This document shows positions 1-64,000 of a stretch of DNA of 64,000 nt, one piece after another; within the stretch, counting starts at the first letter, position 1, and every line of letters begins with the position of its first letter. Under the pieces are notes generated by a model. The model saw only the letters and a list, made by a program, of their open reading frames with translations. It was not told where the DNA came from and searched no databases. Both the position numbers and the translations under genes were made by a program. The DNA is from Candidatus Eiseniibacteriota bacterium. Its GTDB lineage: Bacteria; Eisenbacteria; RBG-16-71-46; JABDJR01. Where the stretch lies: NCBI GenBank assembly GCA_963762255.1, contig CAVXKA010000001.1:992001-1056000 (forward strand). The letters are read 5' to 3'.

Positions 1-1093
1 TCAGCCCGCTCAGGGCCCGCGCTACCGCTTTCCACTGGAGCGCGAACGCGAGCAGTCCGCTCGTCACCATGCACGCGGCCCCGGGCCAGAGACTCCACGA
101 CACCATGGTGCGGTAGTCAAGCGTCTCGATGACTCCCATCCGATGCATCTGGGGCACCAGAACGACCCAGCAGAGGATGGAGCCGAGAAGCACGCTGGCC
201 GCCACGCGGAGCCCCATGAGCGCTCCTCCGGCCAGGAGGAGCACGCTTCCCTCCATCCCCACCGTGTACTGGAACGCGCTCGAACCGAAGACCGGGTAGG
301 CGTACTTCAGCACCGCATAGTCGCGTGCCGTCACTCCGATCTCTTGCAGCATGGTGAGGCCTTCGCTCAGGAACTTCACTGTCGCGCCGAAGCCGACGGC
401 CAGGAACAGGGAGCGCGCGCTCTTCTCCCCGTCCTTGGCGCTCGTCACCGTGCCTTCGACGTCCTTGGCCGCTTCCATTGCCGCTTCTTCCGCGGACTTT
501 ATGGTGTCCGGTTCCTCATCCCCGGTCTCCATGAGCGGCCCCGCGAGGGCGGGGCGATGCTGGGTGTCGTTGTGGAGGCTGCGCAGGGTCATGGCCGCGG
601 CGATGCCTGATGGGAACCGGAGCCGTTCGACGTTGATCATCTGCCGCTTCATCGGAATGGCCAGCGTCACCCCGAGCACGGCCAAGAAGAAGATCCACGC
701 GGTGAGGAGCCCGTAGGGGATGTGATGGCCGGTCACGATCAGGTAGGCCGCCACCGCCGAGATCAGCGTCCCTCCCGTCGAGTACCCGGCCGCGGAGGCG
801 GTGGACTGCATGGCGTTGTTCTCGAGAATGCTCATGTCCGTCCGCGCGAGCCCCAGCTTGCGGACGCCCTTCCAGATCGCGAACGAGAGGACGCAGGCGG
901 TGATGGCCACGCCGAAGCCCCACCCCGTCTTGAGTCCGACGTAGAGGTTGGTCATGGAGAGGACCGCGCCGAGGCCAGCCCCCATCAGCACGGCGCGCCA
1001 GGTGAGTTGGCGCATATCCCCGCGGTAGTGGTCCCGAAACCACTGGTGCTCGAGTTCCTCGGGGGAGCGTGTGGAGGTGGAGCGAGCGGCCAT
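1..1093 (-). CDS. OPT family oligopeptide transporter (3' end beyond left edge of window)
   Basis: Not in ORF track; read manually from ATG at 1093 with SD GAAGGAG: MAARSTS...QLTWRAVLMGAGLGAVLSMTNLYVGLKTGWGFGVAITA...ENNAMQSTASAAG...IPMKRQMINVERLRFPSGIAAA; typical OPT motifs. Confidence 0.9.
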   Translation of the reverse strand, partial: MAARSTSTRSPEELEHQWFRDHYRGDMRQLTWRAVLMGAGLGAVLSMTNLYVGLKTGWGFGVAITACVLSFAIWKGVRKLGLARTDMSILENNAMQSTASAAGYSTGGTLISAVAAYLIVTGHHIPYGLLTAWIFFLAVLGVTLAIPMKRQMINVERLRFPSGIAAAMTLRSLHNDTQHRPALAGPLMETGDEEPDTIKSAEEAAMEAAKDVEGTVTSAKDGEKSARSLFLAVGFGATVKFLSEGLTMLQEIGVTARDYAVLKYAYPVFGSSAFQYTVGMEGSVLLLAGGALMGLRVAASVLLGSILCWVVLVPQMHRMGVIETLDYRTMVSWSLWPGAACMVTSGLLAFALQWKAVARALSGL

Positions 1094-1266
1094 GGCGAAC
1101 TTTCTCCTTCAGGGGCCTGTACGAGGGGATCCACAACATACAGGGACAGCGGGGGTTTGACCACGGGGGGATGGGGGATCTGCTGCCTGAGCGGGGCGGG
1201 ATCCTCAGGGTCTGGCCGCCGCTCCGGGGCATTTTCTTCACTCTCTCGCCGGATACCGGCGAGGGG

Positions 1267-1295
1267 TTGAGTCGGGGAGCCCGGTTGCCGATAAT
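1267..1295 (+). promoter_or_regulatory. Putative sigma-70 promoter of the hydrolase gene
   Basis: TTGAGT-17 bp-GATAAT. Confidence 0.5.
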
Positions 1296-1454
1296 GCTGC
1301 CGATACCGCAATCGCGGCGCCGACCCATTCGACTCCGGGAGCCTCTCCCTGAAGCCCGTCCCAGACTTCCCGAATCGGTCTCGCTAGCGGCGCCTCGAAG
1401 GAAAGTCTGAAGGGCGGAGCACACCCGCCGATCTTGTCGCCAGGAGGAGGATCC

Positions 1455-2369
1455 ATGTTCACAGGACCGAAGTGTCGTGTTGTCTCCCGCCGCGCTCTGG
1501 CCGCTCTGGTCGCCTTGCCGGCGATCTTGTCGGTGGCGGTCTGTTCAGCCTCGTCTTCCACCGAGCCGCTCACCGGGCCGGCTTTCACCTACGTGAGCCA
1601 GGAAGCGGTGGACGGAATCGCTCAGATCTCCGTCACTTATTCGAGCGACGGAGCCTCTGTGCGCGGTGTGGTCTATCTTCCGACCGGGAGCGGGAGCCAT
1701 CCGGGCGTGCTCCTCAACCACGATGGCAGCCATGGGATCGACGCGGCGCTGATGCGTCGGGCGCGCGATCTGGCCAAGCAGGGCTACGTCGTGATGACCC
1801 CGGCCTATCGCTCCGATTCCGGGAGCCTGGGCAAGGCCACCGAGAACACGCAGGAGGTCGGTGACGTGCTGGCGGCGGCGCAGGGTCTCGCCCAGCATCC
1901 CCGCGTGGCGGACAAGCAGCTCGCCATCATGGGCACCAGCCACGGCGCGTTCGTCTCGATGCTGGCGGTCATGCAGAACCCCAAGCAGTTCCGCTGTGTG
2001 GCGCAGGCCAGCGGCGCCGCCGATGTTCCTCGCGAAGCGGCAAAGGTCAAGATCCCGATCCTGCTCCAGCATGGCTGGAAGGACGACGTGGTGGAGATCG
2101 GGGACGCCATGTACCTGAGCGCGGAGATGCGGCGCAACGGCAACGCAACCGCCAGGCTTCGTGAGTACTCGCTCCTCGGTCACAACCTCTGGTTCTCGAA
2201 CGACCCCGGCGCGTTCAGTCAGGATCTGATCTCACAGGCCGACTGGGCCTGGGAGGATCTCACGACCTTCCTCGACACCTACATGCAGCGCGGTCAGGCG
2301 AACACGCGGACCCCCGACGATCGCCAGCCGGTCAAGGCAGGGATGGGCGTGACGCCCTCCGGGCAGTAG
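1455..2369 (+). CDS. Exported alpha/beta hydrolase (S9 peptidase / dienelactone hydrolase-like)
   Basis: SD AGGAGGAGG before ATG 1455; signal peptide; GTSHGA nucleophile elbow, HGWKD acid, GH His. Confidence 0.8.
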   Translation: MFTGPKCRVVSRRALAALVALPAILSVAVCSASSSTEPLTGPAFTYVSQEAVDGIAQISVTYSSDGASVRGVVYLPTGSGSHPGVLLNHDGSHGIDAALMRRARDLAKQGYVVMTPAYRSDSGSLGKATENTQEVGDVLAAAQGLAQHPRVADKQLAIMGTSHGAFVSMLAVMQNPKQFRCVAQASGAADVPREAAKVKIPILLQHGWKDDVVEIGDAMYLSAEMRRNGNATARLREYSLLGHNLWFSNDPGAFSQDLISQADWAWEDLTTFLDTYMQRGQANTRTPDDRQPVKAGMGVTPSGQ

Positions 2370-2651
2370 GCGGCCGGCTTTCCCCGACGCCGCCCGAACA
2401 GCAGCGGGTCGCATCGGGAAGAGCGCGCGGGGGCGCGGCCTCGAGGTCGCGCCCCCCTCCAGTTCTATGCGGCCTGGACAGCCATTCCGAGGTGGCTGTA
2501 CAGGGTCCCGCGATTCTGGCAGACTGCCCCGACTTGGCAGGGACGGAGCATTCCCAGTGTGCCCGCCGCAGAGGTACCCGGACTCGTTTCGCCGGCGGCG
2601 CCGACCGAAGCGGCTGACCCGTCCTCATAACCAAAGAAAGGCAGTGTATTC

Positions 2652-3116
2652 ATGAGAAGATTCGCTGTTCTGCTCGTTGTTCTCGGCGCGACGCTGCACG
2701 CGGGCGTCGCCCTCGCCGGAAAGACCAATACGGGCTGCGGACTCGGGACGATGATCTTCAAGAACGAGGACGGCCTGTTCTCCCAGGTCTGCGCCGCGAC
2801 CACCAACGCCAGCTTCGGGAATCAGACCTTCGGGATCACCTCGGGCACGCTCGAGTGCGAGAAACCCGCCACCTTCGCGTCGAACGAGAAGCTGAACACG
2901 TTCGTCGCAGAGAACATGGACAACCTGGCCCGGGATATCGCCCGGGGGGATGGGGAGTATCTGAGCACGCTAGCCGTCCTGCTCGACGTTCCGGTCCAGG
3001 AGCGGTCCGCCCTCTACACGCGGCTTCAGGCGAACTTCTCCACGATCTACACCTCTGCGGAGGTGACGCATCTCGACGTCCTCCGGAACCTCGAGACCCT
3101 CCTGTCGTCGATCTGA
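2652..3116 (+). CDS. DUF3015 family exported protein
   Basis: Signal peptide; GCGLG, TTN...NQTFGITSGTLEC, N-L-A-x-D-I-A-x-G-x-G-E-Y-L motifs. Confidence 0.85.
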   Translation: MRRFAVLLVVLGATLHAGVALAGKTNTGCGLGTMIFKNEDGLFSQVCAATTNASFGNQTFGITSGTLECEKPATFASNEKLNTFVAENMDNLARDIARGDGEYLSTLAVLLDVPVQERSALYTRLQANFSTIYTSAEVTHLDVLRNLETLLSSI

Positions 3117-3157
3117 CGTCACCGGGCCGGTTGAATCGGTTGCGGGGGAGCGCACGG

Positions 3158-5068
3158 ATGGTTTCGGCGATCCGGGTGCTCCCCCTTCTCCTTGTCCTCG
3201 CCCTATCATGGACCGCGGCGGTGGCTTCGGCGGCGCCCCCCGCGCCTGAGGATCGCTACGTGGAGGGCCTCGTGGAAACGGCCCGCCGCGAGGCCCTCCA
3301 CGAGGATGCGTACTGGCGCACCTTGCTCCATTACAAACGCGGGCTCTTCGGGCTGCGGAGCCTGGTTGACGACCCCACCTTCTTCCTCTCCAAGGACGGC
3401 AAGCACGATCCGGAAGCGGAGCTCGCAGCCACGATCCGCTCCTTCTTCGAGGCTCCCGACACCGCGCGGGTCCATCCGGTCTGCCGGTTCCCAGCCCGAT
3501 TCGCCTGGCTGTCGGAAGTCCTGAACCTGGACCCGTCGCGCTTGCCGGTTCCGGTCTGCGAGTCCTTCGAGGCGCTCGCGGAGGCCATCCAGCCCCGGTC
3601 GGTCACGCTCATCTTTCCCACCGCGCACATGAACAGCCCGGCGTCCATGTACGGACACACGCTCCTGACGGTCGAGTCCGCCCGCGGCGGTCGGCTGCTG
3701 TCGTACGCGATCAACTACGCGGCGGTGACCACCGACACCTTCGGTCCCCTCTACATCGTCAAGGGCCTCTTCGGAAGCTACGACGGCTATTTCTCGATCC
3801 TGCCGTACTACGCCAAGCTTCAGGAGTACAGCGACGTCAACGATCGCGACATCTGGGAGTATCCGTTGAACCTGGACCCGGAGGAGGTCCGGAGACTCCT
3901 GATGCACATCCGCGAACTCGAGGGGATCCGGTCCGATTACTACTTCTTCAAGGAGAACTGCTCCTACGATCTCCTCTTCCTGCTCGAGGCCGCGCGACCG
4001 TCCCTGCGACTGACCGACGAATTCGACGGATGGGTCATCCCCCTCGACACGATCCGGGCGGTCAAGAAGGGCGGTCTCATCCGGGAGGCGGTGTACCGGC
4101 CGTCGAAGTCGACGAAGATTCGGCACATCGCCTCGCGACTCGGCGCCGAGGGCCGGCGCAGCGCCCTCGCCATCGCGGCGGGAACGCTCGATCCGGGGGA
4201 CATCCTGGTCCGTGAGCCCGATCGGGGCGGGCAGGCCCGGATCCTCGATCTGGCGGTCGAGGTCCTCCAGTACAGGAACGCCAAGGGCGAGATCGAGCTG
4301 GGCGCCTACCAGGAACGGTTCCTCCGCGCCTTGCGCGCCCGCAGTGGGCTGGGAGAGCAGGACGAAGACGCTCACTCTGTCCAGAGCCCCGATCCGCCGG
4401 ACGAGGGGCACCGATCCAATCGCATCTACCTTGGCGGCGGCATCCGCGAGGACCAGGGTTTCGCCGAGGTGAGGCTCCGACCCGCCTACCACGACCTTCT
4501 CGACAGCGATCGTGGATACACGCGCGGCTCGCAGATCGTCTTTATCGATACCGCCCTGCGCTACCATCCCCGGACGGAGAGGCTCGAGCTGGAGCGCCTC
4601 GACCTGATCGACATCGTCTCCATCGCCCCGCGGAGCCAATTCTTCAAGCACACGTCCTGGAAGGTGAACACCGGTCTGTTCCGCCGGTTCACGCGGGACG
4701 GTGGGAATCATCTCGTCTACGGGTTCAACACCGGCTTCGGCCCGGCCTTCGAGGGGAAGGTGCCCGGGCTTCTCTACACCTTCGTCGAAACGGATCTGCA
4801 GGTAGGGGGCGCGCTCGACCACGACTACGCGCTCGGGGCCGGACTTTCCGTCGGGCTCGTGAGGAACCTGACCAAGGACTGGAAGCTCCACGTCCACGCG
4901 AAGGACGTCTACTACGCGCTGGGCGAGGATGGACACCGGCTGACCGCCGGCCTGGGACAGGGGTGGCGGTTGGGCCACGATCTCGGCCTGTCGCTGACGA
5001 CCGGGGTGAGCCGGGAGCGGGATCGATCCCGATTCGAGACGACCGTCGGATGGAACATCTACTTCTAA
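3158..5068 (+). CDS. DUF4105 (Lnb N-terminal-like) domain protein with C-terminal beta-barrel-like region
   Basis: ATG 3158 with signal peptide; CRFPAR, SMYGHTLL, RDIWEY, YYFFKENCS motifs; ends in aromatic WNIYF. Confidence 0.8.
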   Translation: MVSAIRVLPLLLVLALSWTAAVASAAPPAPEDRYVEGLVETARREALHEDAYWRTLLHYKRGLFGLRSLVDDPTFFLSKDGKHDPEAELAATIRSFFEAPDTARVHPVCRFPARFAWLSEVLNLDPSRLPVPVCESFEALAEAIQPRSVTLIFPTAHMNSPASMYGHTLLTVESARGGRLLSYAINYAAVTTDTFGPLYIVKGLFGSYDGYFSILPYYAKLQEYSDVNDRDIWEYPLNLDPEEVRRLLMHIRELEGIRSDYYFFKENCSYDLLFLLEAARPSLRLTDEFDGWVIPLDTIRAVKKGGLIREAVYRPSKSTKIRHIASRLGAEGRRSALAIAAGTLDPGDILVREPDRGGQARILDLAVEVLQYRNAKGEIELGAYQERFLRALRARSGLGEQDEDAHSVQSPDPPDEGHRSNRIYLGGGIREDQGFAEVRLRPAYHDLLDSDRGYTRGSQIVFIDTALRYHPRTERLELERLDLIDIVSIAPRSQFFKHTSWKVNTGLFRRFTRDGGNHLVYGFNTGFGPAFEGKVPGLLYTFVETDLQVGGALDHDYALGAGLSVGLVRNLTKDWKLHVHAKDVYYALGEDGHRLTAGLGQGWRLGHDLGLSLTTGVSRERDRSRFETTVGWNIYF

Positions 5069-5094
5069 GGACCGAACCGATGGGTGAGGGGAGA

Positions 5095-5631
5095 ATGAGA
5101 CTCGCGCTGCTCCTGCCGCTCTTCCTCTCCGTGGCCTGCGCCGGCGCCCCGCCGGCCGGTGGACCCGCGGTTTCCGTCGAGGCTTCGACCCCCTGCGATG
5201 GGCCTCTCACGGAGGCGCTTGCGCTGCTGGCGGAAGGCGCGGTGGATCCGTGCTCCATCTGCGCAGAGAAGTCGCGGCGAAAGGCGTTCCGCATTCTGGA
5301 CAAGCACTTCGGTCCGGGCACGGTGCTGAGAAGCGGAACGGGATGCCGATTCACGCTGATGGCTGGCGACCAGCATGAACTCGTCCTCGGCACCGGGGAG
5401 GGGGAGGCCAGCCTGACCTTCAGGTTCCATGTGCCCGGGGATCGCCTTGTGGGGATCGCCGAGGCCGACCTGACCGACGAGCGGATCGCGGCGGCAGTCC
5501 TGGGTGGGGCGGCGGTGACGGCCATCCGGATCGCCAGGTATGCCTACGGCGACGGGCCGACCTATCTCTTCTTCCCGGCGAGCAACCACCTCCAGGTTCA
5601 GTGCAGGATCCTGGAGATTGCCGCAGAGTAG
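5095..5631 (+). CDS. Hypothetical lipoprotein
   Basis: MRLALLLPLFLSVAC lipobox-like start after GGGGAG; co-oriented with neighbours. Confidence 0.6.
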   Translation: MRLALLLPLFLSVACAGAPPAGGPAVSVEASTPCDGPLTEALALLAEGAVDPCSICAEKSRRKAFRILDKHFGPGTVLRSGTGCRFTLMAGDQHELVLGTGEGEASLTFRFHVPGDRLVGIAEADLTDERIAAAVLGGAAVTAIRIARYAYGDGPTYLFFPASNHLQVQCRILEIAAE

Positions 5632-5672
5632 GCGGCCTCGGGGTGCTGATCGGGGGCCCGGGTACGCATTCC

Positions 5673-5701
5673 TTGCTCCTCGCCCCTCCAGCGCGCACAA
5701 T
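5673..5701 (+). promoter_or_regulatory. Putative sigma-70 promoter giving a leaderless mRNA
   Basis: TTGCTC-17 bp-CACAAT, 6 nt before ATG 5708. Confidence 0.4.
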
Positions 5702-5707
5702 AGGGGC

Positions 5708-8155
5708 ATGCTCAAACACCATGATTCTGCACCGTCCATCCTGGGGAAGTCCCCCGCGCGCCGTCTGGCCCTCCTGACCCTGGTCCTCCTGGCCGTTCCG
5801 ACGCTCGCTTTCGCCCAGGGATACCGCATCTTCGGCGACAGCTCCGATCCGACCTATTACGATACGAGCTGGGGGTTTAGGACCCTGCCCAGCGTGGTGG
5901 AGCTGGCGCACACGGACAAGTTCCCGGTGGACGCCACCGCGCCTTTCCTGGGCTCAAATGCGCTTCGCCTGAAGTGGACTTCCTACGCCACCGGAGACTG
6001 GGCGCTGGCGGTGGCCAACCCGGGCTGGGCCCCGGTGAGCCTCGATCCCTATGACTCCCTCATCTTCTGGATGCGCGCGCCGAGCGCCGTACCTCTGACC
6101 GAGCTCCCCCTGATCTTCCTGGAGGACACCAGCAGCCGGAAGACAGCCAAAGCTGCGCTCTCCACCTATGTGACGAGCCTTCCCGTCGGCACCTGGGTAC
6201 GCGTGGTCGTGCCCCTACAGTTCTTCCGCGACAATCCCGGCACCGCTAACCTGGACGCGATCAAGACCCTCTTCTTCGGGAAGAATCCCGCGGGGGTGAG
6301 CGGCACGAGTCGCACGCTCCTGCTCGACGAGTTTCGCTACGCCGCCGCCGACACCGTTCCTCCGCCGCCCCCGTCGGGTCTGATCGCGCACGGCTGGGGC
6401 CTGCACGTGGACATCGCCTGGGATGTTCCCCCCGACCCGGACATCGAGTCGGTGTGGATCGACCGGCGCGAGGCGGGAATCTGGCAGCACATCGGCGCGG
6501 CATCCGCCGAGGACGGCGCGTTCGTGGACTGGCGCGGCGCGGTCGGCATCACCGGAGAGTACCGGGTGACCGCCACCGACTTCAGCTTCAACACCACGAT
6601 CGGGGATTCGGTGACCGCGACCACCAGCCCCATGGACGACCAGGATCGCCTCGACATGGTCCAGGAGGCGTCCTTCCGCTACTTCTGGAACCACGCGCAT
6701 CCGGTTTCGGGGCTCACCCGTGAAGTGCTCAACGGCGGCGACGTGTGCGCCACCGGCGGCACCGGGTTCGGGATCATGGCTGCGATCGCCGCGGCGGAGC
6801 GTGGGTTCGTCGCGCGCGCCGACGTGGTGGACCGACTGCTCACCATCACCGGTTTTTTGAGCACGCAGGTGCCCCCGTTCCACGGCGCGTTTCCACACTG
6901 GATCAACGGCTCGACCGGCGCCCCCGTTCCCTTCACCGGGCCTACCGACGACTCCCGCGATCTCGTGGAGACGTCGTACCTGATGGAAGGCCTGCTGGCC
7001 GCCCGTGTCTACTTCGACGGCGCAGACCCCGACGAGACGCTGCTGCGCTCCCGCTGCACCGCGCTGTGGGAAGGGGTGGAGTGGGACGCCTTCCGACCCG
7101 TCGGCACCAACGTCCTGTACTGGCACCTGTCCCCCACAACGGGATTCACCAACAGCATCGAGCTGCGGGGTTGGCACGAGGCGATGATCACGTACCTGCT
7201 CGCGATCGCTTCGCCGACCCACCCCGTGCCGGCCAGTCTCTACCACGACGGCTGGGCAAGCGGCGGAGGCATGGTGAACGGCGGGACCTTCCTGGGCTAC
7301 ACGTTGGCGGTTGGCCCCGACTGGGGTGGATCGCTCTTCTTCGCTCACTACAGCTTTCTGGGATTCGATCCCCGCGGCCGACGTGACGTCTACGCGGACT
7401 ACTTTCTCCACAACCGTGCTCACACGTTGGTGAACCGCGCCTACTGCATCCTTAACCCAGGCGGGTACACGGGCTATGGGCCCAACTGCTGGGGGTTGAC
7501 CGCCAGCTCGAATCCCTGGGGCTACGCCGCGCACGCTCCCTACTCCAACGACAACGGGACCATCACCCCCACCGCGGCGCTCTCATCCATGCCCTACACC
7601 CCGGTGGAATCGCGACTCGCGCTCCAGCACTTCTACGAGGTCTACGGGGACCGTCTCTGGACCGCGTTCGGATTCCGCGACGCGTTCCACCCCGGACTGA
7701 ACTGGTTCTCCTCCACCATCATCGCGATCGATCAACTTCCCATCGTGGGCATGATCGAGAACGCCCGAAGCGGCCTCTTGTGGGACTCCTTCATGGCGAA
7801 CGCCGAGATCCAGCCGGCGCTGACCGCGATCGGATTCGTGTCCTCGACGACGGCGGTGGAGCCTGAGCCCCTGGCGCTTCAGGCCCCCCTGCGCGTGAGC
7901 GGCGCCAACCCGTCCCGCGCCGGGCTCGAGGCCGGGTTCGCTCTCGACCGCGCCGCGCACGTGGAGTTGAGCGTGTTCGACGTTCAGGGGCGACGTGTGG
8001 CCGTCCTGCTCGACGAGGAACTGGGCGCGGGTGCCCATCGCGCGCGCTGGGACGGGGGGACCTCCGCCGGCAGGAGCGCCGCCGCCGGTGTCTACATGGT
8101 CAGGCTGCGCGCGGGGGAGCGCACCGAGAGCGTGCGGGTCGTCCGGCTGCCGTAA
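5708..8155 (+). CDS. Secreted GH144-like endo-beta-1,2-glucanase (glucoamylase-family) with N-terminal CBM-like/Fn3-like region and C-terminal FlgD-Ig domain
   Basis: DLVETSYLMEGLL, GWHEAMITYLLAIASP, LFFAHYSFLGFDPR, CWGLTAS, DNGTITPTAALSSMPYTP motifs; C-terminus VFDVQGRRVA..WDG..AAGVY. Confidence 0.85.
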   Translation: MLKHHDSAPSILGKSPARRLALLTLVLLAVPTLAFAQGYRIFGDSSDPTYYDTSWGFRTLPSVVELAHTDKFPVDATAPFLGSNALRLKWTSYATGDWALAVANPGWAPVSLDPYDSLIFWMRAPSAVPLTELPLIFLEDTSSRKTAKAALSTYVTSLPVGTWVRVVVPLQFFRDNPGTANLDAIKTLFFGKNPAGVSGTSRTLLLDEFRYAAADTVPPPPPSGLIAHGWGLHVDIAWDVPPDPDIESVWIDRREAGIWQHIGAASAEDGAFVDWRGAVGITGEYRVTATDFSFNTTIGDSVTATTSPMDDQDRLDMVQEASFRYFWNHAHPVSGLTREVLNGGDVCATGGTGFGIMAAIAAAERGFVARADVVDRLLTITGFLSTQVPPFHGAFPHWINGSTGAPVPFTGPTDDSRDLVETSYLMEGLLAARVYFDGADPDETLLRSRCTALWEGVEWDAFRPVGTNVLYWHLSPTTGFTNSIELRGWHEAMITYLLAIASPTHPVPASLYHDGWASGGGMVNGGTFLGYTLAVGPDWGGSLFFAHYSFLGFDPRGRRDVYADYFLHNRAHTLVNRAYCILNPGGYTGYGPNCWGLTASSNPWGYAAHAPYSNDNGTITPTAALSSMPYTPVESRLALQHFYEVYGDRLWTAFGFRDAFHPGLNWFSSTIIAIDQLPIVGMIENARSGLLWDSFMANAEIQPALTAIGFVSSTTAVEPEPLALQAPLRVSGANPSRAGLEAGFALDRAAHVELSVFDVQGRRVAVLLDEELGAGAHRARWDGGTSAGRSAAAGVYMVRLRAGERTESVRVVRLP

Positions 8156-8204
8156 GCGGCCGAATTGGTCTATGTGCGGTCCATGAAATGGCTGTAAATC
8201 TAGC

Positions 8205-8277
8205 TTGATTCGTCCGTAGACCCACAGATAGAATGTTGATTGGCTGAATTGGATCACTGAAATAGGGCCAATCAACA
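8205..8277 (+). promoter_or_regulatory. Sigma-70 promoter with putative MocR/PdxR operator
   Basis: TTGATT-18-TAGAAT; 11-bp perfect inverted repeat TGTTGATTGGC (8234-8244)/GCCAATCAACA (8267-8277); extra ATTGG repeat at 8248. Confidence 0.6.
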
Positions 8278-8279
8278 AC

Positions 8280-9797
8280 ATGCTCCAGCTCGACCGTACC
8301 GCGCCAGGATCCCTCGTGGAGAATCTCAAGAACGAGATTCTTCGCCGCGTCCGTCTTGGGCTTCTTCGCCCCGGCGATCGGCTGCCTCCGACCCGCCGGC
8401 TCGCCGGCGAACTCGGCGTGCATCGCGGAACCGTGACCGCGGCCTATGAAGCGCTGCGCGAGGAGGGTGTCCTTGCGGGCCATGTTGGCCGAGGGACCTT
8501 TGTCACGACCGGTCTCGCGTTGGCGGAGCTTGGACCCGCCCGGCGGGAAGACGGCGAGTTCCGCTGGTTGGACCACTTCGCGGGGTTCGATCCTCCGGTC
8601 GAAGACGGCACCGTGAACGAGGCCGCGATCATCGCCGCCGATCGTGAGGTCATCTCTTTCGCCGGGGGCGTACCCGACCCGGCCCTCTTTCCTACCGAGT
8701 CCTTCCGCGAGGCGATCAACGATGTCCTTCGCGAGGAGGGAAGCGCGCTGCTCGGCTACGGTCCGCCGGAAGGACATGCCTCCTTCGTGCGTTTTCTGCG
8801 CGGCTATCTGGGAGAACGGGGTGGGTTGACCGTTGGGGACGACGAGGTCCTGGTCGTCAACGGTTCGCAGCAGGCGCTCGATCTGATCGCGCGCACCTTC
8901 TTGCGTCCCGGCGACACGGTGCTCGTCGAGGAGCCCAGCTACTACGGTGCTCTGGATCTCTTCCGCGGTTACGGCGCGCGTCTCGTGGGGGTTCCGGTGG
9001 ACACCGACGGTCTCCGGGTGGATGCGCTCGAGACGATTCTCGCCCGCGAGCGCCCAAAGCTCGTCTACGTGATGCCCACCTTCCAGAACCCGACCGGGGG
9101 CTGTATGTCGGCCGCGCGGCGCCAGACGATGGTGCGGCTGAGCGCGCGCTACGAAGTGCCGGTGGTGGAGGACGATTTCGACGGCGAGCTCTATTACGGC
9201 GAGCCGCCGCCGCCGCCCCTCAAGAGCCTGCCCGATAGCCAGGGGGTGCTCTACATCGGAACCCCGAGCAAGATGCTCTTTCCGGGGTTGCGCATCGGAT
9301 GGATCGTGGCGGCGGAGCCTGTGGTGAGACGCATCTCCCGCATCCGCCGCATGGCGGACCTGTCGGGCTCGTCGCTTCTCCAGGCCGCGCTCGCACGATT
9401 CGCGGGGACGGGTGCTCTGAACCGGCACACGCAGCTCGTGCGGGAAGCGTATGGAGCGCGCGTGCAGAGGCTTCTCGACGCGCTCGACCGTCACATGCCG
9501 TCGGGAGTGAGCTGGACCCGCCCGCAGGGAGGACTCTCCCTCCTCGTGAGCTTGCCCGAGGAGACGGACTCAGGGGCGCTGCTCCCCGAGGCCGCGCGCG
9601 CCGGCGTGCTCTATTCGCCGGGGCGACTGTTTTTCGTGAACGGCGGCGCCAACCACCTGCGCCTCTCGTTCGGGAACGTGGCGACCGACCAGGTGGAAGA
9701 GGGCGCGAAGCGCCTCGGTGCGGTTCTGCGCCGCGAACTTGCTCGCGAGACGAAGCCGCCGCGCCGAGCGCGCGGAATGGCGATGCCGCCGGTGTGA
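8280..9797 (+). CDS. MocR/PdxR-type GntR regulator with PLP aminotransferase-like domain
   Basis: N-terminal RLPPTRRLAGELGVHRGTVTAAY wHTH; PTFQNPTG, EDD, SKMLFPGLRIGW; directly upstream of pdxST. Confidence 0.9.
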   Translation: MLQLDRTAPGSLVENLKNEILRRVRLGLLRPGDRLPPTRRLAGELGVHRGTVTAAYEALREEGVLAGHVGRGTFVTTGLALAELGPARREDGEFRWLDHFAGFDPPVEDGTVNEAAIIAADREVISFAGGVPDPALFPTESFREAINDVLREEGSALLGYGPPEGHASFVRFLRGYLGERGGLTVGDDEVLVVNGSQQALDLIARTFLRPGDTVLVEEPSYYGALDLFRGYGARLVGVPVDTDGLRVDALETILARERPKLVYVMPTFQNPTGGCMSAARRQTMVRLSARYEVPVVEDDFDGELYYGEPPPPPLKSLPDSQGVLYIGTPSKMLFPGLRIGWIVAAEPVVRRISRIRRMADLSGSSLLQAALARFAGTGALNRHTQLVREAYGARVQRLLDALDRHMPSGVSWTRPQGGLSLLVSLPEETDSGALLPEAARAGVLYSPGRLFFVNGGANHLRLSFGNVATDQVEEGAKRLGAVLRRELARETKPPRRARGMAMPPV

Positions 9798-9848
9798 TCG
9801 ACTCGTCCGCGGCGACACCCCGACGGACGGCTGCGAAGGAGAACAACA

Positions 9849-10733
9849 ATGGACACGACGTACACGCTGCGACTCAAGACCGGTCTCGCCGAGATGCTCA
9901 AGGGCGGGGTCATCATGGACGTGACCAACGCGGATCAGGCCAAGATCGCCGAAGACGGGGGCGCGGTCGCGGTGATGGCGCTTGAGCGCGTTCCCGCCGA
10001 CATCCGCCGCGAAGGGGGCGTGGTGCGCATGGCCGCGGTGGAGAAGATCCGCGAGATCATGGCAACGGTCTCGATCCCGGTCATGGCCAAGTGCCGGATC
10101 GGTCACTTCGCCGAAGCGCAGATGCTGCAGGCGATGGGTGTCGACTACATCGACGAGAGCGAGGTGCTGACCCCCGCCGACGAGCACTTCCATGTCGACA
10201 AGTTCAAGTTCAAGACGCCGTTCGTGTGCGGATGCACGAATCTCCCCGAGGCCCTGCGCCGGATCGGCGAGGGGGCAGCGATGATCCGCTCGAAGGGCGA
10301 GGCCGGCACCGGCGACATCGTGCAGGCGGTGCGCCACCTGCGCGACACCCTGGGCCACATCAAGCGCCTCACCGTCATGCCCGAGGAAGAGCTCATGACG
10401 GAGGCCAAGAACATGGGCGCGCCCTACGAGTTGGTGCGCCTGGTCGCCCGCGACGGCAAGCTCCCCGTCCCGCTCTTCTGCGCGGGCGGGGTGGCCACTC
10501 CCGCCGATGCTTCGCTCGTCATGCAGCTCGGCGCGGAGTCGGTGTTCGTCGGGAGCGGGATCTTCAAATCCGGGAATCCGGCCCAGCGGGCGCGCGCAAT
10601 CGTCGAGGCGACCACGCACTTCCGCGATCCGGAGGTGCTGGTGCGCGTGAGCGAGGGTCTCGGCGAGGCCATGGTCGGCATCAGCGCCTCGCAGCTCTCC
10701 GAGCACGACCTCCTGGAAACGCGCGGGTGGTGA
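9849..10733 (+). CDS. pdxS: Pyridoxal 5'-phosphate synthase lyase subunit
   Basis: [49 protein letters not shown]. Confidence 0.97.
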
Positions 10734-10735
10734 CG

Positions 10736-11335
10736 ATGCGGATCGTCGGCGTGCTCGCCCTGCAGGGCGATTTCGCGCGCCACCGGACCGCGCTCGAACG
10801 CGCGGGGGCCGAGGTGCGCGAGGTGCGCGTGCCCGAGGACCTGATCGGTCTGGACGGACTGGTCCTCCCCGGCGGCGAGAGCACCGCGATGCTCAAGCTC
10901 ATGGAGCGCACGGGCCTCGAGGGAGCGATCCGCGCGTTCTACGCGGCCGGCGGCGCGCTCTTCGGCACCTGCGCGGGACTGATTCTCCTGGCGCGCTCGG
11001 TGACCGGTCCCGAGCAGCGCTCTCTCGGACTGCTCGACGCCGTGGTGGAGCGCAACGCCTACGGCCGGCAGACCGATTCCTTCGAGACCGACCTTTCCTG
11101 GAGCGAGGACGGCGGCGTGATCCGCGGCGTGTTCATCCGGGCGCCCCGCATCCGCCGGCTGGGACCGGGCGTGCGCGTGTTGGCCGAGCGCGACGGCGAG
11201 CCGGTGCTCGTGCGCAACGGTCGCGTGCTCGCGGCGACGTTCCATCCCGAGCTGACCGACGACACTCGCGTGCACCGTTACTTCGTCGAAGAGATGGCCG
11301 GCGCGCCGCCACCCGCGGAGCAACGAGAGCGGTGA
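10736..11335 (+). CDS. pdxT: PLP synthase glutaminase subunit
   Basis: GVLALQGDF, PGGEST, FGTCAGLI, RNAYGRQ, FIRAP, FHPELT. Confidence 0.97.
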   Translation: MRIVGVLALQGDFARHRTALERAGAEVREVRVPEDLIGLDGLVLPGGESTAMLKLMERTGLEGAIRAFYAAGGALFGTCAGLILLARSVTGPEQRSLGLLDAVVERNAYGRQTDSFETDLSWSEDGGVIRGVFIRAPRIRRLGPGVRVLAERDGEPVLVRNGRVLAATFHPELTDDTRVHRYFVEEMAGAPPPAEQRER

Positions 11336-11787
11336 GAACCACGACGTATCCGTCCAAGCGCGACACCTGGCTCACGGTTCTCATCTGGGTGTCGGCGACG
11401 CTGGTGACGGCCTCAGGCGTCGGAATTCTCCTCACCGACGCCTCGTTGCTCCAGCGCGCGATCTTCTTCCTACTGGGACTCGCCACCGCGGGTCTCATGT
11501 TCTGGATTCTCTACGGGACTTTCTATCGATTGACCGACACGGATCTCATCGTTCGTTCCGGGCCGTTCCGATACACGATTCCGCTCGACGGGATCCGATC
11601 GGTGGCGCCCACCCGCAGTCCGCTCTCGGGGCCCGCCTGCTCCCTGGACCGCCTGCAGGTGGACGCCGCGGGGTCGTCGGTGCTGATATCACCCGCGGCC
11701 AAGCACGCCTTCCTGCGCGATCTCGCCGGCCGTTCCCGCGGGCTCGTCCTCGAGGGGGTCGTGCTGTTGCGGAAGCCGAAACGGTGA
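11332..11787 (+). CDS. Bacterial PH-domain membrane protein (YyaB-like)
   Basis: YPSKRDTW, two TM helices, LIVRSGPF, SPLSGPACSLDRL, ISP. Confidence 0.75.
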   Translation: MRTTTYPSKRDTWLTVLIWVSATLVTASGVGILLTDASLLQRAIFFLLGLATAGLMFWILYGTFYRLTDTDLIVRSGPFRYTIPLDGIRSVAPTRSPLSGPACSLDRLQVDAAGSSVLISPAAKHAFLRDLAGRSRGLVLEGVVLLRKPKR

Positions 11788-11801
11788 GTGGATCGGCCTG
11801 C

Positions 11802-12725
11802 ATGCGAATCGGCGTGGACCTGGGCGGGACCAAGATCGAGGCGGCGGCATTCGACGAGTGCGGCGCGGAACGATACCGCCGCAGGGTCGCCACGCCCCGC
11901 GACGACTACGCAGGGACTCTGGACGCGATCACCGTGCTCGTGGAGGAGGCGGAGCGTGTGGCCGGTCGGCGCGGCACAGTGGGGGTGGGCACACCCGGGG
12001 CCATCTCGCCGGCGAGCGGCCTCCTCAAGAACGCCAACTCGGTGTGGCTGAATGGACGCCCGCTGCTTCGCGATCTCGAAGCGCGGCTTGCGCGGCCGGT
12101 CCGCCTTGCGAACGACGCGAACTGCTTCGCGCTCAGCGAGGCGCAGGACGGCGCCGGCGTCGGCGCGCGGGTCGTATTCGGCGTGATCGTGGGCACCGGA
12201 ACCGGTGGGGGCGTCGTGGTGGAAGGCAAGGTTCTCACCGGCCTCAACGCGGTGGCGGGCGAGTGGGGACACAACCCGCTTCCCTGGCCGCACGACGGCG
12301 AGTGGCCCGGACCCCGTTGCTACTGCGGCCGCACCGGCTGCGTGGAGACGTTTCTCTCCGGACCGGGCATGCTGCGGGACCACGAGGAGCGCACCGGACA
12401 GGCGATCGTCCCCGCGGAGATCGCCCGGGCCGCGGGTCTCGGGGACGCCCGGGCGCGGGTGAGCCTCGACCGTTACGCGGACCGGATGGCCCGCGCGCTG
12501 GCCTCGGTGATCAACCTCCTCGATCCCGATGTCATTGTATTGGGCGGCGGGATGTCCAACCTCGGCGCTCTCTACGACGAGGTTCCCCGACGGTGGGGCG
12601 CGTATGTGTTCTCGGATCGCGTCGACACGCCGTTGCGGCGGCCGGTGCACGGCGACTCGGGCGGCGTGCGCGGCGCGGCGTGGTTGTGGTCGCTCGACGA
12701 GGCGGCGGGTCGGGAAGACACGTGA
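11802..12725 (+). CDS. ROK family sugar kinase (fructokinase/Mak-like)
   Basis: IGVDLGGTK, ANDANCFALSE, GTGTGGG, AGEWGH, CYCGRTGCVE. Confidence 0.9.
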   Translation: MRIGVDLGGTKIEAAAFDECGAERYRRRVATPRDDYAGTLDAITVLVEEAERVAGRRGTVGVGTPGAISPASGLLKNANSVWLNGRPLLRDLEARLARPVRLANDANCFALSEAQDGAGVGARVVFGVIVGTGTGGGVVVEGKVLTGLNAVAGEWGHNPLPWPHDGEWPGPRCYCGRTGCVETFLSGPGMLRDHEERTGQAIVPAEIARAAGLGDARARVSLDRYADRMARALASVINLLDPDVIVLGGGMSNLGALYDEVPRRWGAYVFSDRVDTPLRRPVHGDSGGVRGAAWLWSLDEAAGREDT

Positions 12726-13648
12726 GCGCCCGGCCGGAGCGCGAGGCTCTGATCTCGACCGCCCACGGCACACACGCCGGCGCCTTCGGCCCCACCGAGT
12801 GGGCGCTGCTCGCCGCCGTGGGCGGGATATGGGGCTCCTCCTTCGTCTTCATCGCGGTCGGGCTCGAGACCTTCAAGCCTGAACTCATCACACTCTTGAG
12901 AGTCGTACTCGGCACCGCCACGCTGGCCCTCGTGCCGCGTGCGCGCCGACCGGTGGCGCGCCAGGATTGGGGGCGAATCGCGATCCTGGGCGCCGTATGG
13001 ATGGCCATTCCCCTCACCCTCTATCCGATCGCGCAGCAGTGGATCGACTCGTCTCTGGCAGGGATGATCAACGGTTCTGTTCCGCTCTTCGCCGCGATGG
13101 CGGCAGCGATCCTTCTACGCCGGCTACCCGGCCGAATCCAGATGTGGGGTCTCGGGCTCGGCTTCCTCGGCGTCCTCGCGGTGACGTGGCCGGCGGCGCA
13201 GGGGGCACGCGCGACCGCGATGGGGGCGGGGCTCGGGATCGCGGCCTGCGTCTGCTACGGCATCTCCGCGAACCTCGCGGTGCCGCTGCAGCAGCGCTAC
13301 GGCGCCCTTCCAGTCTTGCTGCGTGCCCAACTCGTGGCGGTCGTGTTGTGTCTGCCGCTCGGGATTCCCGCGCTGCGCGCCTCGCACTGGGCGTGGCAAG
13401 GCGCGGCGGCGATGCTCGTCCTCGGTGTTTTCGGTACGGGATGGGCGTACGTGGCCATGGGCACGCTGGTCGGGCGAGCGGGAGCCACGCGGGGCGCGGT
13501 GGCCGTCTACTTCATCCCGGTGGTGGCGATCGTGCTCGGCGTGGTCTTCCGCGGCGAGCGCATCGCGCCGATCTCGATCGTGGGCACCGGGCTCGTTCTC
13601 CTGGGCGCCGCCTTCTCCAGCCGCCGCGAGGTTCGCGTCAACCGCTGA
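12722..13648 (+). CDS. DMT/EamA family transporter
   Basis: GTG overlapping upstream stop; IWGSSF; about 10 hydrophobic segments in two repeats. Confidence 0.85.
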   Translation: MSARPEREALISTAHGTHAGAFGPTEWALLAAVGGIWGSSFVFIAVGLETFKPELITLLRVVLGTATLALVPRARRPVARQDWGRIAILGAVWMAIPLTLYPIAQQWIDSSLAGMINGSVPLFAAMAAAILLRRLPGRIQMWGLGLGFLGVLAVTWPAAQGARATAMGAGLGIAACVCYGISANLAVPLQQRYGALPVLLRAQLVAVVLCLPLGIPALRASHWAWQGAAAMLVLGVFGTGWAYVAMGTLVGRAGATRGAVAVYFIPVVAIVLGVVFRGERIAPISIVGTGLVLLGAAFSSRREVRVNR

Positions 13649-14444
13649 CGAGTTCTCCACGCAGCATGGTGACCGCCTGGCCGCCCAGGGTCACGCGGTC
13701 GCCCCGCACTTCGACCCGCACGATGCCGCCCCGGGTGGAGCACTGGAATCCGACGAGTGAGGTCCTTCCAAGGCGCTCCGCCCAGTGAGGTCCTAACGCG
13801 CAGTGCGCGGAGCCGGTCACCGGATCCTCGTCCACGCCCGACCCCGGCGCGAAGAACCTGGAGACGAAATCGTACGAGGGAGCTTCGGCGCGGGATTGAG
13901 CGACGGCGGTCACGATGACGCCGCGCCGGCCGAGGGTGGCCAGACGACGCATGTCGGGCCGTAGCCCGCGCACGATCGCCTCGTCTTCCACCTCCACGAA
14001 GATGTCGAATTTCGTTCTGCCGATGTAGCTGGGTGTCGCGCCGAGCGCGCTCGACAATCCATCCGGTTCGGCGGCGGGGGAATCCGGAGTGGAGGGGAAG
14101 TCCATCTCGATCCCGTTGCCGCGTCGCGCCGCGGTGAGGAGCCCGCTACGGGTGTGGAAGCGAGCCTCGTCTCCCTCAGCCAGAAAACTCTCTTCCCAGA
14201 GCACGTGCGCACTGGCCAGGGTGGCGTGGCCGCACAGGTCGACCTCCGTGGTGGGCGTGAACCAGCGCAGCGACCATCCATCCTCGCGGCGCACGAGGAA
14301 CGCCGTCTCCGAGAGGTTCATCTCCCTTGCCACGTGTTGCATCCATGCCGGTTCTCGCTCCTCGGGGAGTACGCATACGGCTGCGGGGTTTCCCGCGAAC
14401 GGGCGGTCGGTGAAGGCGTCCACGACGGTGATGTGCTGTCCCAT
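13638..14444 (-). CDS. PhzF family isomerase
   Basis: VDAFTDRPFAGNPAAV, EMNLSETAF, EVDLCGHATLA, EDPVTGSAHC. Confidence 0.93.
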   Translation of the reverse strand: MGQHITVVDAFTDRPFAGNPAAVCVLPEEREPAWMQHVAREMNLSETAFLVRREDGWSLRWFTPTTEVDLCGHATLASAHVLWEESFLAEGDEARFHTRSGLLTAARRGNGIEMDFPSTPDSPAAEPDGLSSALGATPSYIGRTKFDIFVEVEDEAIVRGLRPDMRRLATLGRRGVIVTAVAQSRAEAPSYDFVSRFFAPGSGVDEDPVTGSAHCALGPHWAERLGRTSLVGFQCSTRGGIVRVEVRGDRVTLGGQAVTMLRGELVSG

Positions 14445-14469
14445 CAAGCTCTCCTTTGCGCGGTCCGAA

Positions 14470-15693
14470 TCACTCGGGGTTGTCCTCGCTCTGCGCGCCG
14501 GCCCGCGCGTCGTAGTAGGCCTGCTCGGTTTCCATCTGCTTCCGCTTGATGCGCAGGAGCTCCACGCGAAGCTCGGCGTCGGCGACTTGCGCTTGCAGCG
14601 CGGCCAACTCACGCGCGGCCGCCTCGTCGCCGCCGGCCCCGTCGATTCGTGCCATGAGGTCGAGCCGTAGCTGCAGCGCCGCCTGGACCCGCTTGCGCCG
14701 GGCGTGGACATCGTCCACCCGCGCGCGCAGCGACTCGATGTCCGGGGCGCCGGCAAGCGTGGCGACGATGGCGGGCGTGAACGCTTCGAGGCGGTCGAGC
14801 CGCGGCGCAAGCGCGTCCGCGTGCTCTCCGAAGAGCAGCGTGGGCACCGGGTTCCATGTGTGGCTCTTCGTGCTCAGATCCTCGACGTTGCCGTGATCGC
14901 TCGTCACCAGCAGCGTAGTGTGGTCGAGGTCCGTGCCCGCCAGCGTCGCGGCCAGGAATCGCTCCAACTTCACCAGCTCGTGCGCCGCGCGCGCGCGGTC
15001 CCGGGCGTGGCCGGCCTTGTCCGTCTGGAAGAACTCGAAGAAGACGAAGTCGAACTCGCCGGCGGCACGGGCAAGGATGGCTCCGGCCTCTTCCGGCGTG
15101 CGGAGCGGGATGTCGTAGCCCTTTGCCCGCGCGCTGTCGTGAGTGATGTCATGGTAGACGGCGCGGCCGGCCCGCAGGTCGTCCACCGTCCGAAACGGCG
15201 CGCCGCCCGCGCGATTGGCCCACGTGGTGGCGCTCATCCCCTTGGTCCACACCTCGTCTCCCAACTCGAAGAAGAGCGGGCGATACGCGTTCAGAAACGC
15301 CACGCGCTTTCCCGCCTCCGCCAATTGCTTGAACACGGAGGCGCGCATGAGCATCTGCCGCAGCCTGGGCGACGGGTAGCCGTAGAGATGCCGGCCGATC
15401 GCCTCGGCGGCGTTCTCGCCGGTGAGCAGCGTCGTCTGACCGGTGGCACTTTGGGGAAGGCCGGGGAGCCCCAACGAGGCGTCGGTGGCGCGCACCAACC
15501 CTGAGTACGGGAGAGGCGTCGCGCGAAGAACCTCGGGGAATTCACCCGGGCGCCCACCGCCTTCCGGCGGACGCCACCCCCGGGGCAGGAAGTTGGCCAG
15601 GAGCCTGAGATCGGGGTGACGCAGGGGATTGGAATCCGCCTCGGCATCGCCGAGCCCGATGCCGTCCACGAAGACGAACACGATGCGGCTCAA
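14470..15693 (-). CDS. Alkaline-phosphatase-superfamily metalloenzyme (phosphoglycerate mutase/phosphopentomutase-like) with C-terminal coiled-coil extension
   Basis: TTG start with SD GAGGAGG; FVDGIGLG, LPQSATGQT, TDKAGH, TSDHGNVED, HT motifs. Confidence 0.8.
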   Translation of the reverse strand: MSRIVFVFVDGIGLGDAEADSNPLRHPDLRLLANFLPRGWRPPEGGGRPGEFPEVLRATPLPYSGLVRATDASLGLPGLPQSATGQTTLLTGENAAEAIGRHLYGYPSPRLRQMLMRASVFKQLAEAGKRVAFLNAYRPLFFELGDEVWTKGMSATTWANRAGGAPFRTVDDLRAGRAVYHDITHDSARAKGYDIPLRTPEEAGAILARAAGEFDFVFFEFFQTDKAGHARDRARAAHELVKLERFLAATLAGTDLDHTTLLVTSDHGNVEDLSTKSHTWNPVPTLLFGEHADALAPRLDRLEAFTPAIVATLAGAPDIESLRARVDDVHARRKRVQAALQLRLDLMARIDGAGGDEAAARELAALQAQVADAELRVELLRIKRKQMETEQAYYDARAGAQSEDNPE

Positions 15694-15816
15694 CCGGAAC
15701 CTCCTCGGATGGCGCGCCGACCGATCCACGGGCGGCACGCGAGGCCGCGAGTCTATCACCGGTCTTCGTGAATGAGACATGACCGCCGCGCGCGGGCGTG
15801 GTATAACAGCGCCTTC

Positions 15817-17157
15817 ATGCTTCGCACCGAGCGCGCACCCGAGCCACCGGAACATGGGTCCGTCCACGGCATCCACCTCCGTGAGGGGAGGTTTAGCGAT
15901 GCCGAGGCTTTGGCGCCTCCGGAATGGGTGCTTCGCGGCGCCCTCTACTCGATCTACCCGCGCGCGTTCTCGCCCGAAGGCACCCTTGCCGCGATCCTCC
16001 CCCAGCTCGGTCGCATCGCCGAACTCGGTGCCTCCGCGCTCTGGCTGTTGCCGATTCATCCTATCGGCGTCGAGGGTCGGAAGGGGACGCGAGGATCCCC
16101 CTACGCGGTTCGCGACTACCGCGCGGTGGATCCCGCGCTGGGCACACTGGACGACTTGCGACGGCTCGTGGACGCCGCGCATGCCCGCGGGCTCAGGGTG
16201 ATCATCGATTTCGTGGCCAACCACGCCGCCCCGGATCATGTGCTCGCAGGCAGGCATCCGGAGTGGCTGGCCCGCGACGGCCGTGGGCGGGCGGCTCGGC
16301 GCGTTCGGGAGTGGACCGACGTGGCCGATTGGCGGTTCGATGCCGAGGGCGTCGCGGAATACCTCGCCGAGAGCGCGGCCTACTGGGTTCGGGAGGCGGG
16401 GATCGACGGCTACCGGTGCGACGTGGCCGGTATGGTCCCGAGGGCCCTCTGGAGCGAGGTGCATCGCCGGCTCACCGCGATCCGCCCCGACCACTTCATG
16501 CTGGCCGAGTGGCAGGATCCCGAACTGCACACGATCGCGTTTCACGCCTCGTACGACTGGGCGCTCTACCGTGCGGTGCGGGACACGGTTCAGGGCCGGG
16601 CAAAGGCGTCCGCCGTGCGGGACGCGCTGAGACTCTGGACGGACAACTTCCCGTCTCGGGCCTTGCCGCTGCGATTCGTCGAGAACCACGACGAGCCGCG
16701 CGCGCTGACCAGCCTGGGCCGCACGCACCTCGGCGCCGCCGCCGCGGTGGCGATGCTCTCCGGAGGTCTGCCGCTTGTCTACAACGGACAGGAAGTCGGC
16801 GCTGCGCACCGGCCAAGTCTCTTCGAGGCGGAGCCGATCGTCTGGTCCGCGGTCGATTCTTCGTCCGGAGACATGGTCCGGGCCCTGCTCACGTTGCGCC
16901 GAAACGACCCCTGGGGTGTTGGGCCGGCGGTGCCGATCGAGACCGAGGCGCCGGAATCGGTGGCGGCCTTCGCCCGAAACGGTGTCACGCACCGGGGTGT
17001 GGTGATCGCAAATCTTGGAGGGCGCGAGGAGACCGTCCGTCTCGATGCCTTCGTCGCGGCGGGTCCCTTCCGTGCGATTCTAGGCTCGCCGGAGTCCTGG
17101 GAGCCGGGCCGCCCCCTGAAGCTCGCGCCGGGGGGCACTTGGGTGGGGGTGGCATGA
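15817..17157 (+). CDS. GH13 alpha-amylase family glycoside hydrolase
   Basis: GSPYAVRDY, DFVANH, DGYRCDVA (nucleophile), MLAEW (acid/base), ENHD; start uncertain (15772 alternative). Confidence 0.88.
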   Translation: MLRTERAPEPPEHGSVHGIHLREGRFSDAEALAPPEWVLRGALYSIYPRAFSPEGTLAAILPQLGRIAELGASALWLLPIHPIGVEGRKGTRGSPYAVRDYRAVDPALGTLDDLRRLVDAAHARGLRVIIDFVANHAAPDHVLAGRHPEWLARDGRGRAARRVREWTDVADWRFDAEGVAEYLAESAAYWVREAGIDGYRCDVAGMVPRALWSEVHRRLTAIRPDHFMLAEWQDPELHTIAFHASYDWALYRAVRDTVQGRAKASAVRDALRLWTDNFPSRALPLRFVENHDEPRALTSLGRTHLGAAAAVAMLSGGLPLVYNGQEVGAAHRPSLFEAEPIVWSAVDSSSGDMVRALLTLRRNDPWGVGPAVPIETEAPESVAAFARNGVTHRGVVIANLGGREETVRLDAFVAAGPFRAILGSPESWEPGRPLKLAPGGTWVGVA

Positions 17158-17999
17158 GAACGGGCACGCGCCCGCGCGCGGGGATTCTCGATCGCGTGCT
17201 CGAGCGGTGGCAGATGGCGCCGCCGGCGGCTCCCACGGTCGATGCACTGGATGAACTGCACGCTGCGTACCTGCGCAACGTCCCGTTCGAGAACGCCACG
17301 AAGCTGATCAAGGCGGCGCGGGTCATGTCTCCGGATGCCGCCATTCGGGGACCGGTAGAGTTCTGGGAAGACCATCTCCGTTGGGGAAGCGGTGGGACGT
17401 GCTTCGCATCGAGCTACGCCTATCAGTTCCTGCTTCGTTTCCTGGGGTTCCAATGCCAGCTCATATTTTGCCATCTACCAGCAGAAAAACCGCAGGCCCA
17501 CACCGCGCTCGCCGTGGAGATCGGGGACACTCGTTGGCTGGTGGACGTGGGCTATGCACTTCCAACGCCGGTCGCGCTGCCGACCGGGCTCACCGTGCTG
17601 CGCACGACACCGCTCTACGACATCGAGATCCGCCGGGGACCGCACGACGAGTGCCTTCTCTTCACCGAGGATGATCGCGGGCAGCGGTTTCGCTATCGGT
17701 TCGTTCCACGCGCCGTGTCCGAGGGGGCCTATCTCGGAGCCTGGCGCGAGTCGTTTCGTCTCGAGACCCCGTACATGCGTCGGCTGGCCCTCGGCCGCTT
17801 CCGAGCCGGAGCCCGGTACCTCTACAAAGAGCCCGGACGGGTCTTCGCCATCAGCCGGCAGGGGGAGGAGACTATCGCCCTGAGCGGACCGGAAGCGACG
17901 GCGGTCGCCGCCTTCTTTCAATTCCCGGAAGTACTTGTAGATAGCGCTATTACAGCCATGAATCGTCTGGGTTCCCTGCGCCTTCGCCCCACTGGATAA
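17154..17999 (+). CDS. Arylamine N-acetyltransferase family protein
   Basis: VPFEN, GGTCF (Cys), AHTAL (His), LVDVG (Asp). Confidence 0.85.
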   Translation: MRTGTRPRAGILDRVLERWQMAPPAAPTVDALDELHAAYLRNVPFENATKLIKAARVMSPDAAIRGPVEFWEDHLRWGSGGTCFASSYAYQFLLRFLGFQCQLIFCHLPAEKPQAHTALAVEIGDTRWLVDVGYALPTPVALPTGLTVLRTTPLYDIEIRRGPHDECLLFTEDDRGQRFRYRFVPRAVSEGAYLGAWRESFRLETPYMRRLALGRFRAGARYLYKEPGRVFAISRQGEETIALSGPEATAVAAFFQFPEVLVDSAITAMNRLGSLRLRPTG

Positions 18000-18019
18000 G
18001 TGACTTCCAGATTCCCTTG

Positions 18020-18076
18020 TTGACCTGAAGGTACGAGATTCCGTATCGTCCTTATGAGATTGAGACTACGTCTCAA
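18020..18076 (+). promoter_or_regulatory. Promoter and Fur-type operator of the iron operon
   Basis: TTGACC-18-TATCGT; palindrome TTGAGAC-TAC-GTCTCAA at 18060-18076. Confidence 0.65.
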
Positions 18077-18091
18077 CAAAGGAGAGGTGCG

Positions 18092-18607
18092 ATGTCCGGA
18101 CTGCATTCAGAACTCAGCGGCGTAAGCGGCGCGGTGGGGGACACCCCCCTCGCTCGGTTCGAGATCTACCTGCGCGAGCACAATCTCCGGCTCACTCAGG
18201 AGCGCCAGTCCGTACTCGACGTGGTTCTGAGCCGTGAGGGGCATTTCGATGCGGACAGCCTGCTGCAGTTCGTCCGCCAGCGCCGTGAAGGGAAACGCGT
18301 GAGCCGGGCGACGCTCTACCGCACGCTCGAGCACTTGCGCGCGGCCGGCTTGGTGAAGATGCACCGTTTCGGACCGGGTCAAGCCCTCTACGAGCATGTC
18401 TACAATCGCCTGCACCACGACCACATGGTTTGCGATTCCTGCGGCCGGGTGGTCGAGTTCGTGAGCGACGAGATCGAGCGCCTGCAAGAGGACGTCTGCC
18501 GGGAGCACGGCTTTCGCCCCGGCAACCACGTCATGCAGATCTTCGGGATCTGCGCCGAATGCGCCGCAGGAAACGTCTCAGGAAACGGGGAGGACGCGCG
18601 GCGGTAG
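18092..18607 (+). CDS. fur: Fur family transcriptional regulator
   Basis: LRLTQER, SRATLYRTL, HHDHMVCDSCG, GICAEC. Confidence 0.88.
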   Translation: MSGLHSELSGVSGAVGDTPLARFEIYLREHNLRLTQERQSVLDVVLSREGHFDADSLLQFVRQRREGKRVSRATLYRTLEHLRAAGLVKMHRFGPGQALYEHVYNRLHHDHMVCDSCGRVVEFVSDEIERLQEDVCREHGFRPGNHVMQIFGICAECAAGNVSGNGEDARR

Positions 18608-18631
18608 GGACTTCCTGCCAACGTCTACGCG

Positions 18632-20728
18632 ATGAGCGGCATCAGCGAACCCATTCCCGCAGCTTCGGGCCTTGCCCCGGCTCGGCGCCCGGACGCGGCG
18701 CGCGGGGCGGGGCGCGTCGTGCTGATCGGCAATCCCAACGTCGGCAAGAGCGTCATCTTCGGGCTTCTCACCGGTCGCTACGTCACCGTCTCCAACTATC
18801 CGGGCACCACCGTCACCGTGACTCGGGGCAAGACCCGGATTCACGGGGAGACTGCGGAGATCATCGATACCCCGGGCGTGAACAGCCTGGTGCCGATGTC
18901 GGAGGACGAGCGGGTTACGCGCGATATCCTTCTCGACGAGCCCGCCGAAGCCGTGGTGCAGGTCGCGGATGCCAAGAACCTCCGTCGCGCGCTCCTCATC
19001 TCGTCGCAGCTCGCGGAGATGGGAGTCCCTTTCGCGCTCGACCTCAACATGACCGACGAAGCGGGTGAGCTGGGGGTGGAGATCGATCGCGACCTGCTCT
19101 CCGCGATGCTCGGGGTAGAGGTCGTGCGCACGGTGGCGGTTCGGCGGAAGGGATTCGACGATCTTCGCCGCGCGCTTCGGCAGCAACGGCGCTCCTCCCT
19201 CGTGGTCGAGTATCCCGCGGCGATCGAGGAGGCGATCCTCCGGCTCGCGCCGCATCTCCCCGATACGCATCTTGCCCGGCGGGGACTTGCCGTCATGCTT
19301 CTCTCCGGGGACGATACGCTTCTGGATTGGCTCTACCGCACGGGCGGCGCGGCCTCCGTGACCGCCGCGGAGGCCATCCGCCGGGAAACGCAGACCCGAC
19401 TCCACGAGCCCTTGAGCGCCGTCATCACTCGGAGCCGGCTGGAGGCGGTGGACGGTGTGGTGCGGGCGGTGGAGATCAGGCCGCGCAGGCGGCGCGGCTC
19501 CCTGCTCGACCGCGCCGGATATCTGGCCATGCATCCGGTTTGGGGCGTCCCGGTGCTCCTCGCCGTGCTCTTCGTCATGTACCAGTTCGTCGGTGTGTTC
19601 GGCGCGGGAACCGCGGTCAACTTCCTGGAAAGCAAGCTCTTCGGCCAGGTCCTGAGCCCCTGGGCCATCCACGCCGCCGACTTCCTCCTCCGTTTTCCGC
19701 ACCAGCACCTCATGGAGGGCGGGGTGATTCTGCCCGACTACACCCTGACCGCGCAGGCGCTCACCGGAAGCGAGCGCGTGGCCGCTTTCTTTCACGACTT
19801 CTTCGTGGGGCCCTACGGTCAGGTCACGATGGCGCTCTCCTACGCCATCGCACTCATTCTTCCGATCGTAGCCACCTTCTTCATCGCCTTCGGGCTGCTC
19901 GAGGACTCCGGGTATCTCCCGCGGCTTGCGGTGATGGTGAATCGCCTGTTCCGCGCGATGGGGCTGAACGGCAAGGCGGTCCTTCCGATGGTTCTGGGCC
20001 TGGGGTGCGACACCATGGCCACCCTCACCACCCGCATCCTCGAGACCAAGAAGGAACGCATCCTGGTCACTCTACTGCTCGCCCTCGGAGTGCCCTGCTC
20101 GGCCCAGCTCGGAGTGATCCTCGGGATGATCCGGTCGCTCTCGCTCGGGGCCACGATGGTGTGGGCGGGGTCGGTGGCGGCCACCATGTTTCTGGTGGGC
20201 TGGATCGCCGCCCGGGTCGTGCCGGGGCAGACCTCCGACTTCATCCTCGAACTCCCGCCCATCCGGCGTCCTCAGCTTGGCAACATCGTCGTGAAGACCC
20301 TGGCGCGCATCGAATGGTACCTGCGCGAGGCCGTCCCCCTCTTCCTGCTGGGCACGCTGATCCTGTTCGCTGTGGACCGACTCCACCTCCTTGGCGTCAT
20401 CGAGCGGGCTGCGGCCCCGGTGGTGCAGGGGATCCTCGGCCTTCCCCCCCAGGCCGCCGAGGCCTTTCTCATCGGGTTCCTGCGCCGCGACTACGGAGCC
20501 GCCGGTCTCTACAATCTCTCCCGCGACGGACTTCTCGATCCGGTGCAGCTCATCGTATCGATGGTCACCATCACCCTCTTCGTCCCGTGTATCGCCAACT
20601 TCTTCATCATGATCAAGGAGCGCGGCGCGAAGACCGCGCTCATCATGGTGGCGTTCATCGTACCGATGGCTTTTCTTGTGGGGGGGACACTCAACTGGGG
20701 GCTCCGCGCCCTGGGGATCACGTTTTGA
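18632..20728 (+). CDS. feoB: Ferrous iron transporter FeoB
   Basis: GNPNVGKS, NYPGTTV, DTPG, LEDSGYLPR, GLGC, FILELP, LFVPCIA. Confidence 0.95.
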   Translation: MSGISEPIPAASGLAPARRPDAARGAGRVVLIGNPNVGKSVIFGLLTGRYVTVSNYPGTTVTVTRGKTRIHGETAEIIDTPGVNSLVPMSEDERVTRDILLDEPAEAVVQVADAKNLRRALLISSQLAEMGVPFALDLNMTDEAGELGVEIDRDLLSAMLGVEVVRTVAVRRKGFDDLRRALRQQRRSSLVVEYPAAIEEAILRLAPHLPDTHLARRGLAVMLLSGDDTLLDWLYRTGGAASVTAAEAIRRETQTRLHEPLSAVITRSRLEAVDGVVRAVEIRPRRRRGSLLDRAGYLAMHPVWGVPVLLAVLFVMYQFVGVFGAGTAVNFLESKLFGQVLSPWAIHAADFLLRFPHQHLMEGGVILPDYTLTAQALTGSERVAAFFHDFFVGPYGQVTMALSYAIALILPIVATFFIAFGLLEDSGYLPRLAVMVNRLFRAMGLNGKAVLPMVLGLGCDTMATLTTRILETKKERILVTLLLALGVPCSAQLGVILGMIRSLSLGATMVWAGSVAATMFLVGWIAARVVPGQTSDFILELPPIRRPQLGNIVVKTLARIEWYLREAVPLFLLGTLILFAVDRLHLLGVIERAAAPVVQGILGLPPQAAEAFLIGFLRRDYGAAGLYNLSRDGLLDPVQLIVSMVTITLFVPCIANFFIMIKERGAKTALIMVAFIVPMAFLVGGTLNWGLRALGITF

Positions 20729-20928
20729 TGCAACTCTCGTGTCCGATCTGTGGGGGTGAGCTCAAGGAGCAGGTCTCGGGGTGCGCCAAGTGCCCGATGC
20801 ACGGCGGCTGCGGGATGGTCTGTTGTGAGAATTGCGGATACGAGACGGTCGCCCCGAAATCCGTCACCGTGGACTTCCTGAAGCGCGTCTTCGGGCGCCG
20901 GCGAAAGGCGAACCATGCCGCATCTTGA
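20728..20928 (+). CDS. Small 8-Cys protein (66 aa), FeoB-associated
   Basis: ATG overlaps feoB stop (TGATG); MQLSCPICGG...GCAKCPMHGGCGMVCCENCGYE. Confidence 0.75.
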   Translation: MQLSCPICGGELKEQVSGCAKCPMHGGCGMVCCENCGYETVAPKSVTVDFLKRVFGRRRKANHAAS

Positions 20929-21580
20929 GTTCTTGAAGCAACCCACCGACGAGCTGCTGGAGGAGATCTGGAGCCGTGGAGAGGAAGGAGACCGCACCGT
21001 GGCTGCGCTCCTGAAGGGGAGCGCCGAAGCGGAAGCGCATGCGATCCTGGACCGCCTCGTGGGTGAAGGGCTCGTGCGGGTCGAGGGTGGCCGTTTGGCC
21101 CTCAGCCCGGCGGGTGAAGCGAGGGCTCAGGCGGTCGTGCGCAGCCATCGGCTGACGGAGCGCCTCCTCGTGGACGTACTCGGAGTCTCGAGGCAGGAGT
21201 CGGACCGCACTGCCTGTCTCATGGAGCACATTCTGAGCCCGGCGGTGACCGACGCCGTGTGCGCATTCCTCGGCCATCCCCCGACCTGTCCGCACGGGAA
21301 GCCGATTCCTCCCAGTGCCTGCTGCACGCAGCGCAAGAACGGCGTGAAAGCGGTTGTCGTGCCGCTCATGGATCTCGAGCCCGGAGCGAGCGGCCGCATT
21401 GTGTTCATGACCCCGGGCGTGCAGAAGCGTCTCGACCGCCTCGCAAGTTTCGGGGTCTTGCCCGGCACCGTGCTTGAGCTGAAACAGAAGCGTCCCGCTG
21501 TCGTGGTGGTGGTCGGGGGAACGACGCTCGCTCTCGAAGGAGACGTGGCGGGGGAAATCTACGTCCGCCGAGAGGACTGA
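20915..21580 (+). CDS. DtxR/IdeR-family metal-dependent regulator with C-terminal FeoA domain
   Basis: RSHRLTERLL, ACLMEH, LGHPPTCPHGKPIP; FeoA-like RLASFGVLPG. Confidence 0.88.
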   Translation: MPHLEFLKQPTDELLEEIWSRGEEGDRTVAALLKGSAEAEAHAILDRLVGEGLVRVEGGRLALSPAGEARAQAVVRSHRLTERLLVDVLGVSRQESDRTACLMEHILSPAVTDAVCAFLGHPPTCPHGKPIPPSACCTQRKNGVKAVVVPLMDLEPGASGRIVFMTPGVQKRLDRLASFGVLPGTVLELKQKRPAVVVVVGGTTLALEGDVAGEIYVRRED

Positions 21581-21702
21581 CGCCGGCTTTCCTACCTGGC
21601 CGTCACCCTTACGGACGGAGTACTCGGTGAGCGATGCTCAGGCGCCCGGGATCACGAGGTCCCCTAATCGTGGGGAAATTTCCGCGAAACATGGGTGAGA
21701 AC

Positions 21703-21846
21703 CGCCAAGTCTGGCGACGGGGCGCGTCGAACAATTTTACAGTTCCGTGCATTTTGCGGGACTCGCCGAATGGCGTAATGTGTTATAATCATTGCGGTTG
21801 AATACTCGGGCAGAGCCCTTGCGATGCAGACGGCCCGGGACTTGCA
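21703..21846 (+). promoter_or_regulatory. Sigma-54 promoter with upstream activator sites for the PEP-CTERM gene
   Basis: CGGCCCGGGACTTGCA (GG-N10-GC at 21832/21844); second GG-N10-GC at 21809; CGT-N11-ACA (21725-21741); AT-rich 25-mer 21776-21800. Confidence 0.65.
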
Positions 21847-21905
21847 ATTCAAGGGGGTGGATTTCGCTCATGCCACTGAAGGCCCTCCTTGGAAGGGAAC
21901 GCATC

Positions 21906-22565
21906 ATGATCAAGCTTCGCGTCATCGCTCCAGTTCTCGTTATGGGAGCGCTCCTCACCGGAGTCGCCTCGGCGAGCCTCATTCCGTCCCCGATCGCGAT
22001 CGACTTTCGAGGGGCCGCGTGGGCTCCGGCCGACGGGCTTCACTCGTACACGGTCAACGGCGTGACCGCGACCGCGCTCCCCGCCCAGCCCACGGCCCGC
22101 CTGCTCTATCAGGACGGAATCGACGGACTCGGCATTCTCGGCGGCGAGATGGACGAGATCGATCTCATGGAGATCCTCCGCGTCGACATCGTGGGAGGGA
22201 AGCTCCTCACCGGGGCGTGGATCACCGATCTCTTCGGGACTCCCGACGGAGGATGCGGGGAATTCGGGCGTCTCTGGGTCAACAACGCGCTCATGTTTGC
22301 CTTCGACGGGAACTTCTCCGACCAGGCGAACGGCGAGTTCTTCATCTCCTTCGGGGGCGAGATCGACGTGACGACGGCGATATTCTTCGTGGACAACATG
22401 CGGCCGGGATGTGACCCCACCAACAACGACTTCTCGGTAGCCGGATTCACCGCCCGTCCAGCGGACACGCCGGACACGCCCACCGTGCCCGAGCCCACGA
22501 CCCTGCTTCTCCTGGGGGGTGGTCTTCTCGGCGCCGGAGTGTTCAAGCGCCGTCGTCGGGTCTAG
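21906..22565 (+). CDS. PEP-CTERM sorting domain surface protein
   Basis: Signal peptide; C-terminus VPEPTTLLLLGGGLLGAGVFKRRRRV. Confidence 0.9.
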   Translation: MIKLRVIAPVLVMGALLTGVASASLIPSPIAIDFRGAAWAPADGLHSYTVNGVTATALPAQPTARLLYQDGIDGLGILGGEMDEIDLMEILRVDIVGGKLLTGAWITDLFGTPDGGCGEFGRLWVNNALMFAFDGNFSDQANGEFFISFGGEIDVTTAIFFVDNMRPGCDPTNNDFSVAGFTARPADTPDTPTVPEPTTLLLLGGGLLGAGVFKRRRRV

Positions 22566-22597
22566 AGGGTCCAGGCTTCCCCGTCTCGCGCCCGCGC

Positions 22598-23650
22598 CTA
22601 GAGAGAAGGTTTGGGCTCCGAGCGCTGCCGCAGCGGTTGCCCCATCTCGTCCAACGAGGATGGGGCTTCCGCATATCCCTCGGGATGGCGGCGCATGAAG
22701 TCGTAGGCCGACCGGATGATGTCGTCCAAGTCCCGCTTGGGCGACCAGCCGAGTACCGCGCGGGCCTTCGCGTTCGAGGCCACCAGCACCGCCGGATCTC
22801 CCGGCCGGCGCGGGCACAGACGGTGCGGTACCTTGAGCCCGGTCACGCGCTCCACCGCCTGGATCACCTCCAGCACCGATGTGCCGGTCTCGGTGCCCAA
22901 GTTGAGCGCGACGCTCTCGCCTTCCTGCTCGAGGTAATTCAGGCCGCGCAGGTGCGCCTCCGTGAGATCCTGAACATGGATGTAATCCCGAATGCAGGAA
23001 CCGTCGCGGGTCGGGTAGTCGGTCCCGTAGACGTCGAGCGCGGTGTCCTCGAGAATCGCCGCCTTGAGCGCGAGCGGGATCAGGTGGGTCTCCGGGCGAT
23101 GGTCTTCGCCGAGTCCCGCCGAGGCCTCGGCGCCCGCCGCGTTGAAGTAGCGGAATGCGACGAAGCGGATGCCGTAGGCATGAGCGGCATCCGCGAGCAC
23201 CCGCTCGCACATTGCCTTGGACCAACCGTAGGGGTTGATGGGTCCCACCGGATGGGCCTCACTGATGGGCACCTCGCGGGGCTCTCCGTACATGGCGGCG
23301 GTGGAGGAGAGAATGAAGCGGGGGACCCCGACCTCGATCGCGGCGTTGAGCAGGCTGATCGTACCCGCCACGTTGTTGTGGTAGTACTTGAGCGGGTTCT
23401 CGACCGACTCTTTCACCGAGCAGAAAGCGGCGAAGTGCATGATCGCGTGGGGGCGATGGCGACGCATGAGCGATCGAACCGCGCCCCGGTCGGCGACGTC
23501 GACCTCGATCAGCTCGGTGTCCTGCACCGCGGCGCGATGACCCTCACTCAGGTTGTCGAGAATGACCACGCGATAGCCGGCGCGCAGCAGCGCCAGCACC
23601 ATATGGCTCCCGATGTAGCCGGCGCCGCCGGTGACGAGGACAGAGTTCAT
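22598..23650 (-). CDS. galE: UDP-glucose 4-epimerase
   Basis: VTGGAGYIGSH, HFAA..SV.ESV..PLKYY.NN, YGWSK, RYFNAAGA, RDYIHV. Confidence 0.93.
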   Translation of the reverse strand: MNSVLVTGGAGYIGSHMVLALLRAGYRVVILDNLSEGHRAAVQDTELIEVDVADRGAVRSLMRRHRPHAIMHFAAFCSVKESVENPLKYYHNNVAGTISLLNAAIEVGVPRFILSSTAAMYGEPREVPISEAHPVGPINPYGWSKAMCERVLADAAHAYGIRFVAFRYFNAAGAEASAGLGEDHRPETHLIPLALKAAILEDTALDVYGTDYPTRDGSCIRDYIHVQDLTEAHLRGLNYLEQEGESVALNLGTETGTSVLEVIQAVERVTGLKVPHRLCPRRPGDPAVLVASNAKARAVLGWSPKRDLDDIIRSAYDFMRRHPEGYAEAPSSLDEMGQPLRQRSEPKPSL

Positions 23651-23777
23651 GGTTTGACCCTTGCGAAGTCGGTGGCCGACACAAAGGACCCGCACATGAG
23701 CGACTGCGGGTTCCGCGCGGCGCGTATTATCTTACCGGGTTTTCGACCGGATTTCCCGTTCTGTTAGGAGGAAGCTG

Positions 23778-24221
23778 GTGCCCGAGCCCTACTACGTCAA
23801 AGCACAGGGATTGCGCTTCGAGTGCACTCGCTGCGGCCTCTGTTGCACACGCCCCGGGCCCGTGTTCTTTCCCCCCGAGGATCTGGCGCGCGCGGCCCGA
23901 TTCCTGGCGCTCACACCGGGTGAATTCAAGACGAAGTACCGGGTTCATCGTCTGGATGGTGTGCTTGCCGTCGAGCCCGGCGATCGTGACGCCTGCCCGT
24001 TCCACGAGGATGGGCGCGGTTGCTCGATCTACGACGCGCGCCCCACCCAGTGCCGGACGTTTCCCTTCTGGCCGGAGGTCGCGCATCGCCGCCGCTCCTG
24101 GGAGAACGCGGGCCGGGCCTGCGAAGGAATCGGGAAGGGGCCCCGCCACCAACCCGCCGCCATCGAGCGCGCCATCGTGGCCTGCCGGGAAGCCGGGCTC
24201 CCTGAGAGCGAACCGTGGTGA
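23778..24221 (+). CDS. YkgJ family cysteine-cluster protein
   Basis: CTRCGLCC, CPF, CSIYDARPTQCRTFPFW. Confidence 0.88.
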   Translation: MPEPYYVKAQGLRFECTRCGLCCTRPGPVFFPPEDLARAARFLALTPGEFKTKYRVHRLDGVLAVEPGDRDACPFHEDGRGCSIYDARPTQCRTFPFWPEVAHRRRSWENAGRACEGIGKGPRHQPAAIERAIVACREAGLPESEPW

Positions 24222-26281
24222 ATCGTCCCCGTCCTCAACCGCCCCGTCCGCGGGCGTCCGGTCCCCCCACGGGCCCGCGTGAGCACGGCGCCTTCGCCGA
24301 AGTCGCGGTGCCGGTTCCGCTCCGGCACGCGTTCACCTATCGCGTTCCCGATGCGCTGAGGGATCGAGTCCACGAGGGGGCTCAAGTGATCGTGCCGTTC
24401 GGGAGGCGGCGCCTGACCGGATTCGTGGTGGGTCTCCTGAACTCGACAACGGTTGCCTCGGTCAAGGACATCGCCGGCGTCGAGGACCCGGATCTATCCA
24501 TCCCGGCCGACGTGCTTGCGCTCTGCCGCTGGGTCGCCGACTACTACCTGGCTCCCTTGGGGGAGGTTCTGCGTACGGCTCTTCCGTCGGGGCTCGGCAA
24601 GAAATCGCCCGGGGAGGTTCCGCGCGCCGAGGGAAGCGCGCCCGATGTGCGGCTCTTCGAGGAGCAGAGGGCGGCGCTGGCCGCGGTGTGCGAGGCCCTC
24701 CGCAGCAAGAAGACCGGCGCGTTCCTGCTGCACGGTGTGACCGGGAGCGGGAAGACGGAGGTCTATCTCCGCGCCGCGGCGGAGGCGGTTCGCGCCGGAG
24801 GCAAGGTGCTGATCCTCATCCCCGAGATCGCGCTCTCGCCGCAGATGGTGCGTCGGGTGGAGGCTCGGTTCGGGAACCGCGTGGCTCTCTGGCACAGCGC
24901 GCTGACCCCGGCCCGGCGCCGCGAGGTGTGGACCCGCACGCGGCGGGGCGAAATCGACGTCCTGGTGGGAGCGCGATCGGCCATCTTCGCGCCCATCCCC
25001 GATCTGCGGCTCATCGTCGTGGATGAAGAGCACGAGAGCGCCTACAAGCAGACCGAGAGCCCCCGCTATCATGCACGGGACGTGGCTCTGGTCCGCGCGC
25101 GCGAGACAGGAGCGGTCGTAGTCCTCGGTTCCGCCACCCCCAGCCTGGAGAGCTTCGCGAACGCGGAGAGGGGGAAGTACCGGTTGCTCACCCTGCCCCA
25201 TCGGGTGGGGAGGCGCCCGCGGGCTTCGGTGGATCTCGCGCCGTTGCCGCGGCACGCGCCCGGGGAGCCGAAACCGGTCTCGACCATCCTCGGCGATCCG
25301 CTTCGCGACGCGCTCGTGCAGACCCTCTCTCGCGGCGAGCAGTGCATTCTCTTCCTGAACCGTCGCGGGCATTCCACGGTGGTGCAGTGCGAGGAGTGCC
25401 GAAGCATCCTCAACTGCGCCCATTGCGACATCGTGCTCACCTGGCACGCGGACACCGACCGCGTCGTGTGCCACTACTGCGGCACCCGTCTCCCGCGCCC
25501 GCAAGCGTGCCCCGAATGCGGCGGAGCGATGACGATCTTCAAAGGGGTGGGCACGCAGCGGGTGGAGCGCGAACTCGCGCGTCTCTACACCGGAATCCGG
25601 CTCCTGCGCCTGGACACGGATTCCACGCGGAAGCGCGGCGCGCTCGATGCCGCGCTCGAGACATTTCGCGTGGGCGCCGCCGATGTGCTGCTCGGCACCC
25701 AGATGGTAGCCAAGGGACTCGATTTCCCGAACGTCACTCTGGTGGGAGTGATCAACGCGGACCTGCAGCTTGCGCTTCCCGACTTCCGAAGTGCCGAGCG
25801 CACCTTTCAGCTTCTGACCCAAGTGGCGGGGCGCAGCGGGCGGGGTGTGCGCCCGGGACGAGTGCTCTTCCAGACGCTCCACCCGGAGCACTACGCACTG
25901 GTCGCCGCGGCCGCGCAGGACTACGAGGCGTTCTACCGGGCGGAGATGGTGGAGCGCACCGATCCGCCGTATCCGCCCCATCGCCGTCTTGTGAACCTCC
26001 TTTTCGATGGGAAGAGCCTCGACAAGGTCTCCGCGGAGGCGGAGGCAACGGCGCGGTTCCTTGGCGACGCCGTCGCGAGCGAGAAACTCGCGGTCGATCT
26101 CTTGGGGCCGGCCCCCCAGCCCTTCTCGCGGCTCAAGGGGAAGCACCGCTGGCACATCACGCTGCGCGGCGTCGACCATCGCGTCTTGCGCGATCTCGCC
26201 GCCCGGGCGCTGGACCGCCACGAGGCGGCGCCAGGCGCCGTCCGGGTCGTGGTCGACGTGGATCCGGTGTCTCTGCTCTGA
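24218..26281 (+). CDS. priA: Primosomal protein N' helicase
   Basis: GVTGSGKTEVY, PEIALSPQ, DEEHE, SATPSLES, four CxxC, GTQMVAKGLDFP, QVAGRSGR; exact start uncertain. Confidence 0.95.
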   Translation: MNRPRPQPPRPRASGPPTGPREHGAFAEVAVPVPLRHAFTYRVPDALRDRVHEGAQVIVPFGRRRLTGFVVGLLNSTTVASVKDIAGVEDPDLSIPADVLALCRWVADYYLAPLGEVLRTALPSGLGKKSPGEVPRAEGSAPDVRLFEEQRAALAAVCEALRSKKTGAFLLHGVTGSGKTEVYLRAAAEAVRAGGKVLILIPEIALSPQMVRRVEARFGNRVALWHSALTPARRREVWTRTRRGEIDVLVGARSAIFAPIPDLRLIVVDEEHESAYKQTESPRYHARDVALVRARETGAVVVLGSATPSLESFANAERGKYRLLTLPHRVGRRPRASVDLAPLPRHAPGEPKPVSTILGDPLRDALVQTLSRGEQCILFLNRRGHSTVVQCEECRSILNCAHCDIVLTWHADTDRVVCHYCGTRLPRPQACPECGGAMTIFKGVGTQRVERELARLYTGIRLLRLDTDSTRKRGALDAALETFRVGAADVLLGTQMVAKGLDFPNVTLVGVINADLQLALPDFRSAERTFQLLTQVAGRSGRGVRPGRVLFQTLHPEHYALVAAAAQDYEAFYRAEMVERTDPPYPPHRRLVNLLFDGKSLDKVSAEAEATARFLGDAVASEKLAVDLLGPAPQPFSRLKGKHRWHITLRGVDHRVLRDLAARALDRHEAAPGAVRVVVDVDPVSLL

Positions 26282-26611
26282 CCGCTCGACGCTGGGCCAT
26301 TTGTGGGGCAGTCGGGGCATTTCTCCTAAGGTATGGAAATTGCAGTCCATCGAGCGCGCGGGGAGCGTCCTTTTGGGCCGGCTCGGCACGCGGTCACGGA
26401 CTCGCTGAAGATCTGAAGGGTTCTTGCGGGATCCCGCCGCCACGAGGCGCTGAGCCGGCCCTCTTTTCTCTCCGCCCGCCGCCGGCGCGCCCGGAAGCAA
26501 GCGCTTCCCGAGCCTCACCCCTGGATGCCTTTCAGCCGCCCCTGCGTGCAACTTGCGGCACGGCCCCTTTCCTTGACACCCCCGCGTCAGGGGCGGGAAG
26601 ATTCGCGAATC

Positions 26612-27784
26612 ATGTCGCCCCGCTCTCTTCTCGGCCTGCTTGCGCTTGCCGTCGCAGGATGCGCGAACCCTTCGGTGCGCGGAGGGGATGCGCATTCGGT
26701 GGATGGGCGCCGTGAGGACGCCGAGGCGGCCTATCGTCAGGCTATCGCCCGCAACCCCGGCGATGCGGATGCGCACTTCGACCTGGCGGAATTCCTGGCC
26801 GGGGACGCGCGGGCCGCCGAAGCGATCGAGCACTACGAGAAGGCCCAGGCGCTGGAGGCGCGCTTCAAGCCGAAGGTCGCGGAGCAGCGACGGCGGCATC
26901 TCAAGGTCTACAACGAAGACGCCGCGCGCTTGATCGTAGAGAAGCGTTTCTCCGAGGCCGACCGCGTTCTAGACGCCGCGCAGGCGATGGTCCCCGGAGA
27001 TGGGACCACGCTGTTCCTGCGCGGCAGGTCGCGCGAGGCACAGAACGATCCGGCCGGCGCAGTCGAGGCGTACCGGCTCGCGGTGTTGAAGGAACCAGGC
27101 AGTCGAGAGCGCAAGATGGCGCTGGCCGGTGCGCTGACCGCACTCGGCGAGGCGCGTTTCGACGGAGGTGAGTTCTCGGAAGCCTGGAGTCTCTTGCAGG
27201 AAGCCCGACGCGCCGATCCGGGCGCAGACCTGAGTTACGTCGAAGGGACGGTGGCCTACGCGCTCGCCAAGACCGCGCCGGAGGGAGAGCGCGAGAAGTA
27301 CCTGGCCGCGGCCGCGGAGGCCTTCAGCGACTATCGGCGCCGCCACCCGGACGACACGGACGCGCAGTTCAACCTCGGCGCGGTTCTTCTCGCCGCCGAG
27401 CGATACCAGGAGGCGATCGCGGTCTACCTGGACCTTCTTGCCCATGACCCCGAAGACGGCGATCTCTACATGGTGCTCTCGCGGGCCCACAGCTTTGCCG
27501 GCGAGCCCGGGCTCGCCGCCGTCGAGGAGGCGGTCGGGCATGCCTTGCGCGGCGGGGATCCGGTGCAAGATCCGCCAGGCTGGGCCAGCCGCGCCGCCGT
27601 CCGGTTTCCAGGAAGCGACATCGCCTCCGCCTACGCCCGGCTGTCGGCGCCGGAGGCGATCTATACCTATTCCCCGCCGGGCGGCGCATTGGTGGAGGTC
27701 TGGTTCTATTGGAATCGGGGGCTACTCTACGCATTCCGTGAAGGGGGAGAGGTGGGGGCGCCGCTCACCCTGCCGCGTCGTTGA
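26612..27784 (+). CDS. TPR-repeat lipoprotein
   Basis: LLALAVAGC lipobox; repeated A...A....P TPR pattern. Confidence 0.8.
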   Translation: MSPRSLLGLLALAVAGCANPSVRGGDAHSVDGRREDAEAAYRQAIARNPGDADAHFDLAEFLAGDARAAEAIEHYEKAQALEARFKPKVAEQRRRHLKVYNEDAARLIVEKRFSEADRVLDAAQAMVPGDGTTLFLRGRSREAQNDPAGAVEAYRLAVLKEPGSRERKMALAGALTALGEARFDGGEFSEAWSLLQEARRADPGADLSYVEGTVAYALAKTAPEGEREKYLAAAAEAFSDYRRRHPDDTDAQFNLGAVLLAAERYQEAIAVYLDLLAHDPEDGDLYMVLSRAHSFAGEPGLAAVEEAVGHALRGGDPVQDPPGWASRAAVRFPGSDIASAYARLSAPEAIYTYSPPGGALVEVWFYWNRGLLYAFREGGEVGAPLTLPRR

Positions 27785-27809
27785 GCGGCGTGGCCGGAGC
27801 CTCGCGCCG

Positions 27810-27839
27810 TTGACAAGGGTCGGGGCGGCGCTCTAGACT
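27810..27839 (+). promoter_or_regulatory. Sigma-70 promoter of rho
   Basis: TTGACA-18-TAGACT followed by a ~220-nt leader. Confidence 0.6.
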
Positions 27840-28063
27840 CGACTCCGCGCGGGCACCACGCCCGACCACGGTACCCCTTCTGCCCGCCCGTTCTCCGGTT
27901 TCGGATCGCCCGAGGACGGTTTTCCATCCAGGTCCGGTTCCCGGTCTCCGATTCGAGCCCATTCGGTTCCAGAGGACTTCGCCCCGCAAATCAGAACCCC
28001 ACGCCGACGACCAAGTCGGCGCTCGGACCTGCCCGGCCCCTTCGGGGCAAGGAGATAGCTCCC

Positions 28064-29329
28064 GTGTCTGAATCGACCCCCATGGACCTCGCCGCGATGA
28101 AGGCGAAGACCGTCCCGGATCTTCAGGAGATCGCCAAGTCTCTCGAGATCGAATCCACGTCCAGCATGCGCAAGCAGGAGCTGATCTTCCGCATCCTGGA
28201 GGTGCAGACCGAGCAGAACGGGCTGATATTTTCCGAGGGGGTTCTGGAAATACTCCCGGAGGGTTACGGGTTCCTGCGCTCTCCGGACTACAGCTACCTT
28301 CCGGGCCCAGACGACATCTATGTCTCGCCCTCCCAGATCAAGCGCTTCGATCTCCAGACGGGCGACACGGTATCCGGGCAGGTGCGTCCGCCCAAGGAAG
28401 GCGAGCGCTATTTCGCGCTCCTGCGGGTGGAGGCGGTAAACGGGGAGGCTCCCGAGGTCGCCAAGATCAAGACCCACTTCGACAACCTCACCCCGCTCTA
28501 TCCGGATCAGCGGGTCAAGTTGGAGCACGACCCGGACGACCTGTGCACGCGCATCATGGATCTCCTCACCCCGATCGGAATGGGACAGCGCGGCCTCATC
28601 GTGTCGCCGCCGCGAGCAGGGAAGACGGTGCTGCTTCAGCGCATCGCCAACGCCATCACCGCCAACCATCCCGACGCCGTATTGATCGTGTTGCTCATCG
28701 ACGAGCGTCCGGAGGAAGTGACCGACATGGCGCGGTCGGTGAAGGGAGAAGTGGTCTCTTCTACCTTCGACGAGCCGGCCGAACGCCATGTCCAGGTGGC
28801 GGACATGGTGATCGAGAAGGCCAAGCGGCTGGTCGAGCACCACAAGGACGTCATCATCCTCCTCGACTCGATCACCCGCCTCGCCCGTGCCCACAACACG
28901 GTGATCCCACACTCGGGGAAGATCCTCTCCGGCGGCGTCGATGCGAACGCGCTGCAGCGGCCGAAGCGCTTCTTCGGAGCGGCCCGCAACGTGGAAGAGG
29001 GCGGTTCGCTCACCATCATCGCCACCGCCCTCGTCGAAACCGGTTCGCGCATGGACGAGGTCATCTTCGAGGAGTTCAAGGGCACGGGGAACATGGAGTT
29101 GATCCTGGATCGCAAGATCGCCGACCGGCGCATCTTCCCCGCCATCGACATCAATCGCAGTGGAACCCGCAAGGAGGAGCTCCTCCTCGACCAGGCCATC
29201 CTCAACAAGGTCTGGATCCTGAGAAAGTTCTTGAACGAGCAGAGCTCGGTCGAGGCCATCGAGTTCCTGGTCAATCAGATGGGCAAGACCAAGACCAACA
29301 AGCAGTTCCTGGAGATGATGAACGCCTGA
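28064..29329 (+). CDS. rho: Transcription termination factor Rho
   Basis: [59 protein letters not shown]. Confidence 0.98.
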
Positions 29330-29499
29330 TCGGGCCTGGCGGGGCCGGTTCCGCCCGGCAGTCTGCGGGTGGCCGCCGCCGAGGGTCGGGCAATCCCCTT
29401 GAGCCATCCGTCGGTTCTCTGGTATTCTTTCTGGCCCTTTCTCCGGGGGGACCGTTTCACCCTTGTCTTGGCCGCCGCGGGCGGCGCCGAAGGAATCCC

Positions 29500-29772
29500 A
29501 TGAAAGCCGAGATTCATCCCGACTACAAAGACGTCAAGGTGACCTGCGTCTGCGGGAGCACGTTCACGACCCGCTCCACGATGGGCAAGGACTTCCACGT
29601 GGAAATTTGCTCGAGCTGTCACCCGTTCTTCACCGGGAAGCAGAAGCTCGTGGACACCGCTGGGCGCGTGGACCGCTTCCGCAAGAAGTACGCCGGCACC
29701 TACGGCAAGTCGGAGCCGGTCGCCCCGGACGCCGCGGCTGCTCCGGTTGCCGAAGAGACCAAGTCGGCTTAG
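29500..29772 (+). CDS. rpmE: 50S ribosomal protein L31 (Zn-binding type)
   Basis: [37 protein letters not shown]. Confidence 0.96.
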
Positions 29773-29785
29773 CAATCCAACCATC

Positions 29786-29816
29786 GGGCCCTCGCCTAGC
29801 GAGGGCCTTGTTGTGT
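29786..29816 (+). terminator. Intrinsic terminator after rpmE
   Basis: GGCCCTCGC-CTA-GCGAGGGCC followed by TTGTTGTGT. Confidence 0.6.
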
Positions 29817-29834
29817 CCGCCACCGGAATCGACC

Positions 29835-30806
29835 ATGACCTTTAAACAGCGCTTGCTCCTCATCAACAAGGTGCTTCTCGCCCGGTACGCGCCGGTGGGT
29901 GGCCAGGCGGTGATCGAGGGGGTGATGATGCGCTCGCCGCGTATGGTGGCGACGGCGGTGCAGCGCACCTCGGGCGAGATCACCGTGCAGGTGGAGCCGT
30001 TCCGCTCGATCACCAGACGGGTGAAGGCGCTGGGAATCCCGATCGTGCGGGGGATGGTGGGCCTCTTCGAGACCCTCGTTCTTGGCATGCGCTCGCTGTC
30101 GTTCAGCGCCAACGAGGCGGCCAAGGACGAGGACGCGAAATCGGGCAAAGCGGGCGAGTCAGGGAACGAGGGAGCGGGGATCTCCAACTGGAGCATGGGA
30201 CTCACCATGGCGCTCGCCCTGGGGCTGGGTCTCCTTGTGTTCTTCTACCTCCCGCTCAAGCTCACCGAGTGGACCGGTGTCCAGGGCCGGGTCTCCTTCA
30301 ACTTGATCGACGGCGCGTTCCGCCTGGCATTCTTCCTCGCCTATCTGTGGGGAATCAGTCAATGGGGGGAGATGCGCCGCCTCTTTCAGTACCACGGCGC
30401 GGAGCACAAGGTGATCCATACGTTCGAGGCGGGGCTTCCCATCACGCCCGAGAACGCGGCCCCGTTCACCACGCTGCACCCGCGCTGCGGCACCTCGTTC
30501 CTGTTCAGCCTCATGATCCTGAGCATCGTGGTGTTCACCTTCTTCGGTCGACCGGAGACGCTGGGCCAGCGCCTTCTTCGCTTCGCGGGGGTTCCGTTCA
30601 TCGCCGGATTGGGCTTCGAGTACATCCGCCTGAGCGGACGCTTCGCGGGCAATGCGGTGGTGCGCTTCTTCGCTCAGCCGGGGCTGTGGCTCCAGCGCCT
30701 CACGACGAAGGAGCCCGATCGTCATCAGCTTGCTGTGGCGTGCCGCGCCCTGGAAAGCGTCCTTCCTCTGAACGAGGAAGACGAGAAAGACGTCCGCGTG
30801 ATGTGA
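29835..30806 (+). CDS. DUF1385 membrane protein
   Basis: GGQAVIEGVMM, FQYHGAEHK, HPRCGTSF, PGLWLQRLTTKEP; usual rpmE-prfA context. Confidence 0.9.
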   Translation: MTFKQRLLLINKVLLARYAPVGGQAVIEGVMMRSPRMVATAVQRTSGEITVQVEPFRSITRRVKALGIPIVRGMVGLFETLVLGMRSLSFSANEAAKDEDAKSGKAGESGNEGAGISNWSMGLTMALALGLGLLVFFYLPLKLTEWTGVQGRVSFNLIDGAFRLAFFLAYLWGISQWGEMRRLFQYHGAEHKVIHTFEAGLPITPENAAPFTTLHPRCGTSFLFSLMILSIVVFTFFGRPETLGQRLLRFAGVPFIAGLGFEYIRLSGRFAGNAVVRFFAQPGLWLQRLTTKEPDRHQLAVACRALESVLPLNEEDEKDVRVM

Positions 30807-30845
30807 GGCGCCCGCGGCCCCGCCGGTCGCGCCTCCCGAGGTTCC

Positions 30846-31964
30846 ATGAACCAGACCGACAGATTCCTCGACCACCTCGCCCAACTCGAATCCCGCCTGG
30901 ACGAGATCAACGGCAAGCTCGGAGATCCCCAGGTGCTTGGGAGCCCCTCCGCCCTGAAGTCGCTGGGACAGGAGCGCGCGGGGATCGAAGAGATCGTGGG
31001 CCTGCTGCGCATGTACAGGTCTCTTCGCGACCGTCTGGAGGAGGCGGAGGAGATGTCCCGCTCCGAGGGCGACGCCGAGATGGTCGAGTTGGCCCAGGCG
31101 GAGATCGCGGAATGCGGACCGGGACTGGAGCGGCTGCGGGCCGAGATCAGCGAGCTTCTATTTCCCGCCGATCCCAACGACAGCAAGGACGTGATCGTCG
31201 AAATCCGCGCGGGGACGGGGGGGGAGGAGGCCGCACTCTTCGCCGGCGAGCTCTTCCGCATGTACACGCGCTATGCGGAGCGCAAGGGCTGGCAGGTCGA
31301 GGTGCTGAGCTCCAACGAGACCGGTATCGGCGGCCTCAAGGAAGCCATCTTCAGCCTCTCCGGGCGCGGCGTGTACGGGCGGGTCAAGTACGAGAGCGGG
31401 GTCCATCGCGTGCAGCGGGTGCCGGAGACCGAGGCGTCGGGGCGGATCCACACGTCGGCAGCCACGGTAGCGGTGCTGCCGGAAGCGGAAGACGTCGACG
31501 TCGAGATCAACGAGAAGGATCTGCGCATCGACGTATATCGATCGAGCGGACCGGGAGGCCAGGGAGTGAACACCACCGACTCCGCGGTGCGGGTCACTCA
31601 TATTCCCACGAACCTTGTGGTCACCTGCCAGGACGAGCGCTCACAGATCAAGAACAAGGCGAAGGCGCTCAAGATCCTCCGCTCGCGGCTTCTGGATGCC
31701 AAGATACGCGAGCAGGAGGAGGCGATGCGGTCCAAGCGCCGGAGCCAGGTCTCGACCGGCGACCGCAGCGCCAAGATCCGCACCTACAATTTCCCGCAGA
31801 CACGAGTCACCGATCACCGCATCAACTTCACGGTCCACCGCCTTCACGAGATCCTCGAAGGGGATCTGGACGAGCTGACTCAGGCCCTCATCGACGCCGC
31901 GTCAGAGGAGCGGCTCGGGGAGGCGGAGTCGGGAGAGAAGAGTGCGGGAGTCCCCGGGCGCTGA
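30846..31964 (+). CDS. prfA: Peptide chain release factor 1
   Basis: EIRAGTGGEEA, ESGVHRVQRVPET, GGQ, IRTYNFPQ.RVTDHR. Confidence 0.97.
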   Translation: MNQTDRFLDHLAQLESRLDEINGKLGDPQVLGSPSALKSLGQERAGIEEIVGLLRMYRSLRDRLEEAEEMSRSEGDAEMVELAQAEIAECGPGLERLRAEISELLFPADPNDSKDVIVEIRAGTGGEEAALFAGELFRMYTRYAERKGWQVEVLSSNETGIGGLKEAIFSLSGRGVYGRVKYESGVHRVQRVPETEASGRIHTSAATVAVLPEAEDVDVEINEKDLRIDVYRSSGPGGQGVNTTDSAVRVTHIPTNLVVTCQDERSQIKNKAKALKILRSRLLDAKIREQEEAMRSKRRSQVSTGDRSAKIRTYNFPQTRVTDHRINFTVHRLHEILEGDLDELTQALIDAASEERLGEAESGEKSAGVPGR

Positions 31965-32874
31965 CCGGCGCCCCGATCCTCCGGTCGCCCCGCGGCGGCT
32001 CCCTCCCGTTCGCACCCTGGAGGATTGGCGCCGCGTCGCCCGCGTGTGGCTCGCCGCGGCCGGGATCGATTCGGCGGCCGCTGAAGCCGACCTCATTGTC
32101 CGTCACGTGCTCGGGTTGCGGCGCGTGGATCTCCCCTTGCAGCGCGCACGTGTGCTGTCTTGCGCCGAGCGACGTCGTCTCTCCAGGCTCTTGCACCGGC
32201 GCGGCACCCGCGTTCCTTTACAGTACCTGTTGGGGGAAGTAGACTTCTGGAGCTTGAGCATTCGGGTCACTCCCGATGTGCTCGTGCCCCGTCCCGAGAC
32301 GGAGGGCTTGGTGGAGCGTGTGCTCTCGTTTCTGGGGGACGACCCCGAGGGCACCGTGGTGGACGTGGGAACGGGCAGCGGCGCCATCGCGTTGGCGTTG
32401 GCATCGGCCTGTCCCCGCCTCCAAGTGTGGGCCTCGGATCTCTCGCCGGGAGCGGTCCGGGTCGCCCGTGGCAACGCGCGGCGATTGGGTATCGAGGGCC
32501 GACTGCACGTGTTCGCCGGCGATCTCCTCGATCCGTTCGTAGGTCGGGTCCCGCCGAGGCCGATCCGGGCCTTGGTGAGCAACCCTCCCTATATCGCCCC
32601 GGGGGACCGATCTCGTTTGGCCCCCGAGGTAGTCGCGCACGAACCGTCCATCGCGCTTTTTGCGCCGGAGCGCGGACTCGGCGTCATACGGCGATTGATC
32701 GACGGCGCAACGGACTTCCTCCCCGGAGGGGCGCTCCTCGCTCTCGAGATCGGCGAGGATCTCGGAGCCGAGGTTCGCGCGCTGTTGAACGCCGCCGGCG
32801 CGTGGCGTGAGGTGCGCATCGAGCGCGACCTCGCCGGCCGGGATCGGTACGCATTAGCCCTCAGGACACATTGA
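31942..32874 (+). CDS. prmC: Release factor glutamine methyltransferase
   Basis: PLQYLLG, VLVPRPETE, DVGTGSG, SNPPY, DLAGRDR; start uncertain. Confidence 0.93.
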   Translation: MRESPGADRRPDPPVAPRRLPPVRTLEDWRRVARVWLAAAGIDSAAAEADLIVRHVLGLRRVDLPLQRARVLSCAERRRLSRLLHRRGTRVPLQYLLGEVDFWSLSIRVTPDVLVPRPETEGLVERVLSFLGDDPEGTVVDVGTGSGAIALALASACPRLQVWASDLSPGAVRVARGNARRLGIEGRLHVFAGDLLDPFVGRVPPRPIRALVSNPPYIAPGDRSRLAPEVVAHEPSIALFAPERGLGVIRRLIDGATDFLPGGALLALEIGEDLGAEVRALLNAAGAWREVRIERDLAGRDRYALALRTH

Positions 32875-32911
32875 TCGCGAACGTCGGGCGTTCGCTTCGA
32901 GGAGAGACGAC

Positions 32912-34672
32912 ATGCGGCAAGTCCTCCACACTGGACGATCGAGCGCCTGCGCCGTTCTGGCCGCGGCGATGCTTCTGGGGCTCTTGCCGGCGGGATGCGG
33001 CGACGACGCCGGCAAACCGAATCTGCCTCCCACGGTGACGCTGATCGAGTTTCCAGACCCCGGAACTCCGGTGACCACCTCGACCCGGTTCGCCTGGACC
33101 GGATCCGATCCGGACGGGGAAATCGTGACCTATGAGTACACCCTGGATGCCGAAGAGGGCTACACGGCGGTCACGGACACCTTCATCGTGCTTGCGTTCG
33201 ACAAGACGGACGGCACGGAGTCCAATCCTCTCCCCCACGTCTTCCGGGTCCGGGCGGTGGATGATCGGTCCCTCGCCGGGACCCCCGCCGCGGGTCACTT
33301 CACGGTGGGGTATCCCAACGATCAACCGTCGGTGAACTTCACCCGCCGTCCGCCGAGCGCCGGCTACGCGGGCCCGACCGTGACCTTCGGATGGATCGCG
33401 GAAGACGGGGACGGCACGATCGTCGGGTACGAGTACCAGAACGTGACCGGGGACACGACGAGCGGGGGGTGGATCGCTACCGCCGACACCACCGTGAGCT
33501 TCGATTTCTCGGGGGACGGCGCCTCTCCCGGTGCTCGGCGATGGAGCCGGAGCCCGCTCAATCTCTATCAGGATTACACGTTCTACGTGCGCGCGATCGA
33601 CGACGAGAACAAGCGTTCCAACGTGATTCGCGCGCCCTACACTTCAGGTCCGGAGAACCTCGCGCCCAGCGTGGTCTTCCTCACCAAGCCCTCGGATCCA
33701 GTGACCGGGACCCCGCTCTGGACTTGGCAGGGAACCGACACGGACGGCGGCATTCTCCGTTACCAATGGGCATTCGATCTGACGTCCGACGCGGACTGGC
33801 AGTTGCTGGGCGAGGATCACTGGCTGGACCCCACCACGACCAGCTTCAACAAGCGGACGTTCACCCGCCAGGACGGGTCCGACCAGGCACCCCGGGACTA
33901 CACGTTTCACCTGCGGGCACAGGACAGCGACTCCACCTACAGCGCGCCGATCACCGACACGTTCACGGTTGCGGTGCCGAACGCGCCGCCGCGCGTCCAG
34001 TTTCTGTCACTGCCGTTTCCCACCACCCCGGTCGGCTACCTGCTGACGATCCGGTGGTCGGGCACCGACGACGGGATCATCGTCGCTTATGAATACGCGG
34101 TGGACGGAAGGGCCGACTGGATCACCCTTCCGGGCACGACGACATCGAAGGAGATCCGCTATACGTGCGCGGATTCTCTGGCCCTCGAGACGAATCCGAA
34201 TCCCGTCGCCCCGCTGGCCTTCGCCTACGGGCATCACACGTTCAGTCTGCGGGCTCTGGACGACGAGGGTGCGCGCTCGACGGAGGCCCAGGCGAGGTTC
34301 ATCACTCAGACCCGGACCCCGTTCACGACGATTCAGACTCCGCAGGGGCCGGGGGGTGAGGTGACGGTCGGGAACTCCTTCACCGTGACCTTCACCGGGC
34401 TCGATATCGACGGTCCGCTGCCGAACCGCCTGCCGGTGGGCGCGGATCTCAAGTTGATCCCGGTGTCCGACTTCGCCGATGTGCCGGATGCACAGGCCGC
34501 GGTCACTGCAGACACGGGGGAGTGGCTCGCGCTGCCGGCTGGTCTCTTCGAGACCGGAGTGACCGCCCTCTCCGGGAAGTTTCTCCTCGCGATTCGTACG
34601 CGCGATGAAGCACAGGCCGTCGAACCCTATTTCCATTACGGCCGGAACGTCCTCAAAGTCACAGTGCCCTAG
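32912..34672 (+). CDS. Surface lipoprotein with five tandem Ig/Fn3-like repeats
   Basis: LLPAGC lipobox; repeats N-x-x-P-x-V...W-x-G-x-D-x-DG-x-I-x-x-Y...F-x-VRA-x-D. Confidence 0.75.
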   Translation: MRQVLHTGRSSACAVLAAAMLLGLLPAGCGDDAGKPNLPPTVTLIEFPDPGTPVTTSTRFAWTGSDPDGEIVTYEYTLDAEEGYTAVTDTFIVLAFDKTDGTESNPLPHVFRVRAVDDRSLAGTPAAGHFTVGYPNDQPSVNFTRRPPSAGYAGPTVTFGWIAEDGDGTIVGYEYQNVTGDTTSGGWIATADTTVSFDFSGDGASPGARRWSRSPLNLYQDYTFYVRAIDDENKRSNVIRAPYTSGPENLAPSVVFLTKPSDPVTGTPLWTWQGTDTDGGILRYQWAFDLTSDADWQLLGEDHWLDPTTTSFNKRTFTRQDGSDQAPRDYTFHLRAQDSDSTYSAPITDTFTVAVPNAPPRVQFLSLPFPTTPVGYLLTIRWSGTDDGIIVAYEYAVDGRADWITLPGTTTSKEIRYTCADSLALETNPNPVAPLAFAYGHHTFSLRALDDEGARSTEAQARFITQTRTPFTTIQTPQGPGGEVTVGNSFTVTFTGLDIDGPLPNRLPVGADLKLIPVSDFADVPDAQAAVTADTGEWLALPAGLFETGVTALSGKFLLAIRTRDEAQAVEPYFHYGRNVLKVTVP

Positions 34673-34690
34673 ACCCACCAGGGGGAGTCC

Positions 34691-35959
34691 ATGGACAAGT
34701 TCGTGGTGGAAGGGGAGGCGCGGCTTCGAGGCTCGATCGAGTGCGCGGGTTCCAAGAACGCCGCGCTCCCGATGATGGTGGCAGCTCTACTCGCCCCGGG
34801 TGCGAATCGGCTCATGCGCGTGCCCCGACTGCGCGACATCGCCACGCTCTCGAAACTCATGGAAACGCTGGGGACGGAGATCACTCGTGACGAGGGCACC
34901 CTCCTCCTCGACACCACCCGCCTGGATTCGGTGGAGGCTTCCTACGATCTTGTGAAGACGATGCGGGCCTCCGTGTACGTGCTGGGTCCGCTGCTCGCGC
35001 GGGCCGGGCATGCCAGGGTGTCGCTTCCCGGCGGTTGCGCCTGGGGTCCGCGTCCGGTGAATCTGCACCTCAAGGGTATGGAAGCGCTCGGCGCGAGAAT
35101 CGTGATCGACGAGGGATACATCGTGGCGGATGCCCCCGACGGTCTTCGCGGCGCCGACATCCTTCTCGACATCGCCTCGGTGGGGGCCACCGGCAACATC
35201 ATGATGGCAGCGGTCGGAGCTCGCGGGACCACCCGCATTCAGAACGCGGCCAGGGAACCGGAGATGCCCGCGCTGGCCGACCTCCTGAACACGATGGGTG
35301 CACGCGTAAGCGGTGCGGGAACCTCGGAGATCGTGATCGAGGGAGGTGCGCCCCTGCGGCCCGCCGCGGGAACGGTGATACCCGACCGCATCGAAGCGGG
35401 CACCTTTATGGTCGGGGCTGCTCTGACCTCGGGTGACGTGACCGTGACCGGGTGCATGCCCGCGCATCTCACCGCGCTCATCGCCAAACTGCGCGAGACC
35501 GGCGCGGAGGTCACGCGCGGCGAGGACTGGGTGCGGGTGGTGGGGCCGGCCCGCCCGCGCGCGGTGCAGGTGACCACCGACTTCTTCCCTGGTTTCCCCA
35601 CCGATCTGCAGGCGCAGATGATGGCGCTGGCTTCGGTTTCCGAGGGCACATCGGTCATCACCGAGCAGATCTACGCCGACCGCTTCACCCACGTGGCCGA
35701 GTTGACCCGCCTTGGGGCGAAGATCACCCTCGATCAGAACGTCGCGGTCGTGGAGGGGCAACCCTCTCTCTCCGGTGCGCGGGTGATGGCTACTGATCTG
35801 CGCGCCTCCGCCGCGCTTATCCTCGCCGGCCTCGTCGCCCACGGGGAAACCCATATCTCCCGCGTGTATCACATCGATCGGGGTTACGAGCGCATCGAGG
35901 CCAAGCTCGCCGCTCTCGGCGCGACAGTCCGCCGGGAGGACGAGCCGCTGGTGACATGA
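34691..35959 (+). CDS. murA: UDP-N-acetylglucosamine 1-carboxyvinyltransferase
   Basis: GSKNAALP, MRASVYVLGPL, LPGGCAWGPRP, PDRIEAGT, FPTDLQ, DLRA, IDRGY. Confidence 0.97.
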   Translation: MDKFVVEGEARLRGSIECAGSKNAALPMMVAALLAPGANRLMRVPRLRDIATLSKLMETLGTEITRDEGTLLLDTTRLDSVEASYDLVKTMRASVYVLGPLLARAGHARVSLPGGCAWGPRPVNLHLKGMEALGARIVIDEGYIVADAPDGLRGADILLDIASVGATGNIMMAAVGARGTTRIQNAAREPEMPALADLLNTMGARVSGAGTSEIVIEGGAPLRPAAGTVIPDRIEAGTFMVGAALTSGDVTVTGCMPAHLTALIAKLRETGAEVTRGEDWVRVVGPARPRAVQVTTDFFPGFPTDLQAQMMALASVSEGTSVITEQIYADRFTHVAELTRLGAKITLDQNVAVVEGQPSLSGARVMATDLRASAALILAGLVAHGETHISRVYHIDRGYERIEAKLAALGATVRREDEPLVT

Positions 35960-35960
35960 A

Positions 35961-37889
35961 GTGACTGGCGCCACCCCCCGCTTCGCGGTCATCGGCACCG
36001 CCGGCCATATCGATCACGGCAAGACCGCCCTGGTCCGGCTCCTGACCGGCACGGATACCGACCGGCTCAAGGAAGAGAAGGCCCGCGGCATTTCCATCGA
36101 CCTGGGATTCGCCCACCTCGACCTGCCCGGGGGGATCTCCTGCGGAGTGGTCGACGTGCCCGGCCACGAACGTTTCGTGAAGAACATGCTCGCCGGGGCT
36201 TGCGGTGTCGACGCCATGCTCCTCGTGATCGCCGCCGATGAAGGGGTCATGCCCCAGACCCGCGAGCATCTCGACATTCTCGATCTGCTCGGTGTGCGCC
36301 GCGGCGTGGTGGCCCTCACCAAGATCGATCTCGTCGAACCCGATTGGCTTGACCTCGCGGCGGAATCCGTGCGCGAGTACCTGGAGGCGCGCGGCTTCGG
36401 CGAGTTCCCGATCGTCCCGGTCTCGGCGCGGACGGGTGAGGGCAAGGACAGCCTTCTGGCCGCGCTTGCCGCCGTCCTTGCCGAACTCGAAGAGCGCCCG
36501 AGCGGGCGAACGGCGCGCCTCCCCGTCGACCGCGCCTTCGTGGTCGAGGGATTCGGTACGGTGGTGACGGGGACCCTGTGGCAGGGCACCATTCGGGCGG
36601 GTGATCGTCTGGTTGTGGAGCCTGGCCATGTGGAGACCCGGGTTCGCAATGTCCAGGTGCACGGCGAAACGGTACCCGCCGGGCTGGCCGGGCAGCGCAC
36701 CGCCGTGGCCCTGGCAGGTGTGCCGCGCGAAGCGGTTCCGCGGGGGCACTGGCTTCTCACGCCCGACACGCTCGTCCCCTCGCACATGATCGATGTGCGG
36801 CTGCGAGTCCTGCGGGACGCCCCCAAGGAACTTCGACATCGCCAGCGCGTGCGATTTCATCTTGGTGCGAGCGAATTGCTGGGGCGCGTTGCGCTGCTCG
36901 AGGGAGAGAGCCTGGAGCCGGGGCGCGATGCCCTGGCCCAGATCCGTCTCGAAGCGCCGGTTGTGGCCGACCGCGGCGACCGCTTCGTGCTGCGTTCTTA
37001 CTCACCCGCGCGCGCGCTGGCAGGGGGAAAGGTCATTCTGCCCGTGGCCCCGAAGCGCCGACGCGGCCACGGGCCGGCGCTCGACGAGATCCGCCGCGAA
37101 GAGACGGGCAGTGTCGAGGAGCGGGTTCTGGCGACCCTGGACGGCATTCCCAATGGAGCGGGCGCGCTCGACATCGCGCGCGCGGCGGGAGTGCCTGCTG
37201 TAGCTGCCGAGATCGGTCTCGACGCGCTCGTGGCGGATGGGCGCGCGGTGCGGATCCAGGGGGATCTGCTCGTTTCGGCGTCGGTCTTGCGCGGGTTGGC
37301 CGAGGGCGCCTCGGGGGTCCTGCGGCAGCTCCAGCGGGACAACCCGCTGCGTTGGGGAACGAGTCGGGGGGAACTCAAGAGCCGACTCGGGGTCAAGCTC
37401 TCGCCCGCCGTCTTCGAGCGGGTGCTCCAAGATCTGACCGAGGCCGGCGAGGTGGCCGCTCGGGACGATCATCTTCGGCTCGGCGAGGAGAGCCAGATAC
37501 TTCCCCCGGAGATGCAGGCCCGGGTGGATCGGGTGGCGGGGGCCCTCGATCGGGCTGGGGTCACCCCACCCTCCATGAGGGAGCTGCAAGCGCAGCTCGG
37601 GTTCCCGGTGCAGGACATCCTCGAGCACTTGACTTTCCGGGGGGAGGCGGCGAAAGTCACGCCCGAACTGTACTTGCACCGCTTGCACTTGCGGCGGATT
37701 GTGGATTGGCTGGAAGGCTTCTTTGCCGAGAAGGATGATCTCAACGTCGCCGATTTGCGCGAGGGCCTCGGTATGAGTCGCAAGTATTCCGTACCGATTC
37801 TGGAATTCCTTGATCGGCAGGGGTGGACCCGGAGGATTGGCGATGTCCGCCAAGCGGGGCGCCGGTGGCAGGCCCCCTCGGATTCCTGA
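35961..37889 (+). CDS. selB: Selenocysteine-specific elongation factor
   Basis: GTAGHIDHGKT, TDRLKEEKARGISIDLGF, DVPGHERF; C-terminal winged helices with SRKYSVPILEFLD. Confidence 0.95.
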   Translation: MTGATPRFAVIGTAGHIDHGKTALVRLLTGTDTDRLKEEKARGISIDLGFAHLDLPGGISCGVVDVPGHERFVKNMLAGACGVDAMLLVIAADEGVMPQTREHLDILDLLGVRRGVVALTKIDLVEPDWLDLAAESVREYLEARGFGEFPIVPVSARTGEGKDSLLAALAAVLAELEERPSGRTARLPVDRAFVVEGFGTVVTGTLWQGTIRAGDRLVVEPGHVETRVRNVQVHGETVPAGLAGQRTAVALAGVPREAVPRGHWLLTPDTLVPSHMIDVRLRVLRDAPKELRHRQRVRFHLGASELLGRVALLEGESLEPGRDALAQIRLEAPVVADRGDRFVLRSYSPARALAGGKVILPVAPKRRRGHGPALDEIRREETGSVEERVLATLDGIPNGAGALDIARAAGVPAVAAEIGLDALVADGRAVRIQGDLLVSASVLRGLAEGASGVLRQLQRDNPLRWGTSRGELKSRLGVKLSPAVFERVLQDLTEAGEVAARDDHLRLGEESQILPPEMQARVDRVAGALDRAGVTPPSMRELQAQLGFPVQDILEHLTFRGEAAKVTPELYLHRLHLRRIVDWLEGFFAEKDDLNVADLREGLGMSRKYSVPILEFLDRQGWTRRIGDVRQAGRRWQAPSDS

Positions 37890-37942
37890 GGCGCAGTCGG
37901 CATCGGGGCCGGAATAGCGGGATTGAGGGTCAGGTAGCAGAC

Positions 37943-38542
37943 ATGGAACGACGCTTGAGTGGGAGCCCGGAGGAAGACCTGCGGGATGCCCGCGACGCAG
38001 ATCTGGTGGCCAAGTCGAAGCTCGGGGACACCCGCGCTTTTGGCGAACTCGTTCGGCGGTACCAGAAGCCGGTATTCAGAATCGTCCTGCGCATGGTTCA
38101 CAGCCAGGACGACGCCGACGACCTGACCCAAGACACCTTCGTACGCGCGCACCGTGGGCTCAAGACCTTCAAGGAAGAGTTCGACTTTCATCCGTGGCTC
38201 TACCGCATTGCCGTCAACCAGGCCATCAACTTCATCAACCGCCGCAAGCGGCAAGCCGCCGCGGACATCGATGAAGTGCCGGAGCTGGACATGAAGATCG
38301 GACCGGAGCCTGAAAGCCCGCTTCAGTCCGCTTCACGCGGTGAGCTTCTGGAGAGGCTGGAACGGGCTCTCGATCGTCTTCCTGAAGACCAGAAAACGGT
38401 GTTCCTCTTGCGTGTTCAGGAAGGGCTCTCATATGAGGAGATCGCCAAGTCGATGGACACCCCCAAAGGCACGGTGATGTCCCGTCTGGCGAGAGCCCGC
38501 ATGGCTCTTCGCAAGCACATGGACCTGCCGCTACCCAGCTAG
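37943..38542 (+). CDS. ECF RNA polymerase sigma-70 factor
   Basis: AFGELVRRYQ, DADDLTQDTF, WLYRIAVN, LSYEEIA...GTVMSRLARAR. Confidence 0.92.
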   Translation: MERRLSGSPEEDLRDARDADLVAKSKLGDTRAFGELVRRYQKPVFRIVLRMVHSQDDADDLTQDTFVRAHRGLKTFKEEFDFHPWLYRIAVNQAINFINRRKRQAAADIDEVPELDMKIGPEPESPLQSASRGELLERLERALDRLPEDQKTVFLLRVQEGLSYEEIAKSMDTPKGTVMSRLARARMALRKHMDLPLPS

Positions 38543-38555
38543 AAGGATCTGCAAC

Positions 38556-39713
38556 ATGAGCGCCTCGATCCACCCCTCGCCCGAAGAGTTGAGCGGCTTT
38601 GTCGATCGCGAGTTGTCATCCACCGCCCTCGTCGATATTGAGAAGCATCTTGCCGGCTGCGCCGATTGTCGGGGGCTCATCGAAGCGTTCTCGTTCCTGA
38701 ACGCCATGGGCCCCGTCGTGGAGGAGAGCCTCCCGGGAGACGCGTACTGGGCCGATCTCCCGGATCGGATCCTTGTCCGCATCGCCACCGATTCCGCCGT
38801 GGCGCCCTCCGAGCGGGCCGGCGGGCGGTCGATCTGGGCGCGCCTCTGGCAGCCCCAGGGCGCTTGGCGCTACGCCATGGGCACGGTGGCCGCGGTCGTG
38901 GTGGTGGCGGGAGCATGGACGGTGATCCACCGGCAGCAGAGCCTCACCGAGCCGATGGGTGCGGGCTTGGCAGAGAACGGCGTTGTTTCCTCGCCCACTT
39001 CGACCGAGTCGGGTTCGCCGAGCGAGCCGCTCGTCGCCTCAAACCTCACGTCGACTCCCTCCGGCCCCGAGCCTCCCAGCGACTTCGAGGAGATGGTGCC
39101 CGGCATGAGCCCCGAGAGCTTCGCCCGGCGAGTCATCACGACCCTGGGCGGCCCTGACGACCTGGGGACCAGCCTCAACATCGCCGCCGCCGACAACGCG
39201 CCGCGGCCGCTCGCTTCCGGCGGGATCGGCACGCAGGTCGACTACTCGCTTCCGCCGCTGAACCTCCAGTCCCGCGCGGAGACCCAGGATTTGGTGAGTT
39301 GCGGGCCTGGCGAGAGCTGGCTGGAACGAGCGTACATCTGCGCGGTGAAAGCGGATGAAGTCGGCAACTTGGCTCTCGCTCGGCAAGGGTACCGAGTCAT
39401 TCAGCAAAACACGGATCCGAGCAGCATTCTGAATTGGGAATCCGGCTATCGCCTCACGTACCACAAATGGCGCGACCGGATCCTCGCCTCGCCTCCAGGC
39501 CCCAAGCGGGCGCAGGCGCTCGCCGACTTGAGCGAGTTGGCCAGCAAGAGCTACTCGACTTGGTCCAGCTCTGGCGGCGCCGATGATTGCCAGGCGGCCT
39601 GGTGCTTGAACCGTGCTTTCAGCAAGCTCGCAATCGAGATGACAACGACGAGCGAGCAGGAGCAGACGGATTGTCGGGTCGGCGAGTTGGTGCGCTGCAT
39701 CGGCGCGCCGTAG
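38556..39713 (+). CDS. Zinc-binding (zf-HC2) transmembrane anti-sigma factor
   Basis: HLAGCADC motif, one TM helix, follows the ECF sigma gene. Confidence 0.8.
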   Translation: MSASIHPSPEELSGFVDRELSSTALVDIEKHLAGCADCRGLIEAFSFLNAMGPVVEESLPGDAYWADLPDRILVRIATDSAVAPSERAGGRSIWARLWQPQGAWRYAMGTVAAVVVVAGAWTVIHRQQSLTEPMGAGLAENGVVSSPTSTESGSPSEPLVASNLTSTPSGPEPPSDFEEMVPGMSPESFARRVITTLGGPDDLGTSLNIAAADNAPRPLASGGIGTQVDYSLPPLNLQSRAETQDLVSCGPGESWLERAYICAVKADEVGNLALARQGYRVIQQNTDPSSILNWESGYRLTYHKWRDRILASPPGPKRAQALADLSELASKSYSTWSSSGGADDCQAAWCLNRAFSKLAIEMTTTSEQEQTDCRVGELVRCIGAP

Positions 39714-39747
39714 CCTGCACAACCTTTCGCGCGAAACGCGGGCAGTG

Positions 39748-39782
39748 ACGGGGGCCACCGGGTTCGGTGGCCCCGTTTCGTT
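39748..39782 (+). terminator. Intrinsic terminator after the anti-sigma gene
   Basis: GGGGCCACCG-GGTT-CGGTGGCCCC then GTTTCGTT. Confidence 0.65.
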
Positions 39783-39884
39783 GGGTCTGGTCAACAGGGC
39801 GCGATCCAGGCAAAGTACCCGAGAGTTGCCACGCGCGGGCCGAGTGCGATCGTCGCCGGCCGCGCGAAAGGGAGGACCTTCGCC

Positions 39885-41449
39885 ATGTTGTCATCTTCAT
39901 CTCGCCTCGCCCCCGGAGCCGCGGCACTTCTCTTCCTTGCATGCGCCGTCGCGATTGCTCCGATCGCAGGTGGCGAGTCGGCACCGAGCCCGGTGCCGGA
40001 GGATTCTAAGGGCTGCGTGATGTGCCACGGCGCGAACTCGCCCGGCATCGTGGAGCAGTGGCGGCAGAGCACGCATGCCGACGCCGAGATCGGTTGCGTG
40101 GACTGCCATCACGCAGATGCCGCCGACGCCGACGGATTCGACCACCACGGAGCGCACATCGCCACCGTGGTGACGCCGCGCGATTGCGCCCAGTGCCACA
40201 GCGACGTGCAGGAAGAGTTCTCGCGCAGTCACCACGCCAAGGGGGGGAACATCCTCGCCTCCCTCGACAACTACCTGGCGGAGACCGTGGAGGGGATGCG
40301 CGGGGACTTCGACCCGCACTCGCCCACGCCGGGGAGAACGGTGGACAGAGTGAACGGCATGGCAAGCGCCAATCAGGGTTGCACGCAGTGCCACGGCAGC
40401 AAGCTGGCCCTGGTGGCCGTCGACGGCGGCAAAGTGACCGTGGATGATCTCAAGCCCGGCCCCGACGGCAGACCCACCGACGCCGCAGCGGTAGCGCGCA
40501 TCGCCCGCGACGCGGATGGGCGGCCCAGATACATGTCGAGACGTGGCCGAACACCGGCATCGGGCGCATCAACCTGGACGGATCGCTCGGCTCCTGCTCC
40601 GCGTGCCACAGCCGGCACGACTTCTCGCCCCGCCGCGCCCGGCAGCCGGAGAACTGCGGCAAGTGCCACCTCGGGCCCGATCATCCGCAGAAGGAGATCT
40701 ACGAGGAGTCCAAGCACGGGGTGGCCTATCGCGACCTTCGGGAGGAGATGAACCTCGACGCCGATTCCTGGGTGCTCGGCAAGGACTACAGCCAGGCTCC
40801 CACTTGCGCCACCTGCCACATGTCGGCAAACAAGAACAACGGCGGGCGCATCACCCACGACCCCGGCGAGCGGATCTCCTGGACCAACCGGCCGCCGGTG
40901 AGCCTCGTCATGGACACCGACAAGGATCACAATGTCGTGACCGCGGCCGATCTCGCGGAGCGCGCGAGGCTCACCGTGGACTCCGCTCAGGCCAAGCGGG
41001 GCCGCATGAAGGAAGCCTGCGTGAACTGCCATTCACCGGCTTATGTGGACGCTTTCTACACGCAGTACGACGAACTCGTCGTGCTCTTCAACGAGAAGTT
41101 CGCCAAGCCGGGGGGCGCGATCATGACCGCCCTGGGCAAGGAAGGACTGATCACCAAGACTCAGTTCGACGAGTCGATCGAGTGGACGTGGTTCTATCTC
41201 TGGCACCACGAAGGGCGGCGGGCGCGCCACGGCGCGGCGATGATGGCCCCCGACTACACGCACTGGCACGGCATGTACGAGGTGGCCGAGCGCTTCTACG
41301 TTGAATTCATCCCGCAGGCGCGGGAGATTCTGGACGAGGCTGCCGCGCACGGGAAAGCGGCCGAAGCGGATCGGGTACGCGCGGTGCTGGACGGCATCCT
41401 GAGCCGCCCCGAGCATCAGTGGATCAAGCCGCCGGACGGAGGGCGCTGA
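39885..41449 (+). pseudogene. Octaheme cytochrome c of the hydroxylamine oxidoreductase family, split by a -1 frameshift near 40532 (real lesion or sequencing error)
   Basis: CVMCH, CVDCH, CAQCH, CTQCH in the first frame; WPNTGIGRIN.DGS.GSCSACH, CGKCH, CATCH, CVNCH and WHHEGRRARHG..MMAPDYTHWHG in the shifted frame. Confidence 0.85.
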
Positions 41450-41483
41450 GGCGGACGGGATTCCATGATGCGCATCGAACGGA

Positions 41484-42560
41484 CTATCCGTGGGGACCGT
41501 ACTTCCTGCGTGCGTGCGCGCGTGCCGCCTTATGGATCTGCTTCCACTTGGCCTTCTCGTCCAGCGCGGCCCGGACGTCCCGCTTTCTTTCCAGGAACTG
41601 GGTCTCGCGGCGAAGCTTGAGATAGTTCTCGAAACGGCCTGAGGAAAGCGTTCCATCTTCGATCGCCTGCCTGACGGCGCAGCCGGGCTCGCCGGAGTGA
41701 CGACAGTCGGTGAATCGGCAGCCGTGGGCCATGGTTTCGATGTCGTCGAACTCGGCTCGAAGGCCGCTCTCTTCCGTCCACAAGCCGAGTTCCCGCATGC
41801 CCGGGGTGTCGATGACCATGCCGCCCTCGGGAAGGAGCAGCAAGTGCCGGCGGCTGGTCGTATGGCGACCTCGCCCGTCCGACTCCCGGATGTGCCCCGT
41901 CTCCAGCCGCTCCTCTCCCAGCAGCCGATTGATGATGCTGGTCTTCCCGACCCCGGATGAGCCGAGAAGGACAGCGGTCCGGCCGCGCCCCAGGTGCGCC
42001 AGCAGCGCTCCCATGCCGCTTTGGGTGGCGGCGCTCACCGGAAAGACCGGCACGTCTGCGGCGATCGGCCGCAGCTCGCCGATCAGGGTGGGAACTCGAT
42101 CGCTGAGATCCGACTTGTTCAACACGATCGCCGCCGGAGCACCGCTTTCGCGCACGAGGGCAAGGTAGCGCTCGATCCTCCTCAGGTTGAAGTCGCGGTC
42201 GGAGTCGGTGACGATCCAGGCGGTATCGACGTTGGCGGCGAGCACTTGGGGCTCGGTGGTCCGCCCCGCGGTCTTCCGCGCAAACACGGTGGAACGAGGA
42301 AGCACCGCGTGGATGACTGCCGTGGATTCGCCGGCCGGTTCCACCGCGACCCAGTCTCCGACCGCGGGGAAGTCGAACCGCGAATCGGCGGTGAACCGGA
42401 GTCTTCCCGTGACTTCGGCACGGAGTTCTCCCTGCTCGCCGAGAACGACGTATCGCTCCCGGTGTTCTTCGACCACGCGAGCCGGAAGAAAACCGCAAGC
42501 GTGAAATGGCTCTATGGAAGCTGCAAGATCCGATTGCCAACCCAGGTCATGAAGATCCAT
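41484..42560 (-). CDS. rsgA: Ribosome small subunit-dependent GTPase A
   Basis: PAVGDWV, LAANVD, LNKSD, LLGSSGVGKT, GRHTT, IDTPGMRE, CRFTDCRH.GEPGCAV. Confidence 0.93.
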   Translation of the reverse strand: MDLHDLGWQSDLAASIEPFHACGFLPARVVEEHRERYVVLGEQGELRAEVTGRLRFTADSRFDFPAVGDWVAVEPAGESTAVIHAVLPRSTVFARKTAGRTTEPQVLAANVDTAWIVTDSDRDFNLRRIERYLALVRESGAPAAIVLNKSDLSDRVPTLIGELRPIAADVPVFPVSAATQSGMGALLAHLGRGRTAVLLGSSGVGKTSIINRLLGEERLETGHIRESDGRGRHTTSRRHLLLLPEGGMVIDTPGMRELGLWTEESGLRAEFDDIETMAHGCRFTDCRHSGEPGCAVRQAIEDGTLSSGRFENYLKLRRETQFLERKRDVRAALDEKAKWKQIHKAARAHARRKYGPHG

Positions 42561-42674
42561 GGCGTACGTATCCCCGTTTCATGAACTCAGTAGAAGCGAG
42601 GGTGCGTCCGCGGGGAAAGCCGACCGTTCGGCCGGGAGGTCAGGCGGGTATAGGAAGAAGGCGGTCCGAAAGGC

Positions 42675-42734
42675 TCAGACGGCCGGTCCCCGGAGGCGCA
42701 CCATGACCGATTGATTGCAGTTGAGGGCAGACAT
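42675..42734 (-). CDS. Putative 19-aa leader peptide MSALNCNQSVMVRLRGPAV
   Basis: Strong SD GAGGAGG (42744-42750); lies between the promoter and rsgA; contains RLR. Confidence 0.6.
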   Translation of the reverse strand: MSALNCNQSVMVRLRGPAV

Positions 42735-42782
42735 GGCGTGGAACCTCCTCTCTGAAGTGGGACGCTGATTTCTTTCCATAAC

Positions 42783-42811
42783 AGAATAGGATGTCCGGGC
42801 ACGAGAGTCAA
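42783..42811 (-). promoter_or_regulatory. Sigma-70 promoter for the leader-rsgA transcript
   Basis: TTGACT-17-TATTCT on the minus strand. Confidence 0.7.
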
Positions 42812-42861
42812 GAACGGACGAGGCGCGGCAGTCCGGGGAGAATCGCGCCCACGACACTCGC

Positions 42862-43587
42862 TCAGTAGCGCAGAAGAACGAGCGCCGCGGTCGCCTCGCC
42901 GCGGCACGGGTCCCAACCCAAACGCAAGCGAGGACTCCGGTCCAGAGCGGCCCGGTCGTCTCCACCGCGATCCAGGATGAACTCCTGGAGCAGGTAGGCG
43001 CCCGCGAGCACGCCGGAGACGATCATCCAGGTTTTCGCCTTATCGTCGTGCGCTCCCGTCTCGTCATACTGGATCTCTGCTGCTGCGTCGTCGCCGGCCA
43101 AGGCGAGATCTTTGTACTTCTCGTAGGTGTCGTTCCCCGCTGAGCGCTCCGTATAGGCAAGGACAGCGGCGGCGCCCGCCCCGGCAAGGCAGGCGTACTT
43201 GAGGATCCGCCGACCACCTCCCGCTCCGTGCGCTGGGGCCGCGGTTGAAGACTCCTGTCGAGTAGACCCGGTCTCCACCTTGCCGGGCCCGACCGGCCGG
43301 GTGGTCTCCGGCTCCGGCACCGGTTGCACATGGTCTCGCGAAACCCATCCGACCAGCCCCGCACCGGTCCGGACCTGCAACCACCCTTCTCGCTCGTCCA
43401 ATCGCGCGAGGATGTCTCCACGGACCAGGGAGGCGAGGACGCGCGCGTCCGTGCCGGGTGATTCGCGGAGGTTGAGCCGCGAGGCGGTAACCGAGACCCG
43501 CTGCTCACCGCCTGCGGCAGGCTCGGGGATGGAGAGTGTCGCCACGCAGAATAGGACCAGGAGAGAGCAAGTAATGTAACTGCGCAT
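42862..43587 (-). CDS. Exported SH3b-domain protein with C-terminal hydrophobic segments
   Basis: Signal peptide; LNLRESPGT...GWLQVRT...GWVS. Confidence 0.8.
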   Translation of the reverse strand: MRSYITCSLLVLFCVATLSIPEPAAGGEQRVSVTASRLNLRESPGTDARVLASLVRGDILARLDEREGWLQVRTGAGLVGWVSRDHVQPVPEPETTRPVGPGKVETGSTRQESSTAAPAHGAGGGRRILKYACLAGAGAAAVLAYTERSAGNDTYEKYKDLALAGDDAAAEIQYDETGAHDDKAKTWMIVSGVLAGAYLLQEFILDRGGDDRAALDRSPRLRLGWDPCRGEATAALVLLRY

Positions 43588-43738
43588 GGGATCCCCGTGT
43601 GAACGCGTCCGCAGCCGGGGGATGCTCGGACGGCGTAATCGCGGGCTCAAGATACCAGAAATCTCGCGACGAAGCGCGCCCCACGGAAAGCGACTCCCGG
43701 ACGTCGGAGCGTCCCTGGCCGGATGCCGGTGGCCGGCC

Positions 43739-45289
43739 TCAGAGCGGGATGTTGCCGTGCTTCTTACTCGGCAGCGACTGCCGCTTGTTGCGTAGCGAAT
43801 GCAGCGCGCGTATGAGCCGCGGCCGTGTCTCCCGTGGCTCGATCACGTCGTCGAGATAGCCCAGCTCCGCCGCGACGTACGGGTTGGCGAACTTGGCGTT
43901 GTACTCGTCGATGAGTCGCTTGCGCTCGGCGTCGGGGTCTGGCGCCGCGGCGATCTCGCGGCGGTATAGGATGTTCACCGCGCCCTCGGCGCCCATCACC
44001 GCCAGCTCCGCCGTGGGCCAGGCCACGTTGAAATCGCCACGGATGTGCTTGGACGACATGACGTCGTAGGCGCCGCCGTAGGCCTTGCGCAGCACGACCG
44101 TCAGCTTGGGCACGGTCGCCTCGCAGTAGGCGAAGAGGAGCTTGGCCCCGCTGGTGATGATGCCGTTCCACTCCTGTGCCGTCCCCGGCAGGAACCCCGG
44201 CACGTCCTCGAAGGTCACCAGCGGGATGTTGAACGCGTCGCAGAAGCGCACGAAACGCGCTCCCTTGACCGAGGACTGGATGTCGAGCACCCCGGCCAGG
44301 AAGCGGGGCTGATTGGCGATCAGCCCCACCGGATACCCGTCCAGCCGCGCGAATCCCACCACGATGTTGCGCGCGAAGTGCTCGTGTACCTCGAGGAACT
44401 TGCCGTCGTCCACCACGCCCTTGATCACATCCTTGACGTCGTAGGGCTTGTTCGACTCGGGCGGCACGAGGGTCTGAAGGCTTTCGTCCATGCGGTTGAC
44501 ATCGTCGGTCGGCTGGCGGTGCGGCGGATCCTCGACGTTATTTTGCGGCATGTATCCCAAGAGTTCACGGATGAGGCGCAGCGTGTCTCGGTCGTCGGCG
44601 GTGGCGAAGTGGGCGACCCCGCTCTTGGTGTTGTGGGTCATGGCCCCGCCGAGTTCCTCGTGGGAGACCTCCTCCTTGGTCACCATCTTGATCACGTCGG
44701 GCCCGGTCACGAACATCTGGCCCGTGCCCTTGGTCATGATCGTGAAGTCCGTGATGGCCGGGGAGTAGACCGCGCCACCCGCACAGGGCCCCATGATCGC
44801 GGAGATCTGGGGCACGACCCCGCTGGCCAGCGTGTTGCGCAGGAAGATGTCGGCGTAGCCGCCCAGGCTTGCCACCCCTTCCTGGATGCGGGCGCCTCCC
44901 GAGTCGTTGAGCCCCACGACCGGAGCTCCGTTCTGCACCGCGAGGTCCATGAGGTTGCAGATCTTGCGTGCGTTCGACGCGGAGAGCGTGCCACCGAAGA
45001 CCGTGAAGTCCTGGGCGAACACGTAGACGAGCCGTCCATCGATGGTCCCGAACCCCGCCACCACACCGTCTCCGGTGATCTTCTTCTTCTCCATCCCGAA
45101 GTCGGTGCAGTTGTGGGTGACGAAGACCCCCAACTCCTGAAAGGTGCCGGGATCGAGGAGCAGCTCGATCCGTTCCCGGGCGGTGAGCTTGCCCTGAGCG
45201 TGCATCTTCTCGATGCGCTCGGTCCCCCCGCCCAGGGCGGCCTCGGCACGGCGGCGCTGCAGCTCCTCGATGCGGTTCTTCACGCTCAT
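43739..45289 (-). CDS. Acyl-CoA carboxylase beta (carboxyltransferase) subunit, PccB/MmdA-like
   Basis: [63 protein letters not shown]. Confidence 0.93.
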
Positions 45290-45361
45290 CTCCTCACCCC
45301 AGCCCGCGGCAGCGGCCGCGGAGCGACGTGGAATCCGGTTGTCCTGGCGGCGGTTGCGCAC

Positions 45362-45439
45362 ATGCTAGCCGCGCCCCCCAAGAGGGTCAACGGGCGCCGC
45401 CCCCCCGCGCTTGACGCAGGGGGACGCCCTCCCTAGCAT
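45362..45439. promoter_or_regulatory. Back-to-back divergent sigma-70 promoters
   Basis: Minus TTGACC-17-TAGCAT (45390-45362); plus TTGACG-17-TAGCAT (45411-45439). Confidence 0.65.
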
Positions 45440-45470
45440 CGTGCGGACAGCTTCGCTTGGGAGGAGTGAA

Positions 45471-46211
45471 ATGGACCTCAAGGACAAGATCGCGCTCGTG
45501 AACGGAGGCAGCGGGGACTTGGGGAGCGCCATTTGCATGCGGCTGGCGCGCGCCGGGGCCAAGATCGCGTTCACCTATCGGGCAGACAAACGCGAGGCGG
45601 ACGAGGTTGTGGAGGCCATCGAGGCCATCTCCGGGGCAGCCTTCGCGGAGGCGGTGGATCTTCTCGACTACGAGCAGGTTTCCGAGTTCACGAAGCGCGT
45701 GGTAGCCAAGTGGGGGCACCTCGACATCTTGGTCAACGCGGTGGGTGCCAAGGATCCGGCCTCCCTCTTTGAGATGACCCGGGAGCAGTTCGACCACGTC
45801 CTCGACGTGAACCTCAAAGGCTATTTCAACTTCGTTCGCGCGGCGGCCCCCGTCTTCCAAGAACAGCACTCGGGGAAGCTGGTCAATGTCGTGGCGCTGG
45901 GGGGAATCTCCGGTCACGCCATCGCCAACGAGTCGGCAGCAAAGATGGGGGTGATCGGCCTGACCCAGACCACAGCCAAAGAGTTGGGTCCCTTCAACGT
46001 GAACGTCAACGCGGTCGTGCCCGGAATGATCGAGACGGCCGCCCTCAAGGAACTCCCCTCGGAAGAGATCGATAAGGCCCTATCCCGCAGCGTTCTCGGG
46101 CGATTGGCCAAGCCCGAGGAAGTCGCCGACGTGGTGCTCTTTCTCTGCTCGGCGCGAGCCCGGCACATCACGGGCGAGGTCATTCGGGTCGATGGCGGCG
46201 AGCACTTGTAG
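45471..46211 (+). CDS. FabG-like short-chain dehydrogenase with degenerate active site
   Basis: ALVNGGSGDLG, LDILVN, VNLKG, NVNAVVPG, ITGEVIRVDGG; NESAAK in place of YxxxK. Confidence 0.85.
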   Translation: MDLKDKIALVNGGSGDLGSAICMRLARAGAKIAFTYRADKREADEVVEAIEAISGAAFAEAVDLLDYEQVSEFTKRVVAKWGHLDILVNAVGAKDPASLFEMTREQFDHVLDVNLKGYFNFVRAAAPVFQEQHSGKLVNVVALGGISGHAIANESAAKMGVIGLTQTTAKELGPFNVNVNAVVPGMIETAALKELPSEEIDKALSRSVLGRLAKPEEVADVVLFLCSARARHITGEVIRVDGGEHL

Positions 46212-46531
46212 TGGAATTAATCCTATTTAAGTGGTGTTGGGCCGGTCAGTAAGCCCTCCTCTGGGGCGGTCCAGCGTGGGATCGTGCTACATGTGGTGGG
46301 GTTCTCCCGGAGGTCGGCAGCCACAGGTAAGCTCTTTCCCTCTTGTCAGATGATCTGGCTTCGTGTACTGGTTTTGCGGTCCTATCTCGCGATCGCGAAC
46401 TGATGAGCGTTCACAGTCGGGAGATCTGGATCATGCGAGGGGACACGACCGTCCGGTCGGGCCCCGTGGAGAGGAGCGCGCCACGCCCACGGGCGGGCGC
46501 GCCAAGGACTAGCCAAGGAGGGTAGCTAAAA

Positions 46532-47026
46532 ATGAAGAAGGTCCTCTTCTTCACCGTAGCCCTGAGCCTGATCGCGACGGCGGCCATGGCACATGACGTG
46601 ACCGGCCGGTTTGGCCTGGGCTTTGTTTCGACGGACGCCCCTGTAGGCGGCCGTTACTGGTTGAACGAGAAGATGGGTATCGACGGCGGGATCGGGTTCT
46701 CGAGTCAGGACCTGGGCGAAGAAACCGCGACGACGTTCGTGCTGAACGCCGGCGTGCCGTTCATCTTCAACGCCGCGGGTGACCGTGTGAACTTCCTGAT
46801 CCGCCCCGGGATCGAGTTCACCAGCCTGGAAGCCGGCACTATCATCGAGCTGAGCGGCGCTCTGGAGTTCGAGGTGTTCGTCACCGACGACTTCTCGGTG
46901 AGCGCGGCGCACGGGATTGCCATCACGATGAACAGCCCGGACGAGGGCGATAGTGCTACCAACTTCGGTCTGTTTGGCAACAACTGGACCGGCTTCGGGT
47001 TCCACTACTACCTGAAGAGCAAGTAG
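46532..47026 (+). CDS. Small outer-membrane beta-barrel protein
   Basis: Strong SD AAGGAGG; signal peptide; amphipathic strands; ends GFGFHYYLKSK. Confidence 0.8.
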   Translation: MKKVLFFTVALSLIATAAMAHDVTGRFGLGFVSTDAPVGGRYWLNEKMGIDGGIGFSSQDLGEETATTFVLNAGVPFIFNAAGDRVNFLIRPGIEFTSLEAGTIIELSGALEFEVFVTDDFSVSAAHGIAITMNSPDEGDSATNFGLFGNNWTGFGFHYYLKSK

Positions 47027-47042
47027 GCCGCGGGTCAAACCC

Positions 47043-47663
47043 GTGTCCGCAGGCTCTTGGTTCGAGGCCCCGTCGCGCGAGCGGCGGGGCCTTTCCTCTT
47101 CGCGCCCTGGATGGCTCCCCCGATGCGTCCTCGGTGTGCTTCTCGTCGCGGTTGGGCTATTACCGGCTCAAGCGGCGCAGGCCGACGCACCGAACTCCCC
47201 GCGATTCGGCAGGGATGTTGCGGGCAGGTGGGGCATCGGGATGCTCTCCGCAGATATCCCGATCGGGGTTCGTCACCACTTCGATCACAGGATAGGAGTG
47301 GAGACCGGGATCGGTCTCGCGACCCGCTCCACCGACGGCTCGTCCCGGACCGACTTTGCCCTTGAAGGCGCTTTGCTGTACGCGCTGGCCCCCGGGGATC
47401 GGACGAACTTCTATCTCCGACCCTCCGCCGGGTTCCTCAGCGAGCAGCGAGCAGATGGAACCTACTCGACCATCGTGCTCGGCGCGGGGCTCCTCTTCGA
47501 AGTCTTTCTGACTCGCGATCTCTCCGTCTCCGCGGCCCAACGTCTGTCGATCGATTTTGTGGGCCCGCCTCCAGGTGACGGCCCGGCCTCAGACGATCGA
47601 GTCACAATCATGCTCCGCGGGGAGCGGTGGCCGCGGCTGGGCTTCGTCTACTACTTGCCCTAG
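47043..47663 (+). CDS. Second, paralogous outer-membrane beta-barrel protein
   Basis: Aligns with the upstream gene (DVAGRWGIG/DVTGRFGLG; FEVFLTRDLSVSAA/FEVFVTDDFSVSAA); ends LGFVYYLP; start uncertain. Confidence 0.7.
   Translation: MSAGSWFEAPSRERRGLSSSRPGWLPRCVLGVLLVAVGLLPAQAAQADAPNSPRFGRDVAGRWGIGMLSADIPIGVRHHFDHRIGVETGIGLATRSTDGSSRTDFALEGALLYALAPGDRTNFYLRPSAGFLSEQRADGTYSTIVLGAGLLFEVFLTRDLSVSAAQRLSIDFVGPPPGDGPASDDRVTIMLRGERWPRLGFVYYLP
47064..47100 (+). terminator. Intrinsic terminator between the two beta-barrel genes
   Basis: AGGCCCCGTCGC-GCGA-GCGGCGGGGCCT then TTCCTCTT. Confidence 0.65.
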
Positions 47664-47724
47664 GTGGAGATCGGGTGGCTCGACGGGGACAGTTAGCCGT
47701 GGGGTGATCGATCGGTAGCCGCTG

Positions 47725-47760
47725 ACAAAAAGTTTGGGGCACCCGGCTTTCGGGTGCCCC
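47725..47760 (-). terminator. Intrinsic terminator closing the putative ncRNA
   Basis: Perfect 10-bp stem GGGGCACCCG-AAAGC-CGGGTGCCCC followed by AAACTTTTTGT on the minus strand. Confidence 0.65.
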
Positions 47761-48162
47761 TACGGCGTCCACAAGAGCGGGCTTGTATACTCTTGCGACG
47801 CGCGATCCCCCCCTCAGGGATCAGGTTGGCCCCCGCCGTCCGCGCCGTCGTCCAAGAACGAGCTAGACCTTATTGGGAGGCATCCCAGGCCAAGCGGGCG
47901 CTTGCAGTGCGAACCCACCAGACGGTTCGCGATCGTCGGGAGCCAGTCGAGAGGATCGTCTCGGCCACCTTCGCGGCCGTCGGACCCAAACCTTCTTTGC
48001 CGTGATGCGCTCCCCAACGGCCTTGCAGAGAAGGCCGCGTGGGTGGCTCGAAAGGTGGCTGCCTCTTCACCTCGCGAGCCACCCTGCCGGGGTTGGAGAG
48101 TGGCACTGCGGCTTTTTGGTGCTGAAGCTGCTTCCCTCTTCCGAGAGTCTCGCTGCTTCGAC
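47725..48162 (-). ncRNA. Putative sigma-54-dependent structured non-coding RNA (~440 nt), family unrecognised
   Basis: Consensus sigma-54 promoter upstream, terminator downstream, about 10 hairpins, no credible CDS. Confidence 0.6.
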
Positions 48163-48171
48163 GTCCTGTAT

Positions 48172-48188
48172 TCGCAACCTACGTGCCA
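48172..48188 (-). promoter_or_regulatory. Sigma-54 -24/-12 promoter
   Basis: TGGCACGTAGGTTGCGA matches TGGCAC-N5-TTGC. Confidence 0.8.
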
Positions 48189-48228
48189 TGCTCGGAATCG
48201 GACCCGTCCAATCTCGTAATCTATTATC

Positions 48229-48241
48229 AATCAATGAGTTA
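48229..48241. promoter_or_regulatory. IHF-type binding site
   Basis: AATCAATGAGTTA is a perfect match to WATCAA-N4-TTR, located between promoter and enhancer. Confidence 0.65.
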
Positions 48242-48296
48242 GTCTCTAGCTCCGGAGTCCTTGCCGGGCGGGCTGCCGGGTCGGCGCCGGACTCCG

Positions 48297-48380
48297 GTGG
48301 GTACGGCGAAACCATCTCGACGACGACCGCACCTGTAATTCATTACAGGACAATGAGTTATTCGTGGGTACGGCGTACCC
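48297..48380. promoter_or_regulatory. Putative upstream activator sequences
   Basis: GTGGGTACGGCG at 48297 and 48364; GGGTACG-G-CGTACCC perfect palindrome; CCTGTAAT-TC-ATTACAGG palindrome between them. Confidence 0.55.
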
Positions 48381-48472
48381 GTCAAACTGGACGTTGGGAA
48401 TCGTGGTAGTAACCGTTCGACGACTGCCCTGTCACGCTGGCGAGCGCTAGGATCGTCCCACCGAGGAGACGC

Positions 48473-49144
48473 ATGCCGGACTGGAATGAACTCTTCCGAG
48501 ACGATCGAAATGTCATCGAGAGCCCCGAGCCCATCGTGCTGGAGCTTGTTGCCACCCTCGCCGCGCGCTCACGAGTGCTCGATCTCGGTTGTGGAGCCGG
48601 TCGCCACCTGACCTTGCTTGCCGCGGCTTCCCACCGCGCGGTCGGGGTCGACGTGGCAACCGAGGGCCTTGCGCGATGCCGACGCCGACTCGAGGTGGAG
48701 ACCCTGCGGGCGAACCTCGCCCGGGCGGACTTCCGCCGTCCGCTGCCATTCCGCGATGCCTCATTTGACGCCGTGCTCGCCATCAAATCGATCAACCATG
48801 CGCGGCCCGAAGAGGTGACGCTGGCGTTCGCCGAGGCCATGCGTGTCCTACAGGTTGGTGGGAGGTTCGTCGCGAGCGTGATCGCGTCCACCGACGCTCG
48901 CTGCGGTGACGGGCACGAAATCGCGGAGCGCACCTTCGTGCATGACCGGCCTCCGGAAGAAGGGGTCGTACACCATTACTTCACGGAAGCTGAACTGAGA
49001 AACCTGCTTGGCCCGTGCGCATTCGTTGATCTGTTTCTCGTCGAGCGCTACGTGGCTCCCGAAGAGCCGATCTTCGGGCAGTACCGGTTTCGGGCTGGGG
49101 CGGCGCCCTTCTTCAGGCACTGGTGCTGTCGCGCCATACGCTAG
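48473..49144 (+). CDS. Class I SAM-dependent methyltransferase
   Basis: VLDLGCGAGRH, LPFRDASFDAV, RVLQVGG; SD GAGGAG. Confidence 0.88.
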   Translation: MPDWNELFRDDRNVIESPEPIVLELVATLAARSRVLDLGCGAGRHLTLLAAASHRAVGVDVATEGLARCRRRLEVETLRANLARADFRRPLPFRDASFDAVLAIKSINHARPEEVTLAFAEAMRVLQVGGRFVASVIASTDARCGDGHEIAERTFVHDRPPEEGVVHHYFTEAELRNLLGPCAFVDLFLVERYVAPEEPIFGQYRFRAGAAPFFRHWCCRAIR

Positions 49145-49172
49145 CGCGCAGGCCTGTTTCAGGCCGCATCAC

Positions 49173-49333
49173 TGTTCCAAGTTGAGACAGCACCTCTGTT
49201 TCGGATTGAATCAGAATCGCGTTGCGGCTTGCGCTCCAATGTGGGACGGGGCCTATGGCGGCGGCTAATGCTCTATAAAATAATGAGTTAACAGCCATTT
49301 AGCTCGCGGCCAGGAAGTGGCACGGCGGCTGCA
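49173..49333 (+). promoter_or_regulatory. Sigma-54 promoter, IHF-like site and UAS of the chaperone operon
   Basis: TGGCACGGCGGCTGCA (49318-49333); TGT-N11-ACA at 49173-49189 with weaker copies at 49197 and 49232; AT-rich 25-mer 49266-49290. Confidence 0.7.
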
Positions 49334-49452
49334 ATTGGGGGTGCCGTACATTGAGGTGGGCATTGGAAAGCTCGCCTCTGAAGTCATGATTCCATACAAT
49401 CAACTGCCTCGCTCCGGCCGCGCCGGGGCAGGCCATCCGGAGGAAGAGAGCG

Positions 49453-49899
49453 ATGGCCATCGTACATTGGAGACCGATGGGTGATCTGGTCACTGTGCAG
49501 GACGAGATGAACCGCGTGTTCGAGGATCTGTGGCGCCGCAGCCCGCGGTCCGGCTCCCCCGGTTCGGCCGCGGCATGGTGGCCCTCGATCGATGTCCAGG
49601 AGACACAAAGCGAGTTCAGGCTCGTGGCGGAACTGCCCGGCCTCAAGCGCGATCATGTCAAAATCTCGCTGACAGACAACGTGCTGACGCTGCGCGGCGA
49701 GAAGAAGTCGGAGCAGGATCGGGAGACTGGGAGCTGGCACCAGGCGGAGCGCGCGTACGGCGTGTTCGAGCGGAGTTTTCAGCTCACGTGCCCGGTCGAC
49801 GCATCCAAGGTCAAGGCGAAGTTCGAGGACGGGGTACTCACGATCACGCTGCCCAAGTCCGAGGAGTCGCGCCCTCGTGAGATCAGCATCGAATCCTGA
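49453..49899 (+). CDS. Small heat-shock protein Hsp20
   Basis: PSIDVQET, AELPG, LTLRGEK, ERAYGVFERSF, A.FEDGVLTITLPK. Confidence 0.93.
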   Translation: MAIVHWRPMGDLVTVQDEMNRVFEDLWRRSPRSGSPGSAAAWWPSIDVQETQSEFRLVAELPGLKRDHVKISLTDNVLTLRGEKKSEQDRETGSWHQAERAYGVFERSFQLTCPVDASKVKAKFEDGVLTITLPKSEESRPREISIES

Positions 49900-49920
49900 T
49901 CCACAGCAAAGGTGACGAAC

Positions 49921-51816
49921 ATGGGAAAGATTATCGGAATCGACCTCGGAACCACTAACTCCTGCGTCGCCGTCATGGAGGGCGGCGAGCCGGTGGTGAT
50001 CCCCAACTCCGAAGGCGGTCGCACGACTCCTTCGGTGGTGGCCTTCGCCAAGAACGGAGAGAGGCTGGTGGGTCAGGTGGCCAAGAGGCAAGCCATCACG
50101 AACCCCACGAACACCGTCTATTCGATCAAGCGCTTCATGGGGCGCGCGTACGACGAGGTGAAGAACGAGTCCTCGATGGTGCCCTACGAGATCGTGGCGC
50201 ACGGAAGCGGGCAGGTTTCCGTCAAGGCGGGCGACCGCGAATCCACGCCGCCGGAGATCTCGGCCATGATCCTTCAGAAGATGAAGCAGACGGCGGAGGA
50301 CTACCTTGGCCAGAAGGTGACCGAGGCCATCATCACCGTCCCCGCGTACTTCAACGACTCGCAGCGGCAGGCCACCAAGGACGCCGGCCGCATAGCCGGT
50401 CTCGACGTCAAGCGCATCATCAACGAGCCGACCGCGGCCGCGCTGGCGTACGGGTTGGACCGCAAGAAGGACGAAAAGATCGCGGTGTACGACCTGGGCG
50501 GCGGCACCTTCGACATCTCCATCCTCGAGATCGGGGACGGCGTGTTCGAGGTGAAGTCGACCAACGGAGACACCCATCTGGGCGGAGACGACTTCGATCA
50601 TCGGATCATTCAGTGGCTGGTGGAGGAGTTCCGCAAGGCGGAGGGGATCGACCTGAGCAAGGACCCCATGGCGCTGCAGCGGCTCAAGGAGGGAGCGGAA
50701 AAGGCCAAGATCGAGCTGTCGACCACGATGCAGAGCGACATCAACCTCCCGTTCATCACCGCCGACCAGAACGGCCCCAAGCACCTGAACGTGAATCTCA
50801 CCCGGGCGAAGTTCGAGCAGCTCGTGGACGATCTCATTCAGCGCACGGTGGAGCCCTGCCGGAAGGCAATCGCCGATGCCAACCTCAAGCCGAGTCAGAT
50901 CGACGAGGTGGTGCTGGTCGGTGGGTCCACCCGCATTCCCAAGGTGCAACAGCTCGTCAAGGAACTCTTCGAGAAGGAGCCGCATCGCGGCATCAACCCG
51001 GACGAGGTCGTGGCAGTCGGCGCCGCCATTCAGGGCGGCGTTCTGGCCGGCGACGTGAAGGACGTGCTCCTGCTCGACGTGACCCCGCTTTCGCTCGGGA
51101 TCGAGACGCTGGGCGGAGTGATGACGAAGCTCATCGAGCGCAACACCACCATTCCGACCAAGCGCGCGGAGATCTTCTCCACCGCCAGCGACAGCCAGAC
51201 CGCGGTGGACATCAAGGTCTTCCAGGGTGAACGGCCGATGGCTGCCGGCAACAAGCTCATCGGATCGTTCCAGCTCGTGGGGATCCCGCCCGCACCGCGC
51301 GGGGTACCGCAGGTCGAAGTCACGTTCGACATCGACGCCAACGGTATCCTCAGCGTGTCGGCGCGCGACAAGGCCACCGGGAAGGAACAGAGCATCAAGA
51401 TACAGGCCTCCTCGGGGCTCTCCGAGCAGGACATCCAGCAGATGGTGAAGGACGCCGAGTCCAACGCGGCAGACGATCAGCGTCGGCGCGAAGAGGTCGA
51501 GGCCCGCAACAACGCGGACAATCTGGCCTATCAGGTCGAGAAGCTTCTCAAGGAGAACGGGGACAAGCTCGACGCCGAGACGCGGGCCAAGGTGGACGCC
51601 GGCGTGCAGCGGGTTCGCGAGGCGCTCAAGGGTTCGGATGTGGGCGAGATCAAGTCGTCGACCGACGCGCTGCAACTGGTCTTCCATGCCGCCACCCAGC
51701 AGATGTACCAGTCTGCGGGAGGGGCCGCCGGCCCGAGCGGGAACGAGTCACCGGGGGACGGCGGCAAGGGCAACAAGGGCTCGGTGGACGCCGATTTCGA
51801 GGTCGTGGACGAATGA
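49921..51816 (+). CDS. dnaK: Chaperone DnaK
   Basis: [49 protein letters not shown]. Confidence 0.98.
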
Positions 51817-51859
51817 CCGACGCGCGGGCAGGGGACGCCCGTCCGAGCAAGGAGCGGCG

Positions 51860-52183
51860 ATGAGTGAGAGCGTGCAGACGGGGCGGTTGATCCCCTACCT
51901 GGTTGAAATGTTCCGGTTCCAGGCCTGGGTGGCTCTCGGCAAGGTGACCAACCCGGTGAGCGAGAAGGTGGAGCGCGAACTCCCGATGGCCAAAGCGATG
52001 ATCGATCTCCTCGGTGAGCTGGAGGAGCGCACCGAGGGGCATCGCAGCCCCGACGAGACGCGGCTCCTTCAAGGCGCGGTCACCGAGCTGCGACTCAACT
52101 ATCTCGATGAATTGAAGAGGCCGCAGGCTGCGGAGCAGCCCGTTGCGGACGCCGGCAAGCCGGCGGAAGCCGGTGAAGCGTGA
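51860..52183 (+). CDS. DUF1844 family protein
   Basis: AWVALGKVTNP, AKAMIDLL..LEERT.G...DE...L....ELRLNY. Confidence 0.8.
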   Translation: MSESVQTGRLIPYLVEMFRFQAWVALGKVTNPVSEKVERELPMAKAMIDLLGELEERTEGHRSPDETRLLQGAVTELRLNYLDELKRPQAAEQPVADAGKPAEAGEA

Positions 52184-52761
52184 TGGGTAAGAAGCCGAGG
52201 ACGGTGGAGATCAAGATCGAGCCCGAACAAGGCGAGCCCGCGTCGGCGGAGGGAAGCTCCGAAGCACCCGTTTCGGCCGACGAGACGGGGACGGACTCCC
52301 CCCGGACCGCCGGGGGGGGGCCTCGGCCGATCTCCTACGAGGAGGTATTCGACCGGTTGCAGCGCTTGCAGGCGGAGTTCGACAACTATCGCCGCCGTAC
52401 CGACCGGGAGCGTCTGGAAACGGGCGCACACGCCCAAGGACTTCTGGTCGAGCGGCTCCTTCCGGTGCTGGACGACTTCGACCGCGCGCTGGCTTCTTCC
52501 GGGGGCGGCGAATCGCCGGAAGTGCACGGCTTCGCGCTCATCCACGAGAAACTCCATCGCGCGCTCGCCGACGCCGGACTGGAGCGAATCGACTCCGAGG
52601 GCACCGTGTTCGATCCCGACATCCACGAAGCGCTCATGACGCAGGAGGTGGAGCCGGAGCTGGATGGAGTGGTGATCTGCGAGCTGGCTCCCGGGTACCG
52701 TTTTCGCGGACGGATGGTCCGTCCCGCTCGAGTGCAGGTGGGCAAGGCCGCCGATTCGTGA
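52183..52761 (+). CDS. grpE: Nucleotide exchange factor GrpE
   Basis: RLQAEFDNYRRR, LLPVLDDFDRA, FDPDIHEAL, GYRF..R.VRPARV.V. Confidence 0.93.
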   Translation: MGKKPRTVEIKIEPEQGEPASAEGSSEAPVSADETGTDSPRTAGGGPRPISYEEVFDRLQRLQAEFDNYRRRTDRERLETGAHAQGLLVERLLPVLDDFDRALASSGGGESPEVHGFALIHEKLHRALADAGLERIDSEGTVFDPDIHEALMTQEVEPELDGVVICELAPGYRFRGRMVRPARVQVGKAADS

Positions 52762-52797
52762 GCGAGTTGAGAACTTGACGCCCCGGGGTGGGCGATA

Positions 52798-53529
52798 ATG
52801 CAGCCCAAGGACTACTACAAGACTCTCGGAGTCTCCGAGACCGCGACCGCGGACGAGATCAAGAAGGCCTACCGCAAGATCGCGCGGGCGAGTCACCCCG
52901 ACCGCAATCCGGGCAATCCAGCCGCCGAGGAGCGGTTCAAGGAGGCGAGCGAGGCCTACGAGATCCTCAGCGACGCCGAGAAGCGCCGCAAGTTCGACGC
53001 GTTTCGCCGGTACGGCGGTTTCGAGCCGGGCGGGGGTGGAGCCCAGGGCTTCCCCGGCGGTTTCGAATCGATGCCGGGCGGGTTCCGAGTGCATTTCGAT
53101 CAAGGAGAAATGGGGGATCTCAATTTCTCCGACCTCTTCGGTGAGGATCCGCGCTTCGCTTCTGTCTTCGAGCAGATCTTCGCGCAGATGGGCTCGGCCG
53201 GAGCCGGTCCGAAGAGCCGCCGAGCCGGTCGCGGGGGCTTCGGTGCGCGCCGCCCCCGGCGGACGCCCAAGGACGATGGCGGCGATGCGATCGCCGGAGA
53301 TCGGTTCTTCGAGCGCGACGGGCTCGACGTGCACTGCACGATCTGGCTCAAGCTGGAGCAACTGCAGCGGGGCGCCAAGGTGAAGGTCCGCACCCCCTCC
53401 GGGAAGAAGGCCTTGGTGAAGATCCCTGCGGGATTCAAGATCGGCGGCGTACTGCGACTCCCCGGTTTCGGGCTTAGCGCGGACGGGCAACAGGGAGACC
53501 AATACGTGCACGTGGAGGCGGTGGCATGA
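52798..53529 (+). CDS. Short J-domain protein (DnaJ class B-like, no zinc finger)
   Basis: [14 protein letters not shown]-rich linker, single C-terminal domain (LRLPGFG...GDQYV). Confidence 0.88.
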
Positions 53530-54425
53530 AGCCCGGCGCGAATGCAGCGGAGCTTCCCCACCTGTTGAGGCTGCTCGACGACGAATCCCCAGCGGTGCGG
53601 CCGGTGGTGATCGACCGCCTGGCCGCTTTCGGCGGCACCCTGGCCGCGGAGCTGACGAGGCTCCCCGAGCCGCCGGGGCCGGATACGCGCCGACTTCTGC
53701 GCGAACTCCTGGCCGGGCACCATCGCGGCTGGCTCCGTGAGGCCTGGCCGGGTTGGCTCGACGCCGACCCGGACGCCCTCAAGTTGGAGAAGGCGCTTGC
53801 GCTGCTCGGCGAATTCCAGGGGGGGCGACTCGATCCTCGCGGGCTTCCCGAATACCTGGACGATCTCGCCCTTGAGTTTCGCCGGACACGGCGAAAGCGG
53901 GATCCCGCGCATCTTGCCGAGTTCCTGTTCGAGTCCTGCGGTCTCGCCGGAGCGGAACAGGACTACCACCATCCCGACCACAGCAATCTCGTGCACGTGA
54001 TCACGGAGAAGCGCGGGATCCCGATCAGCCTGACCCTGACGTACATGCTGGTCGGCGGACGATTGGGTCTCGACATCCGAGGGTGCAGCTTCCCCGGCCA
54101 TTTCCTGGCACGTGTCGTCCGGGAGGGAGAGACCGTCTTCGTCGATTGCTACCATGGGGGCAAGTTTCTGCGCCGCGAGGATATCCTCGAAGTGCAGGCG
54201 GAAGCGTCCCGGCCGCTGGCTCGAGTTCTCGATGCCGTTCCCTCCGCCGAAGCGATCCTGCTCCGGGTCCTCAATAACCTCGTGCGCGCGTACGGGGCGG
54301 TGAACCGGCCCGAAGACGCCGCGCTTATGAGGGAACTCGCGCAGGGCATGCAAGCGACGCTGGCTCGCCATCGGTCGCCCCGGAAGCTTCCGGCCGGGCC
54401 CGCGGCCGGTCCCCGATCCGAGTAG
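53526..54425 (+). CDS. SirB1-like transglutaminase-fold protein
   Basis: [38 protein letters not shown]. Confidence 0.82.
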
Positions 54426-54447
54426 CACCGCCCACGCAGGGGCGAGG

Positions 54448-56145
54448 CTAGGGCGCCCCTTCGGCTCCGGTCACGACATCCACCACCCAGATCGTTTCGG
54501 TGTCGTCGGCGAGCGAGAGCCCCGGGTGATTGCGAATGGCCTCGCGCAGTCGCGTCACTTCTTCCGGCGGATACAGATCCGTGTGCACGAAGACATAGGT
54601 GATGCCGAGTTCGCGCAGCATCGCGACGGAAGCATTCTCGGGGAAGTGCTGCATCTCCGTTCGCAGCTTGCGCGTGATCGGGGGGACGAACGCGGCCACG
54701 CCGTTGGCGAGCCGCTTGTGATGGGCCAGGGAATAGAGCTGGTAGCGGGCATGCTCGATGCCCTCATGCTGCTCGTCGACGGCCATGGGCAACTCGACGA
54801 TGGCCAGCGGACCCGAAACGCTTCCGAGCCACGAGTACACCGCGGGAATGCCGTGGGGAAGCGGGCGCAAGAGCTGGATCGGAGCGGCGAACAGCTCGAC
54901 CGCGGCAAGAGCGCACAGCCCCAGGCTCCCCCAGCGCCGGCCCCGCAGGCGCGTTCCCTCCAGGCGAGCGGCCCCCGCTCCCGCCATCACCGCCACACCC
55001 AGCGCGGCCAGGACGACGAAGCGCACCGGCGCGCGAATGAAGGAAGCCCCCGGTAGCACATACCAGGCGAGGGCGAAGGGCATGGGTATCCGGCGAGCCG
55101 GATCGCCGAGCACCGGGCCCAAGGCCATCACTCCCCCGACTCCGGCGAGAAGGACGTAAAAGATCAACTCCGGGCGGTGGAGTTGCCTCCGCCACCCTCG
55201 GCGCGCGAGCCAGTACAGAGAGAGGATGCTGGCCACGACCCCGGCAAACAACGGATGCCGCGCGAACGATCGCCAAGGAGCCGCTCCCCTGAGGACGCTG
55301 TTGGGGGCAGGGGTCACGAAATCGACCGGCTGCGCGCTGAAGAGCGCGGTCGTGCCCAGGGACCGGCGCATCGAGATGTCGGCGCGGGCATTGCGCAGGT
55401 AAGGGGCCGTGAACGGAATGAGGGCGATGAAGCACATTGCCCCCAGCGCGAGAATGATCCATCGCTGGACGCTGACCAGGTCAAGGAACGAGCGACGCTC
55501 CACGACGAGGAGCACCGCGACGTACAGCAGCGTTGCCAGAAGGAGGAACACTCCGCCATAGGACGTCGAGAGGAACTGCGCGAATGAGAAGGCCGCGAAC
55601 AGGAAGAGGTGCCGTCGAAGCCTGGTCTCCACCCAGAGATGGAGCGAAAGCAGCGCGAACGGAATCCACATCATCGCCAGATTGTTGAGCTGGCCCGCGT
55701 TGTGGTAGCGATACGGGTGGAAGGCGAAGATGATGCCGGCCAGGATCCCGGCGATGGTGTTGTCGGTGAGGTACCGCACGAGGAGGAATGCCCCGAGGCC
55801 GGAGATCACGAATGTCAGGAGCCACGCCGTGTTGAACCCCACGAACATGTTCCCGAACGCCCAGTCCACGGGGGCGATCAGAACCGCCATGGCCGCCATG
55901 TTGTCCATGAAGGCAAGCGAGGAGTGGTAGGGGTAGAAAAACGTCGCCTGATAGAGGTTGAAGGGGTTGTCGCCGAGGGCCTGCGCGCTCCACGTCAAGA
56001 TGTAGAGGTTGAGCATGGCGTCGGTGGGTGGTCCGGAGGTCGGGATGTCGCGCATCATGTGCGTGGGGACCGGCCACAGAAAGACAATGGCGAGGGCGAT
56101 GAAGAGCCCCAGCACGAGGATGAGTTCTCGGCGGGAGACGATCAC
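54448..56145 (-). CDS. Multi-pass membrane protein, YfhO/GT-C glycosyltransferase-like
   Basis: FFYPYHSSLAF, IFAFHPY, many TM segments, IRAPVRF, VELP, LANG. Confidence 0.7.
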   Translation of the reverse strand: MIVSRRELILVLGLFIALAIVFLWPVPTHMMRDIPTSGPPTDAMLNLYILTWSAQALGDNPFNLYQATFFYPYHSSLAFMDNMAAMAVLIAPVDWAFGNMFVGFNTAWLLTFVISGLGAFLLVRYLTDNTIAGILAGIIFAFHPYRYHNAGQLNNLAMMWIPFALLSLHLWVETRLRRHLFLFAAFSFAQFLSTSYGGVFLLLATLLYVAVLLVVERRSFLDLVSVQRWIILALGAMCFIALIPFTAPYLRNARADISMRRSLGTTALFSAQPVDFVTPAPNSVLRGAAPWRSFARHPLFAGVVASILSLYWLARRGWRRQLHRPELIFYVLLAGVGGVMALGPVLGDPARRIPMPFALAWYVLPGASFIRAPVRFVVLAALGVAVMAGAGAARLEGTRLRGRRWGSLGLCALAAVELFAAPIQLLRPLPHGIPAVYSWLGSVSGPLAIVELPMAVDEQHEGIEHARYQLYSLAHHKRLANGVAAFVPPITRKLRTEMQHFPENASVAMLRELGITYVFVHTDLYPPEEVTRLREAIRNHPGLSLADDTETIWVVDVVTGAEGAP

Positions 56146-56267
56146 GGGGGGGACCTTCCGCGAAGGATCGCCGACAGGGGAGCGATCGCGAGGACCTCAC
56201 GGCCCACGAGATTGACAGTAAGTCCAGAGACTATATAGGGTTGCTGCAGCATCTACAAGGAGCAAGG

Positions 56268-57212
56268 GTGAAGCCCAAGAACGACCGGAGCGTCTTCGAC
56301 GAGATCAACGCCCTCGCCACCGAGGCCCGCAACCCGCGCTCGCTGGATCTCGATCGCCTCTCCACCGGAAACGTTCTGCGTCTCATCAACAGCGAGGACG
56401 CCGCGGTCCCTGAAGCGGTGGCCGGCGAACTCCCGCATATCGAAGAGGCGGTCGAGTTTGTGGTGTCGGCGCTTCGCTCGGGGGGGCGGCTGATCTACGT
56501 CGGGGCAGGAACGAGTGGGCGGTTGGGTGTGCTGGACGCCGCGGAGTGTCCCCCAACATTCGGCTCGGATCCGGCCATGGTGCAGGGCATCATCGCGGGG
56601 GGCGACCGTGCGCTGATCTGCGCGGTCGAAGGTGCGGAGGACGACGCCGAGGCGGGCGAGCAGGCGATCCGCGACCGCGGCGTCGGTGCGCGGGACGTCG
56701 TCTTCGGCATTGCCGCCAGCCGGCGAACACCGTTCGTGCTCGCAGCTGTGGCGCAGGCGCGGGCGCTCGGGGCGCGCACGATCTACCTCACGATGAGTCC
56801 GCGGGAGACCATCGACTTCCAGGTGGACGTGGCGATCTGCCCGGTGGTGGGGCCCGAGGTCGTCATGGGCTCCACCCGAATGAAGTCGGGGCTCGCGCAG
56901 AAGATGGTGCTGACCATGGTGACCACCGCCGCCTTCGTGCGGATGGGAAAGATCTACGAGAACATGATGGTCGACCTCATGGCGACCAGTGTGAAGTTGC
57001 GGGAGCGCGCCAAGAGGACGGTCATGACCGTGGCCCGAGTGGACTACGAGACAGCGACGGACGTGCTGGCGCAAGCCGGTGGCTCGGTCAAAGTGGCGAT
57101 CGTGATGATCAAGACGGGAGCGGGCTCCGACGAAGCGCGGCGGCGCCTGGATGCGGCCGGTGGATTCGTGCGGCGCGCCGTCGAATCCGAGGCAGAGAGG
57201 GAGAATCGATGA
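56268..57212 (+). CDS. murQ: N-acetylmuramic acid 6-phosphate etherase
   Basis: TEARNPRS, GAGTSGRLGVLDAAECPPTF, VEGAED, GPEVVMGSTRMK.G.AQKMVL, N.MVDL. Confidence 0.95.
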   Translation: MKPKNDRSVFDEINALATEARNPRSLDLDRLSTGNVLRLINSEDAAVPEAVAGELPHIEEAVEFVVSALRSGGRLIYVGAGTSGRLGVLDAAECPPTFGSDPAMVQGIIAGGDRALICAVEGAEDDAEAGEQAIRDRGVGARDVVFGIAASRRTPFVLAAVAQARALGARTIYLTMSPRETIDFQVDVAICPVVGPEVVMGSTRMKSGLAQKMVLTMVTTAAFVRMGKIYENMMVDLMATSVKLRERAKRTVMTVARVDYETATDVLAQAGGSVKVAIVMIKTGAGSDEARRRLDAAGGFVRRAVESEAERENR

Positions 57213-58510
57213 TCGCCGAACTCTCGGGGCGTGGCCGGTATGCCTTGCGGACAGCGGCGATGGCATTCATGGGGCGCGCGGCCGCGACATGGATGTTGCT
57301 GGCCCTTGTCTTCGGCGGCGCCGCGTGCGGCAGGGGACGCGGCGATGCCAAGGACTCCGTCACGGTGACCTTCTGGCAGTTCTGGCCCGCGGAGACGGTG
57401 CGCCCCCTGATCGCCGCGTTCGAGGCGGCGAACCCCGGCATCCGGGTCGAGATGCAGCAGCTCACCTGGCAGAGCGGCCTCGAGAAGATCACCGCGGCGA
57501 CGGCGGCCGGACAGCCGCCCGACTTGTGCGAGCTGGGCACGACCTGGTTCGCCAAGTTCGCGGCGAACGGCGCGCTTGCCGACCTCACCGCGGACACGGA
57601 ACCCATGCGGTCCCAGTACCTCATGTGGGACGCATGCACCTACGACGGCAAGGTGTACGCGCTCCCGTGGGTGACCGGAACGCGCGTGCTCTTCACCAAC
57701 CGCGAGCTGGCGCGAGCGGCCGGGCTCGATCCCGACCGGCCGCCGGAGACCTGGGAAGAACTGCTGGCGTTCGCGCGCCAGGTGCACCGCCCGCGGGACC
57801 AGGTCTACGGGTACGGGCTCAATGCCGGCGAGCGGTACATCCAATTCAAGAAGTTCATGCCGTTCGCCTGGGGGAACGGCGGGGACGTGCTGAGCGCCGA
57901 CCGCGCGCGTTGCACCTTTGCGGAGGCGCCGGTGGCGGAGGCGCTCGATTTCTATCTTCAGCTCGGGCCGCATTCGCTTCTCGAGAAGCAGGAGGTTCTC
58001 GACCAGGCGTTCAAGGACGGGCGTCTGGGGGCGATGATCTCGGGGGCATGGCTCCTGAAGACGATCCCCCGCGATGCCCCGACCCTCGATTTCGGCGTGG
58101 CCCTCGTGCCCCGGCCTGCGACCGATCGCGGGTTCTCCGCCTCGTTCGGCGGCGGTGAACTGCTGGCGGTGTTCGCGCGTTCGTCGCACCGGGAGGCGGC
58201 GTTGCGGCTGGCGAAGTTCCTTGCCGAAGCTCCGCAGGCGATGGCGATCGCGCGGGCCGAGCAAAGCGTGCTTCCCGCCGCGAAGTCGGCCGAGTCGGAC
58301 CCCTTCTTCGCCGAGAACCCGAAACAGGCCGTGTTCCTGAAGCAGCTCGAGACCGCGGTCTTCCCGCCCAATCTCGAGGAGTGGGTCGAGATCGAAGATG
58401 TCGTAGACGCCGCGCTCGAGAAAGCGGTGTTCGGGAAGGCGACGTCGGCCGACGCGTTGGGCGAGGCCTGCCGGCGGATCGACGAACTCCTTTCCCGCGC
58501 CCCGCGCTAA
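57209..58510 (+). CDS. Carbohydrate ABC transporter substrate-binding lipoprotein
   Basis: GGAAC lipobox; FEAANPGIRV, PPDL, YDGKVYALP, PPETWEEL. Confidence 0.88.
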   Translation: MIAELSGRGRYALRTAAMAFMGRAAATWMLLALVFGGAACGRGRGDAKDSVTVTFWQFWPAETVRPLIAAFEAANPGIRVEMQQLTWQSGLEKITAATAAGQPPDLCELGTTWFAKFAANGALADLTADTEPMRSQYLMWDACTYDGKVYALPWVTGTRVLFTNRELARAAGLDPDRPPETWEELLAFARQVHRPRDQVYGYGLNAGERYIQFKKFMPFAWGNGGDVLSADRARCTFAEAPVAEALDFYLQLGPHSLLEKQEVLDQAFKDGRLGAMISGAWLLKTIPRDAPTLDFGVALVPRPATDRGFSASFGGGELLAVFARSSHREAALRLAKFLAEAPQAMAIARAEQSVLPAAKSAESDPFFAENPKQAVFLKQLETAVFPPNLEEWVEIEDVVDAALEKAVFGKATSADALGEACRRIDELLSRAPR

Positions 58511-58551
58511 GCGTTTGCCCGCGCAAACCGCGCGGCCTATGATGCCCCGAC

Positions 58552-59415
58552 ATGCGCTCCTCCGCCCGCGGCACCCTCGCTTTCCTGAGCCCCTGGCTCC
58601 TCACCTTTGCCCTGTTCGGGGTGTACCCGCTCCTCTTCTCGCTCCTGGTGAGCCTTGCCGACTACAACCCGCTGCGGGGCGGCATGACCTGGGTCGGCCT
58701 GGACAATTACGGGCGCGCGCTGCGTGACCCGCTCTTCTGGCAGTCTCTCAAGGTCACGCTCTACTTCGTGGCGGGGACGATCCCGCTCACCACTGTCCTT
58801 GCGCTGGCCCTGGCGCTGCTGCTGAACCGCCCCCTGCGCGGGCGGGGGTTCTTTCGCGCCTCGTTCTTTCTGCCGACGGTCGTCTCCCTGGTGGTCGTGT
58901 CGCTCATCTTCAAGCAGGTGTACTCGCCGTTCGGGCTCTTGAACGCGTTCCTGCGAGGGCTGGGGCTCGAGGGGCACCCGTGGCTCCAGCATCCGATGAC
59001 CGCACTGCCCGCGGTCATGCTCATGGATGTGTGGGCGGCCATCGGCTACTACATGGTCATCTACCTGGCGGGTCTCCAGACCATCCCGGCGGAACTCTAC
59101 GAGGCCGCGGCGCTGGATGGCAGCGACGGGTGGCGGCGGCACTGGCACATCACGCTCCCGTTGCTCCTGCCCACCACGCTCTTCGTCGTGGTCATCAACA
59201 CCATCCGCAGCCTCCAGGTCTTCATCGAGATCTTTGTGATGACGCAGGGCGGCCCGCTCGACTCGACCCGCACCACCGTCTTCTATCTCTACGAGCAGGG
59301 GTTCCGCTACTTCGACATGGGCTATGCCAGCGCGATCGCCTATCTCCTCTTCGCGATCGTCATGCTGGCGTCCCTGGCCCAGACCCGGATCTTCAAGTCG
59401 AAGGTGGACGCGTGA
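58552..59415 (+). CDS. Carbohydrate ABC transporter permease
   Basis: WVGLDNY, YLAGLQTIPAELYEAAALDG, GYASAIA. Confidence 0.92.
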   Translation: MRSSARGTLAFLSPWLLTFALFGVYPLLFSLLVSLADYNPLRGGMTWVGLDNYGRALRDPLFWQSLKVTLYFVAGTIPLTTVLALALALLLNRPLRGRGFFRASFFLPTVVSLVVVSLIFKQVYSPFGLLNAFLRGLGLEGHPWLQHPMTALPAVMLMDVWAAIGYYMVIYLAGLQTIPAELYEAAALDGSDGWRRHWHITLPLLLPTTLFVVVINTIRSLQVFIEIFVMTQGGPLDSTRTTVFYLYEQGFRYFDMGYASAIAYLLFAIVMLASLAQTRIFKSKVDA

Positions 59416-60251
59416 GCGGGCGCGCGTCCGCGCGGAGCTGGGCCGGGCGGGGACTCCTGTGGGCCGTGCTCCTCGGAAGCCTCGTCACCATGCTCTTCCC
59501 GCTCTACTGGATGACCCTTCTCTCGCTCAAGGTCGAGGGGTTCACGCTGAGCGGGCCGGCCAGCCTTCTCCCGACCGGACTCACGCTGCGCAACTATCGG
59601 GACGTGTGGGCAGCGGGTCCCTTCGGGCGCTACTTCCTCAACAGCGCGCTGGTGGCAGCGGTCGTGGTCGCGGGGAACCTCCTCTTCTCCGCGATGGTCG
59701 GTTACGCTTTCGCCCGCCGCCGATTCGCCGGGAAGAGACCGCTCTGGGGAGCGGTGCTGGCCACGCTCATGATTCCCAAGCAGGTCATTCTGGTGCCGCT
59801 CTACATTCTGGTGGCCCGGGCGGGGCTTATCGATACCTTCACCGCCCTCACGGTGCCCTTCGTAGTCGACGCCTTCAATGTGTTTCTCATGCGCCAGTAC
59901 ATCCAGCAATTGCCGGTGGACCTCGAGGAAGCGGCGCGCGTGGACGGCGCGAGCGACTGGTCGGTGTTCCGGCGGGTGGTGCTCCCCCTGGCGCGACCGG
60001 CCCTGGCCGTCGTCGGCATCAACACGTTTCTCGTCAACTGGAACTCGTTCCTCTTTCCCCTCATTCTTACGAGCAGCGAGAGAATGCGGACGCTGCCCGT
60101 GGGTCTCGCTCTCTACAGCCAGGGCCAGCACGCGGTGGACTGGGGACACCTCATGGCCGGATCGATGCTCTCCACGCTCCCCGTTCTCGCGGTGTTTCTG
60201 CTCTTCCAGCGGCACATCATCGAAGGGATCACCGCGGGCGCCGGGAAGTGA
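59412..60251 (+). CDS. Carbohydrate ABC transporter permease
   Basis: YFLNS, GYAFAR, FLMRQY, LEEAARVDGA, WNSFLFP. Confidence 0.92.
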   Translation: MSGRASARSWAGRGLLWAVLLGSLVTMLFPLYWMTLLSLKVEGFTLSGPASLLPTGLTLRNYRDVWAAGPFGRYFLNSALVAAVVVAGNLLFSAMVGYAFARRRFAGKRPLWGAVLATLMIPKQVILVPLYILVARAGLIDTFTALTVPFVVDAFNVFLMRQYIQQLPVDLEEAARVDGASDWSVFRRVVLPLARPALAVVGINTFLVNWNSFLFPLILTSSERMRTLPVGLALYSQGQHAVDWGHLMAGSMLSTLPVLAVFLLFQRHIIEGITAGAGK

Positions 60252-60302
60252 TGTGGTATCGTTCTCGACCTTCTCGCCACATGCTCATTCAGGGAGCCCT
60301 GC

Positions 60303-62276
60303 ATGGAAGACACGACGTACCCGACCCGCGAGCCCGGCATCGACCTGAAGGGTCTCGATCGATCGGTCCGCCCTCAGGATGACTTCTACCGCTTCGTGAA
60401 CGGCGCGTGGCTGGACCGGACGCCGATTCCCTCCGACTACGCGACCTACGGAGCGTTCCACGAGGTCTTCGAGGCCGCCGAGCGCGGGCTGCGCGTCATC
60501 ATCGAAGAGGCGGCGGCGGCGTGCGATGCCCCCGGTTCGGACGCGCAGAAGGTGGGGGATTTCTATCGGAGCTACATGGATGAGGCGCGCGCCGACGCGC
60601 TGGGACTCTCGCCGCTGGCCGACGAGCTGAGCCGCATCGACGGAATCCGGACCCTCGGCGGCGTCATCACCCAGATGGCCAGGCACCTTGTGCTGGGCGC
60701 CGACCCGCCGCTGCACGCTCTTGTCGATCAAGACGCCAAGCACTCCGACCGCTATATCGTCTACTTCACGCAGGGCGGGATCGGACTCCCCGATCGGGAC
60801 TACTACCTGCTCGAGGATCCGAAGTTCGCGGAGATCCGCGTCGCTTACGAGGCCTACATCGCCACGATCCTGCGTCTGATCGGTGTCGAGAGCCCCGACG
60901 GCGCGGCGGCCAGGATCGTGGCTCTCGAGAAGCGCATCGCCGAGCACCACTGGACCCAGGTCGAGAATCGCGACGAGGAAGCGCGGTATAACCGGGTCGA
61001 CATGAGCGGGCTCGGCGCGCTGGCCCCGCGGTTCGATTGGAGCGCGTACCTTGCCGGCGCCGGCGCCGCCGGTCAGACCGAAACGGTGGTGAGCCAGCCG
61101 AGCTTCGTCCGGGGCTTCGGCGCGCTGCTCGCCGAGGTCCCGGTCGAGACGTGGCGCGTCTACCTGAAATGGCATCTCGTCAACGCCTACGCACCGTACC
61201 TGAGCCGGGACTTCGTGGACGCCCGCTTCGACTTCTACGGCAAGACGCTCTCCGGCATCGACGAGATCCGCCCGCGATGGAAGCGAGCGGTAGGGGAGAT
61301 CGACGAGAGCCTGGGCGAGGTCCTGGGGCGCATGTACGTGGAGCGCCACTTCCCCCCCGAGGCCAAGGCGCGCATGAATGAGCTGGTGGAGAACCTGAAG
61401 CTCGCTTTCCGGGAGAGCATCGAGACCCTGGACTGGATGGGACCGGAGACTCGCCGGCGAGCGCTGATCAAGCTCGGGCAGTTCACCACCAAGATCGGCT
61501 ATCCCGATGTGTGGCGGGACTACGCCGGTCTCGTCGTGACGCCGGACGACCTAGTGGGAAACGTGATGCGCGCGCGGAGCTTCGAGCACGAGCGCCGCTT
61601 CGGTCACCTGGGTAAGCCCGTCGATCGCAACGAGTGGCAGATGACGCCGCAGACCGTGAACGCCTACTACAACCCGCTCATGAACGAGATCGTGTTTCCC
61701 GCCGCGATCCTGCAGCCCCCCTTCTTCGACATGAACGCGGACGATGCCGCCAACTACGGCGGGATCGGCGCGGTGATCGGCCACGAGATCGGCCACGGTT
61801 TCGACGACCAGGGGCGGAAATTCGACGGCGACGGGAATCTCACGGACTGGTGGACCGAGGCCGACGCGCGCGAGTTTGACGCGCGGGCCAAGAAGTTGGT
61901 TGAGCAGTTTGGTGCGTACAACCCCATCGACGACATGCACATCAACGGCGAGCTCACGCTGGGGGAGAACATCGGCGATCTCGGCGGGCTCAACGTGGCC
62001 TACCGCGCTTACCGCATTTCGCTACGCGGCCGCGAGGCGCCGGTGATCGGAGGCTTCACCGGCGACCAGCGATTCTTCATGGGCTGGGCGCAGGTCTGGC
62101 GCGGCAAGTATAAAGACGAAGAATTGCGAAACCGGCTCCTCACCGATCCCCACTCTCCCCCCGGCTACCGCGTGACCGGACCGATGTCCAATATGGACGA
62201 GTTCTACGCCGCGTACGGGGTGAAGGAGGGCGACGCGCTTCACCGCCCTGCGGGGGATCGCGTCCGCATCTGGTGA
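60303..62276 (+). CDS. M13 family zinc metalloendopeptidase (PepO-like)
   Basis: PQDDFYRFVNG, VNAYY, HEIGH, GENIGD, DPHSP. Confidence 0.95.
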   Translation: MEDTTYPTREPGIDLKGLDRSVRPQDDFYRFVNGAWLDRTPIPSDYATYGAFHEVFEAAERGLRVIIEEAAAACDAPGSDAQKVGDFYRSYMDEARADALGLSPLADELSRIDGIRTLGGVITQMARHLVLGADPPLHALVDQDAKHSDRYIVYFTQGGIGLPDRDYYLLEDPKFAEIRVAYEAYIATILRLIGVESPDGAAARIVALEKRIAEHHWTQVENRDEEARYNRVDMSGLGALAPRFDWSAYLAGAGAAGQTETVVSQPSFVRGFGALLAEVPVETWRVYLKWHLVNAYAPYLSRDFVDARFDFYGKTLSGIDEIRPRWKRAVGEIDESLGEVLGRMYVERHFPPEAKARMNELVENLKLAFRESIETLDWMGPETRRRALIKLGQFTTKIGYPDVWRDYAGLVVTPDDLVGNVMRARSFEHERRFGHLGKPVDRNEWQMTPQTVNAYYNPLMNEIVFPAAILQPPFFDMNADDAANYGGIGAVIGHEIGHGFDDQGRKFDGDGNLTDWWTEADAREFDARAKKLVEQFGAYNPIDDMHINGELTLGENIGDLGGLNVAYRAYRISLRGREAPVIGGFTGDQRFFMGWAQVWRGKYKDEELRNRLLTDPHSPPGYRVTGPMSNMDEFYAAYGVKEGDALHRPAGDRVRIW

Positions 62277-62396
62277 GCGGGCGGCCGACCCGGGTGGCAA
62301 GCCGAGGCCGCCGGAAGTAGAATCAGCCGTCGCGCGATCGGGCGGAGGCCCGCCTTTCCCCGCTTTCCCGCCCCTGTCGCCACGGAAGGAGAGATC

Positions 62397-63932
62397 ATGG
62401 CGGTGCATGTGGATGGGAAGAGCCTTCGGATAGAGAACGTGGTCGCGGTGGCGCGGCATGGCGAGGAAGTGGTGATCACCCCGCAGTCGCTGGACCGTAT
62501 TCGCGCCTGTCGCGCCATGATCGAGCGCAAGATCGCGGCGAACGAGACCATGTACGGGACGAACACCGGGATCGGCGAGCTGTCGGAGATGAAGCTCAAC
62601 GACGATCAGCTCCGGCAGTTCCAGCGCTACCTGGTCTACAACCACGCAGCCGGCATCGGCAAGCCGGCGCCGATCGAGCATGTTCGCGCGGCCATGCTCA
62701 GTCGCATCAACGTCCACTCCAAAGGCTACTCGGCCTGCCGTCCGGAGATCCCGCTCACCTACGCCGCCATGCTCAATCGCGGCATCACCCCGGTCGCGTG
62801 CGAGAAGGGAAGCGTCGGCGCGTGCGGCGACCTCGCGCCGATGAGCCAGATCGCGCTGAGCCTGATGGGCGAGGGCGAGTGCTTCTACCGGGGCGAGCGC
62901 ATGCCGACGGCGGCGGCGATGCAGAAGGCGGGGATTCCGGTGCCCGGGCTCGAAGCGCGCGACGGCCTCTCCGCGATCAACGGCTCGAACCTCATCACGG
63001 GGATGGCGTGCCTCCTGCTCTACGACGCCGAGCGGTGGACGACCCAGGCCGAGATCGCCGCGGCGATGACGCTGGAAGCGTTGCTGGCCAACATGAAGCC
63101 CTACAACCCCAAGCTCCACGAGCTGCGCGGGTTCCGCGGAGCCCAGACCTCCGCTGCCAATCTGCGCCAGGTGATGGAGGGTTCGGACCTCTGGACCGGG
63201 AAGATCAAGGTCAAGGTCCAGGACGCGTACTCGATGCGCTCCACCCCGCAGGTCATCGGGTCGCTCCGCGATCTTCTCTCGTGGGCGCGCACGCAGGTGG
63301 AGACGGAACTCAACGGCGTCGCCGACAACCCGATCTTCGATACGGAAACCGACACGGTGCTGACCGGCGCCAACTTCCAGGGCGTGCCGGTGAGCATGCC
63401 GCTGGATACCGTCGGCGCGGCTCTGTGCATGGTGTCGGTCCTGTCGGAACGCCGGCTGAACCGGCTGCTGAACTCGGCACTCTCGGTGGGGCTCCCCGCA
63501 TTCCTGACGAAGGGAGCGGGGATGTTCTCCGGCCACATGCTGAGCCAGTACACCGCCGACATGCTGATCGTGGAGCAGCGAATCCTGAGCACTCCGTCCT
63601 ATATCCAGTCCATCCCCGCCGCCGCGGACCAGGAAGATTTCGTGAGCATGGGGATGAATGGGGCGCTCAAGACGGTGCAGATTCTCGAGAACGCCCGCGC
63701 GGTGCTGGGGATCGAGATGATCGCCGCGGCCCAGGCGCTCGACTTCCGCGACTTCACGCCGGGGAAGGGGACGCTGGCCGCCCATGCCGCGATCCGTAAG
63801 GTCGTGAAACACCTCGAAGAGGACCGGCCGCTCCATACCGACCACAACGCAATGGCCGAGGCGGTCAAGCAGTGCTCGGTGTTGGAGGCGGTGGAGGCCG
63901 AGGTGGGGGCGCTTAAGGCGTCGTGGAGTTGA
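62397..63932 (+). CDS. MIO-dependent aromatic amino acid ammonia-lyase (histidine ammonia-lyase-like)
   Basis: YGTNTG.G, GSVGACGDLAP, INGS, QDAYSMR..PQV, DNP, ANF.G, QED.VSMG. Confidence 0.88.
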   Translation: MAVHVDGKSLRIENVVAVARHGEEVVITPQSLDRIRACRAMIERKIAANETMYGTNTGIGELSEMKLNDDQLRQFQRYLVYNHAAGIGKPAPIEHVRAAMLSRINVHSKGYSACRPEIPLTYAAMLNRGITPVACEKGSVGACGDLAPMSQIALSLMGEGECFYRGERMPTAAAMQKAGIPVPGLEARDGLSAINGSNLITGMACLLLYDAERWTTQAEIAAAMTLEALLANMKPYNPKLHELRGFRGAQTSAANLRQVMEGSDLWTGKIKVKVQDAYSMRSTPQVIGSLRDLLSWARTQVETELNGVADNPIFDTETDTVLTGANFQGVPVSMPLDTVGAALCMVSVLSERRLNRLLNSALSVGLPAFLTKGAGMFSGHMLSQYTADMLIVEQRILSTPSYIQSIPAAADQEDFVSMGMNGALKTVQILENARAVLGIEMIAAAQALDFRDFTPGKGTLAAHAAIRKVVKHLEEDRPLHTDHNAMAEAVKQCSVLEAVEAEVGALKASWS

Positions 63933-64000
63933 GGCGGACCGGTTCGGCCGGGTAGGCGTGGCGGGTGCGGGCGGGTTGCGAGGGGTGATGCGCGGGCGGG

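Follow-up and report, generated by a model that had tools for sequence, protein, structure and literature searches.

We identified a gene for a large structured noncoding RNA on the minus strand of the 64-kb stretch of Eisenbacteria DNA analyzed here (the window), where a unit of about 435 nt lies between a sigma-54 promoter and a terminator. It is very probable that this is a real gene for a structured RNA of the sigma-54 type. We also favor, with a confidence only somewhat above even, a fuller reading in which a dedicated enhancer-binding protein (EBP) has this stand-alone RNA as its output and the RNA acts in trans, most likely by binding a protein; protein binding as such, set against all readings, falls a little short of an even chance. 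The RNA is a new family within kinds of RNA already known, the sigma-54/EBP-controlled trans-acting RNAs and the large orphan structured RNAs. To our knowledge, few well-supported bacterial RNAs exceed 400 nt, and each of these has either proved elaborate or remains an open problem.

Boundaries and transcription of the gene

The minus-strand sigma-54 promoter TGGCACGTAGGTTGCG occupies 48188-48173, where the original prediction had placed it, and its -24 (TGGCAC) and -12 (TTGC) elements show the canonical N5 spacing. Taken by itself the site has no significance within the window, which contains two sigma-54-like sites with at most one mismatch against 0.97 expected, a number reached by 28 of 100 shuffled sequences. 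In the 16 homologous sequences collected below, exactly one -24/-12 site was found per sequence, at the same position in all 16. Spacing from the -12 box, whose GC has its C at 48174, would put the transcription start near 48162. The intrinsic terminator at the other end (47726-47760, minus strand) was likewise confirmed. Its stem (47760-47736) has 10 pairs, 9 of them G-C, and a 5-nt loop, and is followed by the T-tract AAACTTTTTG. Terminator-like sites are not significant by themselves in the window (2 versus 2.3 expected); a hairpin and T-run are present at the 3' end of 16/16 homologues. Four of the 10 stem pairs change on both sides, and the sister family has a different stem.

Based on the span of DNA similarity, a contig from an RNA library, and the predicted +1, the transcribed RNA would cover 47726-48162 on the minus strand (about 437 nt); homologous RNAs measure 397 to 438 nt (alignment columns 27 to 520). 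The gene is single copy in the window's genome. A class-I methyltransferase gene (48473-49144, plus strand) is divergent from it, and on the other side a gene for a beta-barrel outer-membrane protein (47043-47663, plus strand) is convergent. We treat the RNA gene as a stand-alone unit because, in the window and in two further loci (L024 and L034), it faces a convergent downstream gene, and the flanking genes make no use of the RNA transcript.

Public sequencing data support expression, short of proof. Among the 24 sequencing runs listed, 16 runs on record as RNA contain part of the stretch; small shares elsewhere were not counted for expression or habitat, and four RNA runs from three studies were compared with 47200-48800. 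All four had contigs on the RNA gene. In run X1, a 421-nt contig fell wholly within the gene (47729-48149, 6 differences, no loose end) and covered 96% of the predicted transcript. Run X2 gave 263 nt on 47809-48071 with 1 difference, run X3 gave 226 nt on 47729-47954 followed by 73 nt unlike the window, and run X6 gave 329 nt on 47817-48145 with a 29-nt loose end. Runs X1 and X2 had no contig cover on the flanks, which counts as no evidence. In runs X3 and X6 the flanking genes also matched short contigs, and loose ends occurred at 47729 and 48145, so that the contig ends do not mark transcript ends. It is important to note that the contigs carry no strand information and that DNA may be present in RNA libraries.

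Conservation, coding status, and structure

A search for homologues in related genomes, as the original prediction had proposed, recovered the gene within one order. The 61 genomes searched comprised the window's own plus 60 relatives; the stretch was present in 6/7 from the same family and 2/2 from the sister family, and one marginal 40-nt match elsewhere was not confirmed by a covariance model. Full-length matches had 70 to 81% identity over query positions 73 to 533, that is, 48188-47728, so that DNA similarity to the eight relatives runs from the first promoter base to the end of the terminator. A covariance model built on the 3' core of the RNA identified it in the window's genome and eight relatives: 6/7 (class sample) or 6/6 (phylum sample) of the same-family relatives and 2/2 of the sister family. 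The single negative same-family genome is 75% complete. The model found the RNA in 0 of 142 genomes of other families in each of two overlapping class and phylum samples, scans in which stricter filters can lose weak matches.

We also scanned for an exact pattern made of two invariant stretches from the 47763-47821 region. Among 185,579 species genomes the pattern occurred at 8 loci, which, judged by their promoter sequences, are the eight relatives of the similarity search; six are labelled Candidatus Eisenbacteria or Eiseniibacteriota and two "uncultured bacterium." Metagenomes yielded 8 contigs, one identical to a MAG locus, and viral contigs yielded 0 matches. The resulting collection holds 16 distinct sequences including the window, 9 from MAGs of one order and 7 from metagenome contigs. 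By these searches the RNA appears to occur in one order only of the uncultured phylum Eisenbacteria, of which we know no cultured member. A phage or mobile origin was ruled out by the absence of matches in viral contigs, the single copy, and the conserved synteny. That other families carry a diverged version of the RNA at this position was also considered and rejected, as no divergent minus-strand sigma-54 site was found in about 2.6 kb upstream of dnaK in 20 genomes.

The claim that the interval has no protein-coding frame was borne out. Both strands contain open frames, which is no surprise at 65% G+C. This is all that speaks for a small-protein gene, or a dual-function RNA with a peptide such as the 78-aa GTG frame at 47870-48106, and we regard this reading as barely credible. 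The 78-aa frame is not the sole candidate, as had been stated, since other frames also touch the interval. None of the 4 overlapping frames tested had a Pfam match. A GC3-based gene caller, which misses genes and calls antisense frames, served solely to choose ORFs for Pfam searches. ORF boundaries, including the frame ends, vary among the 16 homologues, and a 1-nt indel midway through the RNA separates two near-identical genomes. The 47870-48106 frame itself showed neither conservation nor a Pfam match. Variable states were distributed over the three phases as 179/169/186 (P = 0.66), with no third-position excess, versus 123/112/251 (P = 1e-16) in the neighboring methyltransferase gene used as a control. 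Further, 269 of 292 gap runs in the RNA alignment are not multiples of 3, and identity in the invariant blocks extends to all three codon positions.

Known RNA families did not account for the interval either. A search with Rfam 15 (4,227 models), a set that presumably includes GlmY/GlmZ, Qrr, CrcZ, 6S, OLE, GOLLD, ROOL, raiA, and HEARO, gave 0 matches at the gathering score in the 64-kb window and 0 matches in the 16 homologous loci (102,430 bases), in keeping with the novelty that had been proposed. Within 47300-48700 the best hit had an E value of 1.2 and 14.5 bits against a threshold of 39. Besides size and structure, nothing favors a cis-acting leader, an antisense element, or a housekeeping RNA (6S, RNase P, tmRNA, or SRP) in divergent form, and we give such origins hardly any credence. 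The terminator present in 16/16 homologues and the convergent downstream gene in the window, L024, and L034 argue against a leader, and ORF and Pfam checks found no real gene on the opposite strand to which the RNA could be antisense. Housekeeping RNAs were ruled out, as RNase P RNA, tmRNA, SRP RNA, and two 6S matches have their own places elsewhere in the genome. Our search of the literature on sigma-54 or noncoding RNA in Eisenbacteria found no paper on this RNA, supplementary motif lists lying outside its scope.

The RNA is strongly folded, and the fold is supported by covariation. The interval 47725-48162 (438 nt) had a folding energy of -221.1 kcal/mol, compared with -187.2 ± 6.5 kcal/mol for shuffled sequences (z = -5.21; 0 of 100 as low). 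A consensus fold of 104 pairs was obtained with RNAalifold from the 16-sequence alignment, and 92.3% of its 1,628 cells held standard pairs, versus 86.4 ± 0.4% in shuffles. The covariation check proposed earlier came out positive: 40 of the 104 pairs change on both sides versus 19.3 ± 2.8 in shuffles, none of 500 of which reached 40. Sliding the partners by 1 to 3 columns left 13 to 21 both-side pairs and 38 to 49% of cells paired, a control that flatters the structure because one and the same alignment served to derive and to score it. Moreover, the 16 sequences represent about 3 clades, so that the cell counts overstate the number of independent events. The helices with the best support from both-side changes are H5 (13/16 pairs), H3 (5/6), H7 (8/14), and H8 (4/6).

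From the 5' end, on the minus strand throughout, the RNA begins with hairpin H1/H2 (48123-48160), which has a GGAA loop and had been predicted; 83.3% and 87.5% of the cells in its two helices are paired, and covariation is limited to one both-side pair per helix. The 5' domain (48034-48112) is closed by H3, GCCGC/GCGGC, and contains the invariant stretch ACUCUCCAACCCCGGC (48101-48086) and the covarying hairpin H5 (48084-48041) with the invariant loop GAGGCAGCC. A region of variable hairpins follows (47946-48033), which spans 47 to 98 nt in homologues and could not be aligned. The 3' multi-helix domain (47827-47945), closed by a 14-pair helix, comprises H7, H8, H10 (3/8 both-side pairs), and H11, which is invariant, and holds the invariant stretch GGGAUGCCUCCC (47886-47875). 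Ahead of the terminator are the invariant hairpin H12, AUCCCU-GAGGG-GGGGAU, and H13, with the invariant CAAGCCCG in its loop (47763-47821). Many loop and junction nucleotides are invariant as well. A scan for pseudoknot covariation found nothing beyond the nested helices, its only candidates being invariant-invariant pairings such as GAGGCA/UGCCUC.

The individual stems of the original prediction met with mixed outcomes. The stem GGGUGGCUCG/CGAGCCACCC is well supported (16 pairs, 13 changing on both sides), and GCGUC-CAAGAG/CUCUUG-GACGC is retained as a 15-pair helix with 10 invariant pairs, 4 pairs that change on one side, and a single pair that changes on both. Every position of UGGGA/UCCCA and GAUCCC/GGGAUC is invariant across the alignment, and these stems therefore yield no covariation. 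The multibranch closure by CUCUCCAAC/GUUGGGGAG did not prove general: as aligned, this helix exists only in the window, a GGGGUUGGA-like partner of its 5' strand occurs at the matching place in only 8/16 sequences, and covariation instead supports closure by GCCGC/GCGGC, with its 5 of 6 pairs changing on both sides. The CUCUCCAAC strand itself is invariant and can also pair with an invariant G-run (-13.8 to -14.5 kcal/mol in 16/16). GGCCUU/AAGGCC and CGGCC/GGCCG fall within the unalignable 47- to 98-nt region and are not conserved as stated, and GCGAACC/GGUUCGC and CAAGCG/CGCUUG are absent from the consensus fold.

Upstream control region and the hsp20-dnaK neighborhood

Upstream of the promoter are two related 20-mers, which we recovered in a repeat search and regard as upstream activating sites. 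The distal site (48364-48383) is the palindrome GGGTACGGCGTACCC, centered at about -211, and the proximal site (48297-48316) is the half-palindrome GTACCCAC on the minus strand, centered at about -144. Sites of the type TGGrTA-N5-6-TAyCCA occur about 125 to 140 and 193 to 207 nt upstream of TGGCAC in 16/16 loci, a count read by eye from a promoter-anchored listing; a regular expression applied to the loci of the window's family matched the distal site in 11/12 and the proximal site in 5/12. In the window the distal motif lies at index 193 from the promoter edge; across the loci, the spacing of the two palindromes is 66 to 67 nt. Between them is an AT-rich element holding AATGAGTTA (48335-48363). 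A second AT-rich element with ATCAATGAGTTA (48216-48244) lies 28 to 56 nt upstream of the -24 box, and the alignment shows AT-rich tracts at the equivalent place in relatives; we take ATCAATGAGTTA to fit the consensus of integration host factor (IHF), WATCAANNNNTTR. Seven of the 11 genomic copies of the AATGAGTTA 9-mer are within 200 nt of a sigma-54-like site, so the element looks like a general IHF-like bending site of this promoter class.

This is the architecture expected of the EBP control that had been predicted, with a sigma-54 promoter and palindromes upstream at 16/16 loci; activating sites of sigma-54 promoters are usually paired palindromes some 100 to 200 nt upstream. The genome encodes the sigma factor (rpoN; PF04552, 1 match, 216 bits) and a set of potential activators (PF00158, 23 matches above 150 bits). 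No EBP gene was found in the window or beside the RNA gene in the 16 loci, the nearest being about 10 kb away at one locus (L033). The pattern GG[GA]TA-N5-TA[CT]CC occurs in 4 copies in the window's genome, of which only the copy at the RNA gene adjoins a sigma-54 site. Because the other three are not at sigma-54 sites, the RNA gene may be the activator's only direct target in this genome.

The window contains a second sigma-54 site, at 49318-49333, which precedes hsp20 (49453-49899, plus strand) by 135 nt, measured from the start of the site to the start codon; dnaK follows at 49912-51816 on the same strand. Neither this adjacent sigma-54 hsp20-dnaK operon nor the conserved upstream activating sites were part of the original prediction.

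The arrangement raises the question of whether the RNA belongs to a sigma-54 heat-shock regulon, is co-induced with hsp20-dnaK and groES, and has a role in proteotoxic stress. At all loci of the window's family that hold hsp20, as in the window, the RNA gene is divergent from an hsp20-dnaK operon with its own sigma-54 site (10/10), and in the 5 loci that have no intervening methyltransferase gene the RNA and hsp20 promoters are only 441 to 504 nt apart. A sigma-54 site was likewise present at the groES orthologue in 7 of 8 genomes from the order. The enhancer motifs differ, however: hsp20 and groES have TGTTTC-N7-GAAACA-like repeats, and the RNA gene has the TGGrTA-N5-6-TAyCCA type. Moreover, in the sister family the RNA is located elsewhere, beside VWA/AAA or subtilase genes, and in one genome (G009) dnaK is on a different contig from the RNA. 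In other families a sigma-54 site precedes (hsp20-)dnaK in 16 of 20 genomes, all without the RNA gene. Due to these differences in enhancer motif, location, and distribution, we hold the heat-shock link to be a minority reading, and a doubtful one.

Mode of action and comparison with known RNAs

The reading we favor can be set out as follows. Sigma-54 RNA polymerase would occupy the -24/-12 promoter at 48188-48173 and would need an activated EBP to start transcription. EBP oligomers would sit on the two palindromes (centers near -144 and -211), and a loop through the AT-rich, IHF-like element would bring them to the promoter. The transcript, beginning near 48162 and ending at the hairpin and U-tract at 47760-47726, would fold into the 5' hairpin, the 5' domain, the variable hairpins, the 3' multi-helix domain, and the two invariant hairpins. 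It would then work in trans as the output of one signaling pathway, presumably in a regulatory role, and would bind one or more proteins as a decoy or scaffold and not via a short antisense seed. We favor protein-bound action because the RNA is large and has several domains, and prefer it to a seed because long non-helical stretches are invariant across an order in which the neighboring methyltransferase is only 58 to 65% identical.

Known decoy RNAs provide no ready model. CsrA (PF02599) and Hfq (PF17209) gave 0 matches in the 93.6%-complete genome. The consensus fold leaves 0 to 5 fully unpaired GGA per sequence, and A-rich AANAANAA motifs are missing from 15 of the 16 sequences, with one in the remaining sequence; these results, with the lack of a tmRNA, RNase P, or 6S match, agree with the original prediction, which had noted the absence of all three hallmarks. 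A CsrB/RsmZ-type decoy was therefore rejected (no GGA-loop array, CsrA not found), as was a CrcZ-type decoy (AANAANAA absent in 15/16, Hfq not found). No array of repeated binding motifs was found in the 16 sequences, unlike in known decoy RNAs, which together with the missing CsrA and Hfq counts against a protein decoy.

Two other modes of action deserve weighing. The RNA might be a base-pairing regulator whose invariant C-rich stretches (UCUCCAACCCC, GCCUCCC, and AUCCCU) serve as anti-Shine-Dalgarno-like seeds that bind the GGAG-type ribosome-binding sites of several mRNAs and repress their translation, the remaining RNA providing stability or fold switching. The three stretches are invariant in 16/16 sequences, nearby ribosome-binding sites are of the GGAG/GAGG type, and alternative pairings between the invariant G-run and the C-rich stretches (-13.8 to -14.5 kcal/mol, 16/16) could mask and unmask the seeds. 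Against this, the invariant portion far exceeds what seeds require, the C-rich stretches lie partly inside predicted helices, Hfq was not found in the genome, and about 435 nt with several domains is atypical for seed-type small RNAs. We consider base pairing unlikely, although it is the best placed of the rivals. Less likely again is that the RNA is the first of a new class of large "ornate" RNAs, in which invariant loops and junctions build a defined three-dimensional machine, gated by a dedicated sigma-54 EBP. The general form of this idea, a ribozyme, an RNA-only assembly, or a ribonucleoprotein core whose synthesis sigma-54 merely gates, we judge improbable. Size, several domains, many invariant non-helical nucleotides, and a narrow distribution like that of other large orphan RNAs fit it, as does a candidate contact between GAGGCA in the H5 loop and UGCCUC in H11, invariant in 16/16. 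Covariation supported no tertiary pairing of any kind, however, no adjacent protein gene is conserved across both families, and the RNA is smaller than OLE, GOLLD, or ROOL. If the ornate reading were true, a signaling pathway would toggle an RNA machine and not a set of protein genes, which would be unusual for such RNAs.

The closest parallel to the stand-alone, EBP-controlled RNA that we favor is CrcZ of Pseudomonas, a sigma-54/CbrB-dependent RNA of about 400 nt that titrates a protein and is the main output of one EBP. Both are stand-alone RNAs of about 400 nt with a sigma-54 promoter, upstream activator sites, and an intrinsic terminator, and the likeness would extend, if our proposal is right, to being the main output of one EBP and to protein titration. 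Unlike CrcZ, the RNA described here has no Rfam match, lacks AANAANAA in 15/16 sequences, and comes from a genome in which Hfq was not found; it also has a high G+C content and a tight fold in which helices covary. GlmY, Qrr, and Pxr are sigma-54-dependent small RNAs of about 100 to 200 nt, which share with it the promoter class and the logic of a two-component/EBP pathway directly targeting an RNA gene, whereas this RNA is about 435 nt long, has several domains, and gave no Rfam match in the window or the 16 loci. In the CbrB-CrcZ, GlrR-GlmY, and LuxO-Qrr systems the RNA is made upon EBP activation, as we propose here.

OLE, raiA, GOLLD, and ROOL resemble this RNA in their large, intricate conserved structure with highly conserved nucleotides between helices and in their narrow phylogenetic range. 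The RNA described here differs from them in showing no sequence or structure match, in belonging to another phylum, in having its own sigma-54 promoter and enhancer sites, and in lacking a conserved adjacent partner gene. 6S RNA is an abundant, structured, trans-acting, protein-binding RNA. Structure is common to both, as would be the trans action and protein binding proposed here, but our RNA gave no match to 6S RNA and has more than double its length, and the genome has two 6S matches elsewhere.

The clear boundaries, the covariation, the RNA-library support, and the complete conserved sigma-54 control region make this RNA directly testable. Few EBPs are known to have an RNA gene as their main target, and the present case would extend the list by a phylum. 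The promoter with its two palindromes offers a bait for the activator, whose sensor domain would then point to the signal.

Sigma-54 sites ahead of chaperone genes

The chaperone genes of the phylum appear to depend on sigma-54 throughout, as predicted from the −24/−12 promoter elements that precede them. In the window, a sigma-54 site (in the interval 49154-49333, plus strand) stands before the hsp20-dnaK pair (49453-51816, plus strand), and a −24/−12 site also preceded hsp20-dnaK in all 10 of the hsp20-bearing loci from the window's own family. Among genomes from other families, 16 of 20 had such a site ahead of dnaK or hsp20-dnaK, and the groES orthologue was preceded by one in seven of eight genomes of the order. 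Beyond the window, these observations come from position 557423 of contig C1 in the window's genome and from the relatives' loci L022-L037 and L058-L091. No RpoH above the cut-off and no HrcA was found in the window's genome. A published study reports that chaperone genes are likewise enriched in the predicted sigma-54 regulons of Bacteroidota and Planctomycetota (PMC12316311).

Upstream repeats and an AT-rich 9-mer

Upstream repeats resembling TGTTTC-N7-GAAACA were common to hsp20 and groES. In the groES set (loci L058-L065), a TGCCA-N3-4-GGGCAA-type inverted repeat was located ∼110 nt upstream of the sigma-54 site in six of seven loci, and the 5′ leader held a related TTGCCCAA-N-TGGCA. The second groES copies of the sister family carried a CIRCE-like TTAGCACTC-N9-GAGTGC repeat instead.

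The AT-rich 9-mer AATGAGTTA occurred 11 times in the window's genome, which has a G+C content of 66.7%, and 7 of these copies were no more than 200 nt from a sigma-54-like site; the copies in the window are at 48233-48241, 48352-48360, and 49282-49290. The 9-mer is likely a general architectural (IHF-like) element of the sigma-54 promoter class in the source organism.

A second 6S RNA match and an antisense frame over dnaK

A second, weaker 6S RNA match (49.6 bits) was located outside the window at C1:103393-103588 (plus strand), beginning ∼42 nt past the start of the sigma-54-like site TGGCATCACCCCTGCA. This match may represent a sigma-54-driven 6S paralogue.

On the minus strand, a 767-amino-acid frame (window 49384-51687) matched the Pfam family "NAD-specific glutamate dehydrogenase" (PF10712; E = 3.9e-179), and the strand opposite it encodes dnaK (49912-51816; PF00012). 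Identity across loci was 69 to 94% for the dnaK frame, whereas it was 37 to 65% for the antisense frame. Of the two, the dnaK frame is thus the more strongly conserved. The most plausible reading of the PF10712 match is an antisense artefact. In two relatives, the dnaK match contained in-frame TGA codons (two in G007:C28 and one in G005:C29).
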